A stretch of DNA of 64,000 nucleotides. Source: an uncultured Chloroflexia bacterium. GTDB lineage: Bacteria; Chloroflexota; Limnocylindria; Limnocylindrales; CSP1-4. The notes under the pieces were generated by a model. It did no database searches and was not told the DNA's origin. It worked only from the letters and a program-made list of their open reading frames with translations. Shown here piece by piece: positions 1-64,000 of the stretch (position 1 is the first letter of the stretch; every line of letters starts with the position of its first letter). The DNA lies in assembly GCA_963746845.1 (NCBI GenBank), contig CAVVCZ010000004.1:832001-896000 (forward strand), given 5' to 3'. The position numbers and the translations under genes are program-made.

Positions 1-2253
1 GTCGTCCTCGACGTTGATCTCGGTCTGGGTCTCCTCCTGGATCTTGCGGATCATCGAACCACCCTTGCCGATGATCTCGCGGATCTTCTCGGGGTTGATC
101 TTGATCGTGGTGATGCGCGGCGCGAAGTCGCTCATCTGGCCACGGGACTCGGGCATGACCTCGACCATCTTGTCGAGGATCTGGAGGCGTGCGTCGAGGG
201 CCTGCTTCAGGCCGTCGCGGATGATCGCCTCGTTGATGCCCTGGACCTTGATGTCCATCTGGAGGGCGGTGATCCCGTCGCGGGTCCCGGTGACCTTGAA
301 GTCCATGTCACCGACCGAGTCCTCCTTGCCGAGGATGTCGGTCAGGACGACGAACCGGCCGTCGGGCTCGCTGATCAGGCCCATTGCCGCGCCGGCGACC
401 GGAGCCGTGATCGGGACGCCCGCGTCCATGAGGGCGAGCGTCGAGCCGCACGTCGAGGCCATCGAGGTCGAGCCGTTCGAGGACATGCACTCCGACACGA
501 GCCGGATGACGTACGGGAACTCGTCATGGGGCGGGAGCACCGGAATCAGCGCCCGCTCGGCGAGGTTGCCGTGGCCGATGTCCCGGCGGCTCGGGCCGCG
601 CATGGGCTTGTTCTCGCCCGTGGAATAGGGCGGGAAGTTGTAGTGGTGGATGTACTGCTTCTCGGTCTTCGGGCTGATCGTGTCGATCCGCTGGACGTCC
701 GAGGACGAGCCCAGCGTCGCGATCGTCATGACCTGCGTCTCGCCGCGGGTGAAGAGGCCGGAGCCGTGGGCGCGCGGCAGCAGGCCGACCTCGACCGAGA
801 TCGGGCGGAGCTCCGTCGTCCCGCGTCCGTCCATCCGGATCCCCTCGTCGAGGGCCAGGGCGCGACACGTCTTCTTGAAGACGAGGTTGTAGAGGCTCTT
901 GCTGACGCGGGCCTTGCGGCGCGCGGCATCGAGCTTCGTCTTCGCCTCGTCCTTGGAGGTCCGGTTGGCCCGGACGGAGTCGGCGATGTCGTTCTTCAGC
1001 GTCGCGATCCGGCCCGGCAGGTCGTTCGCGAACCAGATCAGCAGGTTGGCGGTCGCCTCGGCGTCCGGCAGCGCGCGGTGGTTCTGGGTCAGGTCGACCC
1101 CGAAGAACGCCGCGAGCGTGTCGAGCTTGTAGTTCTGGAGGTCCGGATAGCCCTCGCGGGCGATCGTCAGCGTGTCCAGGAACCGGCCCGCATCGTAGTG
1201 CGCGGCGCTCCCGCCCGCCTCCTCGAGGAAGCCGAGGTCGAACGTGACGCTGTGGCCGACGACGAGCGCGTCACCGATGAAGTCGACGGCCTGCCTGGCC
1301 GCCTCCGCCGGCGACGGCGCCTTCGCGACGTCCTTGTCGGTGATGCCGTGCATCTGGTTGCCGAGGATCGGCTGCGACGGCTTGACGAACGTCGACCAGC
1401 GGTCGGTGATCTTGCCGCCCTTGACCTTGACGACGCCGATCTCGAGGAGATCCGACATCTTCGGGTCCGTGCCGGTCGTCTCGACGTCGACGATCGCGAA
1501 CTCGCGCTTGGCGTCGACGGCGGCGACGAAGTCGAGGACCGAGCCCGTGCCCGGCTCGAGCGACGGCGTGAGCTTGGGCTTGCCGACGGCCTCGCGGAGC
1601 TGCTCCTGGATGTCGATGAGCGGCTGGAGCGCGCGGTGGCCGAACAGGATCGCCTCGGCCATGACGTCCTCGGGCAGGAGCTTGGCGCCCGCCTCGACCA
1701 TCATGATCGCGTCGCGCGTGCCGGAGACGATCAGGTCGAGCTCGGACTCCTCGACCTCGCTGTAGGTCGGGTTGACGACGAACTCGCCGTTGATCCGGCC
1801 GATCCGCACGGCGCCCACGGGCCCGGCGAAGGGGATCTCGCTGATCGACAGCGCGGCCGACGCGGCGACGGTCCCGATCACGTCGGGCTCGTTCTCCTGG
1901 TCGGTCGAGAGGACCGTGATGACCAGCTGGATGTCGTCCTTGTACCCCTCGGGGAACAGCGGCCGGATCGGGCGGTCGGTCAGCCGGGCGGCGAGCGTCG
2001 CGGCCTCGGAGGCGCGCGCCTCGCGCTTGATGAAGCCGCCCGGGATCTTGCCCGCGGCGTACATCCGCTCCTCGAACTCGACCGTGAGCGGGAAGAAGTC
2101 GAGGCCCGGGCGCGGGTCGGACCGGTTGGCCGTCCCGAGGACCAGGGTGTCGCCGTAGCGGACGGTGACCGCGCCGCCGGCGAGTCGGGCGAGCTTGCCC
2201 GTCTCGATGGTCAGGGTGCGACCACCGATCTGTGTCTCGAATGTCTGAGACAA
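1..2253 (-). CDS. pnp: Polyribonucleotide nucleotidyltransferase (PNPase) with inserted DEDDh exonuclease domain; 3' end runs off the window
   Basis: Manual translation from TTG at 2253 (SD GAAGGAGG): MSQTFETQIGGRTLTIETGKLARLAGGAVTVRYGDT...DFFPLTVEFEERMYAAGKIPGGFIKRE...RMDGR...HGSGLFTRGETQ...SNGSTSMAS...EDSVGDMDFKV...IIGKGG (KH). No stop codon before base 1, which is why the ORF track missed it. Lies downstream of rpsO. Confidence 0.97.
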   Translation of the reverse strand, partial: MSQTFETQIGGRTLTIETGKLARLAGGAVTVRYGDTLVLGTANRSDPRPGLDFFPLTVEFEERMYAAGKIPGGFIKREARASEAATLAARLTDRPIRPLFPEGYKDDIQLVITVLSTDQENEPDVIGTVAASAALSISEIPFAGPVGAVRIGRINGEFVVNPTYSEVEESELDLIVSGTRDAIMMVEAGAKLLPEDVMAEAILFGHRALQPLIDIQEQLREAVGKPKLTPSLEPGTGSVLDFVAAVDAKREFAIVDVETTGTDPKMSDLLEIGVVKVKGGKITDRWSTFVKPSQPILGNQMHGITDKDVAKAPSPAEAARQAVDFIGDALVVGHSVTFDLGFLEEAGGSAAHYDAGRFLDTLTIAREGYPDLQNYKLDTLAAFFGVDLTQNHRALPDAEATANLLIWFANDLPGRIATLKNDIADSVRANRTSKDEAKTKLDAARRKARVSKSLYNLVFKKTCRALALDEGIRMDGRGTTELRPISVEVGLLPRAHGSGLFTRGETQVMTIATLGSSSDVQRIDTISPKTEKQYIHHYNFPPYSTGENKPMRGPSRRDIGHGNLAERALIPVLPPHDEFPYVIRLVSECMSSNGSTSMASTCGSTLALMDAGVPITAPVAGAAMGLISEPDGRFVVLTDILGKEDSVGDMDFKVTGTRDGITALQMDIKVQGINEAIIRDGLKQALDARLQILDKMVEVMPESRGQMSDFAPRITTIKINPEKIREIIGKGGSMIRKIQEETQTEINVEDD

Positions 2254-2333
2254 GGGAATGTTCCTCCTTCGGTCGTCGAAGGAGGACCTGTGGCGCGCCG
2301 GCTAGCGCGACCAATTCGGCGTCTGACGCGACG

Positions 2334-2356
2334 GGGCCCCGGAATGACCGGGGCCC
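2334..2356 (-). terminator. GC-rich hairpin in the rpsO-pnp intergenic region (terminator or processing stem)
   Basis: GGGCCCCGG-aatga-CCGGGGCCC, a perfect 9-bp stem just past the rpsO stop; no clear U-tract. Confidence 0.45.
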
Positions 2357-2369
2357 ACGGCGGCGGAAC

Positions 2370-2639
2370 CTAGCGGCGGAGTCCGAGCCGTCCGATGACG
2401 GCGCGGTAGCGCGTGTTGTCCTTCTTGATCAGATACGCAAGAAGACGACGGCGCTGGCCGACGAGCTTGAGGAGGCCGCGTCGCGAATGGTTGTCCTTGG
2501 GAAAGCTCCGGAGATGCTCGGTCAGCCCCTTGATCCGCTCCGTCAGGAGCGCGATCTGGACCTCCGGCGAACCGGTGTCACCGTCCTTGGTGGCGTACCC
2601 GGTGATGATCTCCTGCTTTGCTTCCCGCGCGAGCGGCAC
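2370..2639 (-). CDS. rpsO: 30S ribosomal protein S15
   Basis: [13 protein letters not shown]...[23 protein letters not shown]; SD GGAGG upstream. Confidence 0.98.
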
Positions 2640-2691
2640 TCGGTCCTCCGAACACGACTGTTTGACTGATCTGTCCTTCTATGACCGGCGG

Positions 2692-2700
2692 ATGGTAGCA
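2692..2700 (-). promoter_or_regulatory. Extended -10 promoter (TGcTACCAT) upstream of rpsO
   Basis: TGn-TAnnnT pattern; the same pattern recurs upstream of rpsB, rplS and rpmB. Confidence 0.55.
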
Positions 2701-2751
2701 GCACGGTCCGGTGACCGGCAAATGGGCGCGTGCCGTCCTGGGCGGCGTGGA

Positions 2752-3498
2752 CTACTCCGGCGCGCCACCGAATGTGAGGCGGACCGGGCCCTCGGTCGAT
2801 CCCGCCGGCAGCCGGACGCCGTCCGCGCCGACCTCGAGACGAGACGGGGACGTCTCATACGAGCCGGCGGGCGGGAGCGCGACCGGCATCGGGAAGGACA
2901 GGCGGCCGCCTCCGTCGACGACGCCCGTGACGGCATACGGCCGGCCGAGCAGGCGCTCTGCGGCCGCCATGTCCCCGGCTGCGATCGCGGCGCGGATGTC
3001 GGACGAGCGGACCTCGCGCCCGTCGAGCGAGAACGGCGGCACCACGACGACCTCGAACCCGTCGGTCCGGCCGAGCGAGGCGAGCGTCTCCGGCGTGCCG
3101 CCGCGGTCATGTCCGAACGCCGCGTCCGGCGTCATCACGAAGCCCGCGAGCCGGCAGCGATCCTCGATCCCGCGCACGAACGCGTCATACGGCGTGAGCC
3201 TGAGGTCCTCGTCGAAGTGCTCGATCACGACGACCTCCACGCCGAGCGCGGCCAGCCGCTCGAGCCGCTCGGTCGGATCCATCAGGAGCGGCGGCGCATG
3301 GCCGAGCAGCACCGCGTCCGGGTGGGCATCGAAGGTGATCACCGCGGGACGGGCGCCGCGCCCTCGGGCCTCCCGGACCAGGTGGTCGACGAGCCAGGCG
3401 TGGCCCCGATGGAGCCCGTCGAAGACGCCGACCGCGACAAGGAGCGAGCCGTCGTCCGCCGAGAGCTCGCGCCGGCCGTGGACCGTGCGGACGGTCAC
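2752..3498 (-). CDS. ribF: RibF-like FAD synthetase (FMN adenylyltransferase) with a degenerate or truncated riboflavin-kinase module
   Basis: GVFDGLHRGH (HxGH), RSSDIR, LLGRPY; truB-ribF-rpsO synteny; only 248 aa and no PTAN motif. Confidence 0.85.
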   Translation of the reverse strand: MTVRTVHGRRELSADDGSLLVAVGVFDGLHRGHAWLVDHLVREARGRGARPAVITFDAHPDAVLLGHAPPLLMDPTERLERLAALGVEVVVIEHFDEDLRLTPYDAFVRGIEDRCRLAGFVMTPDAAFGHDRGGTPETLASLGRTDGFEVVVVPPFSLDGREVRSSDIRAAIAAGDMAAAERLLGRPYAVTGVVDGGGRLSFPMPVALPPAGSYETSPSRLEVGADGVRLPAGSTEGPVRLTFGGAPE

Positions 3499-3499
3499 G

Positions 3500-4418
3500 T
3501 CAGGACGCCTCGCCGGCGTCGATCAGCACCTTGTCGGGGGCCAGCTTCGTCCCGTCCAGCCGCGCGATCGCGAGCAGCCGGCCGGACCCGTCAACGAGAC
3601 GGATCGGGTCGTCCGGCGCCAGGGTCCCCACGCCCGCCGGGACCCCGATCGGCTGGCCGCGCCCGATCGCCACCACCGCCGCGTCCGGGACCGTGACGGT
3701 GGGAAGGTCCAGTCCGGCATCGATCGGCCGAAGCAGGGCCTCGACCGCCTCCGGGCCATCGGCTGCCGCCACGCGTACGGCGTCGAGATCCGTCGCCTCG
3801 GCGAGCTCGAACGGCCCGCTCGCCGTTCGCACGAGCGCCCCGAGGTACGCGGCGCTGCCGACCGCCTCCCCGAGATCGCGTGCGAGCGAGCGGACATACG
3901 TGCCGGCGGAGCACGTGACGTCGACGATCGCGACCGGCTCGCCGGGCGTCGTCTCGTCCCAGCTCACGAGGTCCAGGGCGTCGATCGTCACCGCGCGTGG
4001 AGCCAGCTCGACCGCCTGACCGGCCCGGGCCAGCGCGTACGCGCGCCGACCGGCCACCTTGATCGCGCTGTACGCCGGCGGACGCTGCTCGATCGGCCCG
4101 CGGAACCGCGCGAACGCCGTCTCGACGGTCTCGCGCGCGGGCGACGGGCCGGTGACGGGCGTCAGCGCCCCCTCGAGATCGTCGGTGGTCGACGAGGCCC
4201 CGAAGCAGACCGTCGCGCGGTAGCGCTTGCGGTCGCCGAGGTGGTACTCGACGAGGCGGGTCGCCTTGCCGAGGAACACCGGTAGGACTCCGCTCGCGAA
4301 CGGATCCAGCGTTCCGCCATGACCGACCCGCTTCGTCGCGCTCAGGCGCCGGACGAGGCCCGACGACGTCGTGGGACGTCGGGCCGACGGGCTTGGCGAC
4401 GACGAGGATGCCGTCCAT
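3500..4418 (-). CDS. truB: tRNA pseudouridine(55) synthase TruB, interrupted by a +1 frameshift near 4357-4361 (likely sequencing error)
   Basis: MDGILVVAKPVGPTSHDVVG continues after removing one base as LVRRLSATKRVGHGGTLDPFASGVLPVFLGKATR...PPAYSAIKV...CSAGTYVRSLARDLG. Confidence 0.92.
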
Positions 4419-4435
4419 GGACGCGGGGCGGACGC

Positions 4436-5452
4436 TCAGCGGCGGACCGCGGCGACGAGCCGCTCCGCCTCTGCGAGCACGACGCGGCGGGCCTCCTCGA
4501 TCGGGAGCACGAGCGTCGCACCCGAGGCGCGGGCGTGGCCGCCGCCGCCGAACAGCCCGGTCAGGACGGTGGCGTCCACCCCACCCGGCTTCGTCCTCAC
4601 GCTCAGCCGGGTCCCGTCACCCGCCTCCTTGAACAGGATCGCGACCTCGGCGTCGTCAGACTGGGCGAGGAGGTCGATGATCCCCTCCGAGTGGGGCGCG
4701 ATCGCCCCGGTCGCGGCGAGGTCGGCGTCGAGCAGGGTCGAGTGGATGATCCGCCCGCCGGCCGCCGTCTCGAGGCGGTCCAGGACCCGCCCGAACAGCC
4801 GGAGCTGCGCGTCCGGCTTGGACCGGTAGAGCAGGCGCGAGATCTCCGCCAGCGGCGCGCCTGCCTCGACGAGCGCCGCGGACACGGCGAGCGTCCGTGG
4901 CGTCGCGTTCGGGTGGGCGAAGGTCGCGGTGTCCATGACGATGCCGGCCATCAGCTCCTCTGCCAGGGCACCGCCGTCCAGGTCGAGCGGCGTGTCGAGC
5001 CGGGCGGCGAGGAGCGTGACCATCTCGCACGTCGCGGCGCTTCCGGGCTCGATCCAGTCGGCGTCGCCGGTCGAGCCGTTCGAGGCGTGGTGGTCGATGA
5101 CGACCCGCGGGAGCCGGGCGAACAGCTCCGGGTGACGCGTCGCCACCGACCCGACACGGTCGAGCGACCCGCAGTCGCTGACGACGAGCAGGTCGTAGTC
5201 GATCGACGGTTCCGGGTCCGTCCGGGCACGGCTCGCACCCGGCAGGAAGTCATACAGCGGCGGCACCGGATCCGCGAACACGGCCGTCGCCATGCCGCCG
5301 CCGCGCTCGACCAGCCGGCAGATCGCGAGCGTCGCGCCGAGCGTGTCCGCGTCCGGGTTCTCGTGGCCCACGGCGAGCACCCGTCGGGCGGCCGTCAGCC
5401 GCTCGACGACGACGGCCGGGACCGTCCCGAGCCAGGGCGAGAGGTCGATCAA
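4436..5452 (-). CDS. nrnA: DHH/DHHA1 bifunctional oligoribonuclease / pAp phosphatase (NrnA-like)
   Basis: HENPDAD, IDHH, DTATF, GGGGHARASG motifs; rbfA-nrnA-truB synteny. Confidence 0.9.
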   Translation of the reverse strand: MIDLSPWLGTVPAVVVERLTAARRVLAVGHENPDADTLGATLAICRLVERGGGMATAVFADPVPPLYDFLPGASRARTDPEPSIDYDLLVVSDCGSLDRVGSVATRHPELFARLPRVVIDHHASNGSTGDADWIEPGSAATCEMVTLLAARLDTPLDLDGGALAEELMAGIVMDTATFAHPNATPRTLAVSAALVEAGAPLAEISRLLYRSKPDAQLRLFGRVLDRLETAAGGRIIHSTLLDADLAATGAIAPHSEGIIDLLAQSDDAEVAILFKEAGDGTRLSVRTKPGGVDATVLTGLFGGGGHARASGATLVLPIEEARRVVLAEAERLVAAVRR

Positions 5453-5985
5453 CGGCGTCGGCGGGTCGTGTCGGCGCCGCGCGCCTTCCGGGGCGCCGCG
5501 CGACGGGCCTGTTCGACCCGCGCCTGGCGAGCCGCTTCGTCCGCGGCCGCGCCGCCGTAGCCCGCGGCCCGTGCAAGCTCGTCGGCCGTGAGCGCCCGCG
5601 GGGTCGGCAAGGTCTCGCCGTCGGGCACGTCGCCGTCGGGCGCATGGCCGGCCTCGAGCTCGTCGAGCAGATGCAGGATCCGGGTTCCGCGCTCGACGGA
5701 CTCGTCGAGCTCGAGATGGAACTGGGGAATCCGCTTCAACCGCAGCCGCTTGCCCAGCTCGTGCCGAACGAAGGGCATCTTCCGGCCCATGGCCACGATC
5801 GTCGCGTGCCGATCGGCGGACGGGCCGATCACGCTGACCAGCACCTTCGCGTGGCGCAGGTCCGGCGTCGTCTCGACGTCGGTGATCGTGGCGAACCCGA
5901 TCTGGGGGTCGTCGACCTCACGAGCCAGGATCTCGCCGATCTCCTGTCGGAACAGCTCGTCGATCCGGTCCGTCCGCTGGGTCAC
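5449..5985 (-). CDS. rbfA: Ribosome-binding factor A, with low-complexity C-terminal extension
   Basis: GTG start at 5985; RTDRIDELFRQEIGEIL...DLRHAKV...RLKRIPQFHLELDESVERG. Confidence 0.93.
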   Translation of the reverse strand: MTQRTDRIDELFRQEIGEILAREVDDPQIGFATITDVETTPDLRHAKVLVSVIGPSADRHATIVAMGRKMPFVRHELGKRLRLKRIPQFHLELDESVERGTRILHLLDELEAGHAPDGDVPDGETLPTPRALTADELARAAGYGGAAADEAARQARVEQARRAAPRKARGADTTRRRR

Positions 5986-6013
5986 GGGGTCTCCGTACGA
6001 CGCGTGCACCGCC

Positions 6014-7918
6014 TCAGGAAGCGAGCACCCGCGACACGGTCTGGGAGACGAAGCATTCGATGATGTCTCCTTCCTCCAGATCGTTGAAGTTCGCGAGGCC
6101 GATGCCACACTCGTAGTTCGTCGCGACCTCGCGAACGTCGTCCCGGAAGCGCCGCAGCGACTCGATCCGGTCGGTCGCCACGACCTTGCCGGCGCGCCAG
6201 ACGCGCGCGCCGCCCCGGACGATCCGGCCATCGGTGACGAAGCAGCCGGCGATGACCGTGCTCTTGCCGACCCGGAAGATCTGGCGAACCTCCGCACGAC
6301 CCTCGACGACCTCGATGATCTCCGGCTCGAGAAGCCCCTGGAGGGCGGCCGAGATGTCATCGGTCAGCTTGTAGATGATGTCGTAGAGGCGGACGTCGAC
6401 ACCCTCGGCCTCGGCGGCGCGGCGGGCGGTCTCGGTGATCTTCGTGTTGAAGCCCACGATGATCGCGTCCGACGCCGACGCCAGCATGATGTCGTTGTCC
6501 GTGATGTCGCCGGCACCCTCGTGGAGGACGTTGATCCGGATCTCGTCCTGGTTCAGCTGATCGAGGGCGTGGGTGATCGCTCCGAGCGAGCCGGACACGT
6601 CCGCCTTGAGGATGATCCGGAGCTCCTTGGCCTGGCCGGCCTGGATCTGCCGGTAGAGGTCCTCGAGCGTCGCGCGGCCGCTGCCCTCGCCGCTCTTCGC
6701 GGCGGCTTCGGCCTGACGCGTCTCGACCACCGCCCGGGCCGCCTTCTCGTCGGCGACGACACGGAGGATGTCACCGGCCTCGGGGACGGCCGACAGGCCG
6801 AGCACGACGACGGCGGACGACGGTCCGGCCTCCTGGAGGCGCTTGCCCTCCTCGTTCTCGAGCGCTCGGACCTTGCCGAACGTCTCGCCGACCACGATGA
6901 CGTCGCCGACGCGGAGGGTGCCGGTCTGGACGATCGCGGTCGCGACCGCGCCGCGGTTCTTGTCGAGCTGGGCCTCGACGATCGTGCCGACGGCGGCCCG
7001 CTTGGGGTTGGCCTTCAGCTCCTGGAGGTCGGCGACGAGCAGGATCATCTCGATCAGCTCGTCGAGCCCGACCCGCGTCCGGGCCGAGACGGGCACGAGC
7101 GGCGTGTCGCCGCCGTAGTCCTCGACGATCACGCCGGCCTCGGACAGCTCGGTCTTCACCCGATCCTGGTTGGCGTCCGCCTTGTCGATCTTGTTGAGGG
7201 CGATGATGATCGGCACCTTCGCCGCCTTGGCGTGGCTGATCGCCTCGAGCGTCTGGGGCATCACGCCGTCATCCGCGGCGACGACGACCACGGCGATGTC
7301 CGTGACCTTCGCCCCGCGGGCGCGCATCGCGGTGAACGCCTCGTGGCCCGGCGTGTCGAGGAACACGACGCGCTTGCCGTCGTGGTCGACCTCGCTCGCG
7401 CCGATGTGCTGGGTGATGCCGCCGCGCTCGCCCGCCGCGACCTCGGTTGTGCGGATCGCGTCGAGCAGGCTCGTCTTGCCGTGGTCGACATGGCCCATGA
7501 CGGTCACGATCGGGGCGCGCGGCACGAGGTCCGCCTCGTCGTCCGCGTCGAACAGGACCTCCTTGGCCGCGGGAGCCGGGGACTGCGTCTCCTCGCCCTC
7601 GACGGCGACGCCGGCTGCGGGGGCGATCGTCTCCGCCACCTCGTAGCCCAGCTCGCCGGCGACGAGTGACGCCGTGTCGCGGTCGATCAGCTGGTTGATG
7701 GTCGCGAAGATGCCGCTCTTGATCAGCTCGCGGATCACGTCCGCGGGATTGACCGCGAGGAGCTCGGCAAGCTCCTTGACGGTGATCGTCGCCGGCAGCT
7801 CGATCGCGCCGCGCTCGCGCGGGTCCAGGACCTGGACCTGCGACTGGGCGCCGCCTTCCCGGCGCGGCGGCTTGCGCGGTCCGCGTCGGCCGCGGGTGCC
7901 GCTCCTACTCCTGGCCAT
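6014..7918 (-). CDS. infB: Translation initiation factor IF-2
   Basis: [39 protein letters not shown]. Confidence 0.98.
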
Positions 7919-8225
7919 GGGCTCCTCCTTCGATGTTCAGTGTCGACGGCCCTGCCGCAAGCGTCTCGCGCAGGTCGGACGGGACCGGTGCCGCGAGCGC
8001 GCGCCCGAGGGCGCCCCGCTCGACGGCGCGGGTCCAGCAGACGGCGTCCCGGCAGAGGTAGGCTCCCCTGCCGGCCAGCCGGCCGGTGGTATCGATTCTC
8101 ATGTCACCGTCCGGTGTTCGCACGATCCGGACGAGCTCACGCTTGGGTCGCGCCGTGCGACACGCGACGCACGACCGGGTCGGAACGCGACGTCGAGCCG
8201 GCACCCCCGGCCCGGGAGCAGTCAC
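7905..8225 (-). CDS. ylxR: YlxR/DUF448 (RnpM-like) RNA-binding protein
   Basis: PTRSCVACR...KRELVRIVR...GRGAYLC...C; lies between nusA and infB; GTG start with SD GGAGAG. Confidence 0.9.
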   Translation of the reverse strand: MTAPGPGVPARRRVPTRSCVACRTARPKRELVRIVRTPDGDMRIDTTGRLAGRGAYLCRDAVCWTRAVERGALGRALAAPVPSDLRETLAAGPSTLNIEGGAHGQE

Positions 8226-8275
8226 CTGCTCTCCGAGGTCGGCGGCGGAGCTCCGCGACGCCATCCGCCCGAGGT

Positions 8276-9715
8276 TTACGACGCCACCTCCTTGGCGGGC
8301 GTCTTCCTGGCTCGGGGCTTCTTCGCGGGGGCGGCATCGTCCGTAGCCGGCTCGGCCGCCGCCGACGGCCCTGCCGATGCGGCGTCGGCCGCCCCGGTGC
8401 CGTTCGTGGATGCCTTGACCGCCGGGGCGGCCTTCGTCGCCGTCGTTGTCGTCGCGCTCTTCGTGGCGGTCTTCGTCGCGGTCTTCGTCGCCGCCTTGCG
8501 CGGCTTGGTGGCCTTGACCGCCGGCTCCGCGGTCTCCGCGGCGTCCGCGGCTGGCGCCTCCGGCGCGACGGCGACGGCGACGGCGACCGGCACGGGCCGC
8601 GCCTCGCTCTCCGCTTCCGGGGCCGCGGCGACACGCGTGCCGCCCTCGGTGCCGTTCGTCTCGTCCTCGGCCGCCTTGGCGGCGACGGAGACGTCGCTCC
8701 GGATGTCGATCCGCCAGCCCGTGAGACGCGCGGCGAGCCGGGCGTTCTGGCCCTCGCGGCCGATCGCGAGCGAGAGCATCCGCTCGGGGACCGTGACGTT
8801 CGCGATCCGCTTCTCCTCGTCGATGTCGACGCCGATCACCTGGGCCGGGGACAGCGCATTCGCGACGAAGATGCTCGCGTCGTCGTTCCACGGGATGATG
8901 TCGATCTTCTCGCCACCGAGCTCCGCGACGACGGCCTGCACCCGGGCTCCGCGCTGGCCGACGGTCGCGCCGACCGGATCGAGCCCTTCCTGGCGCGAGG
9001 CGACGGCGACCTTCGAGCGCGAGCCGGGCTCACGCGCGATCGCCTTGATCTCGACCGTCCCGCTGTGGACCTCGGGAACCTCGAGCTCGAACAGCCGCTT
9101 CAGGAAGCCCTTGTGGGTCCGGCTCACGAGGATCTGCGGGCCACGGCTCGACCGACGGACCTCGAGGACGTAGGCCTTGACGTTCTGGCCGATCCGGTAG
9201 TGCTCGACCTGGGACTGCTCGGATGTCGCGAGGACCGCCTCGACGTTGTTGCCGACGTCGAGGATGATCGCCCGCGGCTCCACCCGGTTGACCGTCCCGG
9301 TGATCATCTCCCCTTCGCGGTTCGCGAACTTGTCGAAGACCTGGTCGCGCTCGACCTCGCGGATGCGCTGGAGGACGATCTGCTTCGCCGTCTGGGCGCC
9401 GATCCGGCCGAACACGTCGTCCGGGAGCTCCTCGGTCTCGACGAGGTCGCCCGCCTTCGCGTCCGGCTTGAGCGCCTTCGCCTCGTCGAGCGTGAACTCG
9501 ACGAGCGGGTCCTCGACCTCCTCGACGGCCACGCGAGCGCGGAAAACCCGGATCTTGCCCGTGTCGGCATCGATCCGGACGTGGATGTCCTCGTCACCGG
9601 CGACGCGGCGATAGGCGGACTGGATGCCGTCCTCCACCGCGGCGATCAGCTGCTCGCGGGAGACCTGCTTCTCGGCGTTGAGCTGGAGGAGGGCACCGAC
9701 GAAATCGCGACTCAC
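8276..9715 (-). CDS. nusA: Transcription factor NusA with Ala/Lys/Thr-rich C-terminal tail
   Basis: FGRIGAQTAKQIVLQRIRE, AIAREPGSRSKVAV, LSLAIGREGQNARLAARLTGWRIDI; GTG start with SD GAGGAGG. Confidence 0.97.
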   Translation of the reverse strand: MSRDFVGALLQLNAEKQVSREQLIAAVEDGIQSAYRRVAGDEDIHVRIDADTGKIRVFRARVAVEEVEDPLVEFTLDEAKALKPDAKAGDLVETEELPDDVFGRIGAQTAKQIVLQRIREVERDQVFDKFANREGEMITGTVNRVEPRAIILDVGNNVEAVLATSEQSQVEHYRIGQNVKAYVLEVRRSSRGPQILVSRTHKGFLKRLFELEVPEVHSGTVEIKAIAREPGSRSKVAVASRQEGLDPVGATVGQRGARVQAVVAELGGEKIDIIPWNDDASIFVANALSPAQVIGVDIDEEKRIANVTVPERMLSLAIGREGQNARLAARLTGWRIDIRSDVSVAAKAAEDETNGTEGGTRVAAAPEAESEARPVPVAVAVAVAPEAPAADAAETAEPAVKATKPRKAATKTATKTATKSATTTTATKAAPAVKASTNGTGAADAASAGPSAAAEPATDDAAPAKKPRARKTPAKEVAS

Positions 9716-9754
9716 GGCGCCTCCTCGCTGCTGCCAAGTTCCCGGTGGGCCGAC

Positions 9755-9781
9755 AAAAAGAAACGTGGGGGTCACCCACGT
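9755..9781 (-). promoter_or_regulatory. rimP-leader-like terminator/attenuator hairpin upstream of nusA
   Basis: Minus strand ACGTGGG-tgacc-CCCACGT followed by TTCTTTTT, downstream of a TATACT -10 at 9810-9815; resembles the GTGGG..CCCAC+U-tract leader of rimP-nusA operons. Confidence 0.65.
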
Positions 9782-9986
9782 CACGGAGCGGCCGTTCAGT
9801 TCGGGCCGAAGTATACACCCGGGAGCGTGGATCGTCCTCGACGCGCAGGGTCCGGCCCCGTGCCCGGAACGGCTCAAATGACAGCCAAGCGAGCCTTCGG
9901 CCGGGTCGGCGCCCGCGAGTGGTCCAACGGCCGTCCCGACCACGCGTCCGAGCCGAATTCGGGCCCCCGACGGTCCGTGGGTTGCC

Positions 9987-11282
9987 TTACCCCGTCGTGG
10001 CTGGCGTTTGAGCGGTTTCCGCGATCGGCCCGGAATCCGAGCCGTTCGCCGTGCCCGGATAGCGCCGGTCGACGTACGCCTCGAGGATGTCGATGAACTC
10101 GGCGACCAGCCCGTCGCCGCGGAGCGTCCGATCGAGTCTGCCGTCGATGAACACCGGCGCGACCGGATCCTCGAAGGTGCCCGGGAGCGAGATCCCGATA
10201 TCGGCGTGCTTGCTCTCCCCGGGGCCGTTCACCACGCAGCCCATGACCGCGACCCGCATCTCCTCGACCCCCGGGTGCGTCTCCGCCCAGGCCGGCATCC
10301 GCTCCTTCAGGTGGCCCTGGATCTGCTGGGCCATCTCCTGGAAGAACGTCGAGGTCGTCCGGCCGCAGCCCGGGCACGCGCTGACCTGGGGCAGGAACGA
10401 GCGCAGCCCCATCGACTGGAGGACCTGCTGGGCGATCTCGACCTCGCGCTCGCGTCCGGCCCCGGGCTCCGGGGTCAGCGAGACGCGGATCGTGTCGCCG
10501 ATCCCCTCGTTGAGCAGGATCGCCAGCCCCGCCGTCGAGGCGACGATCCCCTTGTCACCCATCCCCGCCTCGGTCAGCCCGAGGTGGAGCGGGTAGTCGC
10601 TCCGGGTGGCGAGGGAGCGGTAGACGTCGATCAGGTCGCGGACCTGCGAGACCTTCGCGCTGATGATGATCCGGTCGTGCCCGAGCCCGGTCTCTTCGGC
10701 GAGCTCGGCCGAGCGCATCGCCGATTCGATCATCGCCTCGATCATCACGTCGCGGGCGTCCCGCGCCTGCGCGGCGGCGGCGTTCGCGTTCATGAGCTCG
10801 GTCAGGAGTTGCTGATCGAGCGAGCCCCAGTTCACGCCGATCCGAACCGGCTTGTCGTTCTCGATCGCCACCCGGACGATCGTCGCGAAATGCTCGTCGT
10901 GACGCTTCGCTCCGACGTTGCCCGGGTTGATCCGGTACTTCGCGAGCGCCTTCGCCATCGCCGGGTACTCGACCAGGAGCTTGTGGCCGTTGTAGTGGAA
11001 GTCGCCGATCACCGGCACGTCCACGCCCAGGTTGTCCCGGAGCTTGTCCATCATCGCGGGGACGGCCGCCGCGGCCTGCTCCGTGTTCACGGTGACCCGG
11101 ACGAGCTGCGACCCGGCGTGTGCCAGGCGTGCGACCTGGATCGCGGTCGCGTCCGGATCCGCGGTGTCGGTGTTGGTCATCGACTGGACGACGATCGGAT
11201 GGGCACTGCCGACGAGGACGCCGCCGACGTCGACACTCACGGTCGAGCGTCGACGCGGCCGGAGGGAGTCGCGGCTGGTCAT
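9987..11282 (-). CDS. ispG: (E)-4-hydroxy-3-methylbut-2-enyl-diphosphate synthase
   Basis: [62 protein letters not shown]. Confidence 0.97.
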
Positions 11283-11313
11283 CGGATGGGGCCGGGCGAG
11301 CGGCGGCGGCCGC

Positions 11314-12420
11314 CTACGACCCGCCGGACAGGATCCGGACGATGTCGAAGCCGCTCACCCAGATCAGGAACCCGAACAGGAACACGAACCCGACGAGGTA
11401 CGTCAGGCGCTCCGCCCGGACGCTGATCCGAGTCCCGAAGATCGCCTTCAACGCGATCATCAGCATCCGTCCGCCATCGAGCGGGGGGAACGGCAGGCTG
11501 TTCACGAGGGCGAGGTTCGCCGAGAGGATCCCCGCGACGTACAGCGTCATCACCGGGCCCGCCCCGAAGAACACGTCGCCGATCTGGGTCGCGATTCCGA
11601 CCGGTCCGGCAACCGGCGGCGGCGCTGTCGGGTTCGCGGCGACCTGGCGGACAAGATCGCCCAGCCCGCCGAGGATCACCCCGAACCAGTGGACGGTCTC
11701 GGCCGCCCCGACCCGGATCGCGCTGGGCAGGTCGCGCTGGTACGTGCCGAAGAAGCGCGCCTGGAACGGGGTCTCGTTACCGCTGATGCCCAGCGGCCCG
11801 TGCTCGGCGTCGATCTGGTCGGCCGAGCGGAGCGTGACGGTGACCGCCTCCTGGGTGCCGTCCGCACGCTCGATCGTGAGGGTGACCGCCTGGCCGAGCT
11901 TCTCGCGGAGCGTGGTGAGGACGCTCGTGTCGCCGAAGAACTCGCTCTTCTGGCCATCGATCGCGAGGATCGCGTCGCCGGGCTGGAGGCCGGCGGCCGC
12001 GGCCGGGGACCCGGCCTGGACGTCGAAGAAGCGCAGGCCGACGAACGGCGTCGCCAGCCAGGCGATGAGGGTGAAGATCAGGAAGGCGACCAGCAGGTTC
12101 ATCAGCACGCCGGCCGCGAGGATGATCATCTTCTTCGGGAAGCTGGCCCGGACGAACGAGCGCGGATCGTCGGTGTCGTCGCCGTCCTCGCCCTCGAGCT
12201 TGACGAAGCCGCCGATCGGCAGCCAGTTCAGCGTGTAGAGGGTCTCGCCGCGCGAGCGGAGGACCTTCGCTCGCGGCGGGAAGCCGATCCCGAACTCGAG
12301 GACCCGGACACCCGCCAGCCGGGCGGTGATGAAGTGGCCGAGCTCGTGGACGATGACCAGACCGCCGAGGATGATGATGAAGAGCGCGACGGTGATCAGG
12401 ACGCCGAGCGGGCCGCTCAC
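11314..12420 (-). CDS. rseP: RseP/RasP M50 intramembrane zinc metalloprotease (PDZ domain)
   Basis: [23 protein letters not shown]. Confidence 0.93.
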
Positions 12421-13649
12421 GCGATCGCCCCGATCGGGCCGTGGGCGAACGCCCCCCGGACCTCGGCGTCGAGGGCCACGAGCGTCTCGACGTCCGGCGC
12501 CTGGTCGGCGCCCTCACCGAACCGGGCGACGGCCGCTGCCAGCAGCACGGGGATCTCGTCGAACCGGAGGGTGCCCGCCAGGAAACGGTCGACGGCCACG
12601 TCGTCCGCCGCGATCAGCGCCGTCGTCGCACGCTGGCCGATCCGGCCGGCCTCACGAGCGACGCCGAGTGCCGGGAACCGGGCGAGGTCCGGGGCGCGGA
12701 AGTCGAGCCGGCCGGCTGCGACGAGGTCGACGGCGGCCGACGGCGACGGGCGGCGATCAGGGTAGGTCAGGGCGTACTGGATCGGGGTGCGCATGTCCGG
12801 GGTGCCCAACTGGGCCTTCAGCGAGCCGTCCACGAACTGGACCGCTGAGTGGACGACGCTCTGCGGATGGACGACCACGTCGATCGCGGCGTCGTCGACA
12901 TCGTACAGCCAGCGTGCTTCGACGACCTCCAGGCCCTTGTTCGCGAGCGTGGCCGAGTCGATGGTGATCTTCGCGCCCATCGACCACGTGGGATGGCGGA
13001 GCGCCTGCTCCGGGGTCACCGTCGAGAGGTCCGCGGGTCCGTCGAGGAAGGGCCCGCCCGACGCCGTGAGCACCAGCGACGCGACCCGGCTCAGCGACTC
13101 CCCGACGAGGCACTGCCAGATCGCGGAGTGCTCGCTGTCGATCGGGCGGAGCCAGGCGAGCGGGCTGGCGAACGGGTCGCCGGGCGTCGTGGCCGCGACG
13201 GCCGACGCGCGAGCGCGCGCGAGCGGCATGACGAGGTGCCCGCCGGCGACGAGCGTCTCCTTGTTCGCGGTGGCGACGACCTTGCCGGCCCCGAGGGCCG
13301 CGAGGACCGGACGGAGGCTGACGATGCCACCGGTGGCGACGACGACGAGGTCGACGTCGTCGCGCATCGCGAGTGCGACGAGCCGGTCCGTCCCCTCCCC
13401 CGAGATCCGCTCTGTGCCGGCCGGCAGATCGATCGGTTCGTCGCTCGCGAGGACGATCGCCGCCGGCCGGAACCGTGCGGCCTGGTCCGCGAGGTCGCGC
13501 GCCCGACCACCGGCCGCCAGGGCCACGACCTCGAACGCGTCCGGGTGGCGCCCGAGGACGTCGAGCGCCTGCGTGCCGATCGAGCCGGTCGAACCGAGGA
13601 CGGCGACGCGGCGACGCCGTCCGGGCTCAGCGGTACGCGGCGAGGACAT
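12417..13649 (-). CDS. dxr: 1-deoxy-D-xylulose-5-phosphate reductoisomerase
   Basis: LGSTGSIGTQ, ANKE, PIDSEHSA, TASGGPF, HPTWSMGAKITIDSA, NKGLE. Confidence 0.97.
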   Translation of the reverse strand: MSSPRTAEPGRRRRVAVLGSTGSIGTQALDVLGRHPDAFEVVALAAGGRARDLADQAARFRPAAIVLASDEPIDLPAGTERISGEGTDRLVALAMRDDVDLVVVATGGIVSLRPVLAALGAGKVVATANKETLVAGGHLVMPLARARASAVAATTPGDPFASPLAWLRPIDSEHSAIWQCLVGESLSRVASLVLTASGGPFLDGPADLSTVTPEQALRHPTWSMGAKITIDSATLANKGLEVVEARWLYDVDDAAIDVVVHPQSVVHSAVQFVDGSLKAQLGTPDMRTPIQYALTYPDRRPSPSAAVDLVAAGRLDFRAPDLARFPALGVAREAGRIGQRATTALIAADDVAVDRFLAGTLRFDEIPVLLAAAVARFGEGADQAPDVETLVALDAEVRGAFAHGPIGAIA

Positions 13650-14457
13650 ACAGGAGGACGACGGGCGCCGCGAACAGGAACGAGTCGACGCGGTCGAGGA
13701 TCCCGCCGTGGCCCGGGATCAGGTGGCTGGAGTCCTTGGCTCCGGCGGCCCGCTTGAGCATGGATTCCGCGAGGTCACCCGCCTGCGCGGCGAGCGCGAG
13801 GAGCGGACCGAGGAGGAGCGCCCCGACGGGTGATCGGCCGAGCCCCGCGAGCATCAGCCCGACGACGATCGTCGAGGCGATGATCCCGCCGATCAACCCG
13901 GCGTACGACTTCGAGGGCGAGATGTGGGTGAGGAACTTCCGGCGCCCGAACCGGCTGCCGATGAAATATGCGCCCGTGTCGTACGCCCAGACCGACAGGA
14001 TCAGGAGGAGGATCCAGCCCTGCTCCGCGCTGAACCAGGAGAGCGGCGACCCGCTCGGCGTCTCCGGGGCGCGCTGGCCGAGCCGGAGGACGAACGCGAG
14101 CAGCGAGGCGTACATCGCCCCGAACACGGTGGCGAACCACGTCGGCAGGCCCTCACGCGGATCGAGACGGGTGAGGGCGCCGGCCGCCGCGAGGATCGTG
14201 CCGATCGCCAGCAGGAGGGTGCCGTTCGGGTCGATGGCCGGGGCCGCCGCCGCATCGAGGACGAGCGCGACGGTGAGCGCGATCCCGAACCAGGCAAGGC
14301 TCGGATAGCCCGCTCCGGTCAGCAACGCGAAGACCTCTCGGGCCGCGAGGCCCGCGGCCACGGTGATGAGGAGGACGATCCACGGCCCGCCGAGGAGCAG
14401 CGCGACGAGCAGGGGCGGGACGAGGACGGCGGCGCCGATCGCGCGCTGACGAAGCAT
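13627..14457 (-). CDS. cdsA: Phosphatidate cytidylyltransferase
   Basis: DTGAYFIG, ISPSKS, GDLAESMLKR...KDS...IPGHGGILDRVDS. Confidence 0.95.
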   Translation of the reverse strand: MLRQRAIGAAVLVPPLLVALLLGGPWIVLLITVAAGLAAREVFALLTGAGYPSLAWFGIALTVALVLDAAAAPAIDPNGTLLLAIGTILAAAGALTRLDPREGLPTWFATVFGAMYASLLAFVLRLGQRAPETPSGSPLSWFSAEQGWILLLILSVWAYDTGAYFIGSRFGRRKFLTHISPSKSYAGLIGGIIASTIVVGLMLAGLGRSPVGALLLGPLLALAAQAGDLAESMLKRAAGAKDSSHLIPGHGGILDRVDSFLFAAPVVLLYVLAAYR

Positions 14458-14482
14458 CCCGTTCTGCCCGATCAGCCGGCGC

Positions 14483-15289
14483 TCAGCGCCCGAACCGTCG
14501 TGTCCGGCTGGCGAACTCGAGGAGCGCGGCGTCGAAGGCGTCGGCGCCGAAGTCCGGCCACAGGACCTCGGTCGTGTAGAGCTCGGCGTAGGCGGCCTGC
14601 CAGATCAGGAAGTTCGAGAGACGCTGCTCGCCGCCGGTCCGGATCACCAGGTCCGGGTCCGGCAGCCCGGCGGTGTAGAGCGCGTCGGCGATCGTCGTCT
14701 CGTCGATCGCGGCGGGGTCCACCCCGCTGGCGGCGATCCGCCGGAAGGCGTCGACGATCTCCGTCCGGCCGGCGTAGTTGAACGCGACATTGAGGAGGAG
14801 CTTCGTGCCGTCCGCGGTCTCGGCGAGCGCCTCGCCGATCGATCGCCGGGTGTCCTCGGGCAGCTCATCCGCCCGCCCCAGGAGCCGGATCCGGACGCCC
14901 TGCGACTTCAGCTCGGCCGTCTCGCTCCGGATCGCGCCCTCGAGCAGGGCGAACAGCGCACGGACCTCGTCGTCCGAGCGGGCCCAGTTCTCGCGGCTGA
15001 ACGCGTAGACGGTCACGACGGGAACGCCGCGCCGGACCGCGTGCCGGAGGAGGGTCCGGATCGCCTCGACGCCGGCGGCATGGCCCTCGACCTCGGGCAG
15101 GCCGCGCTGGCGGGCCCAGCGCCGGTTGCCATCCATGATGATCGCGACGTGCCGCGGGAGGTCGGCCTCCGCCAGGAGGCGCTCCGGAGCCGGCTCGGGG
15201 GTCGGTGCGGGCGCGCTGACGTCGTCCGGGCTCGGTCGGTGCGCCGTCGGCGGCGCGTCGGTCGGGCGGGCGAGCGGCGGACCGGCCAC
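14483..15289 (-). CDS. uppS: Undecaprenyl/isoprenyl diphosphate synthase
   Basis: HVAIIMDGNRRWA, YAFSRENW, DLVIRTGGEQRLSNFLIWQ; start taken at the GTG overlapping the frr stop (uncertain). Confidence 0.95.
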   Translation of the reverse strand: MAGPPLARPTDAPPTAHRPSPDDVSAPAPTPEPAPERLLAEADLPRHVAIIMDGNRRWARQRGLPEVEGHAAGVEAIRTLLRHAVRRGVPVVTVYAFSRENWARSDDEVRALFALLEGAIRSETAELKSQGVRIRLLGRADELPEDTRRSIGEALAETADGTKLLLNVAFNYAGRTEIVDAFRRIAASGVDPAAIDETTIADALYTAGLPDPDLVIRTGGEQRLSNFLIWQAAYAELYTTEVLWPDFGADAFDAALLEFASRTRRFGR

Positions 15290-15846
15290 TAGACCTCCAT
15301 GACCTCCTGTTCCTTGACGGCGCCGAGACGGTCGACCTCGCCGATCCATCGATCCGTCGTGCGCTGGAGCTGGTCGAGCTGCCGGTGCGACTCGTCCGAC
15401 CCGACAGAGCCGTCCCGCTCTTCCTTCTTCAGGTCGTCGGCGGCCTCGCGGCGCAGGTTGCGGATCTCGACGCGTGCATCCTCCATCCGCTTGTGGACGC
15501 TCTTCACGAGGTCCCTGCGACGCTCCTCGGTGAGCGGCGGGATGTTCAGGCGGACGACGGTCCCGTCAACGTTCGGGACGAGCCCGAGCTCGCTCTTCTG
15601 GATCGCCTTCTCGATCGCCCCGAGGACGGCGCGATCCCACGGCTGGATGACGATCTGGTGCGACTCCGGGACGCTGATGCCCGCGAGCTGGTTGAGCGGC
15701 GTCTGGGTCCCGTAGTAGTCGACCGTGAGCCGCTCGACGAGCGCGGTGGATGCCCGGCCCGTCCGGAACGCCTGGAAGTCGCGCTCCATCGCCTCGACGG
15801 CACGACCCATCTTGTGGTCGGCGGACGAGATCGTCTCGCTGCTCAT
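15289..15846 (-). CDS. frr: Ribosome recycling factor
   Basis: [26 protein letters not shown]. Confidence 0.97.
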
Positions 15847-16589
15847 CGGCTGCCTCCGATGGCGCTCGCGGCGCCGGAGATCCGCGTGCCGACGGGCTGG
15901 CCGGCGGCGACCCGCGTGATGTTGTCGGGCTGGTTGAGGTCGAAGACGACGATCGGGAGATCGTTCTCCATGCAGAGCGACACCGCCGCGGCGTCGAGGA
16001 CCTTGAGCTGGTCGCGGAGGAGGTCGGCGTACTCCAGCTCAGCGTAGCGCCGGGCTCCCGGGTTGGTCACGGGATCGGCGTCGTAGACCCCATCCACCTT
16101 GGTGGCCTTGAGGAGCACCTCGGCGCCGATCTCCACGGCGCGGAGCGCGGCCGCGGTGTCGGTCGTGAAGTACGGGTTGCCGGTCCCGGCCACGAAGATC
16201 GCGACCCGGCCCTTCTCGAGGTGACGCACCGCACGACGCCGGATGTACGGCTCGGCGACCTCGTTCATCGCGATCGCGCTCATCACGCGGGTCTGGACGC
16301 CCGCGCGCTCCAGCGCGTCCTGGAGCGCCAGCCCGTTCATGACGGTCGCCAGCATCCCGATGTAGTCGCCGGTCGCGCGATCCATGCCGCTCGCGGCCGC
16401 CGCCAGGCCACGGAAGATGTTCCCGCCGCCCACGACGATCCCGACCTGGACGCCGAGACGGTGGACCTCAGCGACCTGCCGCGCGATGAACGCGCAGAAC
16501 GACGGGTCGACGCCGTACTGGCGGTCGCCCAGAAGCGCTTCGCCGGACAGCTTCAGGAGGATCCGCTTGTAGCGGAGTGCCTCGCTCAC
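15843..16589 (-). CDS. pyrH: Uridylate kinase
   Basis: [30 protein letters not shown]. Confidence 0.97.
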
Positions 16590-17185
16590 AGCTCCTCCCC
16601 GAGGGCGTAGCGGGTGAACCGTCGGACGCGGATGTTCTCGCCGATCGTGGAGATCTTCTCCGTGATCAGGTCGCGCACGGACCGCTCCTCGTCGCGGAAC
16701 GGCTGGTCGAGCAGACAGACCTGCGAGTACCACTTCTTCAGCTGGCCCTCGACGATCTGCGGGCGGATGTTCTCGGGCTTCTTCTGGGTGGCCTCGTCGC
16801 GGAGGAGCTCGGCCTTTCTGGCCTCGAGGTCCGCCGCCGGGATGGCGTCGGCGTCGACGTAGAGCGGGTTCAGGCCGGCGACCTGGACGGCCAGGTCGCG
16901 GACCAGTCGCTGGAACTCGTCCGTCCGGGCGACGAAGTCCGTCTCGCAGTTGACCTCGATCAGGACGCCGACCCGGCCACCGGTGTGGATGTAGCTCGCG
17001 ACGAGGCCGTCATGGGCGTCGCGGCTCGCCTTCTTCGCGGCGGCCGCGAGCCCACGCTCGCGCAGGATCGCGATCGCCCCTTCGAGATCGCCGTCGGCCT
17101 CGACGAGCGCGTTCTTGCAGTCCATGAAGCCGGCGCCGGTCCGCTCGCGCAGCTCCTTGACCTTCGCGGCAGAGATGTCCGCCAT
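16586..17185 (-). CDS. tsf: Elongation factor Ts (short, ~199 aa type)
   Basis: [29 protein letters not shown]. Confidence 0.97.
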
Positions 17186-17270
17186 GTCGTTCGGGTTCTC
17201 CTGTGTCGGTCCGCGACCCGCGTTCGGGGCCGCGGCAGTGGGCAATGTGGTCGGGCGTGCTCGCCCGGGA

Positions 17271-18233
17271 TCAGCCGGCGGTCGCCGGCTCCTCCTTCTC
17301 GGCCGCCTCGCGGGCGAGCTCGGCGGCGATCTCCTCGGGCGACGCCTCGGCCGGGATCGGTCCGAGATCCGCGCCGGCCGCCGCCGGGCGGACGCCCGGC
17401 AGGAGGTCGTCCTCGTCCTCGGCGTCGGGCTCGAACGTCAGGGCGGCACCGCCGGCGAGGGCGGCGACGAGCTCGTCCGAGGCGGACTCGTCGTACTCGG
17501 GCTCGGCGGTGATCGCGATCTCGGGCTCGGGCTCGATCGCCCGGGCGGCGCGCTCCTGCTGGCCCTCGAGGCACGCGTCGGCGACCAGCTGGCAGAGCAG
17601 CCGGATCGACCGGATCGCGTCGTCGTTGGCCGGGATGATGTGGTCGATCTCGTCCGGGTCGACGTTCGTGTCGCCGGTGGCGACCACCGGGACCTCGAGC
17701 TTGTTCGCCTCGGTCACGGCGATCCGCTCGCGATGCGGGTCGATGATGAAGACCGCGCCGGGCGTCCGCTTCATCTTGCGCATGCCGCCGACGGTCAGGG
17801 TGAGCTTCGTCATCTCGTCGGTGAGCTTCGCGGCTTCCTTCTTCGTCATCCGCTCGAAGTCGCCGGCCTGCTGGCGTGCCTCGAGCTGCTCGAGGAGGGC
17901 GATCCGCTTCTTGATCGTCGAGAAGTTCGTGAGCATGCCGCCGAGCCAGCGCTTGTTCACGTACGGCTGGCCGGCCCGGGTCGCCTCCTGGGCGATCGGC
18001 TCCTGGGCCTGCTTCTTCGTGCCGACGAACAGCACGTACTCGCCACGAGCGACCGTGTCACGCACGAACTCGAGGGACGAGTCGAGGTGCTTGACGGTCT
18101 GGGCGAGGTCGATGATGTGGATCCCGTTGCGCTCGGCGAAGATGAACGGGCGCATCTTGGGATTCCAGCGGCGCGTCTGGTGGCCGAAGTGGACACCGGC
18201 TTCGAGCAGCTGCCGCATCGAGACGGACGGCAC
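17271..18233 (-). CDS. rpsB: 30S ribosomal protein S2 with acidic C-terminal tail
   Basis: [39 protein letters not shown]; SD AGGAGGT. Confidence 0.98.
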
Positions 18234-18239
18234 GGGGCG

Positions 18240-18362
18240 AGACCTCCTGTTCGGTTTCGTTCCTCCGCGGACCTCGTCGCCGGGTTTCCGGTCCACCACG
18301 CTCGCGTCGCCGCGGGTGGTGGGCCGGCACCGTCCCGGTCGGAACGGTCCGCGTGTGATCTC
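18240..18362 (-). promoter_or_regulatory. Putative S2 (rpsB) autoregulatory leader RNA
   Basis: Minus strand CACACGCGGACC...GGTGCCG...GGTCCGCGGAGG..AAACC: long-range stem with CACAC and GGAGG flanks typical of rpsB leaders; promoter TGcTACACT at 18414-18422. Confidence 0.55.
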
Positions 18363-18458
18363 CGGCGCCACAGGGCGACGGGTGGTGCCACGAGCGGGCC
18401 CGCGGCGCGCCGGAGTGTAGCACGGGGTCCCGCTGTGGCCCCCGTGTGCCGGTCCGCG

Positions 18459-18845
18459 TCAGAACGCCGCGCGATGGTGGCGGAGCCGCGGTGTCGCGTC
18501 GTCCGAGCCCGGCTCGACCACCACCAGGTCGAACCGGATCGGCAGTCGTGGCACGGTCGGCGCCCCGTCGAGCCAGCGCCAGGCGCCCGCGTGGAGCCGG
18601 GCGCGCTTCCGGCGGTCGACCGTCTCCTCGGCCAGCCCGAACGACCTGCCGGCTCGCCAGCGGACCTCGATGAAGACGAGCGCCGGCGGCGGGCCCGGGT
18701 CCGTCGCGATCACGTCCAGCTCGGCGCGCCCCGCGTGGACGTTCCGGGCAAGGATCGTCCAGCCGGCCGCGACCAGGTGGCCCGCCACGATGGTCTCGGC
18801 GGCGTCCCCGAGCCGTTGGGCCGGCGTTCGCGTGGGCTCGACCAT
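18459..18845 (-). CDS. YraN/UPF0102 family endonuclease-fold protein
   Basis: LGDAAE...GWTILARN...ELDVIA...LVFIEVR...RFDLV; start set at ATG 18845 (probably leaderless). Confidence 0.88.
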   Translation of the reverse strand: MVEPTRTPAQRLGDAAETIVAGHLVAAGWTILARNVHAGRAELDVIATDPGPPPALVFIEVRWRAGRSFGLAEETVDRRKRARLHAGAWRWLDGAPTVPRLPIRFDLVVVEPGSDDATPRLRHHRAAF

Positions 18846-18942
18846 CCCCGCAGGATGGGCCGGGCCTCGTATGCGCCGGTCATCCCACACTTCGCCGCGG
18901 ATTGCCTCCGGTTCACCAGCGGCTCACCACCCGCTGACCCGT

Positions 18943-18960
18943 CGGTCCGCGGGCGGACCG
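18943..18960 (-). terminator. Hairpin immediately after the DUF1269-like gene
   Basis: CGGTCCG-cggg-CGGACCG stem 2 bp from the stop codon. Confidence 0.4.
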
Positions 18961-18962
18961 CC

Positions 18963-19529
18963 TCACCCCGGGGTCGCGGGCGTCGCGGCCGCCTGTGCCT
19001 GCGCCTCCTGGTACTCCCCGATCGCGTCCGCTAGCGAGTGCCCGGGCACGACATCGACCTGGACGCGTCGGATGACCGACTCGAACTCGACATTGCCCGC
19101 CATGAACGCCGCGAACCGATCGGCGTCGTCGAGTGGGACCGCGACGATGAGCCCGCTCCGGCCTTCGGCCATCAGGCCGGAGATGCCCTGCAGGTCCCCG
19201 TCCTTCATGCCAGCGTCCCGCAGCTTCGCCGTCACCGCGCCGATCGCCGCGCCCGCCACGATCGCCCCGACGCCGATCGGTCCCAGGACCCCGGCGAGCA
19301 CCACGCCCGCGATCCCACCGGTCGCGGCGCCCTTGCCCGCGCCGGGATCGACCCCTTCGTCGACCGTGATCTCGGCCTCCTTGCCGGGTTCCCGCCGGAT
19401 CATCGCCCAGTCGGTGATCGTGATCTTCTTGTCCTTGACGCCCTCCTTGATCAGCTCGAGGACGTAGGGAGGGATCCCGGCGTCGGTGAATCCCATGAGG
19501 AACAGTCGAGTGGGCTTCGGGTCGCCCAT
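18963..19529 (-). CDS. DUF1269-like glycine-zipper membrane protein
   Basis: GKGAATGGIAGVVLAGVLGPIGVGAIVAGAAIGA...LRDAGM; SD GAGG. Confidence 0.65.
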   Translation of the reverse strand: MGDPKPTRLFLMGFTDAGIPPYVLELIKEGVKDKKITITDWAMIRREPGKEAEITVDEGVDPGAGKGAATGGIAGVVLAGVLGPIGVGAIVAGAAIGAVTAKLRDAGMKDGDLQGISGLMAEGRSGLIVAVPLDDADRFAAFMAGNVEFESVIRRVQVDVVPGHSLADAIGEYQEAQAQAAATPATPG

Positions 19530-19619
19530 CGTGAACACCTCTTGACGGCGGGCGGCAGATGCCGCTGGAGGATCCATTGGGCCGCGCTCGACGCCATCCG
19601 TCGAGGGCGCCAGCCCGTG

Positions 19620-20396
19620 TCAACCGGCGGCGCCGACCTCCAGCAGGACGAGATCGTCGGCATCGAGCATCGCGTCGTCGGCCATGACCGGGATCGCCTC
19701 CCGCTCGAGGATCCCGACCGTGGTCTCCGAGGCGTTCGGGTCGGCGAGCAGGTCGAACGCGAGCTGATCGCCGGCCAGGGTCCGCTGCAGGGCGAGGAAC
19801 GATCGACGATGGAAGGGGGTCAGGCCCATCTGGCGGATGGCGTCGCGGTGGTCACGGGTCGCGTAGCCCTGGTTGTGCTCCCAGCCGTAGCCCGGGTACC
19901 GGACGGCGAGCTTCGCCATCATCCGATCCCGGACGACCTTGGCGACGACGCTGGCGCAGGCGATCGAGTAGACCTTCGCGTCGCCGTCGACGATGTTGGT
20001 GTACGGCCCGACCCTGGCCTCGAACCCGACGATCCGGTTCCCGTCGACGAGGACGTGGTCGTGACCGCCGAGCCGGGCGATCGCCCGGCGCATCGCGAGA
20101 TGCGTGGCGTGATAGATGTTCAGCTGGTCGATCTCCCGGACCGACGCGGCACCGACGCCGACCGCCACCGCCCGCGCCCGGATCAGGGGAGCGAGCTTCT
20201 CGCGCTGGGCCATCGAGAGGGTCTTCGAGTCGCGGACACCCGGGATCCGGTGGCAGCCGGGCTTCATGATCACGGCCGCCGCCACGACCGCTCCGCACGT
20301 CGGCGCCACGCCGACCTCGTCGACGCCCGCGACGCGGGTGTGGCCGTCGTTCCAGAGCTTCCGTTCGTGACGCAGGGTCGGGACGATCACGGCCAT
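19620..20396 (-). CDS. rnhB: Ribonuclease HII (atypical GRG motif)
   Basis: AGVDEVG, DSK, EIDQLNI, LVDG, IACASVVAKV.RD, GY, HRRSF; rplS-rnhB-yraN synteny. Confidence 0.92.
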   Translation of the reverse strand: MAVIVPTLRHERKLWNDGHTRVAGVDEVGVAPTCGAVVAAAVIMKPGCHRIPGVRDSKTLSMAQREKLAPLIRARAVAVGVGAASVREIDQLNIYHATHLAMRRAIARLGGHDHVLVDGNRIVGFEARVGPYTNIVDGDAKVYSIACASVVAKVVRDRMMAKLAVRYPGYGWEHNQGYATRDHRDAIRQMGLTPFHRRSFLALQRTLAGDQLAFDLLADPNASETTVGILEREAIPVMADDAMLDADDLVLLEVGAAG

Positions 20397-20500
20397 CGAC
20401 CGTCAGGGTAGCCGGTCGGGACGACGGCCGCCCATCCCGCTCGGACGAGCCTGCCAGATCGACGCGCCTTGTCGACTACGTGCCGGATCGGGCCGAATGA

Positions 20501-20648
20501 GTGACAGATCGTCGCGGGGTGACGACCAGGCACGATCGACCGCCCGAATCCGGCCCGGCGTCGGCCCGCTCGAGCGTGGGACCGTGCCTGAAGATCTCTA
20601 ACACCCGTGCCGACGGTGCCTCGTCGACACCCGGTGACGATCTGTCAC
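20501..20648. repeat. 148-bp element bounded by 40-bp imperfect inverted repeats (MITE/REP-like or structured RNA)
   Basis: 20501-20540 versus the reverse complement of 20609-20648 match at 33/40 positions; the outer 13 bp are perfect (GTGACAGATCGTC). Confidence 0.75.
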
Positions 20649-20720
20649 CGGATCGCGGCGGGCGGCGCGTCTGCCGACACCCGACGACGAGACGGCAGGC
20701 AAACGCGGCGGCCGGCCGGG

Positions 20721-20750
20721 AATCGAACGACCCCGGGCGGGCCGGGGTCG
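20721..20750 (-). terminator. Intrinsic terminator after rplS
   Basis: CGACCCCGG-5nt-CCGGGGTCG followed by TTCGATT on the minus strand. Confidence 0.6.
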
Positions 20751-20769
20751 ACGGGCTGTGGCGGGAGGC

Positions 20770-21120
20770 TCAGCGAGCGGTCCGGCGCTCCCGGAGCGTC
20801 GCGGCCTTGCCGACGCGGTCGCGGAGGAAATACAGCTGGGCCCGGCGGACCTGGCCGTGGCGGACGACCTCGATCTTGTCGATCCGGGGGCTGTGGATCT
20901 TGAACGTCCGCTCGACGCCGACGCCGCTGGCGATCCGACGGACCGTGATCGAGCGGGTGATCCCGCCGCCGCGGAGGCGCATCACGATGCCCTCGAACAC
21001 CTGGATCCGCTCGCGGTTGCCCTCGATGACCTTCGCCGACACCTTGACCGTGTCACCCGAGGCGATCTCGGGGAGGTCCGTGCGGAGCTGGTCGGAGACG
21101 ATCTCGTCGAGGACGTTCAC
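20770..21120 (-). CDS. rplS: 50S ribosomal protein L19
   Basis: GDTVKV...ERIQVFEG...GVGVERTF...[10 protein letters not shown]; promoter TGcTATACT at 21202-21210. Confidence 0.98.
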
Positions 21121-21299
21121 TGGGCGTTCCTTGTGCGTCGTCGGCAGCCCGAAGCTGCAAGCGGAGTCGGGAGTCAGGCCGAACCGATCGACCGGCGGCG
21201 GAGTATAGCATGACGACCGCGTGCGCCCGCTCGCTGGAGGAGGAGCCATCCCGGTGGCTTGGGGAGCGGGATCGAGGCGCCGCGGTCGCTCCGCCCGGG

Positions 21300-21971
21300 T
21301 CAGTCCGGGAGCAGGTCCGGTCGTCGCTCGCGGGTCCGGATGCGGGCCTGCTCCGCGCGCCAGCGCGCGACGGCGCCGTGGTCTCCGGAGGTCAGGATCG
21401 CCGGGACGTCCAGGCCACGGAACGTCGGCGGGCGCGTGTACTGCGGGTACTCGAGGAGCCCGTCGGCGAACGATTCCTCGGTCGTCGAGGCGTCGTCGAT
21501 CGCGCCGGGCAGGAGCCGGATCACGGCGTCGATGACCACGAGCGCGGGCAGCTCCCCGCCCGTCAGGACGTAGTCGCCGATCGAGAGCTCGAGGTCCACG
21601 AGGGAACGAACCCGATCGTCGACCCCCTCGTAGCGCCCGCAGACGAGGACGAGGTGCGTTCGGGCGGCAAGGTCGTGGGCGCGGGGCTGGCCGAAGACCT
21701 CGCCGGCGGGATCCAGCAGGATCACGAGCGAGTCGTCACGGCGGAGGGCGTCGATCCCCTCGGCGATCGGCTCGGGCCGCATCACCATCCCGGCGCCACC
21801 GCCGTACGGCGCGTCGTCCACGCTCCGGTGCCGCCCGAGGCCCCACTCCCGGAGGTCGTGCGTCCGGACCGTCGCGATCCCGCGATCCTGGATCCGGCCC
21901 GGGATGCTCTCGGCGAGCGGCCCGTCGATCATCGCGGGAAACAGGGTCAGGACATCGATCTCGAGCGTCAC
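21300..21971 (-). CDS. trmD: tRNA (guanine-N1)-methyltransferase
   Basis: [50 protein letters not shown]. Confidence 0.97.
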
Positions 21972-22641
21972 GGGGCCTCCGAGCCGTCCGGCCGGCGTCC
22001 GCGGGCGACGCGGGCGGATCGACCGAACCCGCCGCTCGGCGACGCGAGCCCGGCCGACGCCGGGGCGCGCGTGGACGGTCCGGCCCGTTCGGCCGCGATC
22101 CGGATGGCGGCGCGAGGTCGAGGGCGTCGGTGTCCACGACGATCTCGCCGCGGCGCGGGGCGAAGATCCGGACGAAGTCGCGGACGCCGGGGACGTCGAA
22201 CTCGCCGTAGGGGCCGCCGTCGACGAGGTACACTTCGGCACCGCCGGAGCGATACACGTCCCGGACGGTCCCGAGCACCTCGCCGGTCGTCGACATGACC
22301 GTCGTGCCGACGACCTCGTGCCAGAAGTACGAGCCGCGTGGGAGGGCGGCGTCCGGACCCGCGTCGATCTCGAGGTACGCGCCGACAAGGGCCTCGGCCG
22401 CCTCGCGGTCGGTGACCTCCGCGAACTGCAGGCGCCAGCCCGGTCCGTCGGCGACCGCCGACGACCAGGTCACGGTCAATCGGTCGTCGGCGCCCTCCCG
22501 ATGCAGCAGGGCGCCCGGGGCGTAACGCTGCTCCGGCCGGTCGGTCAGGATCTCGACCCGGACGACACCGCGAAGCCCGTGCGCGCCGCGGACGAGAGCG
22601 ACGACCAGACGCCGATCTGCGGTGTCGGCCGGTTCGGCCAC
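21968..22641 (-). CDS. rimM: Ribosome maturation factor RimM (as written it reads through to 21736; probable 1-bp deletion near 21990)
   Basis: GAHGLRG...TDR...SYFWHEVVG...GEVLGTV (PRC barrel); adding one C at GGCCGG gives ...DAGPDGSEAP* with a GTGA overlap onto trmD. Confidence 0.88.
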
Positions 22642-22653
22642 GGAGGGCGTGCC

Positions 22654-22887
22654 CTAGAGGATCTCGAGCGAGACGGGCTCGCCATCGCGAGCCGCGGTCA
22701 CCTTGAGCAGGGTCCGGAGCGCCTTCGCGACGCTGCCGTTCCGCCCGATGACCTTGCCCATGTCGTCCTCCGCGACATGGAGCTCGATGACGGTCCCGCC
22801 CTGGTCCTGGACGACCTCGACCTTCACGGCCTCGGGGTCGTCGACGAGGGACTTGGCGACGTATTCGACGAGATCGGCTGCAGCCAT
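22654..22887 (-). CDS. khpA: KH-domain RNA-binding protein KhpA (YlqC)
   Basis: LVEYVAKSLVD.P...DMGKVIGRNG; rpsP-khpA-rimM synteny. Confidence 0.93.
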   Translation of the reverse strand: MAAADLVEYVAKSLVDDPEAVKVEVVQDQGGTVIELHVAEDDMGKVIGRNGSVAKALRTLLKVTAARDGEPVSLEIL

Positions 22888-22894
22888 CGGATCC

Positions 22895-23152
22895 CTACTT
22901 CTTCTCGGCCGGCAGGATGCCGGTGGACCGGAACAGACGGGCGACCGTGTCGGACGGCTGGGCGCCCTTCGCGAGCCAGGCCGTCGCCTTCTCGGCGTCG
23001 ATCTTCAGCTCGATGGGCTCCGTCCGGGGGTTGTAATGGCCGATCGTCTCGATCGCTCGGCTGTCCCGGGCGGATCGGGCGTCGGCGACGACGACGCGAT
23101 AGGTCGGCTGCTTGGTCGCGCCCACGCGCGTCAGCCGGATTCGGACTGCCAT
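22895..23152 (-). CDS. rpsP: 30S ribosomal protein S16
   Basis: [11 protein letters not shown]...YRVVVAD.R..RD...IG.YNP...GAQPSDTV. Confidence 0.98.
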
Positions 23153-23225
23153 GTGCGATTCGTTCCTCCTGGTCACCGCCGGCGTCTGGGGCGCCGGCCG
23201 GTTGGGCATGATGGGGCGACGGGGC

Positions 23226-25106
23226 CTAGTGCACCGTCAGCTGGCCCGACCCGCGATCGATCCCGCCGTCCTTGCGGACCGCGTTGATCAGCGCGTCGAA
23301 GTGCTCGAAGTAGGGCTTGTACTCCTGGTAGTTCGCCCACTTGTCGGCCGTGACGCTCTTCTGGATCAGCGGCTCGACGAGCGCGCGGATCCCGGAGATG
23401 TCGACGAACGACGAGGAGATGTTGTCGGTGCCGACGCGACCGAGCAGGCTCTTGAACCGCGCGTCGTCGGCGAGCGAGTTGCCGGGACCGGCGTCGAGGA
23501 CCGCCGCCACGAAGTCACGGCCGTAACCGACGACCGCGACGCTGTCATTGGCGGCCCAGGCGATCTCCGGCTTGTAGCCGGCGGGCAACCCCTTGAGGTC
23601 GACGCCGGACACCCCGCTGAAGTCCGCGATCGTGATGGTGGTGCCGTTGTGGTCCTCCGTCCGGACGGCGAGGCCCGTGGATCCGCCGGCCAGCTGGAGG
23701 TCCGCGGTCAGGACGCCGAGCAGCCGCTTGGCCGCGGCCGGGTCGTTGGCCTGGACGACGAGGCCGGCGCCGATCGTGCCGTCGGCGCCCGGGGAGACCG
23801 CCAGCGCGGCGTCGCCCCACCAGCCGAAGACGCCGTCGAAGCCGCCGAGAAGCGCCATCGCCTGGTCGATGGAGTCGAATGCCCCCTTCGCCTCCGGCAG
23901 GGCCCGGAACTTGCCGAGCAGGGCGGACAGTGCCGGACCCACGTCATGGACCTCTGCGTAGGCCACGGTCTTCGCCGGGAGGTGGCCGAGGACCCCGCTC
24001 TTGTGGTTGGTCGCGTCATAGCCGATCGACCACGGCGGGCTCGTGTGCGAGAAGGCCAGGGCGTCGTTCTCGAAGCGGATCGTCGAGGACTGCCAGGCCG
24101 GGATCATCGACAGCAGGGTCTCGTCGATCTGGGTCTTGTCGAGCGCGCCGGCGGCGGCCGATCCGACCATCGCGATGACCCCGTCGATGGCGGCCTTCGT
24201 CCGGACGAGGCTGAAGCCGACGTTGTCCTGATCGATCGAGGCCAGCGCCGCCTTGACGTCATCGTTCGCCCCGAACGAGCTATTCCCGTTCGTGTCCACG
24301 GCCGCCTTCACGGCGGCCTGCGTGCCGCCGAGCATCACCTTGTCGGTGATCGCGACCGCGATGCCCCCGCCCGGCGCGTCCGCGTTCACGTAGAGGTCCG
24401 CGCCGTTGTAGGTGGAGTGGTTCGTCGAGGCGGCGTCCACGACGGAGGTCAGCCAGGCGCCGGCCTTCGCGCGGTCCTTGATCGACACGGCGAACAGCAC
24501 ATTGTCCATCCCGGCCATCGCCGGCGCGCTCACGGCGTTGCCGGTGCCGCCCCCGCCGACGGTGCTCTGCGCGCTCGTCGAGGCACCGAGCGCCTTCACG
24601 TCGGGGAGCCCGACCCCGAGCGCGATCTGGCCACCGAACCACGGCTTGATGTCCGTCGTCCACGTCTGCTTGTCCTTCGACGCGGACTTCACGAGCCGGT
24701 CGAAGACGTCGTCGAGCTTGGCATCGAGCTGGGCCTGGTCGTCGAAGCCGGGCAGCGCGTTCTTCAGGAACTCGCCGAGCTTCTGGCGCTGGTCGCCGGG
24801 CAGGTCGAGACGCGCCTCGGCATAGACGAGGGTGGAGGCGGGCATGTAGCCCATCGCGATCGACGGGGTCGGACGACCGGCCGCCAGCGACACGACGACG
24901 GCGCTCGCACCGACCACGACGACGACACCGACGAGGGCGACCAGCCAGCGGAGGCTGTTCCGGCCGCGCCGTCCCGGTGCGGCGGTGGCGGGCGCCTCGG
25001 GCGCCGGCGTCGAGAGCTGATTCGGAACCGGTGCGGTCTGGTCCCAGGCCGAGGGCGGGATGTCCTCGATCGTGGTCCCGGCGTCCGGCCTGACGGGCTC
25101 GGTCAT
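23226..25106 (-). CDS. Membrane-anchored extracytoplasmic protein (DUF3352-like)
   Basis: One N-terminal TM helix ([21 protein letters not shown]), [11 protein letters not shown] motif, GC3-consistent 626-aa ORF with SD. Confidence 0.65.
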
Positions 25107-25125
25107 CGGATGACGTTCCTTCCCT

Positions 25126-26460
25126 CTAGCGCCGGCCCATCAGGCCGGACATCGCGGCTCGCTTGCCGCCTGCGCCACTGAACTGCTTCATGAGCTTCGA
25201 GAGCTCAGCGTGCTGCTTGATCAGTCGATTGACCTCGGTGAGGTCCGTGCCGGCGCCGGCGGCGACCCGTCGTCGCCGTGAGCCGTTGAGGACCGCGGGA
25301 TCGCGCCGCTCACGCGGCGTCATGGACTGGATGATCGCCTCGACGCGACGCAGGTCCCCGCGGTCGACGGCTTCCTGGGCCTGCTTCGCCATCCCGCCCA
25401 TGCCCGGGATCATGCCCATCAGCTGGCCCATCGGGCCCATCTTCTGGACCTGCTGGATCTGCTCGAGGAAGTCCTCCAGCGTGAACTGGGACTTCCGGAG
25501 CTTCTCCTCCATCTTCGCGGCCTGGTCCGCGTCGACGTGCTCCTGGGCCCGCTCGACGAGCGTCATCACATCGCCCATCCCGAGGATCCGGCCGGCGAGC
25601 CGGTCCGGATGGAAGACCTCGAGGGCGTCGGTCTTCTCGCCGGTGCCCATGAACTTCACCGCGAGCCCGGTCACCGCGCCGATCGACAGCGCGGCACCGC
25701 CACGGGCGTCGCCGTCGATCTTCGTGAGGACGAGCCCGGTGACCGGCACCGCGTCGCGGAAGGCCTGGGCGACGGTCACGGCCTCCTGGCCGGTCATCGC
25801 GTCGACGACGAGGAGCGTCTCGACCGGGTGGACGGCCGCATCGACGGCGGCGATCTCGTCCATCAGCGCCTGGTCGACGGTCAGCCGCCCGGCCGTGTCG
25901 AGGATGACGACGTCCCGGGTGAGCCGGCGCGCGGCGTCCACGCCGCCCCGGGCGATGTCGACGACCGGCGTCCCGACGGGCGCGCGATGGACGGGGATGT
26001 CGAGGGCCTTGCCGAGCGTCTCGAGCTGGTCCGCGGCGGCGGGACGGTACGGATCCGCGGCGACGAGGAGCGGGCGGCGGCCCTGCCGGACGAGGTGGCG
26101 GGCGAGCTTGGCGGACGACGTCGTCTTGCCGGAGCCCTGGAGGCCGACCATCGCGACGACCGCCGGGTTGCCGCTCAGATGGAACGTCCGGTCCCCGGCG
26201 CCGAGCAGCGCGACCAGCTCGTCGTGGACGATCTTCACGATCTGCTGGCCGGCGGTCAGGCTCGCCAGGATGTCGGCCCCGACGGCCTGCTCCCGGACGC
26301 GGGCGACGAAGTCCTTGACGACCTTGAAGTTGACGTCCGCCTCGAGCAGCGACAGCCGGATCTCGCGCATCGCCGCGTCGACATCCGCCTCGCTGACGCG
26401 GCCGCGGCCGGTCAGGTCGGCGAGGGTCTTGCGCAGGCGCTCACTCAGGCTGTCGAACAC
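25126..26460 (-). CDS. ffh: Signal recognition particle protein Ffh
   Basis: FDSLSERL, GLQGSGKTT, DTAGR, TKIDG.ARGGAA, RILGMGD, SMTP.ER. Confidence 0.98.
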   Translation of the reverse strand: MFDSLSERLRKTLADLTGRGRVSEADVDAAMREIRLSLLEADVNFKVVKDFVARVREQAVGADILASLTAGQQIVKIVHDELVALLGAGDRTFHLSGNPAVVAMVGLQGSGKTTSSAKLARHLVRQGRRPLLVAADPYRPAAADQLETLGKALDIPVHRAPVGTPVVDIARGGVDAARRLTRDVVILDTAGRLTVDQALMDEIAAVDAAVHPVETLLVVDAMTGQEAVTVAQAFRDAVPVTGLVLTKIDGDARGGAALSIGAVTGLAVKFMGTGEKTDALEVFHPDRLAGRILGMGDVMTLVERAQEHVDADQAAKMEEKLRKSQFTLEDFLEQIQQVQKMGPMGQLMGMIPGMGGMAKQAQEAVDRGDLRRVEAIIQSMTPRERRDPAVLNGSRRRRVAAGAGTDLTEVNRLIKQHAELSKLMKQFSGAGGKRAAMSGLMGRR

Positions 26461-26611
26461 GGTTCGGCTCGGGCTCCGTCGAGGTGGAGGACCGGATGTC
26501 GAGGCGCGGAGGCCACGACGTCCGGGTGGTGCGCGGGTTCTGACGCACCGAGGCGGCCGAAGTGTAGCGCAAGCCTCGTTCGGGGCCACCGGTACGTTCG
26601 GACCCCCGGGG

Positions 26612-27751
26612 TCAGGCGAAGAGTGCCGCCACGAACGCGTCCGGGTCGAACGGCAGGAGGTCGCCGGCCTGCTCCCCCACCCCGACGAACCGGACCGGCA
26701 CGCCGAGGTCGTGCTCGATCGCGAAGACGATCCCGCCCTTGGCGGTCGAATCGAGCTTCGTGAGGACGATCCCCGTCAGGCCGACCGCCTCGTGGAAGGC
26801 CTTCGCCTGCTGGAGCCCGTTCTGGCCGGTCGTCGCGTCGAGGACGAACAGGGTCTCCGGCTCGGCGCCCGGCAGGCGCTTGTCGACGACGCGCCGGATC
26901 TTCGTCAGCTCGTCCATCAGGTTGGACTTCGTGTGGAGGCGGCCGGCCGTGTCGGCGATGACGATGTCGACGCCTCGGGCGACAGCCGCGTCCAGGGCGT
27001 CATAGACGACGGCGCCCGGGTCCGCGCCGGGGGCGTGTGACACGACGGGCACGCCGGCGCGATCGGCCCAGATCAGGAGCTGGTCGATCGCGGCCGCACG
27101 GAAGGTGTCGGCGGCCGCCAACAGCACGGTTCGTCCTTCATGGGCATAGCGCGTGGCCAGCTTGCCGATCGTCGTGGTCTTGCCGGTGCCATTGACGCCG
27201 ACGACCAGGACGACGGCCGGCTGGCCCGCCCCGGCCGATCGCGGCGCCCAGTGGAGCCCGTCGCGGGGCACGAGCATGCCCGCCAGCTCCGCCCGGATCG
27301 CCGCCTCCGCCCCGGCGGGATCGCGCCGTCGCCTGGCACGCTCGACGACGTCCATCGCGAGCGCGGCGCCGACGTCGCCCGCGATCAGGGTCTCCTCGAC
27401 GTCATCCCACGACGGACCGTCGGGCCCACCGGAGAGCGCGCCGCGGAGAAGGGTCATGAACCCACCGCGCGTCCGCTCGAGCCCCTGCTCGAGGGCCTCC
27501 TCGATCTCGTCGTCCGTATCGGCGAAGAGCGGCTTGAAGGCGGCCGCCCGGGCGAGTGGGCTCGGGGTCTCCGACGGCGGGGCGGATTCGGCGGTCGCCG
27601 CGGATGCGACGACGGCATCCGGTGGCGCGGATCCACCCGCCTCCGCGTCGGGACCGAAGGCCGCCGGGTCGGGCTCGGGGGCGTCGAGGTCGATCTCGGG
27701 CGAGGCGTCCGGTTCGGTTTCCGGCTCGTCGCGCTTGCGGCGCCAGAACAT
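26612..27751 (-). CDS. ftsY: SRP receptor FtsY
   Basis: [33 protein letters not shown]. Confidence 0.97.
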
Positions 27752-30700
27752 CAGCCGACCCCGGCGAGCTCGTCGGCGGCCGCGGGCTCCTCGACCGTCT
27801 CGGCGCCCTGTCGATCGGCGATCGCGCGGGCCTCGTCCAGGCGCAGGCTGATCACCCGGCTGACGGAGTCGTCGCCGACCGTCACCCCGTAGAGCGCGTC
27901 GGCGGCCTCGATTGTGCCTCGGTTGTGGGTGATCACGACGAACTGCGTCCGATCGGCGAGCCCGCGCAGCGCCTCCGAGAACCGGCCGACGTTCGCCTCG
28001 TCGAGCGCCGCGTCGACCTCGTCGAGGACGCAGAACGGGACCGGCCGGACCTCGAGCATCGCGAACAGCAGCGCGACCGCCGTCAGGGCGCGCTCCCCGC
28101 CGGAGAGCATCGCCAGCGCCTGCGCCTTCTTGCCGGGCGGGCGGGCGACGATCTCGACGCCCGTCGCCGACAGGTCGTCCGGATCGGTCAGCGACAGCCG
28201 GGCGAAGCCGCCGCCGAACAGCTGCTGGAACCGGGCGTCGAACGCGGTCTCGAGCGCGGCGAAGGTCGTCCGGAACTGGTCCGCGATCATCGTGTTCAGC
28301 TCGGCGATCAGCCCGCGGGTCTTGTCGATCGCGGAGCGCAGGTCGACCCCTTGCGTCTCGAGGGTCTCGAGCCGCTCCTTGAGCTCGCGGTACTCGTCCA
28401 CCGCGAACGGGTTCGCGGCACCGAGCTCGTGGTAGCGGCGGCGAAGGGTGGCCAGGCGTCCCGGACCCGGCACGTCGGCGGGCGGGACGTCGGCGGCCCA
28501 GCGGCCGGCGACCGCGTCCAGCGCGGCTTCGAGGGCAGCGGCCTCGTCCGGCTCGACGGTCCCGTCCGGCTCGGTGGCCGGACCCGAGTCGGCCGATTCG
28601 TCGGTCGGCGACTCGGGTGCGACGAGCCCGGGCCCGACCGCGATCGGCACGACCCCGGCTTCCTCCTCGAGCCGGCGCCGGCCCAGCTCGCCGAGACCCG
28701 CGAGCTCGACCAGCAGCTGCTCGCGGAGCGCGTCGCGGCCCAACCGGGCCTCGAGGTCCGATCGGTCGGCGGCCCGCAGTCGCTCGTCCGCGGCTCGCAG
28801 CCGATCCCGGGCCGCCGCCGCCTCACGCTCGGCCCGGCCGAGGCGATCACGATCGGCCGCGTCCGCGGCGCGCGTCTCCGCGAGCGCGGCCGCGGCGCGT
28901 TCCTCGCGCTCGGTCAGCGTGGTCAGCTCCGTCGCAAGCGCCGATCGCAGCGCCGCAATCTCCTCCCCGCGCTCGGCGAGGCGCGACCCATCGCGCTCCG
29001 CGCGGACGATCCGCTCCTCGTCCATCGAGACGGTCGCCTCGGCCCGCGCCCGACGCGCCTCGGCCTCGCGCCGCGTCGCATCCACGGCCGCCTGGTCCGC
29101 GGCCAGGCGATCCCGTCGCGCGCGCAGGTCCGCGGCGCGGGCCTCCCAGGTTGCGATCGCGGCGGCCTCGTCCATGACCGGCCGGGCCGCGCCGGGGTCG
29201 CCGCCGGCGTCCGGCTCGGCCGACCACAGACCCTCGCCCTCGAGGGCCGTCGACGCCTCGCGCGCCCGGTCCACATCGGTCTCGAGCCGGGTGATCTGCG
29301 CCGCATGCCAGCCGGCCTCGCGCGCGACGGCCTCCAGCTCGCGCGCCGCCGTCCGCTCGATCTCCTCGATCCGCCGTCGGTCCGCCGCGGTCCGCGATTC
29401 GCCGGCCGCGGCCGCCTCGGCGGCCGCTCGAGCCGTCGCGACCTGGGCCCGTGCCGCGGCCGCCTCGTCCGTGGCCGCGGACGCCTCGGACGCGAGCCGT
29501 CCGACATCCGCCCGCAGCCGGTCGGCATCCGCGCGACGCTCGAGCGGCGCATCGCCTCGGCCCAGACGCACCGCGAGCTCGGTCACGATCGCGGACCCGT
29601 CGCGGCTCGCGATCGTCCAGCCGGCGGGCAGATCGGGCTGCAGACCGAGCGCCGTCGGGAGATCGTCGACGACCGCCGACCGGGCGAGGACCCGTGCAAC
29701 CGAATGACTCGGGTCCCGCCGGATCGCATCGGCGAGGTGCGAGCCGCCGGCCGCGGTGAGGCGGTCGATGAACCGACGCTCGGCCGCGGTCTGCGAGGCA
29801 GGCCAGTCGTCCGTCGTCGCCCGCTCACGCACGACGAGCACGCCGCGCTCGCCCGCGAGGGCGACCGTCGTGGCCGCGTCAACGACGTACGCCCGGGCAA
29901 GCTCGTCGAGGGTCGACTCGACCGCGGCCCGGAGACGCGGCTCGACCTGCAGCTCGTCGTCGAGACGCCGTCCGCCTCGACGCCGCGCGGCGCGCGCGAT
30001 CCCGCGCTCCTCGTCTTCGCGCAGCCGCGCGTCGAGCGCCTCGAGGCGCGCCCGCTGCGCCGCGAGGGCGGCAGCCAGACCTGCCTCCCGCTCCTCGGCC
30101 GATCGTCGTCGCGCGTCCGCTTCATCGGCCGCGGCGCGCGTCGCCTCCAGATCCCGGGCGGCGGCTCCGGCGGCGGCATCCGCGGCCTCCCGGGCGGCGC
30201 GCGCCTTGGCAACACGCCCATCGAGCTCCCCGCGCCGGGCATCGACGGCCGCGGCCGCGGCCCGCTCCGCGTCGAGGCGGCGGACCGCCTCGGCCAGACG
30301 CCGACGAGCGGTCTCGGCCTCCGCCTGGCGGGCTGTCTCGGCGCGGCGGATCGCGGCGGCCTCCTCGCCCCGGGCCCGACTCGCCGCCCGGAGCGACGCC
30401 AGCTCCCCGTTGGCCTCGGCCAGCAGCCGGTCGGCCTCCGCGACGGCGGCGTCGAGGTCCAGATCCCGCGGCGGCATCGGCACGGCCAGCCCACGGCGTT
30501 GCACGGCCAGCGACGCCTCCGCCGTCTCCCGTTCCTCGACCAGCCGGCGACGGTCGCGCTCGATCGCCTCGAGGTCCCCGGCAAGCCGGCTCTCGCGCAG
30601 CCGGAGCTCGGTCACGGCCGATCGCGCGGCCTCGTGGACGGCCAGGCGCTCCTGCTGTGTGGCCGCGCGCTCGCCGAGCTCGGCGGCGATCGCCCCTGCG

Positions 30701-31512
30701 GCCTCTTCGGCGGCCTGGAGCTCGGCCATCGCCCGATCGGCGTCGACCCGCTCCCGATCCACGCGAGCGGCCGCGACGGCCGCCCCGGCGGCCGCCTCGT
30801 GCCAGCGATTGTGGGCGACGACGAGCAGCGCCGTCGCGAGCTCGTCGCCGGCGGTCAGCCGGGTCGTCTGCTGCTCGGCCTGGGCGGCGAGCCTGCGAGC
30901 CTGCGGGCGGAGCTCGGCGAGGATGTCCTCGACCCGGGCGAGGTTTGCCTCGGACTCGGTCAGCTGCTCCTCGGCCTTGCGCCGGCGGCGCTCGTGGCGA
31001 CGAACCCCGGCGACCTCCTCGAACAGCGGGCGCCGCTCCTCCGGCCGGAGGGCGAGGGCCTGGTCGACCATCCCCTGGCCGATGAACAGGAACGCGTTGT
31101 CCGCGAGATGGGCGCCGTCGAGGAGATCGACGAGATCGCGGAGACGGATCCGCTGCTTGTTCAGGAGGTAGTCGTTCTCGCCGCTGCGATACAGCCTGCG
31201 CCCGAGCTCCAGCACGCCGAAGTCCACCGGCAGCAGACCGTCCGCGTTGTCGAGGACGAGGGTGACGTCGGCCATGCCGAGGGCGGAGCGCTTCTCGGAG
31301 CCCGCGAAGATCACGTCCTCGGACTTCCGGCTCCGAAGGGCCCGGCCCTGCTCGCCGAGGGACCAGCGGAGTGCGTCGGCGAGGTTGCTCTTCCCGGATC
31401 CGTTGGGACCGACGACGGCGCTGATCCCCGGGCCGAACTCGACGACCGTGCGCTCCGCGAAGGACTTGAAGCCCTGGAGGCGGAGCGCGAGGAGCCGCGC
31501 GGGGGCGGTCAT
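27751..31512 (-). CDS. smc: Chromosome segregation protein SMC
   Basis: GFKSFA, GPNGSGKSN, coiled coils, LSGGE, LDEVDAALD, ITH. Confidence 0.96.
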   Translation of the reverse strand: MTAPARLLALRLQGFKSFAERTVVEFGPGISAVVGPNGSGKSNLADALRWSLGEQGRALRSRKSEDVIFAGSEKRSALGMADVTLVLDNADGLLPVDFGVLELGRRLYRSGENDYLLNKQRIRLRDLVDLLDGAHLADNAFLFIGQGMVDQALALRPEERRPLFEEVAGVRRHERRRRKAEEQLTESEANLARVEDILAELRPQARRLAAQAEQQTTRLTAGDELATALLVVAHNRWHEAAAGAAVAAARVDRERVDADRAMAELQAAEEAAGAIAAELGERAATQQERLAVHEAARSAVTELRLRESRLAGDLEAIERDRRRLVEERETAEASLAVQRRGLAVPMPPRDLDLDAAVAEADRLLAEANGELASLRAASRARGEEAAAIRRAETARQAEAETARRRLAEAVRRLDAERAAAAAVDARRGELDGRVAKARAAREAADAAAGAAARDLEATRAAADEADARRRSAEEREAGLAAALAAQRARLEALDARLREDEERGIARAARRRGGRRLDDELQVEPRLRAAVESTLDELARAYVVDAATTVALAGERGVLVVRERATTDDWPASQTAAERRFIDRLTAAGGSHLADAIRRDPSHSVARVLARSAVVDDLPTALGLQPDLPAGWTIASRDGSAIVTELAVRLGRGDAPLERRADADRLRADVGRLASEASAATDEAAAARAQVATARAAAEAAAAGESRTAADRRRIEEIERTAARELEAVAREAGWHAAQITRLETDVDRAREASTALEGEGLWSAEPDAGGDPGAARPVMDEAAAIATWEARAADLRARRDRLAADQAAVDATRREAEARRARAEATVSMDEERIVRAERDGSRLAERGEEIAALRSALATELTTLTEREERAAAALAETRAADAADRDRLGRAEREAAAARDRLRAADERLRAADRSDLEARLGRDALREQLLVELAGLGELGRRRLEEEAGVVPIAVGPGLVAPESPTDESADSGPATEPDGTVEPDEAAALEAALDAVAGRWAADVPPADVPGPGRLATLRRRYHELGAANPFAVDEYRELKERLETLETQGVDLRSAIDKTRGLIAELNTMIADQFRTTFAALETAFDARFQQLFGGGFARLSLTDPDDLSATGVEIVARPPGKKAQALAMLSGGERALTAVALLFAMLEVRPVPFCVLDEVDAALDEANVGRFSEALRGLADRTQFVVITHNRGTIEAADALYGVTVGDDSVSRVISLRLDEARAIADRQGAETVEEPAAADELAGVG

Positions 31513-32300
31513 CGGGTTCCTCGCGACGGCGGCTCGTCATCCGCGGCGACCGAACCGGCCGGCTCGGCGACGTCGTCACGGGCGGCGCCGCCGCTCGTCC
31601 GGGCGACCGCCTCCCGTCGGAGGACCTCCATCGCGCGCTGGGCGGCGGCGGTCTCGGCGACACGGCGGGACGGTCCGCTGCCCACGCCGAGCGCGCGTCC
31701 CTCGACCAGCACCTCGACCTGGAACTGCTTCTCGTGATCGGGTCCGGTCGCGTCGACGACGTGGTACTCGGGCCGCGATCCCGTCTGGCGCTGGGTGTAC
31801 TCCTGGAGCCGGCTCTTCGGGCTCTTCAGGGTCGAGACCGGGGCGTCCATCGCGATCTCCGGCGCGGCCAGCGTCGTCAGCCAGGTACGGGTCTCGTCGA
31901 ACCCGATCTCCAGGTAGAGCGCACCGGCGAGGGCCTCGAAGGCCGAGGCGAGGATCGACGGCCGGCGACGGCCGCCGCGGGTCGCCTCACCCTCGCCGAG
32001 GAAGAGCATCGAGCCGAGGTCGATCCGGTGCGCGAGACGCGCCAGACCGACCGTCGACACGATCGATGCGCGACGGGCGCTGAGGATCCCCTCGTCGTCG
32101 GCGGGATGGGCGGCGAACAGGCCGTCCGAGATCGCCAGGTTGACGACCGCATCGCCGAGGAACTCGAGCCGTTCGTTGTGGCCGACTGCGTCGTCCGGGT
32201 GTTCGTGCAGCCAGCTCGTGTGGACGAGCGCCTGGGTGATGAGGTCCGAATCGCCGACGGGGAGACCCAGCCGTTCCGCGAGGGCGGCGGCGGGTCGCAC
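31509..32300 (-). CDS. rnc: Ribonuclease III
   Basis: NERLEFLGDAV, FEALAGALY, PKSRLQE (dsRBD). Confidence 0.97.
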   Translation of the reverse strand: MRPAAALAERLGLPVGDSDLITQALVHTSWLHEHPDDAVGHNERLEFLGDAVVNLAISDGLFAAHPADDEGILSARRASIVSTVGLARLAHRIDLGSMLFLGEGEATRGGRRRPSILASAFEALAGALYLEIGFDETRTWLTTLAAPEIAMDAPVSTLKSPKSRLQEYTQRQTGSRPEYHVVDATGPDHEKQFQVEVLVEGRALGVGSGPSRRVAETAAAQRAMEVLRREAVARTSGGAARDDVAEPAGSVAADDEPPSRGTR

Positions 32301-32317
32301 GGCTCCCGGGGGCGGGC

Positions 32318-32554
32318 CTAGGACGACCGCTCGTCGATGTAGTCGACCGCGTCCTGGACGGTCCGGATCTTCTCCGCGTCCTCGTCCGAGATCTCGGTCC
32401 CGAACTCCTCTTCGAGGCTCATGATCAGCTCGACGAGGTCCAGCGAGTCGGCATTCAGGTCGTCGACGAACGATGCTTCCGGCTTGACCTCGTCCTCCTC
32501 GACGCCAAGCTGCTCGACCACGAGCTTCTTCAGCCGCTCGTACGTGGTGGACAC
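32318..32554 (-). CDS. acpP: Acyl carrier protein
   Basis: [24 protein letters not shown]. Confidence 0.97.
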
Positions 32555-32583
32555 TGAGACTCCCTCCTCGGAGCTGGAGCCGG

Positions 32584-33021
32584 CTACCGGCCGACCGTGC
32601 TGGCGATCCGCCCGAGAACGCCGTTCATGAGGCGCCGCATCGGGTCTCCACTGTAGGTGCGGGCGAGCTCGACCCATTCGGCGATGGCCACCCGGGCCGG
32701 CGTCGGCGAGTGTAGCACCTCACCAATGGCGCTACGGAGGAGGGAACGGTCCATCGGCGCGAGCCCGCCGACCGGGTACTGGGGGGCCGTCCGGGCGATC
32801 TCGGCGTCGATCGTGTCGCGGTGCTCGACGACGGCGGCGACGAGGAGGCGGGCGAGGTCGGCGGCCCGCGCATCGCCCTCCGTCTCGGCAAGGTGACGCT
32901 CGAGGATCGCGGTCGCGGTCCGCTGACCGAAGTCGGCTTCGAAGACGGCCGCGAGCGCAAGGCGACGACCGGTCCGGAGCGCGCGGACGCGATCCGGGCC
33001 GGCGCTAGGCTCCGACGCCAT
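32584..33021 (-). CDS. nusB: Transcription antitermination factor NusB
   Basis: DRSLLR...[13 protein letters not shown]...MNGVLG. Confidence 0.9.
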
Positions 33022-33319
33022 CGACCGTCACCGTGACCGACTCGAGGCGCAGGCCCAGGAGCCGCTCGACGGCGGCGCCCACGGCGCCGCGGACCTCCTC
33101 GACGAGCTCCGTGAGCGCCTGGCCCGGACGGGCGACGATCCAGACGCGGATCCGGACCCCGTGGTCCGAGCAATGGGTGACGACGGCCGGACCGGCCAGG
33201 AGCGTCCGCCACGGCGGGCCGCCCCGGGACACGCGGGCGACGCCCGGGATCTCGAGGGCGGCGAGGCGCACGATCTCGTCGACGACGCCGCGGTTGACCG
33301 ACAGCTCGGGGCCGCTCAC
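33005..33319 (-). CDS. Asp23/Gls24 family protein
   Basis: VVDEIVRLAALEIPGV...AVERLLGL...VTVTVDGV; upstream of nusB. Confidence 0.8.
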   Translation of the reverse strand: MSGPELSVNRGVVDEIVRLAALEIPGVARVSRGGPPWRTLLAGPAVVTHCSDHGVRIRVWIVARPGQALTELVEEVRGAVGAAVERLLGLRLESVTVTVDGVGA

Positions 33320-34422
33320 GTCGCGGGCTCCAGGGCCTCGCCGGGAGCGGCGACCCCGCCAGCGCCTCCCGGGGCCGTCGGGCGGAGGGCCTCGCCGATC
33401 ATCTCGGGCACCCGCGTCCGGGCCATCGTCGCGGCCACGTCCACGCCGAAGCCGACCATCCGCCGGCGGGCCCGGCCGTGGGTGATGATCACGGTGCCCC
33501 GGACGCCGAGGAGCGGCGATCCGCCGACCCGCTCGTAGTCGAAGACGCCGCGGATCCGGTCGATGCTCGGGCGCATCAGCAGCCCGGCGACCTTGCCCCG
33601 GAGCGACCCGCGGAACTCGCGCCGGAACAGGTCGAAGATGTAGCCGGACAGGCCCTCGAAGAACTTGATGACGACGTTGCCGACGACCGCGTCGCAGACG
33701 ACGACGTCCGCCTGATGACGGGTGAGGTCCTTGCCCTCGACGTTGCCGACGAAGTTCAGGTCGGTCTGGTCGAGGAGTTCGGTCGCCTGCTGGATCCGGA
33801 GGTCGCCCTTGCCCTTCTCCTCCCCGATCGAGAGGAGGGCGACGCGCGGCTTCGGGACGCCCAGGACCCGCTCGCTGAAGATCGAGCCCATGCGCGCGTA
33901 CTGGGCGAGGTTCTCGGCAGTCGAGTCGGGGTTCGCGCCGATGTCGAGGAGGACCAGCGTGCCACCGTCGGTGATCAGCTGGACCGCGAGGGCGGGGCGG
34001 TCGACACCCGGCAATCGGCCGAGTCGGAGGACCGCGGCGGCCATCCCGGCACCGGTGTGACCCGCCGTGACCAGCGCATCGGCCTCACCGCGCTTGACGA
34101 GGTCCATCGCGACGAGGATCGTCGAGTCCTTCTTCTCGCGGAGCGCCATCGCGGGGTGCTCGTCCATGCCGATGACCTCGGATGCATGGACGATCGACAC
34201 GTTCGGCGGCAGCTCGCCGGCGATGCCGCGGATGGTCGACGTGTCGCCGACGAGGATCACCCGATCGCGGGGGCTGGCCCGGGCGTGGTCGATGGCGCCG
34301 GGGACGACCTCCGTCGGGCCGTGGTCCCCGCCCATCGCGTCCACCGCGATCGTGACGCCGCGCGCATCACCGGAGGGTGCTCCGGCGGGCGACGGGTTCG
34401 GCCGATCGAGCGCGGCGACCAC
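33316..34422 (-). CDS. plsX: Phosphate acyltransferase PlsX
   Basis: IAVDAMGGDHGP, GVDRPAL, LDIGAN, IGEE..KG, GNVEG, LLGV...HG. Confidence 0.96.
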   Translation of the reverse strand: MVAALDRPNPSPAGAPSGDARGVTIAVDAMGGDHGPTEVVPGAIDHARASPRDRVILVGDTSTIRGIAGELPPNVSIVHASEVIGMDEHPAMALREKKDSTILVAMDLVKRGEADALVTAGHTGAGMAAAVLRLGRLPGVDRPALAVQLITDGGTLVLLDIGANPDSTAENLAQYARMGSIFSERVLGVPKPRVALLSIGEEKGKGDLRIQQATELLDQTDLNFVGNVEGKDLTRHQADVVVCDAVVGNVVIKFFEGLSGYIFDLFRREFRGSLRGKVAGLLMRPSIDRIRGVFDYERVGGSPLLGVRGTVIITHGRARRRMVGFGVDVAATMARTRVPEMIGEALRPTAPGGAGGVAAPGEALEPAT

Positions 34423-34423
34423 C

Positions 34424-34624
34424 TCAGGAGGCGGTGTCGGTCGCGGTCTGCTTGAGCTCGATCGCCTGGCGGCCCTGATACCAGCCGCAGTTCGGGCAGA
34501 CGTGATGCGGCAGCTTCGGCTCGTGGCAGTGATCGCATTCCACGAGCTGCGGCACGCTCAGCGCCAGGTGCGCGCGGCGCTCGCCCTGCCGGGCGTGCGA
34601 GACGCGACGCTTCGGAACACCCAC
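34424..34624 (-). CDS. rpmF: 50S ribosomal protein L32 (Zn-ribbon form)
   Basis: VPKRRVS...CDHC...HHVCPNCG.Y. Confidence 0.96.
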   Translation of the reverse strand: MGVPKRRVSHARQGERRAHLALSVPQLVECDHCHEPKLPHHVCPNCGWYQGRQAIELKQTATDTAS

Positions 34625-34783
34625 GGTCCGTGGTCTCCTTCGATGTCAATGGTCGGAGTCGCCTGATCGGCGGCCGAGGGTCCGGGACGCGCCGAGAGGC
34701 CCGCCGGTCGGCGGGGTCGAGCGCGGAGTGTACCCGATGGCTGGCCCAACCGCGACCGTACGGGCCGCCAGTCCCGGGCCGGT

Positions 34784-35374
34784 TCAGTCGTCGGACGCGG
34801 GCTGGAACGCCTTCAGCGCTTCGAGCCGCGGATCGATGTCCTCGTCCGGGTGATCGTGGGCCCCGTCATCGAGCCGCTCGCCGCAGACGAGACAGAGACC
34901 CGGGCAGTCGTCGCGGCAGAGCGGCGCGATCGGCTCCGCCAGCAGGATCGCCTCGCGGACCGACCGCTCGAGGTCCAGCTCGTGATGATCGGACAGCCGG
35001 ATCACGTCCTCGTCGAGCTCCTCCTGGGTCGGCACGATCACGGCGCCGCTGTGAATGTCGATCGAGGGCAGCGCCTCGGCCCGGATCTCGACGGCGATCG
35101 GGACGTTGATCTCGCGGAGGCAGCGCGCGCACACCTCGGCCAGCGATGTCGTGATGTCGGCGTCGACCAGCAGCCCACGGTTCGTGCGGGAGAGATGAAG
35201 CCGGCCCTCGATCGGCGACGCGAGCTGCAGGTCCTCGCCGAGATCGACCGTGACGCCCTCGAAGACGTAGTCGCGGGCGGCCCCGGGGCCCTCCCCGAGG
35301 AGGCCCGCGACGTTCCAGACGAGCGGCTGGTCATCGGTCGCCCGGGCGGTGCCCGGGCGATCCCGGTCGGTCAT
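34784..35374 (-). CDS. YceD/DUF177 family protein
   Basis: CARCL...PLCRDDCPGLCLVCG...IDPRLEALK; upstream of rpmF. Confidence 0.9.
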   Translation of the reverse strand: MTDRDRPGTARATDDQPLVWNVAGLLGEGPGAARDYVFEGVTVDLGEDLQLASPIEGRLHLSRTNRGLLVDADITTSLAEVCARCLREINVPIAVEIRAEALPSIDIHSGAVIVPTQEELDEDVIRLSDHHELDLERSVREAILLAEPIAPLCRDDCPGLCLVCGERLDDGAHDHPDEDIDPRLEALKAFQPASDD

Positions 35375-35928
35375 CGCCGGGCAGTCGCGGCCGCGCCCTC
35401 GTCGTCCGGGACGTCGATCGGGATCCCGTCGTCGTAGCCGTCGTCCGGCCCGACGCCGTTCAGCTCGTCGGCGCGGAGATCCGCCCGCCGCGTGTCCAGG
35501 AGGTCGATGCCCTTCTTGATGCTCTGGAGGGTCTTGACGACGTCGCCCTCCAGCCCCACGAGGACGTTGACGGCGTACTCATCGGCGCCGCGTCGGATGT
35601 CCTCGGCGTCGGCCTCCGCCTCGCCCAGGATCCGCCGGCTGTCGGCCTCGGCCTGCTGGGTCAGGCCGCGCTCGTCGATGAGGAAGGCGGCCTGCTCCTG
35701 GGCCCGAGCGACGATCCGCTCGGCCTCCTCCTGGGCCTTCTCGATGATCCGTTCGCCCTCGGAGTTGATCCGCTTCGCGGCGCGGACCTCCTCGGGCACG
35801 GCGACCCGGAGCTCGTCGATCAGGCCGAGCGCGGCCGCCTGGTCCACCACGACGTTGTTCGTCAGGGGCAGCTTCTTGCCGTTCGCGATGATCGACTCGA
35901 GGCGCTCGACGAGGAAGATGATGTCGAT
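35371..35928 (-). CDS. Conserved coiled-coil protein between coaD and yceD (DivIVA/ATP-synthase-b-like); start uncertain (ATC at 35928 or GTG at 35973)
   Basis: DIIFLVERLE...KLPL...VPEEVRAAK...AQEEAERIV...ADEYA; conserved synteny. Confidence 0.75.
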   Translation of the reverse strand: MDIIFLVERLESIIANGKKLPLTNNVVVDQAAALGLIDELRVAVPEEVRAAKRINSEGERIIEKAQEEAERIVARAQEQAAFLIDERGLTQQAEADSRRILGEAEADAEDIRRGADEYAVNVLVGLEGDVVKTLQSIKKGIDLLDTRRADLRADELNGVGPDDGYDDGIPIDVPDDEGAAATARR

Positions 35929-36048
35929 CGGAGGGCCCTCCGTGGCGTCGATCGATCGCCGGCGACGGGCCACGCCCGCGCGCCAGGACGTCGCGGGGAT
36001 TATCGCACGGCCGAAACGCTCCGGCGCCCTCTCGCGGCGGCGTGGAGG

Positions 36049-36546
36049 TCAGTCGAGGCCGAGTGTCCGGCGCAGCGCCGCACCGGCCGCCGACGGGATC
36101 ATCCCGCTCACGTCGCCACCGAACGATGCGATCTCCTTGACGAGGGACGACGACACGTAGCCGTGCTCGACAGCGGTCATGAAGAAGACGGTGTCGACGG
36201 CCGGGGCGAGGCGGCGGTTGTTGTGGGCAAGCTGCATCTCGGTCTCGAAGTCGCTGATCGCGCGCAGGCCGCGGACGATGAACCCGGCCCCCGTCCGGCG
36301 GCAGAAGTCGACGGTCAGGCCGTCGAACGTGTCGACCGTCACCTTCGCCCGGTCGAGCCCGGCCTCCTCGGCGAGCGACGCGCGGATGATCGCGACCCGT
36401 TCGTCCGTGGACAGGAGGGGCTGCTTCCGGGGGTTGGCGAGGACGCCGACGATCACCCGGTCGAAGACACCGGCCGCCCGGCCGATGACGTCCAGGTGGC
36501 CGTTCGTGATCGGATCGAACGAGCCGGGATACACCGCGATCGTCAT
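36049..36546 (-). CDS. coaD: Phosphopantetheine adenylyltransferase
   Basis: YPGSFDPITNGHLD, RGLR..SDFE.E, SSSLVKE. Confidence 0.98.
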   Translation of the reverse strand: MTIAVYPGSFDPITNGHLDVIGRAAGVFDRVIVGVLANPRKQPLLSTDERVAIIRASLAEEAGLDRAKVTVDTFDGLTVDFCRRTGAGFIVRGLRAISDFETEMQLAHNNRRLAPAVDTVFFMTAVEHGYVSSSLVKEIASFGGDVSGMIPSAAGAALRRTLGLD

Positions 36547-37127
36547 CGTGGCTCGCCGCCCTCCGTGCGCCGGTAGAAGGTGAGCGCCGTCTCGCCGAAG
36601 CGGCGATCGCGTTCGACCGCCAGCATACCCAGCCGCTCGGGGGGGCGGTCGCGCCAGAAGTGCTTGGCGACGACGCGGGCGTCGTCCGCCAGCGGTGCAT
36701 CCGGGGAGCCGAGGATCGCGAGGACCCGCCGGAGGACGTCGGTGTCCGCGTACGGCGGATCGACGACGACGATGTCGAACGGGGCAGCGAACGGGCCGCC
36801 GTCGAGCCAGCGCAGGGCGTCCGAGCGGACGACCACCGCGCGGTCGCCGTCGAGATGGGTGGCCCGCAGGTTCGCCTCGATGACCGCGGCCGCACCACCG
36901 TCCTTCTCCACGAACGTCGCCGCGGCCGCGCCTCGCGACAGACCCTCGATCCCGGCGGCGCCGCTGCCCGCGAACAGATCGAGGACCCGCGCGCCGTCGA
37001 TGTCCGGCTCCAGGATCGCGAACAACGTCTGCTTCACGCGATCCGCGAACGGCCGCGTGCCGGGTCCGGGCGCCCGGAGCCGGATCCCCTTCGCCGAGCC
37101 GGCGATGACCCGCCCGGCGTCAGCCAT
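36543..37127 (-). CDS. rsmD: 16S rRNA m2G966 methyltransferase
   Basis: RVIAG..KG, TRP..DRVK..LF, LDLFAGSG, DPPY. Confidence 0.95.
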   Translation of the reverse strand: MADAGRVIAGSAKGIRLRAPGPGTRPFADRVKQTLFAILEPDIDGARVLDLFAGSGAAGIEGLSRGAAAATFVEKDGGAAAVIEANLRATHLDGDRAVVVRSDALRWLDGGPFAAPFDIVVVDPPYADTDVLRRVLAILGSPDAPLADDARVVAKHFWRDRPPERLGMLAVERDRRFGETALTFYRRTEGGEPR

Positions 37128-37136
37128 GCCGGTTCG

Positions 37137-39383
37137 TCATGCGCCGCTCGCTGGATCGCCGGCCCAGACGCGCTCCAGCCAGCCCCGCTCCAGCTCGCGG
37201 CGGAGCGGCGCCGCCTCCGGGGAGAGGCGCCCCGCGGCATCCAGGAGCGCCTCGGCCTGGTCGCGGGCGCGCTTCGCGAGCGCCACGTGCTCGCGGTTCT
37301 GGAGCGACGCGACCCGCAGCCGGGGCAGACCGGACTGCGCCAGGCCCAGGACGTCGCCCTCCCGGCGGAGCTCGAAGTCCTTCTCGGCGAGCTCGAACCC
37401 GTCGCGGATCTCGGTGACGGCCTTCAACCGCGCCTGCGCCGTCTCGTCGGTCGTGTCCGACACCAGGACGCAGAAGCTCTCGACCGTCCCGCGTCCGACG
37501 CGGCCGCGGAGCTGGTGGAGCTGGGCGAGACCGAACCGGTCGGCGCCCTCGACGATCATCATCGTCGCCTCCGGGACGTCGACCCCGACCTCCACCACGG
37601 TGGTCCCGACGATCACGTCGAGCTCGCCGTCGCGGAACCGGGCCATCTCCGCATCGCGGTCGGCGGCCTTCATCCGGCCGTGGACCATCCCGACGCGGAG
37701 CGGGGCGAGGAGCTCGCGCAGCCGCACCGACTCGGCCTCGGCGGCGGGTGCCGACGTGTCGAAGACGGTGGGCTCGGCGTCGTCGCCCGGCTCCGCCTCG
37801 TCGATCAGCGGGACGACGACGAACGTCCGGCCACCGGCCGCCGCCTCCGCGCGAACGCGCTCCCACGTCGAGGCAAGCTGGTCCGGATGCCGGATGCCGG
37901 TCCGGATCGGGATCCGGCCCGCGGGCGGCGTGCGGAGGTCCGCGACGTCGAGGTCCGCGTACAGGACCTGGCCGAGGGTCCGCGGGATCGGGGTGGCGGT
38001 CATCAGCAGGACGTGCGGCGCATGGCCGCCGGCCTTCGCCTCGAGCTGGCCGCGCTGCTCGACGCCGAACCGGTGCTGCTCGTCGATGACGACGACGCCG
38101 AGCCGGGCGAACTCGACCTTCTCCTGGATGAGCGCGTGCGTCCCGACGACGACCGGCGCCTGGCCGGACCTGACGAGCTCGCGGACCCGGCTCGCGGCGG
38201 CCGCGGTCTGCGATCCCGTCAGCAGCTCGACCGCGATGCCGGCGTCCTCGAGCAGGCTCGCCAGCGTCGCGTGGTGCTGCCGGGCGAGCAGGTCGGTCGG
38301 CGCGAGGAGCGCGCCCTGGCCACCGGCGAGCGCGGCAGCGCCGAGCGCCCACGCCGCGACCGCAGTCTTGCCGCTCCCGACATCGCCCTGGAGCAGGCGG
38401 AGCATCGGCGTCGGCCGAGCGAGGTCCGTCCGGATCGCCTCGATCGCCACGTCCTGGTCCGTCGTCAGGTCGACGTCCTCGCCGAGCTTGCGCCGGATCG
38501 AGCCGAGGATCGACGCCCGGAGTGCCGCGTCCGTCGCGTCGTCGGCCTCGATCGGCTCGGCGGCGTCCCGGCCGCGCTGGCGGCGCCGGCCGACCATCCC
38601 GAGCTGGAGCGCGAGCAGCTCGTCGAAGGCGAGGCGGCGGAGGGCGGCGTCGCGGCCCTCGAACGAGGCCGGGTAGTGGGCCTCCTCGAGCGCGCCGACG
38701 ATCCCGGTCAGCTCCTCGGCCTCGCGGATCCGGGCGGGCAGGTACTCCTCGTAGCCGGAGCCGGCCCGGTCGAGCGCCTCGCGCATCGCGATCCGCAGCC
38801 GGGCGGCGGTGAGCCCGGCCGTGAGCCGGTACACCGGCACGATCCGCCCGACGTGGAGCATCTCGTCGTCGCGCCCGACCGGCTGGAAGTCGGGGTTGTC
38901 GATCGTCAGCTTCCGGCCGAACCGCTTGAGCTTCCCCGAGACGATGATCTCGGCGCCGGGGAACAGACGTCGCTCGATGTAGCGGCGGCCGAACCACGTC
39001 GCCTCGACCGTTCCGGTCGGGTCCTCGAGGACCGCGATCGTCCGCTGGATCCGACGGCGGAACGAGGGCTCGACCCGGACGTCCGCGACGTGGACGCGCG
39101 CGCTGACGACCGTCCCCTCCTCGACCCAGGCGAGCTCGCCCAGCTGCTTCATCTCGCGCAGGTCGTCGTACCGACGGGGCAGGTGGAACAGGAGCTCGCG
39201 AACGGTCAGGAACCCGATCCGACGGCCGGCCCGCTGGAGGAGGCTCGCCGCGCCGAGCCCGGAGTCCTTGAGCATCGTGTCGAGGAGCTCCGCCGGATCG
39301 GTCGGCGGCGGCGGGGCGGCGGGCTTGCGGGGGGCGCCCGCCGGCGCCGGCCGCGTGGGTCGTCTCGTGCCGGGGCCGGTCAC
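37137..39383 (-). CDS. recG: ATP-dependent DNA helicase RecG
   Basis: LLQGDVGSGKT, DEQHRFGV, MTATPIPRT, FGLAQLHQLRGRVGRG. Confidence 0.97.
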   Translation of the reverse strand: MTGPGTRRPTRPAPAGAPRKPAAPPPPTDPAELLDTMLKDSGLGAASLLQRAGRRIGFLTVRELLFHLPRRYDDLREMKQLGELAWVEEGTVVSARVHVADVRVEPSFRRRIQRTIAVLEDPTGTVEATWFGRRYIERRLFPGAEIIVSGKLKRFGRKLTIDNPDFQPVGRDDEMLHVGRIVPVYRLTAGLTAARLRIAMREALDRAGSGYEEYLPARIREAEELTGIVGALEEAHYPASFEGRDAALRRLAFDELLALQLGMVGRRRQRGRDAAEPIEADDATDAALRASILGSIRRKLGEDVDLTTDQDVAIEAIRTDLARPTPMLRLLQGDVGSGKTAVAAWALGAAALAGGQGALLAPTDLLARQHHATLASLLEDAGIAVELLTGSQTAAAASRVRELVRSGQAPVVVGTHALIQEKVEFARLGVVVIDEQHRFGVEQRGQLEAKAGGHAPHVLLMTATPIPRTLGQVLYADLDVADLRTPPAGRIPIRTGIRHPDQLASTWERVRAEAAAGGRTFVVVPLIDEAEPGDDAEPTVFDTSAPAAEAESVRLRELLAPLRVGMVHGRMKAADRDAEMARFRDGELDVIVGTTVVEVGVDVPEATMMIVEGADRFGLAQLHQLRGRVGRGTVESFCVLVSDTTDETAQARLKAVTEIRDGFELAEKDFELRREGDVLGLAQSGLPRLRVASLQNREHVALAKRARDQAEALLDAAGRLSPEAAPLRRELERGWLERVWAGDPASGA

Positions 39384-39387
39384 TCCC

Positions 39388-41235
39388 CTACTCGGCCGCG
39401 ATCAGGTAGCGGTAGTGCGGCTGGCCCCCGTGGACGACCTCGAACTCGGCACCGAGCTGCTCGCCGATCCGTCGCGCGATCGCCTCGGCCTCCAGGAGCG
39501 TCGCGTCCTCGCCGTAGTAGAGCGTGACCAGCTCGGTCCCGGCGGGGAACGTCTCGACGGCCTTGAGGACGGCTCGGTCCCGGTCCTTGTCGGCGGCGAC
39601 GAGCCCGTCATCCGGATCGAGCGCGATCGTCTGGCCCTTCCGGACCTTCATCCCGCCGATCTTCGCGTCGCGCACGGCCTCGGTCACCTGGACCGTCGCG
39701 AGGCCGCGGCCGGCGGCCGTCATCGGCTCGACGTTCGCGGCCGCGTCGCCGTCCGGATCGAACGCGAGGAGCGCCGCGACCCCCTCGGCCGCGTTCCGCG
39801 TCGGGACGACGACGAGGCGTCGGTCGTCGCAGATCCGCGCGGCCTGCTCGGCGGCGAGTCGGACGTTCGGGTTGTTCGGGAGCAGGATCACCTCGCGAGA
39901 CTTCGCCAGGCGCGCGATCTTCAGCAGCTCGCCCGTGCTGGGATTGGCCGTCTGGCCGCCGCGGACGATGTGCGAGACGCCGAAGTCGCGGAACAGCTTC
40001 TCGAGGCCGTCGCCCGCGACGACCGCGACGATCGCGGGGCCGAGCGCGGGGTCGATCTCGACGGGTGCCGGGCCGTGGGCACCGTTGCCGGAGGGCTCGG
40101 TCAGGTCGTCGCCCACGACCGGCTTCGTCGGGACGTCCACCGTCGGCGTCGTCGACCTCCGCGTGCGCTTCGGTCCCTCGGCCACGGCGACCGACACGCC
40201 GGCCGGCGTCGCCGAAGCCCCTCCCGCACCGTGGGCCCCGACGAACTCCGATGCCCGTGCTTCGCGGACGTCGTCGGCCATCGTGTCGAGGTTCTCGACC
40301 GTGATCCGCGTCAGCGTACCGAGCGACAGGCCGAAGGCGATCACCTCGTCGGGTCGCTCGTTGTGGACGTGGACCTTGACCATCGCGCCGTCCCCGCCGA
40401 CGAGGACGGAGTTGCCGATCGCCTCGAGACGGGCCTGGATCGCCGGAACGTCCAGGGTCGTGTCCGGCGTGGCCGTGAGGATGAAGACCGTCTCGTAGCC
40501 GAACGCGTCCTCCTCGAGGGCCGCGATGCCCGATCGGAAGGCGGGCGCGACCGCGTGCCGGTCCTCGGCGTGGGCGGCAGCCGCGGCGGCGAGTCCGGCC
40601 GATCCGTGGACCGGCTTGCCCTGGACGCTGAGCAGCGCGCCTTCGAACAGCCGGAACAGGCCCTGCCCGCCGGAGTCGACGACGCCGGCCTCGCGCAGGA
40701 TCGGGAGCAGGGACGGCGTCTTCGCCACGGAGCGGCGTGCGCCCTCGACGGTGGCCGCGAGGACGGTTTCCATCCGGTCGTCGCGCTCGGCCGCCTCGAC
40801 CGCCGCGGCCGACGACTCGCGGATCACCGTGAGGATCGTGCCCTCGACGGGCTTGCCGACCGCGCCGTATGCCGTCTGGGTCCCGATCGCCAGCGCGTTC
40901 GCGAGGTCGAGGCCGTTGAACCGCTTCTTGCCCGCGAGCCCCTCCGCGACGCCACGCAGGATCTGGCTCGTGATCACGCCGGAGTTGCCGCGGGCGCCCA
41001 TCAGCGCCCCGTGGCTCACGGCCGCCGCGATCCGCTCGGCGGAAGCGTCGCGGCCGGCCGCCTCGGCCTCCTCGAGCGCCGCGCGCACGGTCGCGACCAT
41101 GTTCGTGCCGGTGTCGCCGTCCGGGACCGGGAACACGTTCAGCGCGTTGATCTCGTCGACGCTCGCCTCGAGATTGGCGACCGCGCTGCGGATCGCCTCG
41201 AGCAGACCCGCCCCGGTGCAGTGGCTCCGCGCCAT
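39388..41235 (-). CDS. DAK2-domain fatty-acid kinase subunit A (FakA/YloV-like)
   Basis: INALNVFPVPDGDTGTNM, GARGNSGVI, PVEGTILTV, GVVDSGG, GGQTANPS, GGQPHY. Confidence 0.93.
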   Translation of the reverse strand: MARSHCTGAGLLEAIRSAVANLEASVDEINALNVFPVPDGDTGTNMVATVRAALEEAEAAGRDASAERIAAAVSHGALMGARGNSGVITSQILRGVAEGLAGKKRFNGLDLANALAIGTQTAYGAVGKPVEGTILTVIRESSAAAVEAAERDDRMETVLAATVEGARRSVAKTPSLLPILREAGVVDSGGQGLFRLFEGALLSVQGKPVHGSAGLAAAAAAHAEDRHAVAPAFRSGIAALEEDAFGYETVFILTATPDTTLDVPAIQARLEAIGNSVLVGGDGAMVKVHVHNERPDEVIAFGLSLGTLTRITVENLDTMADDVREARASEFVGAHGAGGASATPAGVSVAVAEGPKRTRRSTTPTVDVPTKPVVGDDLTEPSGNGAHGPAPVEIDPALGPAIVAVVAGDGLEKLFRDFGVSHIVRGGQTANPSTGELLKIARLAKSREVILLPNNPNVRLAAEQAARICDDRRLVVVPTRNAAEGVAALLAFDPDGDAAANVEPMTAAGRGLATVQVTEAVRDAKIGGMKVRKGQTIALDPDDGLVAADKDRDRAVLKAVETFPAGTELVTLYYGEDATLLEAEAIARRIGEQLGAEFEVVHGGQPHYRYLIAAE

Positions 41236-41681
41236 CAGGCGACGTCGGTCCCGCTCGCGGCGAGGTCGTCCGGGGCGATGCCGTCGGCAAGGCCCGGACG
41301 TCCATCGACGGGACCGCCGGGCAGCGCCTCCAGCGGCGAGGTCCGCAGGCCGTCGACGTGGATCGTGAGCCTGGCGACCTCGCGCCCGAGCGCGCGCCGG
41401 ATCGTGTAACGGACCGCGGAGTCGACCTGGCGGGCGACCTCGGCGACCGGGAGCCCGTGGGCGATCGTCAGGTCGAGATCGACCGTGAGCTCCGGGGCCA
41501 GGCCGATCCGGATCCCGCGGGGCGGGATCCCGAGCCACTCGCCGACGCGGTCCGACCACCGGGCGCCGGCGAACCCCGTGACCCCGTAGGAGCCGAGCGT
41601 CGCGGCGCGGACGAGATCGGTCAGCGCACGACGGCTCACGAGCGAACGGCCGGGGAGTGGGGTGAGCGGGTCGGTCGGCAC
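41235..41681 (-). CDS. Asp23/Gls24 family protein (YloU-like)
   Basis: ATLGSYGVTG...VDLDLTIAHGL...TIHVDG; rpmB/asp23/DAK2 synteny. Confidence 0.82.
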   Translation of the reverse strand: MPTDPLTPLPGRSLVSRRALTDLVRAATLGSYGVTGFAGARWSDRVGEWLGIPPRGIRIGLAPELTVDLDLTIAHGLPVAEVARQVDSAVRYTIRRALGREVARLTIHVDGLRTSPLEALPGGPVDGRPGLADGIAPDDLAASGTDVA

Positions 41682-41846
41682 GCCGCGGGCATCCTCCCTC
41701 AGGCTGGGTCGTGGACGCGCGCTGGCCTCGAGCGCGAAGCGGGTGCTATCATACCGCCCCGCTCGCGCCTTCCGGCCGGGCCCGTCCGTGCGTCCGCGTC
41801 CGGACTCCAGCTGATCAACCCGCTTCCACGTCGTTCGAGGACCATG

Positions 41847-42044
41847 ATGGCCCGCTCCTGTGCGATCTGCGGCAAGGTGTCGATGGGCGGCTTCAACCCG
41901 CAGTCGTCGGGGATGAACCGCGTCCGCGCCCACCGCCGTTACCAGCCGAACCTCCAGCCGTACACGATCCGCGAGAACGGCTCGGAGAAGAAGGCGCTCG
42001 TCTGCACCCGCTGCCGCCGGACCGCGCTGAAGTCCGCCAAGTAG
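41847..42044 (+). CDS. rpmB: 50S ribosomal protein L28 (Zn-binding form)
   Basis: MARSCAICGK...RRYQPNLQ...VCTRC; promoter TGcTATCAT at 41744-41752. Confidence 0.93.
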   Translation: MARSCAICGKVSMGGFNPQSSGMNRVRAHRRYQPNLQPYTIRENGSEKKALVCTRCRRTALKSAK

Positions 42045-42118
42045 CGTCTCGGCCGCCGCGAGCGGCACGTTCACGATCCGACGCCCGGCCGACGCCGGGC
42101 GTTTCCGTGTCCGGCTCC

Positions 42119-42565
42119 TCAGCGCTCCGCCGTGTCCAGCCAGATCGTGAACGGGCCGTCGTTCACCAGCTCCACCGCCATGACGGCGCCGAACCGGCCG
42201 GTCGCGACGGTGGTTCCCAGGTCGCGCAGCGCCGCCGCGAACCGCTCGTACAGCCGCTCCGCCTGCTCGGGCGGTGCCGCACCGGTGAACCCGGGCCGGC
42301 GTCCGCGTCGCGTGTCGGCGTAGAGCGTGAACTGGCTCACGACCAGCACTCCACCGTGGACGTCGCTCAGGGACAGGTTCGTCTTGCCGGCCTCGTCATC
42401 GAAGATCCGCAGCTCGGTCACCCGCCGCGCGAGGGCGTCGGCGATCGCCTCGTCGTCGTCCGGGCCGACCCCGAGCAGGATCAGCAGGCCCGGGCCGATC
42501 TCCCCGACGACCTCGTCCTCGACCCGGACGCGCGCGCCCGACGTCCGCTGGAGCAGCGCCCGCAC
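42119..42565 (-). CDS. dtd: D-aminoacyl-tRNA deacylase
   Basis: RALLQR, LRIF.D, VSQFTL, G.FGA.M.V.L.NDGP. Confidence 0.96.
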
Positions 42566-42568
42566 GCC

Positions 42569-43624
42569 TCAGCCGCCGGCGGGACGGGACGCGGATGTCG
42601 GGGCCGGCCCCGCACCGTCGACGCCCGGTCGCTGGGGTGACGGAGGACGGACCCCATGCTCGGCGATGTACGCCGCCCGCCAGCGCTCGGCTTCCTCCAG
42701 GTACCGCTCCCGATCGGCGGCGTGCCGCTCCTCGGTCAACGCCTCCGCCGACGCGGGGACCAGCAGGTCGTAGTCGCGGACCCCGTCGGGATTGAACCGG
42801 CCCGTGCCGCGCAGCGGGATGACCGGGATCCCGCCGGCCTCGATGTCGGCCATGAACCGCCACGCGAGGTGCTTCGGGAGCTGGGCGAACGTCACCATCG
42901 CGTCGCGCGGGATCGGCGGCTTGCCGTGGTTCAGCCGGTACTGGTAGCCCTCGTCGGCGAGGGCCCGGACGAGCCGGATCTCGCGGCCCATGTTCCGGCC
43001 CTTGATCCAGAGGACCGAGCCGACGACGAGGATGTCGACACCGAGCCCACCGACGAACTCCGCGGACTCGCGGTTCACGCCGCCGTCGACGTGGACCTCG
43101 GCGCCGACGGGCTTGTGCGACAGGTACTCGCGGGCGGCCAGGATCTTCTCCGCGGCCACGTCCTTCATGAACGACTGGCCTCCGAAGCCCGGCTCGACCG
43201 TCATGACCAGGATGATGTCGAGCAGGTGCCGGTACGGCTCGAGCGCCGAGAGCGGCGTGTTCGGCTTCACCGCGAGCCCGGCGGCCCGACCCGCCTTGCG
43301 GATCGCGACGAGCGCCGGCTCGATCAGCGCCGGGTCCACCTCGACGTGGAACGTGATCGAGTCGCAGCCGGCCTCGAGGAACTCGTCCACGAACCGGAGC
43401 GGGTCGCTGATCATCAGGTGCGCATCGAGCGGCAGCTCGGTCCGCGGCCGGATCCCGGCGATCATCCTCGGCCCGAACGTGAGGTTCGGGACGAAGTGGC
43501 CGTCCATGATGTCGATGTGGAAGCGGTCCGCCCCCTCGCGCTCGGCCCGCCGGATCGCGTGGGCCATGTTCGAGTGGTCCGCGTCGAGGATGCTCACCGC
43601 GACGCGGGCACGACCGCCGGCCAC
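42569..43624 (-). CDS. rpe: Ribulose-phosphate 3-epimerase with a ~125-aa extra C-terminal region
   Basis: HIDIMDGHFVPNLTFG, DAHLMI, MTVEPGFGGQ, VDGGVN, VVGS. Confidence 0.93.
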   Translation of the reverse strand: MAGGRARVAVSILDADHSNMAHAIRRAEREGADRFHIDIMDGHFVPNLTFGPRMIAGIRPRTELPLDAHLMISDPLRFVDEFLEAGCDSITFHVEVDPALIEPALVAIRKAGRAAGLAVKPNTPLSALEPYRHLLDIILVMTVEPGFGGQSFMKDVAAEKILAAREYLSHKPVGAEVHVDGGVNRESAEFVGGLGVDILVVGSVLWIKGRNMGREIRLVRALADEGYQYRLNHGKPPIPRDAMVTFAQLPKHLAWRFMADIEAGGIPVIPLRGTGRFNPDGVRDYDLLVPASAEALTEERHAADRERYLEEAERWRAAYIAEHGVRPPSPQRPGVDGAGPAPTSASRPAGG

Positions 43625-43626
43625 CG

Positions 43627-44841
43627 CTACTCCCCCACCCCTGCCGGAACCGGCTCGTGGCTGCGCTCGCCGCGGAGCGCGTGCGCGCTCTCGTCGACCA
43701 GCCGGGCGCGGCGGCGGGCGACCGCGGCGGGCGCCGGCTCGCCCGCCCGCTCGGCGGCCAGCTGGCCACAGGCGGCCCCGATCTCCTGGCCGCGGTTCCG
43801 ACGGATCGTCGCCGTGACACCGGCCGCGGCCAGCGTCGCGGCGAAGGCCTCGATCACCGCGTCCGGTGACGCGGACCACGGGGTGTGGGCGACCGGGTTC
43901 ATCGGGATCAGGTTGACATGCGCGTGGTCACCGCGGAGCAGCTCGGCCATCGCCCGGGCGTCCTCGTCGGTGTCGTTGATCCCACTAATCATCGTTGCCT
44001 CGTAGGTGACGCGCCGGCCCGTCGCCGCGGCGTGGTCGCGGGCGGCGGCGACGACCTCGGCGATCGGCCAGCGGCGGTTGAGCGGCACGAGGACGTCACG
44101 GAGCGCGTCGCGCGCCGCGTGGAGCGAGACCGCGAGGGTGAACTGCGGGCCGAGGGCGGTCAGCCGGCGGATGCCGGGCACGACGCCCGAGGTGGACACC
44201 GTGATGTGCCGCGCCCCGAGCCCGAACCGGCCGCGATCGTTCAGCGCGTCCACCGCGGCAAGGACGCGATCCAGGTTCAGGAGCGGCTCGCCCATCCCCA
44301 TGAACACGACGTTCGTGATCCGCCGGCCGTCGGCCGCGAGCCGCCGGGCCGCGTGCCGGACCTGGTCGACGATCTCGGCGGTCTCCAGATCCCGGGTGAA
44401 TCCGAGCTCGCCCGTCGCACAGAACGGGCAGCCGACGGCGCACCCCGCCTGGCTCGAGATGCACAGGGTGTGCCGTTCGCGCTGCCTCCCTCGCGCGGGG
44501 TAGTGCATGAGGACCGACTCGACGAGCGCGCCGTCCGACAGGCGATGGAGACCCTTCTCGGTCAGCCCTCCGTCGGAGATCCGGAGCTCCGTATCGTCGA
44601 CCGTATCGAATCGGAACGCCGCCTCGAGATCCCCGCGGAGCGGTGCCGGCAGGGTGAGGATCTCGTCCACGGTCGCAGCGGGGCCGCGCCACACGGCGTC
44701 GGCGACCTGGCGTCCGCGGTAGGCCGGGTGGCCACGATCGGCCAGCCACGTCTGCAGCTCGTCCGGCAGGAGGCCGGACAGGCCCGGTCGCGGGTCGCGG
44801 ACCACGACCGGCAGGGCGGTGCCGGCGGGAGTGGTGCCCAC
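43627..44841 (-). CDS. rlmN: Dual-specificity RNA methyltransferase RlmN
   Basis: CISSQAGCAVGCPFCATG (radical SAM), FMGMGEP, AACGQL. Confidence 0.96.
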   Translation of the reverse strand: MGTTPAGTALPVVVRDPRPGLSGLLPDELQTWLADRGHPAYRGRQVADAVWRGPAATVDEILTLPAPLRGDLEAAFRFDTVDDTELRISDGGLTEKGLHRLSDGALVESVLMHYPARGRQRERHTLCISSQAGCAVGCPFCATGELGFTRDLETAEIVDQVRHAARRLAADGRRITNVVFMGMGEPLLNLDRVLAAVDALNDRGRFGLGARHITVSTSGVVPGIRRLTALGPQFTLAVSLHAARDALRDVLVPLNRRWPIAEVVAAARDHAAATGRRVTYEATMISGINDTDEDARAMAELLRGDHAHVNLIPMNPVAHTPWSASPDAVIEAFAATLAAAGVTATIRRNRGQEIGAACGQLAAERAGEPAPAAVARRRARLVDESAHALRGERSHEPVPAGVGE

Positions 44842-44850
44842 GAGCGGAGT

Positions 44851-45864
44851 CTACGCGGACCCGACGGCGGGACCGGCGGTCTCGATCGACCGGCCGAGCA
44901 TCGACGGGCGCCCGCGGAGGTACGCCTCGCCGGACATCGGCCGCCCCCCGGCCGGCTGGACCTCGAGGAGGACGAGCCGGCCGTCGGCGGTCGCGAGCGC
45001 CAGCCCGTCGGGGTCCGGCACGAGCCGGCCGGGCTCGTCGTCGGCGTCCGACGGGACGACGCGACCGGACAGCACGACGAGCCGCTGACCGTCGGCCTCG
45101 AGGAACGACCCGGGCCACGGGAGATACGCCCGGACCTGACGCTCCAGCAGCCACGCGGGCTGGTGCGGATCGATTCGGCCGTCGGCGCGACGCAGGGGAC
45201 GGGTCATCGTCGCGCCTTCGGTCGGCTGTGGTCGGGCGCGGAGCTTGCCGTCGAGCCATGGGTCGAGCGCCCGGGCGAGCATGCCGGACGCGGCGATCGC
45301 GAGGCGCGCCTCGATGGCCGGCGCCGTCTCGTCGCCGGCGAGCGTCGACCGCTCGCTCGCGATGATCGGGCCCGTGTCGATCCCCTCGTCCATCCGGATC
45401 AGCGTGACCCCGGTCTCGTCGTCGCCCGCGAGGATCGCGCCGGGGATCGGCGTCGCGCCACGATGCCGGGGCAGCAGCGACGGATGGAGGTTCAGCGCCC
45501 CGAACCGCGTCTCGAGGAGCTCCCGCGGCACGATCTGACCGTAGTCGGCGAGGACGACGAGATCCGGGTCGAGCGCGAGCAGGTCGGCCAGGGAGGCAGG
45601 GTCCCGGAGACGTTCCGGGCTGGCGACGGAGAGCCCGAGCTCGCGCGCCTGGGTCTCGACCACGGTCGCCATGAGGACGCGGCGCCGCCCGATCGGCCGG
45701 GCCGGCGCCGTCACGACCGAGACGAGGTCGACCGACACATGGGCGGCGAGACGCCCGAGGGTCGGCTGGGCGAAGCGACCGCTGCCGAGGAAGATCGTCC
45801 GGACGGGACGGATGCCGTCGCGCTCGGGTGTCTCCCCGCGGGGCCCGGCCGGCGGCCAGGTCAC
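44851..45864 (-). CDS. fmt: Methionyl-tRNA formyltransferase
   Basis: NLHPSLLPRHRGATP, GVT...MDEG.DTGP, PWPG. Confidence 0.95.
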   Translation of the reverse strand: MTWPPAGPRGETPERDGIRPVRTIFLGSGRFAQPTLGRLAAHVSVDLVSVVTAPARPIGRRRVLMATVVETQARELGLSVASPERLRDPASLADLLALDPDLVVLADYGQIVPRELLETRFGALNLHPSLLPRHRGATPIPGAILAGDDETGVTLIRMDEGIDTGPIIASERSTLAGDETAPAIEARLAIAASGMLARALDPWLDGKLRARPQPTEGATMTRPLRRADGRIDPHQPAWLLERQVRAYLPWPGSFLEADGQRLVVLSGRVVPSDADDEPGRLVPDPDGLALATADGRLVLLEVQPAGGRPMSGEAYLRGRPSMLGRSIETAGPAVGSA

Positions 45865-46394
45865 GCGAGGGCCCGCGCCGCCTTGTCGGTGTCGGCGTGC
45901 TGCCAGCCGCCGGCCTCGTCGTCCTCGTCGGCGCCGATCGGGATCAGCTCGTCCATCGACCCGAGGTAGTCGATGAAGAGCTTGCCGTCGAGGTGATCCA
46001 GCTCGTGCTGCAGCGCACGACCGAGCAGTCCCGAACCGGCGACCTTGATCTTCTTGCCGTGCCGGTTCTGCGCCACGACCCAGACCTTCTCCCGACGCGT
46101 CACGTATGCGTAGTAGCCCGGCAGCGAGAGACAGCCCTCGAGGTCGCGGTCGTCGCCGGCGGAGCGGACGATGCGCGGGTTGATCAGCTCGTACAGCTGA
46201 TCGCCGACCTCGATCACGCAGGCCTGGAGCGCCTCGCCGACCTGCGGCGCGGCCAGCCCCACGCCGGGTGCGTTGCGCATCGTCTCGGTCATGTCGTCGA
46301 GCAGGCCGTGCAGGAACCGGCCGAAGCCCTCGACGGGCTGCCCCTTCAGACGGAGGCGCGGGTCACCGAGGAGGACGATCGGGCGGACGCTCAT
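45861..46394 (-). CDS. def: Peptide deformylase
   Basis: GVGLAAPQ, EGCLS, QHELDHL. Confidence 0.97.
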   Translation of the reverse strand: MSVRPIVLLGDPRLRLKGQPVEGFGRFLHGLLDDMTETMRNAPGVGLAAPQVGEALQACVIEVGDQLYELINPRIVRSAGDDRDLEGCLSLPGYYAYVTRREKVWVVAQNRHGKKIKVAGSGLLGRALQHELDHLDGKLFIDYLGSMDELIPIGADEDDEAGGWQHADTDKAARALA

Positions 46395-46510
46395 GGCGGG
46401 AGAGTATATCCGGGGGTCCCCGTCGGACGACGTGACCCGACGACCGGCTCGCGTGGTCCGTCCGCCCGCTGGGTCCGTTCAGCCCGACCGGCCGCCCGGT
46501 CGGTTGTCGA

Positions 46511-47047
46511 TCAGTTGCTCGAGGTCGCGTCCTTGACCTCGTCGACCACGTGATCGATCGCGTCCTCGGCCTCGGCCACCGCGACACCCCCGTGCCCGTT
46601 CGCCTCGACGCCTTCCTCGGCGGACTTCGCGCGCAGCTCGGCCGCCCAGTGGCGCGACTTCGCGGCGAGCTTCTCGCTCGCGTCGGCGGTCGCGTCGGCC
46701 GCTCGGACCGCGAACGGTCCCGCCCGATCCGCCGCCGCCGCGGCGAGCTCCGCCGCCTTGGCCCCGATCTGCCGAGCGACCGGCGCCGCCTGGGTGGCGA
46801 CCGAGTCGATCATCGACTGGAGCTGGCTGATCATCTTCTCGCCGGTCGCCTTCGCGTCGGCTCCACCGGACCCGTCGTCGCTGGTCCAACCGAACGTCTC
46901 GTCCGATGCGCTGCCGATCGTCTCCGCGCCGGAGGCGACGGCGTCCGCCACCGCGGCCTCGGCGTCGCCGGCCGTCGACTCGACCTTGTCCTTGATGTCT
47001 GCGGCGTGACCGTTGACCGCGTCCTTCGCGTCCTGCATGTCGTCCAT
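46511..47047 (-). CDS. Hypothetical acidic Ala-rich helical protein
   Basis: GC3-consistent ORF with strong SD AGGAGG before ATG 47047; no recognisable motif. Confidence 0.7.
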   Translation of the reverse strand: MDDMQDAKDAVNGHAADIKDKVESTAGDAEAAVADAVASGAETIGSASDETFGWTSDDGSGGADAKATGEKMISQLQSMIDSVATQAAPVARQIGAKAAELAAAAADRAGPFAVRAADATADASEKLAAKSRHWAAELRAKSAEEGVEANGHGGVAVAEAEDAIDHVVDEVKDATSSN

Positions 47048-47148
47048 GGCGCCCTCCTGCTGGTCTCGCTCATTGTCCATCGGATCGCCCGATCATGTCG
47101 GCCGGCCCCGCCGACCCCGCCCCGGCCTGCGAGCCGGCGTCATCAGCG

Positions 47149-50100
47149 TCACTGCACCCAGAGCTGGTCGTAGAGCAGGATCACCGGGTTGTCCTCGAAC
47201 CCTCCGACCCGCGACGACAGCAGCGTCACGTCGGTCGTGTTGAAGGCCATGACAGCCGGGGCTGCGTCGACGATCGCGTGGTCGATCCCCGCCCATCGCT
47301 CGTCGGCGCCGACCGGATCGGTCGCGGCCAGCGTCCGCGCGGCCTGCATTCGGTCGTCCACGGACCGATCGCACCACTCGGATGGGGCATCGCCGAAGCC
47401 CTGGCCGGCGGCGGGGCAGCCGAACCCGTCGCGGATCAGCGATGCGCCGGACCGGTCGTCCTCGCGGATCCAGTAACCGGCCATCTGGATCCGCTCCGGA
47501 TGCTCGAACACGAGGCTGAAGAAGTCGTCGAACGAGAGCAACCGAGTGGTCGCCCGGAACCCGAGGTCGTCCAGCAACCGGGTGAAGGACCGCGCGACCG
47601 CGGCATGCTGGCCCGAATCGTCCGCGCCCCAGACCGTCACGCGCTCGCCGGCGACGCCGGCCTGGTCGATGAGCTGCCTGGCGCGCGTCAGGTCCGGCCC
47701 GAGCCAGTTGCCGTTCGCGCCGGGGTCGACCGTCCACGGGCAGTACCGCTGATAGCCGCTGAAGCCGGGCGGAACGATCTGGCAGGTCACCGTCGCGGTC
47801 AAGGGTCCACCCCACGCCCCCACGAGCGCTGCCCGATCCGTTGCCAGGTTCACGGCCTCGCGAACGCGGACATCGTCGAACGGCGGCAGGCGGGTGTTCA
47901 TCATCTCGAACCAGGTCGCGACCGACGGTGCGACGTGGACCAGGCCGGGCACCTGGGTCCGGAGCTGGTCCATCCGCGACGCCGGCTCCGTCTCGACGTG
48001 GAGCACATCGGCGCTGCCGCTGGTCACCTCGACCGCCGGATCGGGCGCCGTCGTCTGCCGGACGTCGATCTCGTCCGGGTTGCCGTCGGGCTGGGCGTCC
48101 GCCGACCAGACCTGGAAATGAGGGTTCCGGACCAGCTCCTCGGACGCACCGGGGCGGAACGATGAGACCTGGTACGGCCCCGTTGCCACCATCGGGACGG
48201 ACACCTCGGTCAGCGGTGTGTCGGGCGGAAGGATCGGCACGTCGAAGATCCGGTCCGGGAAGCCTGCGTCGGCGGCGGTGAGATGGAAGGTGATGGTCCG
48301 GGCGCTGTCGTCCGTCGTGATCCCCCGTGTGAGGTCGCACGGAGGAGCGACCCCGCAGGCTGCCGATCCCTCGATCTCGGTGTCGCCGAACATGCCCGCG
48401 GCGCCCGCCGGCACGTTGCCGGCGAGGACCGCGCGCTCGAACGACCGGAGGGCATCGCCCGCCCGGACCGGACGACGGTCCGAGTAGACGAGACCCGCCC
48501 GGAGATGGAAGGTCCACGTCCGTCCGCCATCGGGCGATGACGGGATCTCGTCTGCGAGATCCGGGACGATCGTCAGACCGTCCGGTCCACCCACCCGCTT
48601 GTAGGTCACGAGCGCATCGTTCGTGATCAGCGAGAGGCCGCCGATCCCCCACTGGGCGTAGGTCGGATCGGGGGTTGCGGCCAGGTCCCCGGGGGCGGCG
48701 ATGACCCGCAGCGTGCCGCCGCGGTGACTGCCCGTCGGTTCGTTCGCCGTGAAGGCGATCCGGCCGTTGTCATCGGCCAGGCCGTGCGGGGTCGCCGCAA
48801 GCGGCGTCCGCCCGGTGATCTGGGCGGTGTCGAGGTCCAGCCGGACGATCTGATCGGGTGACGACACCGCCACCCAGGCACCGTCGCTGTCGACGACGAT
48901 CCCGGTCGGCCGGTTGCCAACCGTCTGGGCCGCCGTGACGGTCGCGGTCGCCGTCCCGATCCGGAAGACCGTGCCGCTCCCCGAGTTGACGACCCAGATC
49001 GCATCGCCGGTCGGCGAGGAGGCGATCGCCGTCGGGGCGCTGCCGGCGGCCACGGTCCGGGTGACCTGACCGGTCGTCGGATCCATCCGGTCGACGACAC
49101 TCTCGCTCGTGTCGACGATCCAGACCGAACCGTCGGCCGTGGTGATGCCGATCGGCGTTCCACCCACGGCGAACGCCCGGGTGCTGGCCCGTGGACGGGT
49201 CGATCCGGGTCACCGAATGGTCGAGGCGGTTCGCGACCCACACCCACCGGTCGTCGATCGCGATCCCGGACGGGGCAGTTCCCACCTCGACGGAGGCGAC
49301 GACCTCGCTGGTGGCCGGATCGATCCGGTCGACGGTCCGGTCGTCGCTGTTCGCGACCCAGACCGCCCCGAACCCGAACGCGATGCCATCCGGCGCATGA
49401 CCGACCCGGATCCGCTGGATCACCGCGCCGGTGTCCTCGTCCACGCGGAGCACCGTGCCGTCGGCGGGGCTCGTGATCCACAGCGATCCGGCACCGAGCG
49501 TGACGTTGTCCGGCCGCGCGTCGAGCGCCGTGCCGGCGACGAGCCGGCCGTCGGCGTCGATCTGGCCGATCCCGTCGGCGGCCAGGGTGATCGGTGGAGG
49601 CGTGGCGGCGCCCGCGGACGGCGCCGCCGGCGCCTGGCTCGGTGGTGCCGGGATCAGCCGGCTGCCGGACGCAATGACGACGACGGCCACCCCGAGGGCG
49701 GCAACGCCGAGCGCAGGACGCCGGATCACCCGTCGTGAACGGTCAGCCCGCGGAAGCTCGAGCGGGCCTGATGGCTTCGGGCGGACGGCAGGCGACGGGT
49801 CGAAGCCACGGAATCGTCCGTCGCCTCCACCGTTGCGGATCCCGGCGGCAAGCGCCTGGAGCTCGTCGCTCGGATCGACGTCGAGCTCCTCACGGAGTGC
49901 GGCGGTGGCGTCGCGATAGGCGATGAGGGCCTCGGACTTCCGGCCGGTGGCCGCGAGGGCGATCATCAGGGCGGCCCACAGCGGCTCGCGATAGGGCGCG
50001 TCGCCCAGCTCGCGCCGCAGGTCGGGGATCACGGAGGCTGCCTCGCCGAGGCGCAGGCGGAGCGCGATCAGCTCATCGACGGCGCCGTTGCGAAGCTCGG

Positions 50101-50587
50101 CGAGCCGCTCCAGCTCCGCGATCGCCGCCGGTTCGTCCCCGACATCCGGCGCTCCGGGCCGCCGCCAGAGCGCGAGCGCACGCGCGAGGTGGTCGGCCGC
50201 CGCTCGCGGATCGTCGGCCAGGACCGTGCGCCCCGCGGCGAGGAGCGCCTCGAACCGCCGGGCGTCGATCGCGGCCGGCGCGATACGCAGCCGATACGCG
50301 CGTCCCTCGGTCTCGACGGCGGCCGCTCCGCCGGCGTCGGCCCCGGTCCCCGGCCGCGACTGCTCCGTCGCGAGGAGCCGGCGGAGCTGGAACACATGCG
50401 ATTGGAGCGTCGGGAGGGCGGTCGGCGGGACATCCTCGCCCCACAGGGCGCTCATCAGCCGGTCGGCGGAGACCGGGGCGTTGGGCTCGAGCGCCAGCAT
50501 GGCGAGGAGCGTCTGCTGCTTCGCCGGCAGCCGGATGGCGCGGCCCCCGATCGTGACGAGCACAGGTCCGAGGACGCCGATCTCCAC
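47149..50587 (-). CDS. Membrane-spanning SARP-family regulator: wHTH-BTAD-TM-beta-propeller (YVTN-like)-family-5 solute-binding domain; +1 frameshift near 49186-49190
   Basis: IGVLGP...LLAMLAL...LWGE..P..A..TLQSHV..LRR (wHTH); AL.LWR...P.REPLW..LM.AL...GR..EAL..Y (BTAD); TM ALGVAALGVAVVVIA; repeats such as GAVWVANS.D.TV.RIDP; HRGGTLRV...IVPDLA...TWTFHLR (SBP family 5). ORFs 48770-50827 and 47149-49167 join on removing one base, giving about 1145 aa. Confidence 0.85.
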
Positions 50588-50653
50588 GCCAACACGATAG
50601 CCCGGCGCCGCGGTTTCGTCGTTCGCCGAATCCGGCCCCGGCGCGATGGCGAT

Positions 50654-50682
50654 TTCAGTGCGATTCGAGCGGTTCTTCAGCG
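50654..50682 (+). promoter_or_regulatory. Putative SARP binding site: three heptamers with 11-bp period
   Basis: TTCAGTG (50654), TCGAGCG (50665), TTCAGCG (50676), lying between the SARP gene and the divergent cupin gene. Confidence 0.7.
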
Positions 50683-50742
50683 GGGTCTGATTGGCTCGGA
50701 CCCGGTGGCGTCCGCCATCCGTTTCGACAGGAGGTCCATGCG

Positions 50743-51228
50743 ATGCGACGACTCTTCGCCCTCGCCCTGGCCGTGGGTCTGATCGCCTCGGTCGTGGCGG
50801 TCTCCCAGGTATCCGCGACGCCGGCATCCGGCGTCACGACCACGACCCTCGCGACCGGAACCCTGGATCCGGTCCACGTCCACGTCCGGAACGGCCGGTG
50901 GGCGATCAATCTCCGGACCCGCAAGACCTCGACCGTCACGGTGGTCGAGAACGACGTGGCTCCGGGCGGATCCTTCGGCTGGCACAGCCACCCGGGCCCG
51001 AGCATCATCGTCGTGAAGGCCGGCACGCTGACCTTCTACGACTCCGACGATCCGCAGTGCGGCCCCGTCGTCCGCACGGCCGGCGATGCGTTCATCGACT
51101 CGGGCCAGGACACCCACGTCGGGATCAACAAGGGCACCGAGACGGCGATCGTCATCGTGACCCGGATCCTGCCCGAGGGCGCCAACCCGCGGATCGACGA
51201 GCCCGAGCCTCCGAACTGCGACATCTAG
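50743..51228 (+). CDS. Secreted cupin-domain protein
   Basis: Signal peptide MRRLFALALAVGLIA...; GWHSHPG and GDAF.D....H cupin motifs; SD AGGAGGT. Confidence 0.85.
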   Translation: MRRLFALALAVGLIASVVAVSQVSATPASGVTTTTLATGTLDPVHVHVRNGRWAINLRTRKTSTVTVVENDVAPGGSFGWHSHPGPSIIVVKAGTLTFYDSDDPQCGPVVRTAGDAFIDSGQDTHVGINKGTETAIVIVTRILPEGANPRIDEPEPPNCDI

Positions 51229-51296
51229 ACCCGCCATCTCCCCGCGCGGCGGCCCATGGCCGGGTCGCCGCGCCTACCGGTCACGGAGGCAGCAGC

Positions 51297-51818
51297 ATGG
51301 AACGCCGTCGAGCCGGAGCTCGACTCGCCACGATCGGACTCGTCGCCGCGCTGGGCCTCTCCGGGTGCGCGCCGGCCGGCGAGGCCCCGACGGCGTCGCC
51401 GACACGCCTCGTGGTACCGAGCGCGGAGGCCGCGACCGCATCGAGCACCCCCGCGTCGAGCACGACCGGTGTCCGCACCCGGCCGTTGCCGGCGGCCATC
51501 GTTGGCGCCCCTGCGAGCAAGGTGGACATCCAGCTCCGGATCAACCAGAACCGCTGGTCCACCGACGCGATCGTGGCGCCGGCCGGCGAGACGTGGCGAG
51601 TCACGATCACCAACCAGAACCTGTCGGGCCTCTCGAAGATCGCTCACAACTTCGTCGTCGCGGATGGTCCGGACTTCGAGGACCGGATCTTCACCGCCGA
51701 CCAGATCCCGGGCGGGTCCATCGCCACCATCACGGTTCCGGCGTTGCCCCCCGGCTCCTACTTCTTCATCTGCACGATCCATCCGAACACGATGACGGGC
51801 ACGCTGACGCTCGAGTAG
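51297..51818 (+). CDS. Cupredoxin (blue-copper) lipoprotein
   Basis: Lipobox LSGC; HN...YFFICTIHPNTMTG supplies the H/C/H/M type-1 copper ligands; SD GGAGG. Confidence 0.85.
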   Translation: MERRRAGARLATIGLVAALGLSGCAPAGEAPTASPTRLVVPSAEAATASSTPASSTTGVRTRPLPAAIVGAPASKVDIQLRINQNRWSTDAIVAPAGETWRVTITNQNLSGLSKIAHNFVVADGPDFEDRIFTADQIPGGSIATITVPALPPGSYFFICTIHPNTMTGTLTLE

Positions 51819-51827
51819 GGCGGCCCC

Positions 51828-54302
51828 TCAGAGCAGGCTGTCCGGGTCCACGTCGACCGACCACGGCGGCTCCAGGCCGCCGTCGAGGAGGGTCCGCGGG
51901 TCCGTGCCGCGCAGCACCAGGTTCCAGCGCCAGCGGTCGGCGCGGCGGGCGATGTAGGCCGGCGCGGGCCCGAGGACCACGACGTCGCTCCGGCGCTCGG
52001 TCGCCCGGTCGCGGAGGCGCACCGCCATCTCGCCGGCCTCGCGCTCGGCCGCGTCGCGGTCCACGAGGCCGACTGTCAGCTTCACGAGGGCCCCGAACGG
52101 CGGTGACCCGAACCGGCGGCGGAGATCGAGCTCGCTGTCGTGGAAGGCCGCGGCGTCGTCGGTCGCGACCGCCTGGATCGCCGGGTGGTCCGGCTGGTAC
52201 GACTGGATGATCGCGAGACCGGGCCGGTCGCCGCGACCGGCCCGGCCCGCCGCCTGGGCGAGGAGCTGGTAGGTCCGCTCCGCCGCCCGCTCGTCGGGCA
52301 GGTTGAGGGCCACGTCCGCGGACACCACGCCGACGAGCGTCACCGCCGGGATGTCCAGCCCCTTCGTCACGAGGCTCGTCCCGACGAGGATGTCCAGCGC
52401 CCCGCCGGAGAACGCGTCGATGACCCGTTCCGCGGCGCCACGGCGCTCCACCACATCGCGATCCAGGCGCCCGACCCGCAGCGCCGGGAACCGCCGTCGG
52501 ACCTCCTCCTCGACGCGTTGCGTGCCGCCGCCGAGGTAGCGGATCCGCGGCGACGAGCAATTCGGGCAGCGCGTCGCGATGGGCGTGGCGCGGCCACAGT
52601 GATGGCAGCGGAGGGTCGTGCCGGCCTGGTGATAGACGAGCGGCCGCTCGCACTCCGGGCAGGTCTGGACGTGACCGCAGTCCCGGCACAGGACCACCGA
52701 CGCGGTCCCGCGGCGGTTGATCGTGAGGATCGCCTGGTCGCCCCCGGCGAGGTCCAGGCCCCGGATCGCCTCGACGAGGCGGCCGGACAGGAGGCCGCGG
52801 TTGCCGGCCTTCAGCTCCTCCCGGAGGTCGACGACCTCGACCCGGGGCCGGGCGCCGGTCGGGCGCGACGGCAGGACCACCCGCCGGTAGCGGCCATCCC
52901 TCGCCCGGCCGATGGACTCGATCGCCGGGGTCGCGCTCCCGAGGACGATCGCCGCGCCGGCCAGCTCCGCGAGCCGGACTGCCGTGTCGCGTGCCTGGAG
53001 CCGTGGCGTGCGATCGCTCTTGTAGGCCGCGTCGTGCTCCTCGTCGACCACGATCAGCCCCACATCCGCCAGCGGCGCGACGACCGCCAGCCGTGTCCCG
53101 ACGACCACGTCGACGTCGCCATTCCGGATGCGCCGCCACTCATCCGCGCGCTCGCCCTCCCCGAGCCCCGAGTGGAGCAGGGCGACGCGGACGTCGAGGT
53201 CCGCACGCAACCGGTCGACCAGGGGCAGGGCCAGGGCGATCTCCGGGACGAGGACCAGGGCGGGCCGGCCCCGCTCGAGCGACGCGACGATTGCCTCGAC
53301 GTAGATCGCGGTCTTCCCGCCGCCGGTGACACCGTCGAGGAGGACGGGCCGTGAGTCGCCCGCGACGACCGCGTCCCGCACGACCGTGACGGCCTCCGCC
53401 TGCGCGTCGGTCAGCACGCTGTCCGGCGGTCGACCGCCGCGCAGCCCGACCGGGCGCGTCGCGAGGGGCCGGCGCGGACGCTCCCGGATGTCGATGTCGA
53501 TCAGCCCGCGTCGCGCGAGGGACGCCAGCGCACCCGTTCCGTGACGATCGCCCAGCGGCGCGCCCGCCAGCCCGGGACCCGCCGGATCCGGCGCGTCCCC
53601 GCGGAGCTCGGCGAGGACGGCGAGCTGACGCGGGCCGAGGGGTCGGCCGTCGACGGCTCTGCCCGCCTCCGCCGCCTCGGCCGCCGCGACGCCCGCCGGC
53701 GTCAGGCGGACCCAGCGTTCGTAGCGCGGACCCGCACCGACGGCGAGCAGCGTCCAGTCGAGCGTCACGAGGTCCCGATCGGCGAGGGTGCGCAGGCGGC
53801 GGATCAACCCGGCCCGGCCCTCCGCGGAGACAAGGTCGCGGACCGGCCGCTGGCCGCGCGCCAGCTGGTCCAGGAGGTCGCGGTCGCCGGCCGCGAGGTC
53901 CGCCGACGCCGCGACGGCCGTCCGCTCGGCGAGCAGCTCCAGCCGCTCGAGCAGCCCGGGCGGCAGCATCGCCCGGATGACGATCGCGGGCGGCGCGAGA
54001 TAGTGGTCGGCGATCCACTCCGCGAGGCGCAGGGACAGGGGCGGGAGGAGCGGTCCGTCGGCTCGGACACGCGAGGCGATCGGCTTGGCGACGATCCCCT
54101 CGGGCGGCGGCGCATCGCCGAGGACGACGGCGACCGCCTGTCGCCGGCCGAACTCGACCAGCACGGCCTCGCCGGCCGCGAGATCGGCGAGCTCGGGCGG
54201 GACGACGTACGTGTAGCGACGGACGCCCGCCCCTCCGGCGGCGTCGATCGCGACCGCGACATGGCGCGCGGCCGACGTCGGGACGTCGAGCAACGCGTCC
54301 AC
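51828..54302 (-). CDS. priA: Primosomal protein N' (PriA)
   Basis: GVTGGGKT, DEEHD, GSATP, four CxxC motifs, Q.AGRAGR. Confidence 0.97.
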   Translation of the reverse strand: MDALLDVPTSAARHVAVAIDAAGGAGVRRYTYVVPPELADLAAGEAVLVEFGRRQAVAVVLGDAPPPEGIVAKPIASRVRADGPLLPPLSLRLAEWIADHYLAPPAIVIRAMLPPGLLERLELLAERTAVAASADLAAGDRDLLDQLARGQRPVRDLVSAEGRAGLIRRLRTLADRDLVTLDWTLLAVGAGPRYERWVRLTPAGVAAAEAAEAGRAVDGRPLGPRQLAVLAELRGDAPDPAGPGLAGAPLGDRHGTGALASLARRGLIDIDIRERPRRPLATRPVGLRGGRPPDSVLTDAQAEAVTVVRDAVVAGDSRPVLLDGVTGGGKTAIYVEAIVASLERGRPALVLVPEIALALPLVDRLRADLDVRVALLHSGLGEGERADEWRRIRNGDVDVVVGTRLAVVAPLADVGLIVVDEEHDAAYKSDRTPRLQARDTAVRLAELAGAAIVLGSATPAIESIGRARDGRYRRVVLPSRPTGARPRVEVVDLREELKAGNRGLLSGRLVEAIRGLDLAGGDQAILTINRRGTASVVLCRDCGHVQTCPECERPLVYHQAGTTLRCHHCGRATPIATRCPNCSSPRIRYLGGGTQRVEEEVRRRFPALRVGRLDRDVVERRGAAERVIDAFSGGALDILVGTSLVTKGLDIPAVTLVGVVSADVALNLPDERAAERTYQLLAQAAGRAGRGDRPGLAIIQSYQPDHPAIQAVATDDAAAFHDSELDLRRRFGSPPFGALVKLTVGLVDRDAAEREAGEMAVRLRDRATERRSDVVVLGPAPAYIARRADRWRWNLVLRGTDPRTLLDGGLEPPWSVDVDPDSLL

Positions 54303-54310
54303 GGCTCGCC

Positions 54311-55054
54311 TCAGACGCGGACGCGGCGGTCCGCGTGGATCCGATGCTGCTCGGCGATGATCGCCTCGATCTTGGCGGCGGTCTGCTCGACCTGGTCGGT
54401 CTCGTTGGTCACGACCTCGTCGTAGTCGCCCTGCCGCGCCAGCTCGAGGGCCGCGTTCCGCTGACGCAGCTCGAGCTCGTCGGCGGTCTCGGTCGCCCGC
54501 GCCCGGAGCCGCTCGAAGAGCTCGGTCATCGACGGCGGGATCACGAAGATCAGGAGCGCCTGCGTCACCTGCTCCTTGACGACCTGGGCGCCCTGGACGT
54601 CGATCTTCAGGATCACGTCCTTGCCGGTGGCGAGGGCCGCCCGGACCTGGTCGCGCGGCGAGCCGTACCAGTTGCCGTGGACCTCGTTCGCCTCGAGGAA
54701 GCCGCGCGCCTCGCGGATCCGGAGGAACTCGTCGCGGCTGACGAAGTGGTAGTCCTCGCCGTCGACCTCGCCCGATCGCGGCGCCCGGGTCGTGATGGTC
54801 ACCACGTAATGACGCCGGTCCGCACGGCCGGTCGCCTGCTCGTTGCGGCGCATGGCTTCGATGATCGTGTCCTTGCCGACCCCGGACGGCCCCGAGATGA
54901 TGATCAGCATCGCCCCGGGCGCACCGTCGATCGTGTAGTCCGGCCGGCCCGGATCGTCGGAGACGTGGCCGTCGCCGTCGATCGCGTCGGCCGGCAGCGT
55001 CAGCTCGGGCGTCGCGGCGCGGCGCGGGTCGTCCATGGGCAGCTCCCCGCTCAT
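54311..55054 (-). CDS. gmk: Guanylate kinase (N-terminal extension, start uncertain)
   Basis: SGPSGVGKDT, TTRAPR.GEVDG.DYHF, YGSP, IDVQGA. Confidence 0.95.
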   Translation of the reverse strand: MSGELPMDDPRRAATPELTLPADAIDGDGHVSDDPGRPDYTIDGAPGAMLIIISGPSGVGKDTIIEAMRRNEQATGRADRRHYVVTITTRAPRSGEVDGEDYHFVSRDEFLRIREARGFLEANEVHGNWYGSPRDQVRAALATGKDVILKIDVQGAQVVKEQVTQALLIFVIPPSMTELFERLRARATETADELELRQRNAALELARQGDYDEVVTNETDQVEQTAAKIEAIIAEQHRIHADRRVRV

Positions 55055-56037
55055 CGACGGCCGTCCGGTCCGGCGAGGTCGTTCGGGCCGGCGCGGAGCC
55101 CGACGAGGACGCGTTCCAGCTCGTCGGGGAGCGGCGCCTCCGCGCGGATCAGGCTCCCGTCGCTCGGCGAGGTCAGCTGGAGACGCCACGCGTGGAGGAA
55201 CAGGCGCTCGAGTGGCGCTCCGCCGGGTCCGGGTCGCGGGCCCTTGCGCGACGTCCCGGTCCCGTAGACCGGGTCGCCTGCCACGGGATGCCCGATCGCG
55301 TCGAGGTGGACCCGGATCTGGTGCGTCCGTCCGGTCACGAGGTCCAGCTCGAGGAGCGTCCAGCCCGCGTATCGCTCGCGGACCCGGTAGCCGGTCGTCG
55401 AGGCGCGGCCGTCCGGGACGATCGCCATGCGGGTCCGATGCTTCGGGTCGCGCCCGATCGGCGCTTCGATCCGGCCGACCTCGGCGGACACCTCGCCGAG
55501 GACGAGCGCGAGGTACGTCTTCTTGATCCGGCGCGCCTTGAGCTGGGCCATCAGCGAGTGCTGCGCGGCGTCGGTCCGGGCGACCATCAGCAGTCCGCTC
55601 GTGTCGCGGTCGAGACGATGGACGATGCCGGGCCGCTGGACGCCGGCGATGCCCCCGAACCCGCCGGGGCCGGCATGGGCGAGGAGCGCATTGACGAGCG
55701 TGTCGCCGGCGTGACCCGCGGACGGATGGACGACGAGCCCGGCCGGCTTGTCGACGATCAGCAGGTCGGCGTCCTCGTGGACGACGCGGACCGGGATGTC
55801 CGGCGCAGGGGTGAGGTCGAGCGGCTCCGGCTCCGGGACGACGAGCCGCAGCTCCGCGCCGGGGCCGATGACCGCATTCGCCTTCAGCGGCAGTCCGTCG
55901 GCGGTGAGGTTGCCGGCCGAGATCAGCTTCTGCACGTGACTCCGGGACAGGCCGGTGACGTCCGCGACGTACCGATCGACGCGCTGGAGCGCGGCGCCGG
56001 CCGGCACCTCGAGCGTGTGGGTGCCGGGTCCGGTCAT
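55051..56037 (-). CDS. rluD: RluA/RluD family pseudouridine synthase
   Basis: S4 domain, KPAGLVVHP, GIVHRLDRDTSG, TGRTHQIRVH, GDPVYG. Confidence 0.9.
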   Translation of the reverse strand: MTGPGTHTLEVPAGAALQRVDRYVADVTGLSRSHVQKLISAGNLTADGLPLKANAVIGPGAELRLVVPEPEPLDLTPAPDIPVRVVHEDADLLIVDKPAGLVVHPSAGHAGDTLVNALLAHAGPGGFGGIAGVQRPGIVHRLDRDTSGLLMVARTDAAQHSLMAQLKARRIKKTYLALVLGEVSAEVGRIEAPIGRDPKHRTRMAIVPDGRASTTGYRVRERYAGWTLLELDLVTGRTHQIRVHLDAIGHPVAGDPVYGTGTSRKGPRPGPGGAPLERLFLHAWRLQLTSPSDGSLIRAEAPLPDELERVLVGLRAGPNDLAGPDGRR

Positions 56038-56711
56038 GCCGTGGCCTCGGGTCCGCCCTGCGGCCCGACGGGCACGTCCTCGTCCCAGGGATCCTCCTCG
56101 CCCTCGGCGAGCGGCGTCGTCGGGCGCGGCTTCGGGCGGCCGGCCGTCGCCGACGCGGGGGCGGCGGGTCCCGCTGGGCCTTCGACGAGCGAAGGCCGGA
56201 GCGCGGCGATCAGCAGCAGGAGGATCGACAGGCTGATCGCGGAGTCGGCGATATTGAACGTGTAGAACCGCAGCGAGCCGATGCCGACGTCGACGAAGTC
56301 CACGACGTAGCCGAGGCGCAGCCGGTCGAGCATGTTCCCGACCGCTCCACCGAGGAGCAGCCCGAGCGTCACGGTCAGGTACGGGCTGACGCCGGCCCTC
56401 GCGTGATAGAAGACGATCAGGGCGATGACGGCGAGGGACACGATCCCGAACATCAGGGCGTTGTCCTTGAACAGGCCGAACAGGGCGCCGCTGTTCTGGC
56501 CGAACACGATCCGGACGTAGTCCCCGATCACCTGGATGATCTGGCCCGGGTCGAGGTTCGAGGTGACGGCCGCCTTGGCCAGCTGGTCGAGGATCACGAC
56601 GGCCGCCGCGAGCCCGAAGAAGACGATCCAGCGCGTCCTCGGCCCGAACCAGCCGCGGGCGGCCGGGGTCGCGACCGGCTGGGTCGTCGGGGTGCTCGTC
56701 GACTCGGTCAC
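56034..56711 (-). CDS. lspA: Lipoprotein signal peptidase
   Basis: LDQLAK, NSGALFG, GGAVGNMLDRL, VVDF, FNIADS. Confidence 0.95.
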   Translation of the reverse strand: MTESTSTPTTQPVATPAARGWFGPRTRWIVFFGLAAAVVILDQLAKAAVTSNLDPGQIIQVIGDYVRIVFGQNSGALFGLFKDNALMFGIVSLAVIALIVFYHARAGVSPYLTVTLGLLLGGAVGNMLDRLRLGYVVDFVDVGIGSLRFYTFNIADSAISLSILLLLIAALRPSLVEGPAGPAAPASATAGRPKPRPTTPLAEGEEDPWDEDVPVGPQGGPEATA

Positions 56712-59700
56712 GAGGCAGCTCCAGACACCCGGCGAAGCGCGATCGTCGCCGACCCCGCCGTCAGGTCCACGGTCGCGGTCGCCTCGGCCGCCCCGTCGGG
56801 CGGCGACGACCGATGCGCGACGTCGGCCAGGGTCTCGTCGGCGACGGACGCGAGGTGCGCCGCGACGTCCTCGCCGAGCCCGTCGACCCACAGCTCGATC
56901 CGGTCGTCGAGGGCCAGCCCCGCATCCTTCCGCAGGTCCTGGATCGCCCGCTGGAGCTCCCGCGCGTCGCCCTCGGCGACGAGCTCGGGAGTCAACGTCG
57001 TGTCGATGATCGCGACCAGCCCGTCGTCGTGGGCAACCGCCGTCCCGGGCCGTGGCGTCGCCTGGATCTCGACCTCGTCGGGCCCCAGGGTCTCGCCCTC
57101 GATCGTCACCGAGCCGTCCGGGTGGATCTCGAACCGGCCCTCGCGGGCTGCCGTCATCACGGCCGGGATCATCGACCCGAGCCGCTTGCCGACCCGGGGC
57201 AGCAGGACCTTCACGCCGCGGTCCACGAGCTCGGACTCGTCGCCGATCAGCTCGACCGCCTTCACGTTCGCCTCGTCCCGGATCAGCACCAGCAGGGCGT
57301 CGCGCTCGGCGAGCGTGCCGCCGGGGAGCGCGAGCCACAGCCGCGCCAGCGGCTGGCGGACCTTCAGCCCCGCCTGCCCGCGGAGCGTCCGCGACAGGTC
57401 GACGGCTCGACGCGCCACCGACACGGCCGCCTCGAGCCGCGGATCGCGCAGCGGGGCGATCTCCGCGGCCGGCCACGCGGTCAGGTGGACGCTGTCGGGC
57501 GCCGCGTCATCCACGGCGGTGACGAGGTTCGCGTGGATCGCATCCGCGAGGAACGGCAGGATCGGGGCCACCGTCCGGGCGATCGCCACGAGCGCGGCGT
57601 GGAGGGTCGCGAACGCCGCATCGCGGTCCGCTCCCGTGGCCCGCGACATCCGCCGCCGCGACAGGCGCAGGTACCACGTGGACAGGTCGTCGATGTACGT
57701 GTCGACGACCCGGGTCGCGGCCTCGGCATCGAAGTCGCGGAGGCGAACCTCGACCTCGGCCGCGACCGCCGCCGTCCGCGACAGGATCCAGCGGTCCAGC
57801 GCCGGGCGCTCGGCGACCGGTGGGGCGCCGGCGGCCGGCGTCCAGCCCGCGAGCCGGGCGTAGGTCGCGAAGAACGCGTAGACGTTCCACAGCACGAGGA
57901 GGCCGCGCCGGGCCTCGTCGGCCGCATGCCACCCGAAGAGGATGTTCTCCTCGGGCTTGTGCCGCGCGTACATCCAGCGCATGACGTCGACGCCCATCCG
58001 CTCGGCGGCTTCGTCGAACTCGATGGCGTTGCCCCAGCTCTTGTGCATCGGGCGGCCGTCCTCGCCGAACAGCGTCGCGTACCCGAACAGCGTCCTGAAC
58101 GGCGCCTCGCGGCGGAGCACCGTCGACATCGCGAGCATCGCGTAGAACCAGTTCCGGAACTGGCCCGGGAAGCTCTCGGTGACGAAGTCGACGGGGAACC
58201 ACTTCGCCCAGTACTCGGGATCCTCCCGGAAGTGGATCGTCGAGAACGGGACGATCCCCGCGTCCAGCCACGGGTTGCCGACGTCGGGGATGCGCGCGAC
58301 CGGCTCGCCGCACGACGGGCAGGCGACCTTCACCGCGTCCACGAACGGACGATGCGGCGTGTGCCCTTCGAACTCGTCCCATCCCTCGATCGCCCGTTCC
58401 CGAAGCTCCTCACGTCCGCCGATGACGTCGAACGTCCCGCAGGCGCGGCAGTCGTAGATCGGCAGGGCCAGGCCGTAGTAGCGCTTCTTGGAGATCATCC
58501 AGTCGCGCATGTTCAGCAGCCAGTCGAGCTCGCGCTCGTAGCCGAATGACGGGATCCACCGGATCCCGTCGACGACCTCCATGATCTGGTAGCGAAGGCT
58601 GGCATCGACCTGGGCCTTCGTCAGCGTCTCCCGCGGCTGGTCGTAGACCGCGCCCATGCTGATGTACCACTCGTCGACCAGGCGGAACAACAGCGGCGTG
58701 TCACACCGCCAACAATGCGGGTAGCGATGGCTGTACGCCTCGAGGTGGTAGAAGAACCGCCGCCGCTCGAGGTCGTCGATGATCGCCTCGGTGATCGCGG
58801 GCGCCTCGCGCCCCGCCAGCCAGCCAAACGTCGGGTAGTAGCGCCCGTCCTCGTCGATCGGCCCGATGACCGGGAGCGACAGCGACAGGCCGAGCGCGAA
58901 GTCCTCGGCGCCGCAGCCGGGGGCGATGTGGACGATGCCGGTCCCCTCCTCCTCTCCGACCTCGGACCACGCCACGACGCGGTGCTCGTAGCCGGTCTCG
59001 GCGAACGCGTCGCGCACCGCCGGCAGGTCATCGAACGGACCCGCGTAGCGCCAGCCGACGAGCTCGGAGCCCGCGCGCTCCTCGACGACCCGGAAGTCGC
59101 CCTGGAGCACCTGCTTGAGCGTTCCCCGGCTGAGCCAGAACGCCTCGTCGCCCTGCTGGACCTTGACGTAGCGGAGGTCGGGCCCGACCGCGGCGGCGAC
59201 GTTGGCCGCCAGCGTCCACGGGGTCGTCGTCCAGACGAGCAGCGACTCGCCCGGACGGTCCAGGAGCGGGAGCCGCACGGTGAGCCCGGGGTCCTCGCGG
59301 TCCTGATAGCCCTCGTTCATCTCCATCTGCGACAGGCCGGTGCCGCAGCGCGGGCACCACGGCATCGTGTCGTGCCCGCGGTAGATCCAGCCACGCCGGT
59401 GGCACTCGGCGAGGAAGCCCCAGATGAGGTCGTTGTTCTCGTTGCTGAACGTGAAGTAGCTGCCCCCGACGTCCGGCATCCCGAGCCGCCCCACCACCAT
59501 CTCGGCGGTGTCGGTCAGGGTTCCTTCGGGGCCCTCGATCGTCACCTCGCGGGCCGGGTCGGCCGCGAGCGCGTCGCGCAGGCGGAGGAGCTCCACCGGG
59601 TCGTTCCAGTCCATCCAGTAGCCGAGCCGGATGCTCTGCTCGGTCTGGCGGGCGGCGAACGTGAGCACACGCTGCTTGCACAGGCTCACGAACTCGGCGA

Positions 59701-60037
59701 TCCCGTAGGCCTCGATGTCGCGCTTGCTGGTGAACCCGAGGTCGCGCTCGACGTTGACCTCGACCCACAGGCCCTGGCAGTCGAAGCCGTTCTGGTAGCG
59801 CTGGTCCTCGCCGAGCATCGCGTGGAAGCGCTGGTAGAGATCCTTGTACGTGCGACCCCAGGCGTGATGGACGCCCATCGGGTTGTTGGCGGTGATCGGC
59901 CCGTCGAGGAAGCTCCAGCGCGGGCCGCCGGCGTTCTGCGCGCGGAGCCGGGCGAACGTCCGGCGGTCGCGCCACTCGGCAAGGATCTCGTGCTCCTGGG
60001 CGACGAGGTCGGGCTTCGCGTTGACAGGTCGGAACAT
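56708..60037 (-). CDS. ileS: Isoleucine--tRNA ligase, type 2 (GVHH / MHKS signatures)
   Basis: FLDGPITANNPMGVHH, GFDCQGL.VE, WTTTPWTL, GTGIVHIAP, YPHCWRC, DWMIS..RY, MHKS.GN, WYLRLSRRR. Confidence 0.96.
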   Translation of the reverse strand: MFRPVNAKPDLVAQEHEILAEWRDRRTFARLRAQNAGGPRWSFLDGPITANNPMGVHHAWGRTYKDLYQRFHAMLGEDQRYQNGFDCQGLWVEVNVERDLGFTSKRDIEAYGIAEFVSLCKQRVLTFAARQTEQSIRLGYWMDWNDPVELLRLRDALAADPAREVTIEGPEGTLTDTAEMVVGRLGMPDVGGSYFTFSNENNDLIWGFLAECHRRGWIYRGHDTMPWCPRCGTGLSQMEMNEGYQDREDPGLTVRLPLLDRPGESLLVWTTTPWTLAANVAAAVGPDLRYVKVQQGDEAFWLSRGTLKQVLQGDFRVVEERAGSELVGWRYAGPFDDLPAVRDAFAETGYEHRVVAWSEVGEEEGTGIVHIAPGCGAEDFALGLSLSLPVIGPIDEDGRYYPTFGWLAGREAPAITEAIIDDLERRRFFYHLEAYSHRYPHCWRCDTPLLFRLVDEWYISMGAVYDQPRETLTKAQVDASLRYQIMEVVDGIRWIPSFGYERELDWLLNMRDWMISKKRYYGLALPIYDCRACGTFDVIGGREELRERAIEGWDEFEGHTPHRPFVDAVKVACPSCGEPVARIPDVGNPWLDAGIVPFSTIHFREDPEYWAKWFPVDFVTESFPGQFRNWFYAMLAMSTVLRREAPFRTLFGYATLFGEDGRPMHKSWGNAIEFDEAAERMGVDVMRWMYARHKPEENILFGWHAADEARRGLLVLWNVYAFFATYARLAGWTPAAGAPPVAERPALDRWILSRTAAVAAEVEVRLRDFDAEAATRVVDTYIDDLSTWYLRLSRRRMSRATGADRDAAFATLHAALVAIARTVAPILPFLADAIHANLVTAVDDAAPDSVHLTAWPAAEIAPLRDPRLEAAVSVARRAVDLSRTLRGQAGLKVRQPLARLWLALPGGTLAERDALLVLIRDEANVKAVELIGDESELVDRGVKVLLPRVGKRLGSMIPAVMTAAREGRFEIHPDGSVTIEGETLGPDEVEIQATPRPGTAVAHDDGLVAIIDTTLTPELVAEGDARELQRAIQDLRKDAGLALDDRIELWVDGLGEDVAAHLASVADETLADVAHRSSPPDGAAEATATVDLTAGSATIALRRVSGAAS

Positions 60038-60183
60038 CGGGCCTCGGACTGGGGCGGAACCAGGGGTCGGGACGGTGAGCGGCCGATCGGTCGACGGGAG
60101 CCGGCCGGCCACGCCCCAGGGGTCCGGACGGCGCCCGGCGGGTTCCGGCGCCGGTTGCGGGGTGTCCGGGTATCCTACCCGCG

Positions 60184-62013
60184 ATGCAGCGCTCGCAGGA
60201 GTCGCGGCCGCGGGCGAAGTCTCCCTTCGTCGCCGCGTTCCTCTCGCTCCTCTTCCCGGGTCTCGGACATGCCTATGCCGGCGCGTATCAGCGCGCCCTC
60301 GGCTTCGCGGCGCCGCTGGTCCTCGTCATGGCCCTCGTGGCCGGCCTCCTGCTCCGGATGGACGCGCCGCAGCTGATTGCGTTCGTCCTGACCCCGTGGG
60401 TCCTGCCGGGGGTCTTCGTGGTCAACCTCGTCCTGCTGATCTACCGGCTCGTCGCGATCGTCGATGCCTACCGCGTGACGATCTGGCTCAACGCCCTGGC
60501 CGCCAACGCCGGCGGACGCCTGGGCAAACCGCGGCTCGTGTTCCACCCGTTGTCGCTCGCGGGCCTGTTCGCCGTCCTGCTCGTGATGTCCGGCGCCCAC
60601 GTCGTCGTCGCCCGGTACGACCTGCTCGCGCTCGGCGCGCTCAACGATCCGTGCATCTTCGTCAGCGACCAGACGCCGGACACCTGCTCGGCCGATTCGT
60701 CGTCGCCGTCCGGCTCGGGCGCGGGCTCGAGCTCGGCGGGGCCGACCGATGAACCGGCCGACTCGCCGACGCCGACGGACACGCCCCCACCGATCCAGGG
60801 CTCGGACCTGCCGGACGCGACGATCCCGCCGTGGGACGGGACCGACCGCCTGAACATCCTGCTCATCGGCTCGGATCAGCGGCCCGGCGACGGGACCTAC
60901 AACACGGACACGCTGATCGTCGTCTCGATCGACCCGACGACCAAGCAGGTCGCGATGTTCAGCCTCCCGCGCGACTCGACGAACATCCCGCTGCCGCCCG
61001 GACCGTTGTCGAACGCGTATGGCGGCGTCTACGACCGGAAGATCAACTCGCTCTTCACCGCGACCCGCAACCGCGCCGACCTCGTTCCGGGCACGAGCCG
61101 GACGCGCGGCTACAACGCCCTGAAGATGGTCCTCGGCAACCTCTACCACCTCGACATCAAGTACTTCGTCGAGGTGAACTTCACGGGGTTCAAGCGGGTC
61201 GTCGACGCCATGGGCGGCGTGACGATCAACGTCCAGGTCCCGGTCCTCGACGACAACTACCCGAGCGACACGGGGCGGTCGGCGCGGGTCTACATCCCCG
61301 CCGGGATCCAGCACATGACCGGCGCCGAGGCGCTGGTGTACGCCCGGTCGCGGCACGGCTCGGACGATTTCGACCGCGGGGCTCGACAGCAGCGCGTTCT
61401 GACCTCGCTCCGGGAGCAGGCGAACGTGGGCCAGCTGATCCCGCGCATCCCGGACCTGCTCACCGCCCTGAAGTCGACCGTCAAGACGGACATCCCGCAG
61501 GACCAGCTGGCCAAGCTCGCCGGGCTCGCGAGCACCGTGGACACGAAGAACATCCGGTCGTACGTGTTCTCGTATCCGCGCTTCGGCTCGCAGGTCCTCG
61601 CCCCGATCTACAAGTACCTGCCCGACGTCACGAAGATCCGGAGCGCGGTCGCCAACGCGTTCAAGGTCGACCCGCAGCTCGAGGACACGCGGTCGGCGAT
61701 GGCCGACGAGAACGCGTCGATCTGGATCCTCGACGGCAGCGGCCGGGGCCAGGGCGCGAGCATGGTGGGGTATCTCGCCTACTACGGGCTGAGCGCATCC
61801 GCGCCGACCACCAAGCCGAAGACGACCGGCCTCAGCGGGACCCAGATCGTCGTGTACAACGGCGCCGAGACCGACCTGACCGACACGATCGCGTTCCTCG
61901 AGGACACGTTCAAGACGAAGGTCGTCCTGAAGGACGATCCGACGGTGCCCGTGGACATCGTCATCACGACGACGAGCAGCACCAAGACCCTGACGCCGCC
62001 GCCGACCAGCTAG
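60184..62013 (+). CDS. LCP (LytR-CpsA-Psr) family cell-wall glycopolymer ligase with N-terminal TM segments and a LytR_C-like domain
   Basis: LNILLIGSD.R, NTDTLIV, SLPRD, KINS, VDAMGGV, YARSRH..DDFDR..RQQ. Confidence 0.93.
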   Translation: MQRSQESRPRAKSPFVAAFLSLLFPGLGHAYAGAYQRALGFAAPLVLVMALVAGLLLRMDAPQLIAFVLTPWVLPGVFVVNLVLLIYRLVAIVDAYRVTIWLNALAANAGGRLGKPRLVFHPLSLAGLFAVLLVMSGAHVVVARYDLLALGALNDPCIFVSDQTPDTCSADSSSPSGSGAGSSSAGPTDEPADSPTPTDTPPPIQGSDLPDATIPPWDGTDRLNILLIGSDQRPGDGTYNTDTLIVVSIDPTTKQVAMFSLPRDSTNIPLPPGPLSNAYGGVYDRKINSLFTATRNRADLVPGTSRTRGYNALKMVLGNLYHLDIKYFVEVNFTGFKRVVDAMGGVTINVQVPVLDDNYPSDTGRSARVYIPAGIQHMTGAEALVYARSRHGSDDFDRGARQQRVLTSLREQANVGQLIPRIPDLLTALKSTVKTDIPQDQLAKLAGLASTVDTKNIRSYVFSYPRFGSQVLAPIYKYLPDVTKIRSAVANAFKVDPQLEDTRSAMADENASIWILDGSGRGQGASMVGYLAYYGLSASAPTTKPKTTGLSGTQIVVYNGAETDLTDTIAFLEDTFKTKVVLKDDPTVPVDIVITTTSSTKTLTPPPTS

Positions 62014-62329
62014 GGCGCCCCTTCGCGCGCGGCTCGCCCGCGCCGGACGGCGCTCTCTGCCGGCCGGGCAGCGTGACCCGACCTCGCCCCTACCTGGCCA
62101 TTCGTGCACCCAAGGCCCGTTAGGCGAGCTGGCGACGGGTCAGCGGCTCCTCGATCGGCCGGCGTCAGTCACGGACGGCTGACTCAGGGTCTAGCTGCGG
62201 CATCGAGGGGCTCGCTGAGTGCTCCAGCGGTCCCCTGGTGCAGATCTGATCAGTTTGGAGCCGTCAGCGTCGGGCTCGTAGCCACGGCGCGTGTCGCGAC
62301 CGGCGCCATCGAGCGACTCAGCGCCATGT

Positions 62330-62353
62330 TCGCAATGTGTCCGGCAATGTCAC
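62330..62353 (+). repeat. 24-bp direct-repeat site, copy A
   Basis: TCGCAATGTGTCCGGCAATGTCAC; 22/24 identical to copy B. Confidence 0.8.
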
Positions 62354-62405
62354 CGGGTGAAATGGCGCCCGACCAGGGATGTCGCGCCGCCCACCAGCTG
62401 TGGGT

Positions 62406-62732
62406 TCATTCCGGCGGCCGGAGAATCCAAGGGCTGATCGCGATGATTCCGATCGCGGCGACCGCAAGCAAGGTGAGAAGTAACGCGGCGATCCATCTCC
62501 TCGCGGTGCGAGCCTTCACGGTGAGGCCGGCGACGACTGTGCCGGCGGCCAGCCCGATTGCAATCGCGGCGTAAAGGCCGGTGTTCCCGATGCGTCCTGC
62601 TGGACCGAGGACCGCCTCAATCGCGCGGTGCGTCAGGAGATATGCGACTGTCCCAGCGAACGTCCCAACAAGCCAGCGCTGCCACGAGAGCCGAGCCGCT
62701 GCGGGCGCAGTGTCGCCCTCCTGATGGCCCAT
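62406..62732 (-). CDS. Small hypothetical membrane protein (about 3 TM segments)
   Basis: Hydrophobic 108-aa ORF; TACGAT -10 lies 6 nt before the ATG; codon usage is less GC3-biased than the core genes. Confidence 0.55.
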   Translation of the reverse strand: MGHQEGDTAPAAARLSWQRWLVGTFAGTVAYLLTHRAIEAVLGPAGRIGNTGLYAAIAIGLAAGTVVAGLTVKARTARRWIAALLLTLLAVAAIGIIAISPWILRPPE

Positions 62733-62837
62733 GTCAGCATCGTATGTCAACGTCACCGCCTGGAAGGTCCTCGGGCCACATCGCGTCCCTGACACCCAGC
62801 GTTCGCGAGTATCACTCGACGGCCTCCCGGTTGGTCA

Positions 62838-62848
62838 GTCGCAATGCG
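62838..62848 (+). repeat. Half-site of the 24-bp repeat (copy D)
   Basis: GTCGCAATGCG is identical to the left part of copy C; the right arm is absent. Confidence 0.5.
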
Positions 62849-62863
62849 GCGACGACCCGTGGA

Positions 62864-63304
62864 TCACGCCATCCGCTCGACCCACGCCGCGCGCCACGCT
62901 GGGGCTTCGAACGGCGGGGCGAAGTACCACGTCTCGCGATACACCTTGCCGTCTCGGAGCTGGATCAGAACCGAGAGGAACCAGGTGGAACCATCGGGGT
63001 AGACGCTCGTCCCATCGGCGAACCAGAAGTCACCGCTACCGACGACACGGTGGATCGTGTTCGCAGGAGTCAGGACCCACTCGTCCTTGCTTCCGACGAC
63101 GCGGACCGACAAGCCGCTCGGGCGCCCATCCGGCCAGTTCTCCATGATCGCCCGGTCGTTCGCGCTGCCTCGGATCCGCTCGCCCGACTGGGGCCACTCA
63201 ACCAACCAGTCCTCGTCACGCAAGGCGCCGGCCGAATCGTAATCATGCGCGGCCTGCGCTTCGACGTAGCGACGGACGATCTCCTCGTTTGACGGGTTCG
63301 CCAC
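62864..63304 (-). CDS. SnoaL-like / NTF2-fold protein
   Basis: EEIVRRY...EWPQSGERIRG...YPDG..W...IQLRDGKV.RET.YF..PFEAP.WRA.WVE. Confidence 0.85.
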   Translation of the reverse strand: MANPSNEEIVRRYVEAQAAHDYDSAGALRDEDWLVEWPQSGERIRGSANDRAIMENWPDGRPSGLSVRVVGSKDEWVLTPANTIHRVVGSGDFWFADGTSVYPDGSTWFLSVLIQLRDGKVYRETWYFAPPFEAPAWRAAWVERMA

Positions 63305-63395
63305 GTTCTCTCCCTCGGGTGCGTCGAGTCGCACCCATGATGGACCGGCCCGCGCGGTCGGGCCTCGTGTTGGGTCACACGAGGTGCTGTCGGCC

Positions 63396-63419
63396 TCGCA
63401 AAGCGTCCGGCAATGTCAC
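63396..63419 (+). repeat. 24-bp direct-repeat site, copy B
   Basis: TCGCAAAGCGTCCGGCAATGTCAC, followed by ATGG. Confidence 0.8.
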
Positions 63420-63437
63420 ATGGTCAGGCGGGGAGAC

Positions 63438-63894
63438 CTACTCCACAGGTCCGCGCCTTCACGGGACCAAGCTCGGGTCGCAGCATGGGCGAGATCAGCC
63501 TCCGCGGGCAGGCCGCCAAGGTCGCGTCCGGTGACCGAGCTCGAGCGGTGTTCCATCAGGACCCAGCCCGGCAGGTCCGGCGTCGCGCGTCTGGGTCGTG
63601 ACCGCTCATCGATGCGTAGCAATCGACCGCGCTGAAGGCGGCCTCGTAGGCGACGGCTCGGAGAAGCGTCGACGGCGGAAGGCGATGCGCCGGCGTTGCG
63701 AGTCGAGCCTCGCGCCGGCGGGAAACCGCCGGATGACCTCCTCGGTTCCGAAAGGATCGATGTCCCGGGGCCGATCGACCGAAGGAAGAGAAGCGGGCCG
63801 TGTGGGGCCGAGTTCGTCACGCGCAACTCGGACTGCAGCCCAGCCGGCCGGGTCGTGCACCAAGGTGGGCCGTTCGTCGAGTCAGCTCATCCAT
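63438..63894 (-). pseudogene. Multiply frameshifted small hypothetical gene
   Basis: CAGAAT -10 lies 7 nt before ATG 63894. Protein-like segments alternate between frames: MDELTRRT / LVHDPAGWAAVRVARDELG...DPFGTEEVIRRF / LLRAVAYEAAFSAV / PDLPGWVLME...TGRDLGGL / REGADLW. Confidence 0.45.
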
Positions 63895-63937
63895 GCCGGG
63901 CATTCTGCCGCCCTCAGTGAAGCAGTAGACGGCAACG

Positions 63938-63961
63938 TCGCAATGCGTACGCGAATGTCAC
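63938..63961 (+). repeat. 24-bp direct-repeat site, copy C
   Basis: TCGCAATGCGTACGCGAATGTCAC, followed by ATGG; 20/24 identical to each of A and B. Confidence 0.75.
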
Positions 63962-64000
63962 ATGGCCTTTGCGGGCGTTGTGTCGACTCGCGACGATCAG

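Follow-up and report, generated by a model that had tools for sequence, protein, structure and literature searches.

We found that the end of a 64,000-nt stretch of DNA (the window) from a MAG of the Chloroflexota class Limnocylindria carries direct copies of an asymmetric 28-nt site at the boundaries of small gene units. We read these units as a mobile cassette array at whose sites an unlinked site-specific recombinase would exchange strands within the central 8 nt, and we put the probability of this reading at about 0.6. The window would hold one end of a small array, with units of about 0.5 kb that usually carry one accessory gene each. A sequence-only reading of the window had proposed a non-integron array of single-gene units bounded by a direct recombination site and without attC hairpins, and this proposal is supported by an insertion at the locus, by arrays in relatives, by homology breaks and by the reuse of units.

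A 28-nt site repeated within a lower-GC island

Strong direct copies of a 24-mer begin at 62330, 63396 and 63938. They agree pairwise at 22/24, 20/24 and 20/24 positions, as had been noticed from the sequence (20-22/24), and 100 dinucleotide-preserving shuffles gave no match. The conservation exceeds the 24 nt originally claimed and spans a 28-nt asymmetric site, TCGCWMAGYGTKCGSSAATGWCACYYGA, with the pattern T1-CGCWMAG-YGTKCGSS-AATGWCACYYGA28. The motif had been described as restricted to the array within the window, which holds: there is no other copy in the window, and none in the rest of the 3.56-Mb genome (labelled G000) at up to 4 mismatches. A PWM scan of all of G000 returned 4 matches in one island and 1 weak match elsewhere, with 0 in the reversed-sequence control. 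That the copies arose by chance, or belong to a dispersed REP-like repeat unrelated to gene boundaries, has the shortness of the motif and nothing else in its favour. We give this reading practically no weight, since it is already refuted by the shuffles, by the empty reversed-pattern controls and by a genome distribution that is confined to one island rather than dispersed; moreover, site copies occupy the boundaries between units in hundreds of instances. The features of the locus are as follows.

60184..62013, + strand: LytR-CpsA-Psr (LCP) gene, conserved left neighbour (Pfam LytR_cpsA_psr, E 5e-32)
62014..62329, no strand: left part of the insertion, without recognised gene; no match in relatives' LCP-ilvE spacers, no Pfam family
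62330..62357, + strand: site 1, outermost; exact pattern match, PWM 33.3 bits
62354..62815, - strand: unit 1, 462 bp; small membrane-protein-like ORF 62406-62732, no Pfam family
62792..62819, + strand: site 2, degenerate; core 62792-62815 = ACACCCAGCGTTCGCGAGTATCAC, 4 mismatches in the 24-nt core, PWM 20.7 bits
62816..63419, - strand: unit 2, 604 bp; SnoaL/NTF2-like gene 62864-63304 (Pfam SnoaL_2)
62838..62848, + strand: motif earlier read as a half-site; part of the SnoaL unit's conserved 3' tail, no boundary
63396..63423, + strand: site 3; pattern match, PWM 37.7 bits
63420..63961, - strand: unit 3, 542 bp; no convincing intact ORF (decayed) by ORF list and coding statistics, no Pfam family
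63938..63965, + strand: site 4; pattern match, PWM 34.4 bits
63962..64000, - strand: unit 4, start only; continues outside the window to about G000:C4:896849 and ends in the half-site TCGCTCAGCGTGC

All four window sites lie inside a 3.4-kb lower-GC stretch between the LCP gene and ilvE. By coordinate arithmetic these genes are 3384 bp apart in G000 as against 24-380 bp in 12 same-genus genomes, and homology to same-genus genomes stops at the LCP stop codon; compared with these genomes, the island is an insertion between LCP and ilvE. Its composition, first described as less GC-extreme, measures about 66-69% GC compared with 71.5% for the contig. When the island was aligned with the spacers of G037 and G136, in which the site is empty, no real match resulted, and neither Rfam nor tRNA scanning picked up anything above noise in it.

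Site 2 scores 20.7 bits where the other three window sites score 33-38. The boundary between units 1 and 2 had earlier been placed at an 11-bp half-site at 62838. The motif, GTCGCAATGCG, is present there, and its boundary role is rejected since it belongs to the SnoaL unit's conserved tail, at a place where relatives have GGTGCGGGGCG. Homology of this unit in other genomes starts at 62816, the base right after the site 2 core, and the real boundary is the degenerate full site at 62792-62815, not the half-site. Because the boundary lies at this site, the spacings become 462, 604 and 542 bp; of the values first given (509, 557 and 542 bp), only the last is retained.

In unit 1, TACGAT precedes the ATG of the ORF. 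The minus-strand gene of unit 2, recognised as SnoaL-like from its translation, matches Pfam SnoaL_2 and has a GTG start after GGGAGAG. The putative -10-like hexamers TACGAT, CATCAT and CAGAAT were found in the sequence as first listed, and the distance from site to start codon is 59 nt in unit 1 and 91 nt in unit 2. Unit 2 is a shortened version of a unit with two genes. Many other genomes have units that match it at 82-88% identity, and the homology stops at the site. The expectation that the array continues past 64000 was borne out for one further unit, which ends in a half-site at G000:C4:896836, and not for further full sites; unit 4 is followed by roughly 0.5 kb of unrelated sequence, beyond which lies ilvE. 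A homologue of the unit 4 ORF directly adjoins the array of L094, another same-genus genome. Among public reads, no run contains the stretch (best share of sampled words 0.14). Contigs from four public runs matched the window identically in short pieces only. One piece spans site 2 (62506-62838), and none showed a joint at any site, which is neutral as regards excision.

Arrays and their turnover across Limnocylindria

Many genomes of the class contain the site, in arrays whose copies, up to 12 in number, are co-oriented. Its strict pattern matched in 22 of 201 family genomes, with 0 matches of the reversed control in all of them; G105 has 9 copies, G081 has 6 and G195 has 12, and G037, of the same genus as G000 and 92% complete, has none. 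Of the 105 pairs of neighbouring sites less than 3 kb apart at 80 metagenome loci, 102 were co-oriented. Every genome used is a MAG or a metagenome contig, and related samples may be the source of many of the contigs. The median unit length was 536 bp (56 units); taking the site as written, the ORF and the site are usually on opposite strands. Most units hold one ORF, and units too short for a gene (174, 253 and 271 bp) still have sites. The GC content of the arrays is below that of the host. The gene families of units include SnoaL/NTF2, SMI1_KNR4 (SUKH-1; n = 3), SUFU, DUF4265 (n = 2), GNAT, glyoxalase/bleomycin-resistance, APH and AadA_C, and many unit genes have no known family.

The arrays turn over fast, and it is exactly at the sites that related genomes differ. 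The flanks of the G081 and G105 arrays are 95.5-96.4% identical, the arrays have only sites in common, and homology breaks off within the first site, at its CAC. Similarly, L113 and L178, two contigs with 99.7% identity across 6674 bp, diverge at the site. One left unit is common to four contigs, where it has four different right neighbours; one right unit is common to three contigs, with three different left neighbours; and the SnoaL unit is present in at least 4 arrays. Together, these differences at the sites make the arrays look like an integron-like gene-shuffling system, in which we infer recombination from comparisons rather than from observed events. A search of metagenome contigs with the exact 24-nt flank plus site, for strain variants of the G081/G105 arrays, gave nothing, and other members of the genus of these arrays, at 66-79% identity, are too divergent for comparison at the level of units. 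Inverted repeats of about 100 bp that flank the G081 and G105 arrays were considered as array ends and rejected, because the repeat also has copies elsewhere in those genomes.

Site anatomy and a candidate exchange zone

In two comparisons (L178 with L113 and L122 with L113), the site goes with the left flank as far as position 11 and with the right flank from position 14 onwards. Among 12 flank-sharing pairs, the differences at odds with the flank in common are concentrated at positions 9, 12, 15 and 16. In solitary SnoaL copies the site is retained from position 1 to about 13 and lost thereafter, and no convincing distal half-site was found downstream of them. Exchange thus appears confined to an 8-nt zone, positions 9-16, as judged from few pairs, some of them with flanks only 80-95% identical. 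The variable positions are flanked by two conserved, unlike arms, and by analogy this layout is that expected of a heterodimeric Xer-type core site. Positions 10, 11, 13 and 14 of the proposed overlap are nearly invariant, which is unusual for a spacer. The site had been parsed as weakly inverted arms of about 11 bp around a 7-bp core, which we abandon, as neither arm is an inverted repeat of the other and it is in the 8-nt zone that exchange maps. The sites showed no excess folding (mean MFE of -54.3 kcal/mol for 68 sites with flanks, versus -52.9 for shuffles). Two further candidate structures were tried and set aside: an internal CGC-NNN-GCG hairpin with covariation, unsupported by mutual information, and a central palindrome with positions 12 and 15 covarying, likewise unsupported.

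The sequence beyond the site hints at a promoter role. A T sits 14 nt past the site on the gene side, where 81 of 111 copies have A or T, and TANNNT is enriched at that +14 offset (16 of 111 copies versus 0.14 per control offset). ECF sigma genes also lie in or beside the units of five loci (L084, L089, L091, L099 and L151). On a rival reading the site is primarily regulatory, an alternative-sigma promoter or an operator of a shared regulator that stands ahead of each accessory gene, with shuffling only through RecA-type recombination or template switching at short identities. Such a role would agree with these features, with a site that is always 5' of the ORF and on a fixed strand, with the 12-nt-spaced direct repeat GCAAWG...SSAATG that was pointed out in the sequence-only reading as well, and with the finding of no dedicated recombinase. 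However, the site is missing from the rest of G000 and from core-gene promoters, G037 lacks it altogether, the gene-less short units have it, and its distance to the start codon varies within the window and in other units too. TA stands at a -10-like offset in only 18 of 111 copies, about 28 conserved nucleotides is long for an operator, and the exchange points, from few events, are central instead of falling anywhere in the repeat. On balance we consider a primarily regulatory site unlikely. ECF41-type promoters have the form TGTCACA-N16-CGTC; as a specific candidate this was rejected, for although TGTCAC occurs, the genes are on the other strand and it has no conserved -10 partner.

Candidate recombinases

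That no recombinase gene lies nearby had already been remarked for the window, and the same was seen more widely: there is no IntI, and no recombinase is consistently adjacent to the arrays of relatives. PF00589 was absent from the ORFs scanned in and around array loci (66 + 148 + 115 ORFs), and in five genomes no PF00589 match was near an array, the matches lying far off. TIGR02249, for IntI, stayed below its cut-off in 5/5 genomes (best 84 bits versus a cut-off of 265), and no serine recombinase was found in G000, G037 or G081. The host XerC/XerD pair are the sole recognised recombinases of G081; G000 has, besides XerC/XerD, only two PF00589 matches, both partial.

The site had been called dif-like, and the likeness is weak. 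The family dif, CTTCCGATAA-N6-TTATGTCYG, is single-copy in 5/5 genomes, and the right arm of the site has little beyond ATGTC in common with it. In a manual alignment the right arm agreed with dif at 5-7/11 positions and the left arm at 3-4/10. The arrays lie away from dif: the distance is 174 kb in G000, and in G081 array and dif are on different contigs.

At five loci a module of Rep and large serine recombinase adjoins the array; a REP_ORF2-G2P Rep gene is found just past the last site and on the same strand as the sites (G195 (L098), metagenome contig L151, G118 (L095), G123 and G062), and in G195 and L151 a large serine recombinase comes after Rep. The sites might accordingly be rolling-circle Rep nick or termination sites, or serine-recombinase att-like sites, of a small integrative element, with the arrays as its cargo and the window array as a stranded remnant; direct repeats in one orientation are what rolling-circle initiation and termination need. 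We regard this as quite improbable. Rep was found in just 11 of 201 family genomes, 4 of which have no site, and G195 is the exception among site-rich genomes, as G105, G081 and G171 are without Rep. G000 has neither Rep nor a large serine recombinase, nor a remnant of either by tblastn. Furthermore, there is no hairpin at the site, and the markers at positions 9, 12, 15 and 16 misfit a single 2-bp serine-recombinase crossover.

Returning to the mobile cassette array, a recombinase not encoded beside it would exchange strands in positions 9-16 of the site, with the consequence that units could be inserted, deleted or swapped at any site, like integron cassettes at attC/attI. This supposes an enzyme acting at the site, presumably a tyrosine recombinase, and units that would pass through a circular form. 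Host XerC/XerD are candidates, and an unbinned mobile element could equally well encode the enzyme. More tentatively, the site and its 8-nt overlap may define an undescribed integron analogue, recombined in trans by XerC/XerD or by an enzyme of the Rep/serine-recombinase element, which would build and reshuffle chromosomal arrays of immunity-type, resistance-type and unknown genes throughout this class of abundant soil bacteria; we advance this as possible rather than probable.

The textbook means for bacteria to capture single-gene cassettes is the integron. In our literature search, rAID-1 of gut Bacteroidales was the only other array system found in print; we found no paper tying Limnocylindria, or Chloroflexota cassettes, to such arrays, and nothing on immunity-gene arrays described as integron-like. 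A third cassette system, if true, would mean that cassette capture evolved more than once. This one would differ by the kind of site and by the absence of a linked integrase, and its host is an uncultured class common in soils. The 28-nt site would also serve as a sequence tag with which to harvest a flexible gene pool from metagenomes, including candidate immunity and antibiotic-modifying genes, and it poses the testable question of which enzyme acts on a non-palindromic site of this length.

Comparison with known systems

With integrons, the Limnocylindria arrays share co-oriented units of about 0.5 kb, mostly of one ORF and with one conserved site per boundary. Also shared are atypical composition, content that varies between close relatives, units that recur in different arrays, some ORF-less units, and a cargo of GNAT, glyoxalase, NTF2-like and many unknown genes; as in CALIN, no integrase adjoins the array. 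They differ in having no IntI beside them or in the genome (TIGR02249, five genomes) and no recognised common Pc/attI platform. Integron attC sites are imperfect palindromes of 57-141 nt, RYYYAAC...GTTRRRY, that fold as single strands, whereas the Limnocylindria site is a contiguous 28-nt core of the double-strand type that shows neither an R''/L''-L'/R' palindrome nor excess folding.

PeSL 'mobile regulatory cassettes' of T4-type phages are promoter-plus-stem-loop elements that recombine by homology. Here too, small genes each stand behind a conserved repeat and are shuffled at the repeats; however, the Limnocylindria arrays are chromosomal and have no stem-loop, and their exchange is apparently confined to a central zone.

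The rAID-1 clusters of Bacteroidales are arrays of immunity-type genes with a repeated intergenic sequence and skewed GC, and their defining feature is a 5'-terminal gene for a XerD-like tyrosine recombinase (Ross et al., bioRxiv 10.1101/471110). SUKH-1, SUFU and DUF4265-type genes occur in Limnocylindria units as well, among a majority of ORFs that lack a family or fall into different accessory families, and GC is lower than in the host. The Limnocylindria arrays differ in having no adjoining recombinase, in belonging to another phylum and in a cargo broader than immunity genes.

Xer-dependent elements include IMEX such as CTX/TLC and the pdif modules of Acinetobacter. Their recombinase is encoded elsewhere, their core consists of two unlike arms around a 6-8-nt centre, and they accumulate in tandem. 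The Limnocylindria arrays, by comparison, are not at dif; only ATGTC and a few further bases of their site match the XerD-side arm, and the left arm shows little likeness to a XerC arm. pdif modules are alternately inverted, whereas the Limnocylindria sites are direct repeats in 102 of 105 pairs. What the two have in common is the lack of a recombinase of their own, unlike arms around a central region and accumulation in tandem.

Structure of the island

In the Limnocylindria MAG studied (G000; 3.56 Mb, 12 contigs, 92% complete), the repeated sites lie between an LCP gene and an ilvE-like gene, in sequence of ~66–69% GC compared with 71.5% for the contig, C4, of which the window covers positions 832001–896000. 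The LCP-to-ilvE distance is 24–380 bp in 12 same-genus genomes and 1373 bp in one more, whereas it is 3384 bp in G000; by this comparison the island is an insertion specific to the G000 genome.

Features of the island and its neighbours (window positions, unless given for the G000 locus L004)
60184–62013, + strand: LCP gene, left neighbour of the sites
316 bp before site 1: left part of the island
Site 1 to degenerate site 2: unit 1, small membrane-type ORF with no Pfam family
62816–63419, between sites 2 and 3: unit 2, SnoaL_2 gene
Site 3 to site 4: unit 3, without an intact ORF
From site 4 to beyond the window: unit 4, ending in the half-site TCGCTCAGCGTGC at L004 6836
After this half-site: ~0.5 kb of other sequence, last part of the island
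Just past the window end: class IV aminotransferase (ilvE-like) gene, right neighbour of the sites

The three direct copies of a 24-mer, TCGCAAWGYGTMCGSSAATGTCAC, claimed by the sequence-only reading are present on the + strand at 62330, 63396 and 63938, with zero matches in 100 dinucleotide-preserving shuffles. That reading saw the motif nowhere else in the window; it has no further match in the whole G000 assembly at ≤4 mismatches (reversed pattern, 0). A position weight matrix (PWM) built from 111 instances in relatives identified a degenerate fourth copy at 62792–62819 (20.7 bits, versus 33–38 bits for the other three); against none in the reversed-sequence control, its sole extra match in G000 is a weak one of 16.4 bits outside the island, at C2:19696. 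An 11-nt half-site at 62838 had been taken for a unit boundary; this sequence exists, but it falls within the 48-nt tail after the SnoaL stop codon and is therefore not a boundary. Because the boundary is instead site 2 at 62792, the units measure 462, 604 and 542 bp, so that of the lengths first proposed 542 bp stands and 509 and 557 bp do not. The array had also been expected to run on past base 64000, where we found no full sites, the fourth unit ending in its half-site. No public run contained the whole stretch; contigs from runs that matched pieces of it showed only the existing order, and neither an excision product nor an empty site was found.

At the ilvE-side end of the island, just outside the window, is a pure A/T run of 40 nt (CTAAAAATTTTTATATAATATTTATAAAAATATG; G000:C4:897060–897100, L004 7060–7100) in a genome of 71.5% GC. 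In a public contig of 213 nt from run X3, L004 6702 is joined to 6886 and 6915 to 7160, with this A/T run skipped; the difference is a variant in the population or a fault of assembly. Directly downstream of ilvE (L004 7250–7400, G000:C4:897250–897400) there are hairpin repeats of the GATCGATCTCC type, and the corresponding spacer of a relative, G136 (L038), has tandem repeats of ~60 nt.

Site conservation and distribution

Across 111 distinct instances the conserved block is 28 nt, T-C-G-C-W-M-A-G-Y-G-T-K-C-G-S-S-A-A-T-G-W-C-A-C-Y-Y-G-A, near-invariant at positions 1, 8, 10, 11, 13, 14, 17–20, 22–24 and 27 and variable at 9, 12, 15 and 16. Its left end is lineage-dependent (TCGCAAWG, TCGCTCAG, TTGGCSAG, TCGCACGG or TCCSCGAG). 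The site is not palindromic and, in keeping with the earlier statement that attC hairpins are absent, it folds with its 60-nt flanks no better than shuffles do (−54.3 versus −52.9 kcal/mol).

A strict pattern (≤3 mismatches) matched 22 of 201 genomes of the window's family, with 0 reversed-control matches in each. Among genomes at least 85% complete, a looser core pattern with 2 mismatches matched 132/301 of the class (one unpublished genome, G336, included), comprising 83/164 in the window's family and fewer in other families; its control gave a single match in about two dozen genomes by our own count from the table. Across a sample of the whole phylum, matches outside the class were single except in one genome, which had two; multi-copy genomes occurred only within the window's family.

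Arrays in three relatives
G105: 9 co-oriented sites, 4.2 kb
G081: 6 co-oriented sites, 3.0 kb
G195: 12 co-oriented sites, 6.7 kb

With the core pattern, the first 80 metagenome loci retrieved contained 188 sites, the largest array having 12, and 102 of 105 neighbouring pairs <3 kb apart were on the same strand. For 56 units the median length was 536 bp (174–1710). As the site is written here, the best ORF of a unit usually lies on the other strand, so that, read in the direction of the gene, a unit consists of the site, a short leader, the ORF and a short tail, after which comes the following site. In the G081 and G105 loci, GC-rich inverted repeats of ~100 bp flank the arrays (L034 8955–9054 and 12547–12641; L033 8483–8581 and 13377–13473); further copies in G081 (C2:246111 and 249093) and in G427 mark this as a dispersed intergenic repeat.

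Evidence for turnover of units at the sites

G081 and G105 belong to the same genus and are 95.5% and 96.4% identical in the array flanks. Their alignment ends at the final base of the first site's 24-nt core and resumes ~250–350 bp past the last site; inside the arrays only the sites are common to both. Identity between two metagenome contigs, L113 and L178, is 99.7% across 6674 bp and is lost at a site; beyond it a third contig, L173, agrees with L113, and L178 has another unit, in a copy 91.6% identical. One left-hand unit is common to four contigs with four different sequences right of the site, and one right-hand unit to three contigs with three different left sides. The G000 SnoaL unit is 82–88% identical to units in many other genomes, the homology starting one base after degenerate site 2 and stopping at the CAC of site 3. 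In most genomes a second NTF2-like gene follows the SnoaL gene, and in one genome the two make up a unit of 1036 bp with a site at either end. In G000 the copy is truncated 48 nt past its stop codon, at the start of site 2. G000 has a second SnoaL paralogue (C5:169131–169559) with no site; its DNA identity of 72% is limited to the ORF.

At the L113/L178 junction the site follows the left-flank version through position 13 and the right-flank version from 14 (markers 14, 21, 25 and 26). For the L122/L113 junction, the left flank is matched at markers 3 and 11, and the right flank at 14, 21 and 23–26. The first sites of G081 and G105 differ at 9, 12, 15 and 16 despite their common left flank, another pair with a common right flank differs at 3, 9, 12, 15 and 16, and SnoaL copies that stand alone, outside arrays, retain positions 1 to ~13 followed by unrelated sequence. 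All this fits strand exchange within positions 9–16, which would take place between two conserved but unlike arms; this layout matches that of a core site at which two different tyrosine-recombinase monomers act. The mapping comprises 12 informative pairs, some just 80–95% identical in the common flank; given this small sample and the four near-invariant positions within the zone, we infer only provisionally an 8-nt overlap at positions 9–16.

On the gene side, A or T (mostly T) stands 14 nt past the TCGC end in 81 of 111 instances, and TANNNT begins at this offset in 16/111, versus 0.14 per control offset. We think it rather unlikely that the repeat is mainly regulatory and that shuffling proceeds by homology.

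Cargo of the units

Ten of a first set of 42 unit ORFs had a Pfam match at E ≤0.01 and 32 had none: SnoaL-type (3), SUFU, DUF4265, glyoxalase/bleomycin-resistance, spermidine synthase, PD40, and HEAT_2 and DUF6176, the last two below their own cut-offs. Further arrays added SMI1_KNR4/SUKH-1 (3), a second DUF4265, DUF6228, GNAT acetyltransferases, APH and AadA_C-type enzymes, a pentapeptide protein, cupins, methyltransferases and ECF sigma genes. Among the immunity proteins of polymorphic toxin systems, SUKH, SUFU and NTF2-like ones are typical; the remaining genes resemble chromosomal integron cargo. ECF sigma-factor gene clusters lie in or beside arrays (L084 2090–5223 and 9409–9975; L151 1410–1946, 3395–3886 and 6513–6998), some genes apparently within units.

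Candidate enzymes

As had been expected, no integron integrase was found in five of five genomes (best TIGR02249 score 84 bits, cut-off 265). The tyrosine recombinases of G000, G081, G105, G136 and G171 are all far from arrays; G081 has just two, both on a contig other than the array's. One G081 Xer-type gene (G081:C3:855695–856211) matches in two frames, from a frameshift or an assembly indel. Pfam scans of three batches of ORFs in and around array loci (66, 148 and 115 ORFs) gave no PF00589 protein; two large serine recombinases were present among them, as were scattered transposases (IS110, Mutator, rve). Serine recombinases are lacking in G000, G037 and G081. Absence of an enzyme from a bin is weak evidence, because mobile elements are often lost in MAG binning.

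The likely dif (XerC/XerD site) of the family, CTTCCGATAA-N6-TTATGTCYG, is single-copy in all five genomes searched (G000, G037, G081, G105 and G195) and lies in G000 at C4:720653–720679, outside the window and 174 kb from the array. The dif likeness first proposed is weak: the right arm of the site has ATGTC and a few more bases in common with dif, and the left arm little.

G195, G118, G123, G062 and metagenome contig L151 have a REP_ORF2-G2P replication gene (Rep) just past the last site and in the same orientation as the sites; in G195 and L151 a large serine recombinase gene comes next.

Rep/large-serine-recombinase module loci beside arrays
L098 4485–6783
L151 8342–10583
L095 9723–10010

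The G195 module is located after xseA-xseB, as expected of an integrated element. Rep is present in just 11 of 201 family genomes, 4 of them without a detected site, and is absent from G105, G081, G171 and G000. We take Rep and the serine recombinase to be a small integrative element able to bring an array with it, and do not regard them as proof of the cassette enzyme; that this element supplies the mechanism seems improbable.

Relation to known systems

We judge the finding to be real and of interest, and give a probability of roughly 60% to a site-specific cassette system whose enzyme is still to be found. Literature searches on Limnocylindria integrons, on Chloroflexota gene cassettes and attC, and on integron-like immunity-gene arrays turned up no account of it. 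The rAID-1 clusters of Bacteroidales resemble it, except that the linked recombinase reported for them (Ross et al., bioRxiv 10.1101/471110) is missing here. The proposed system would work as an integron or a CALIN does, yet two defining features of those, IntI and attC, are absent here. In Xer-dependent elements integration is at dif or the sites alternate in orientation, neither of which holds for these arrays; what they have in common with the proposed system is a trans-acting enzyme and unlike arms.
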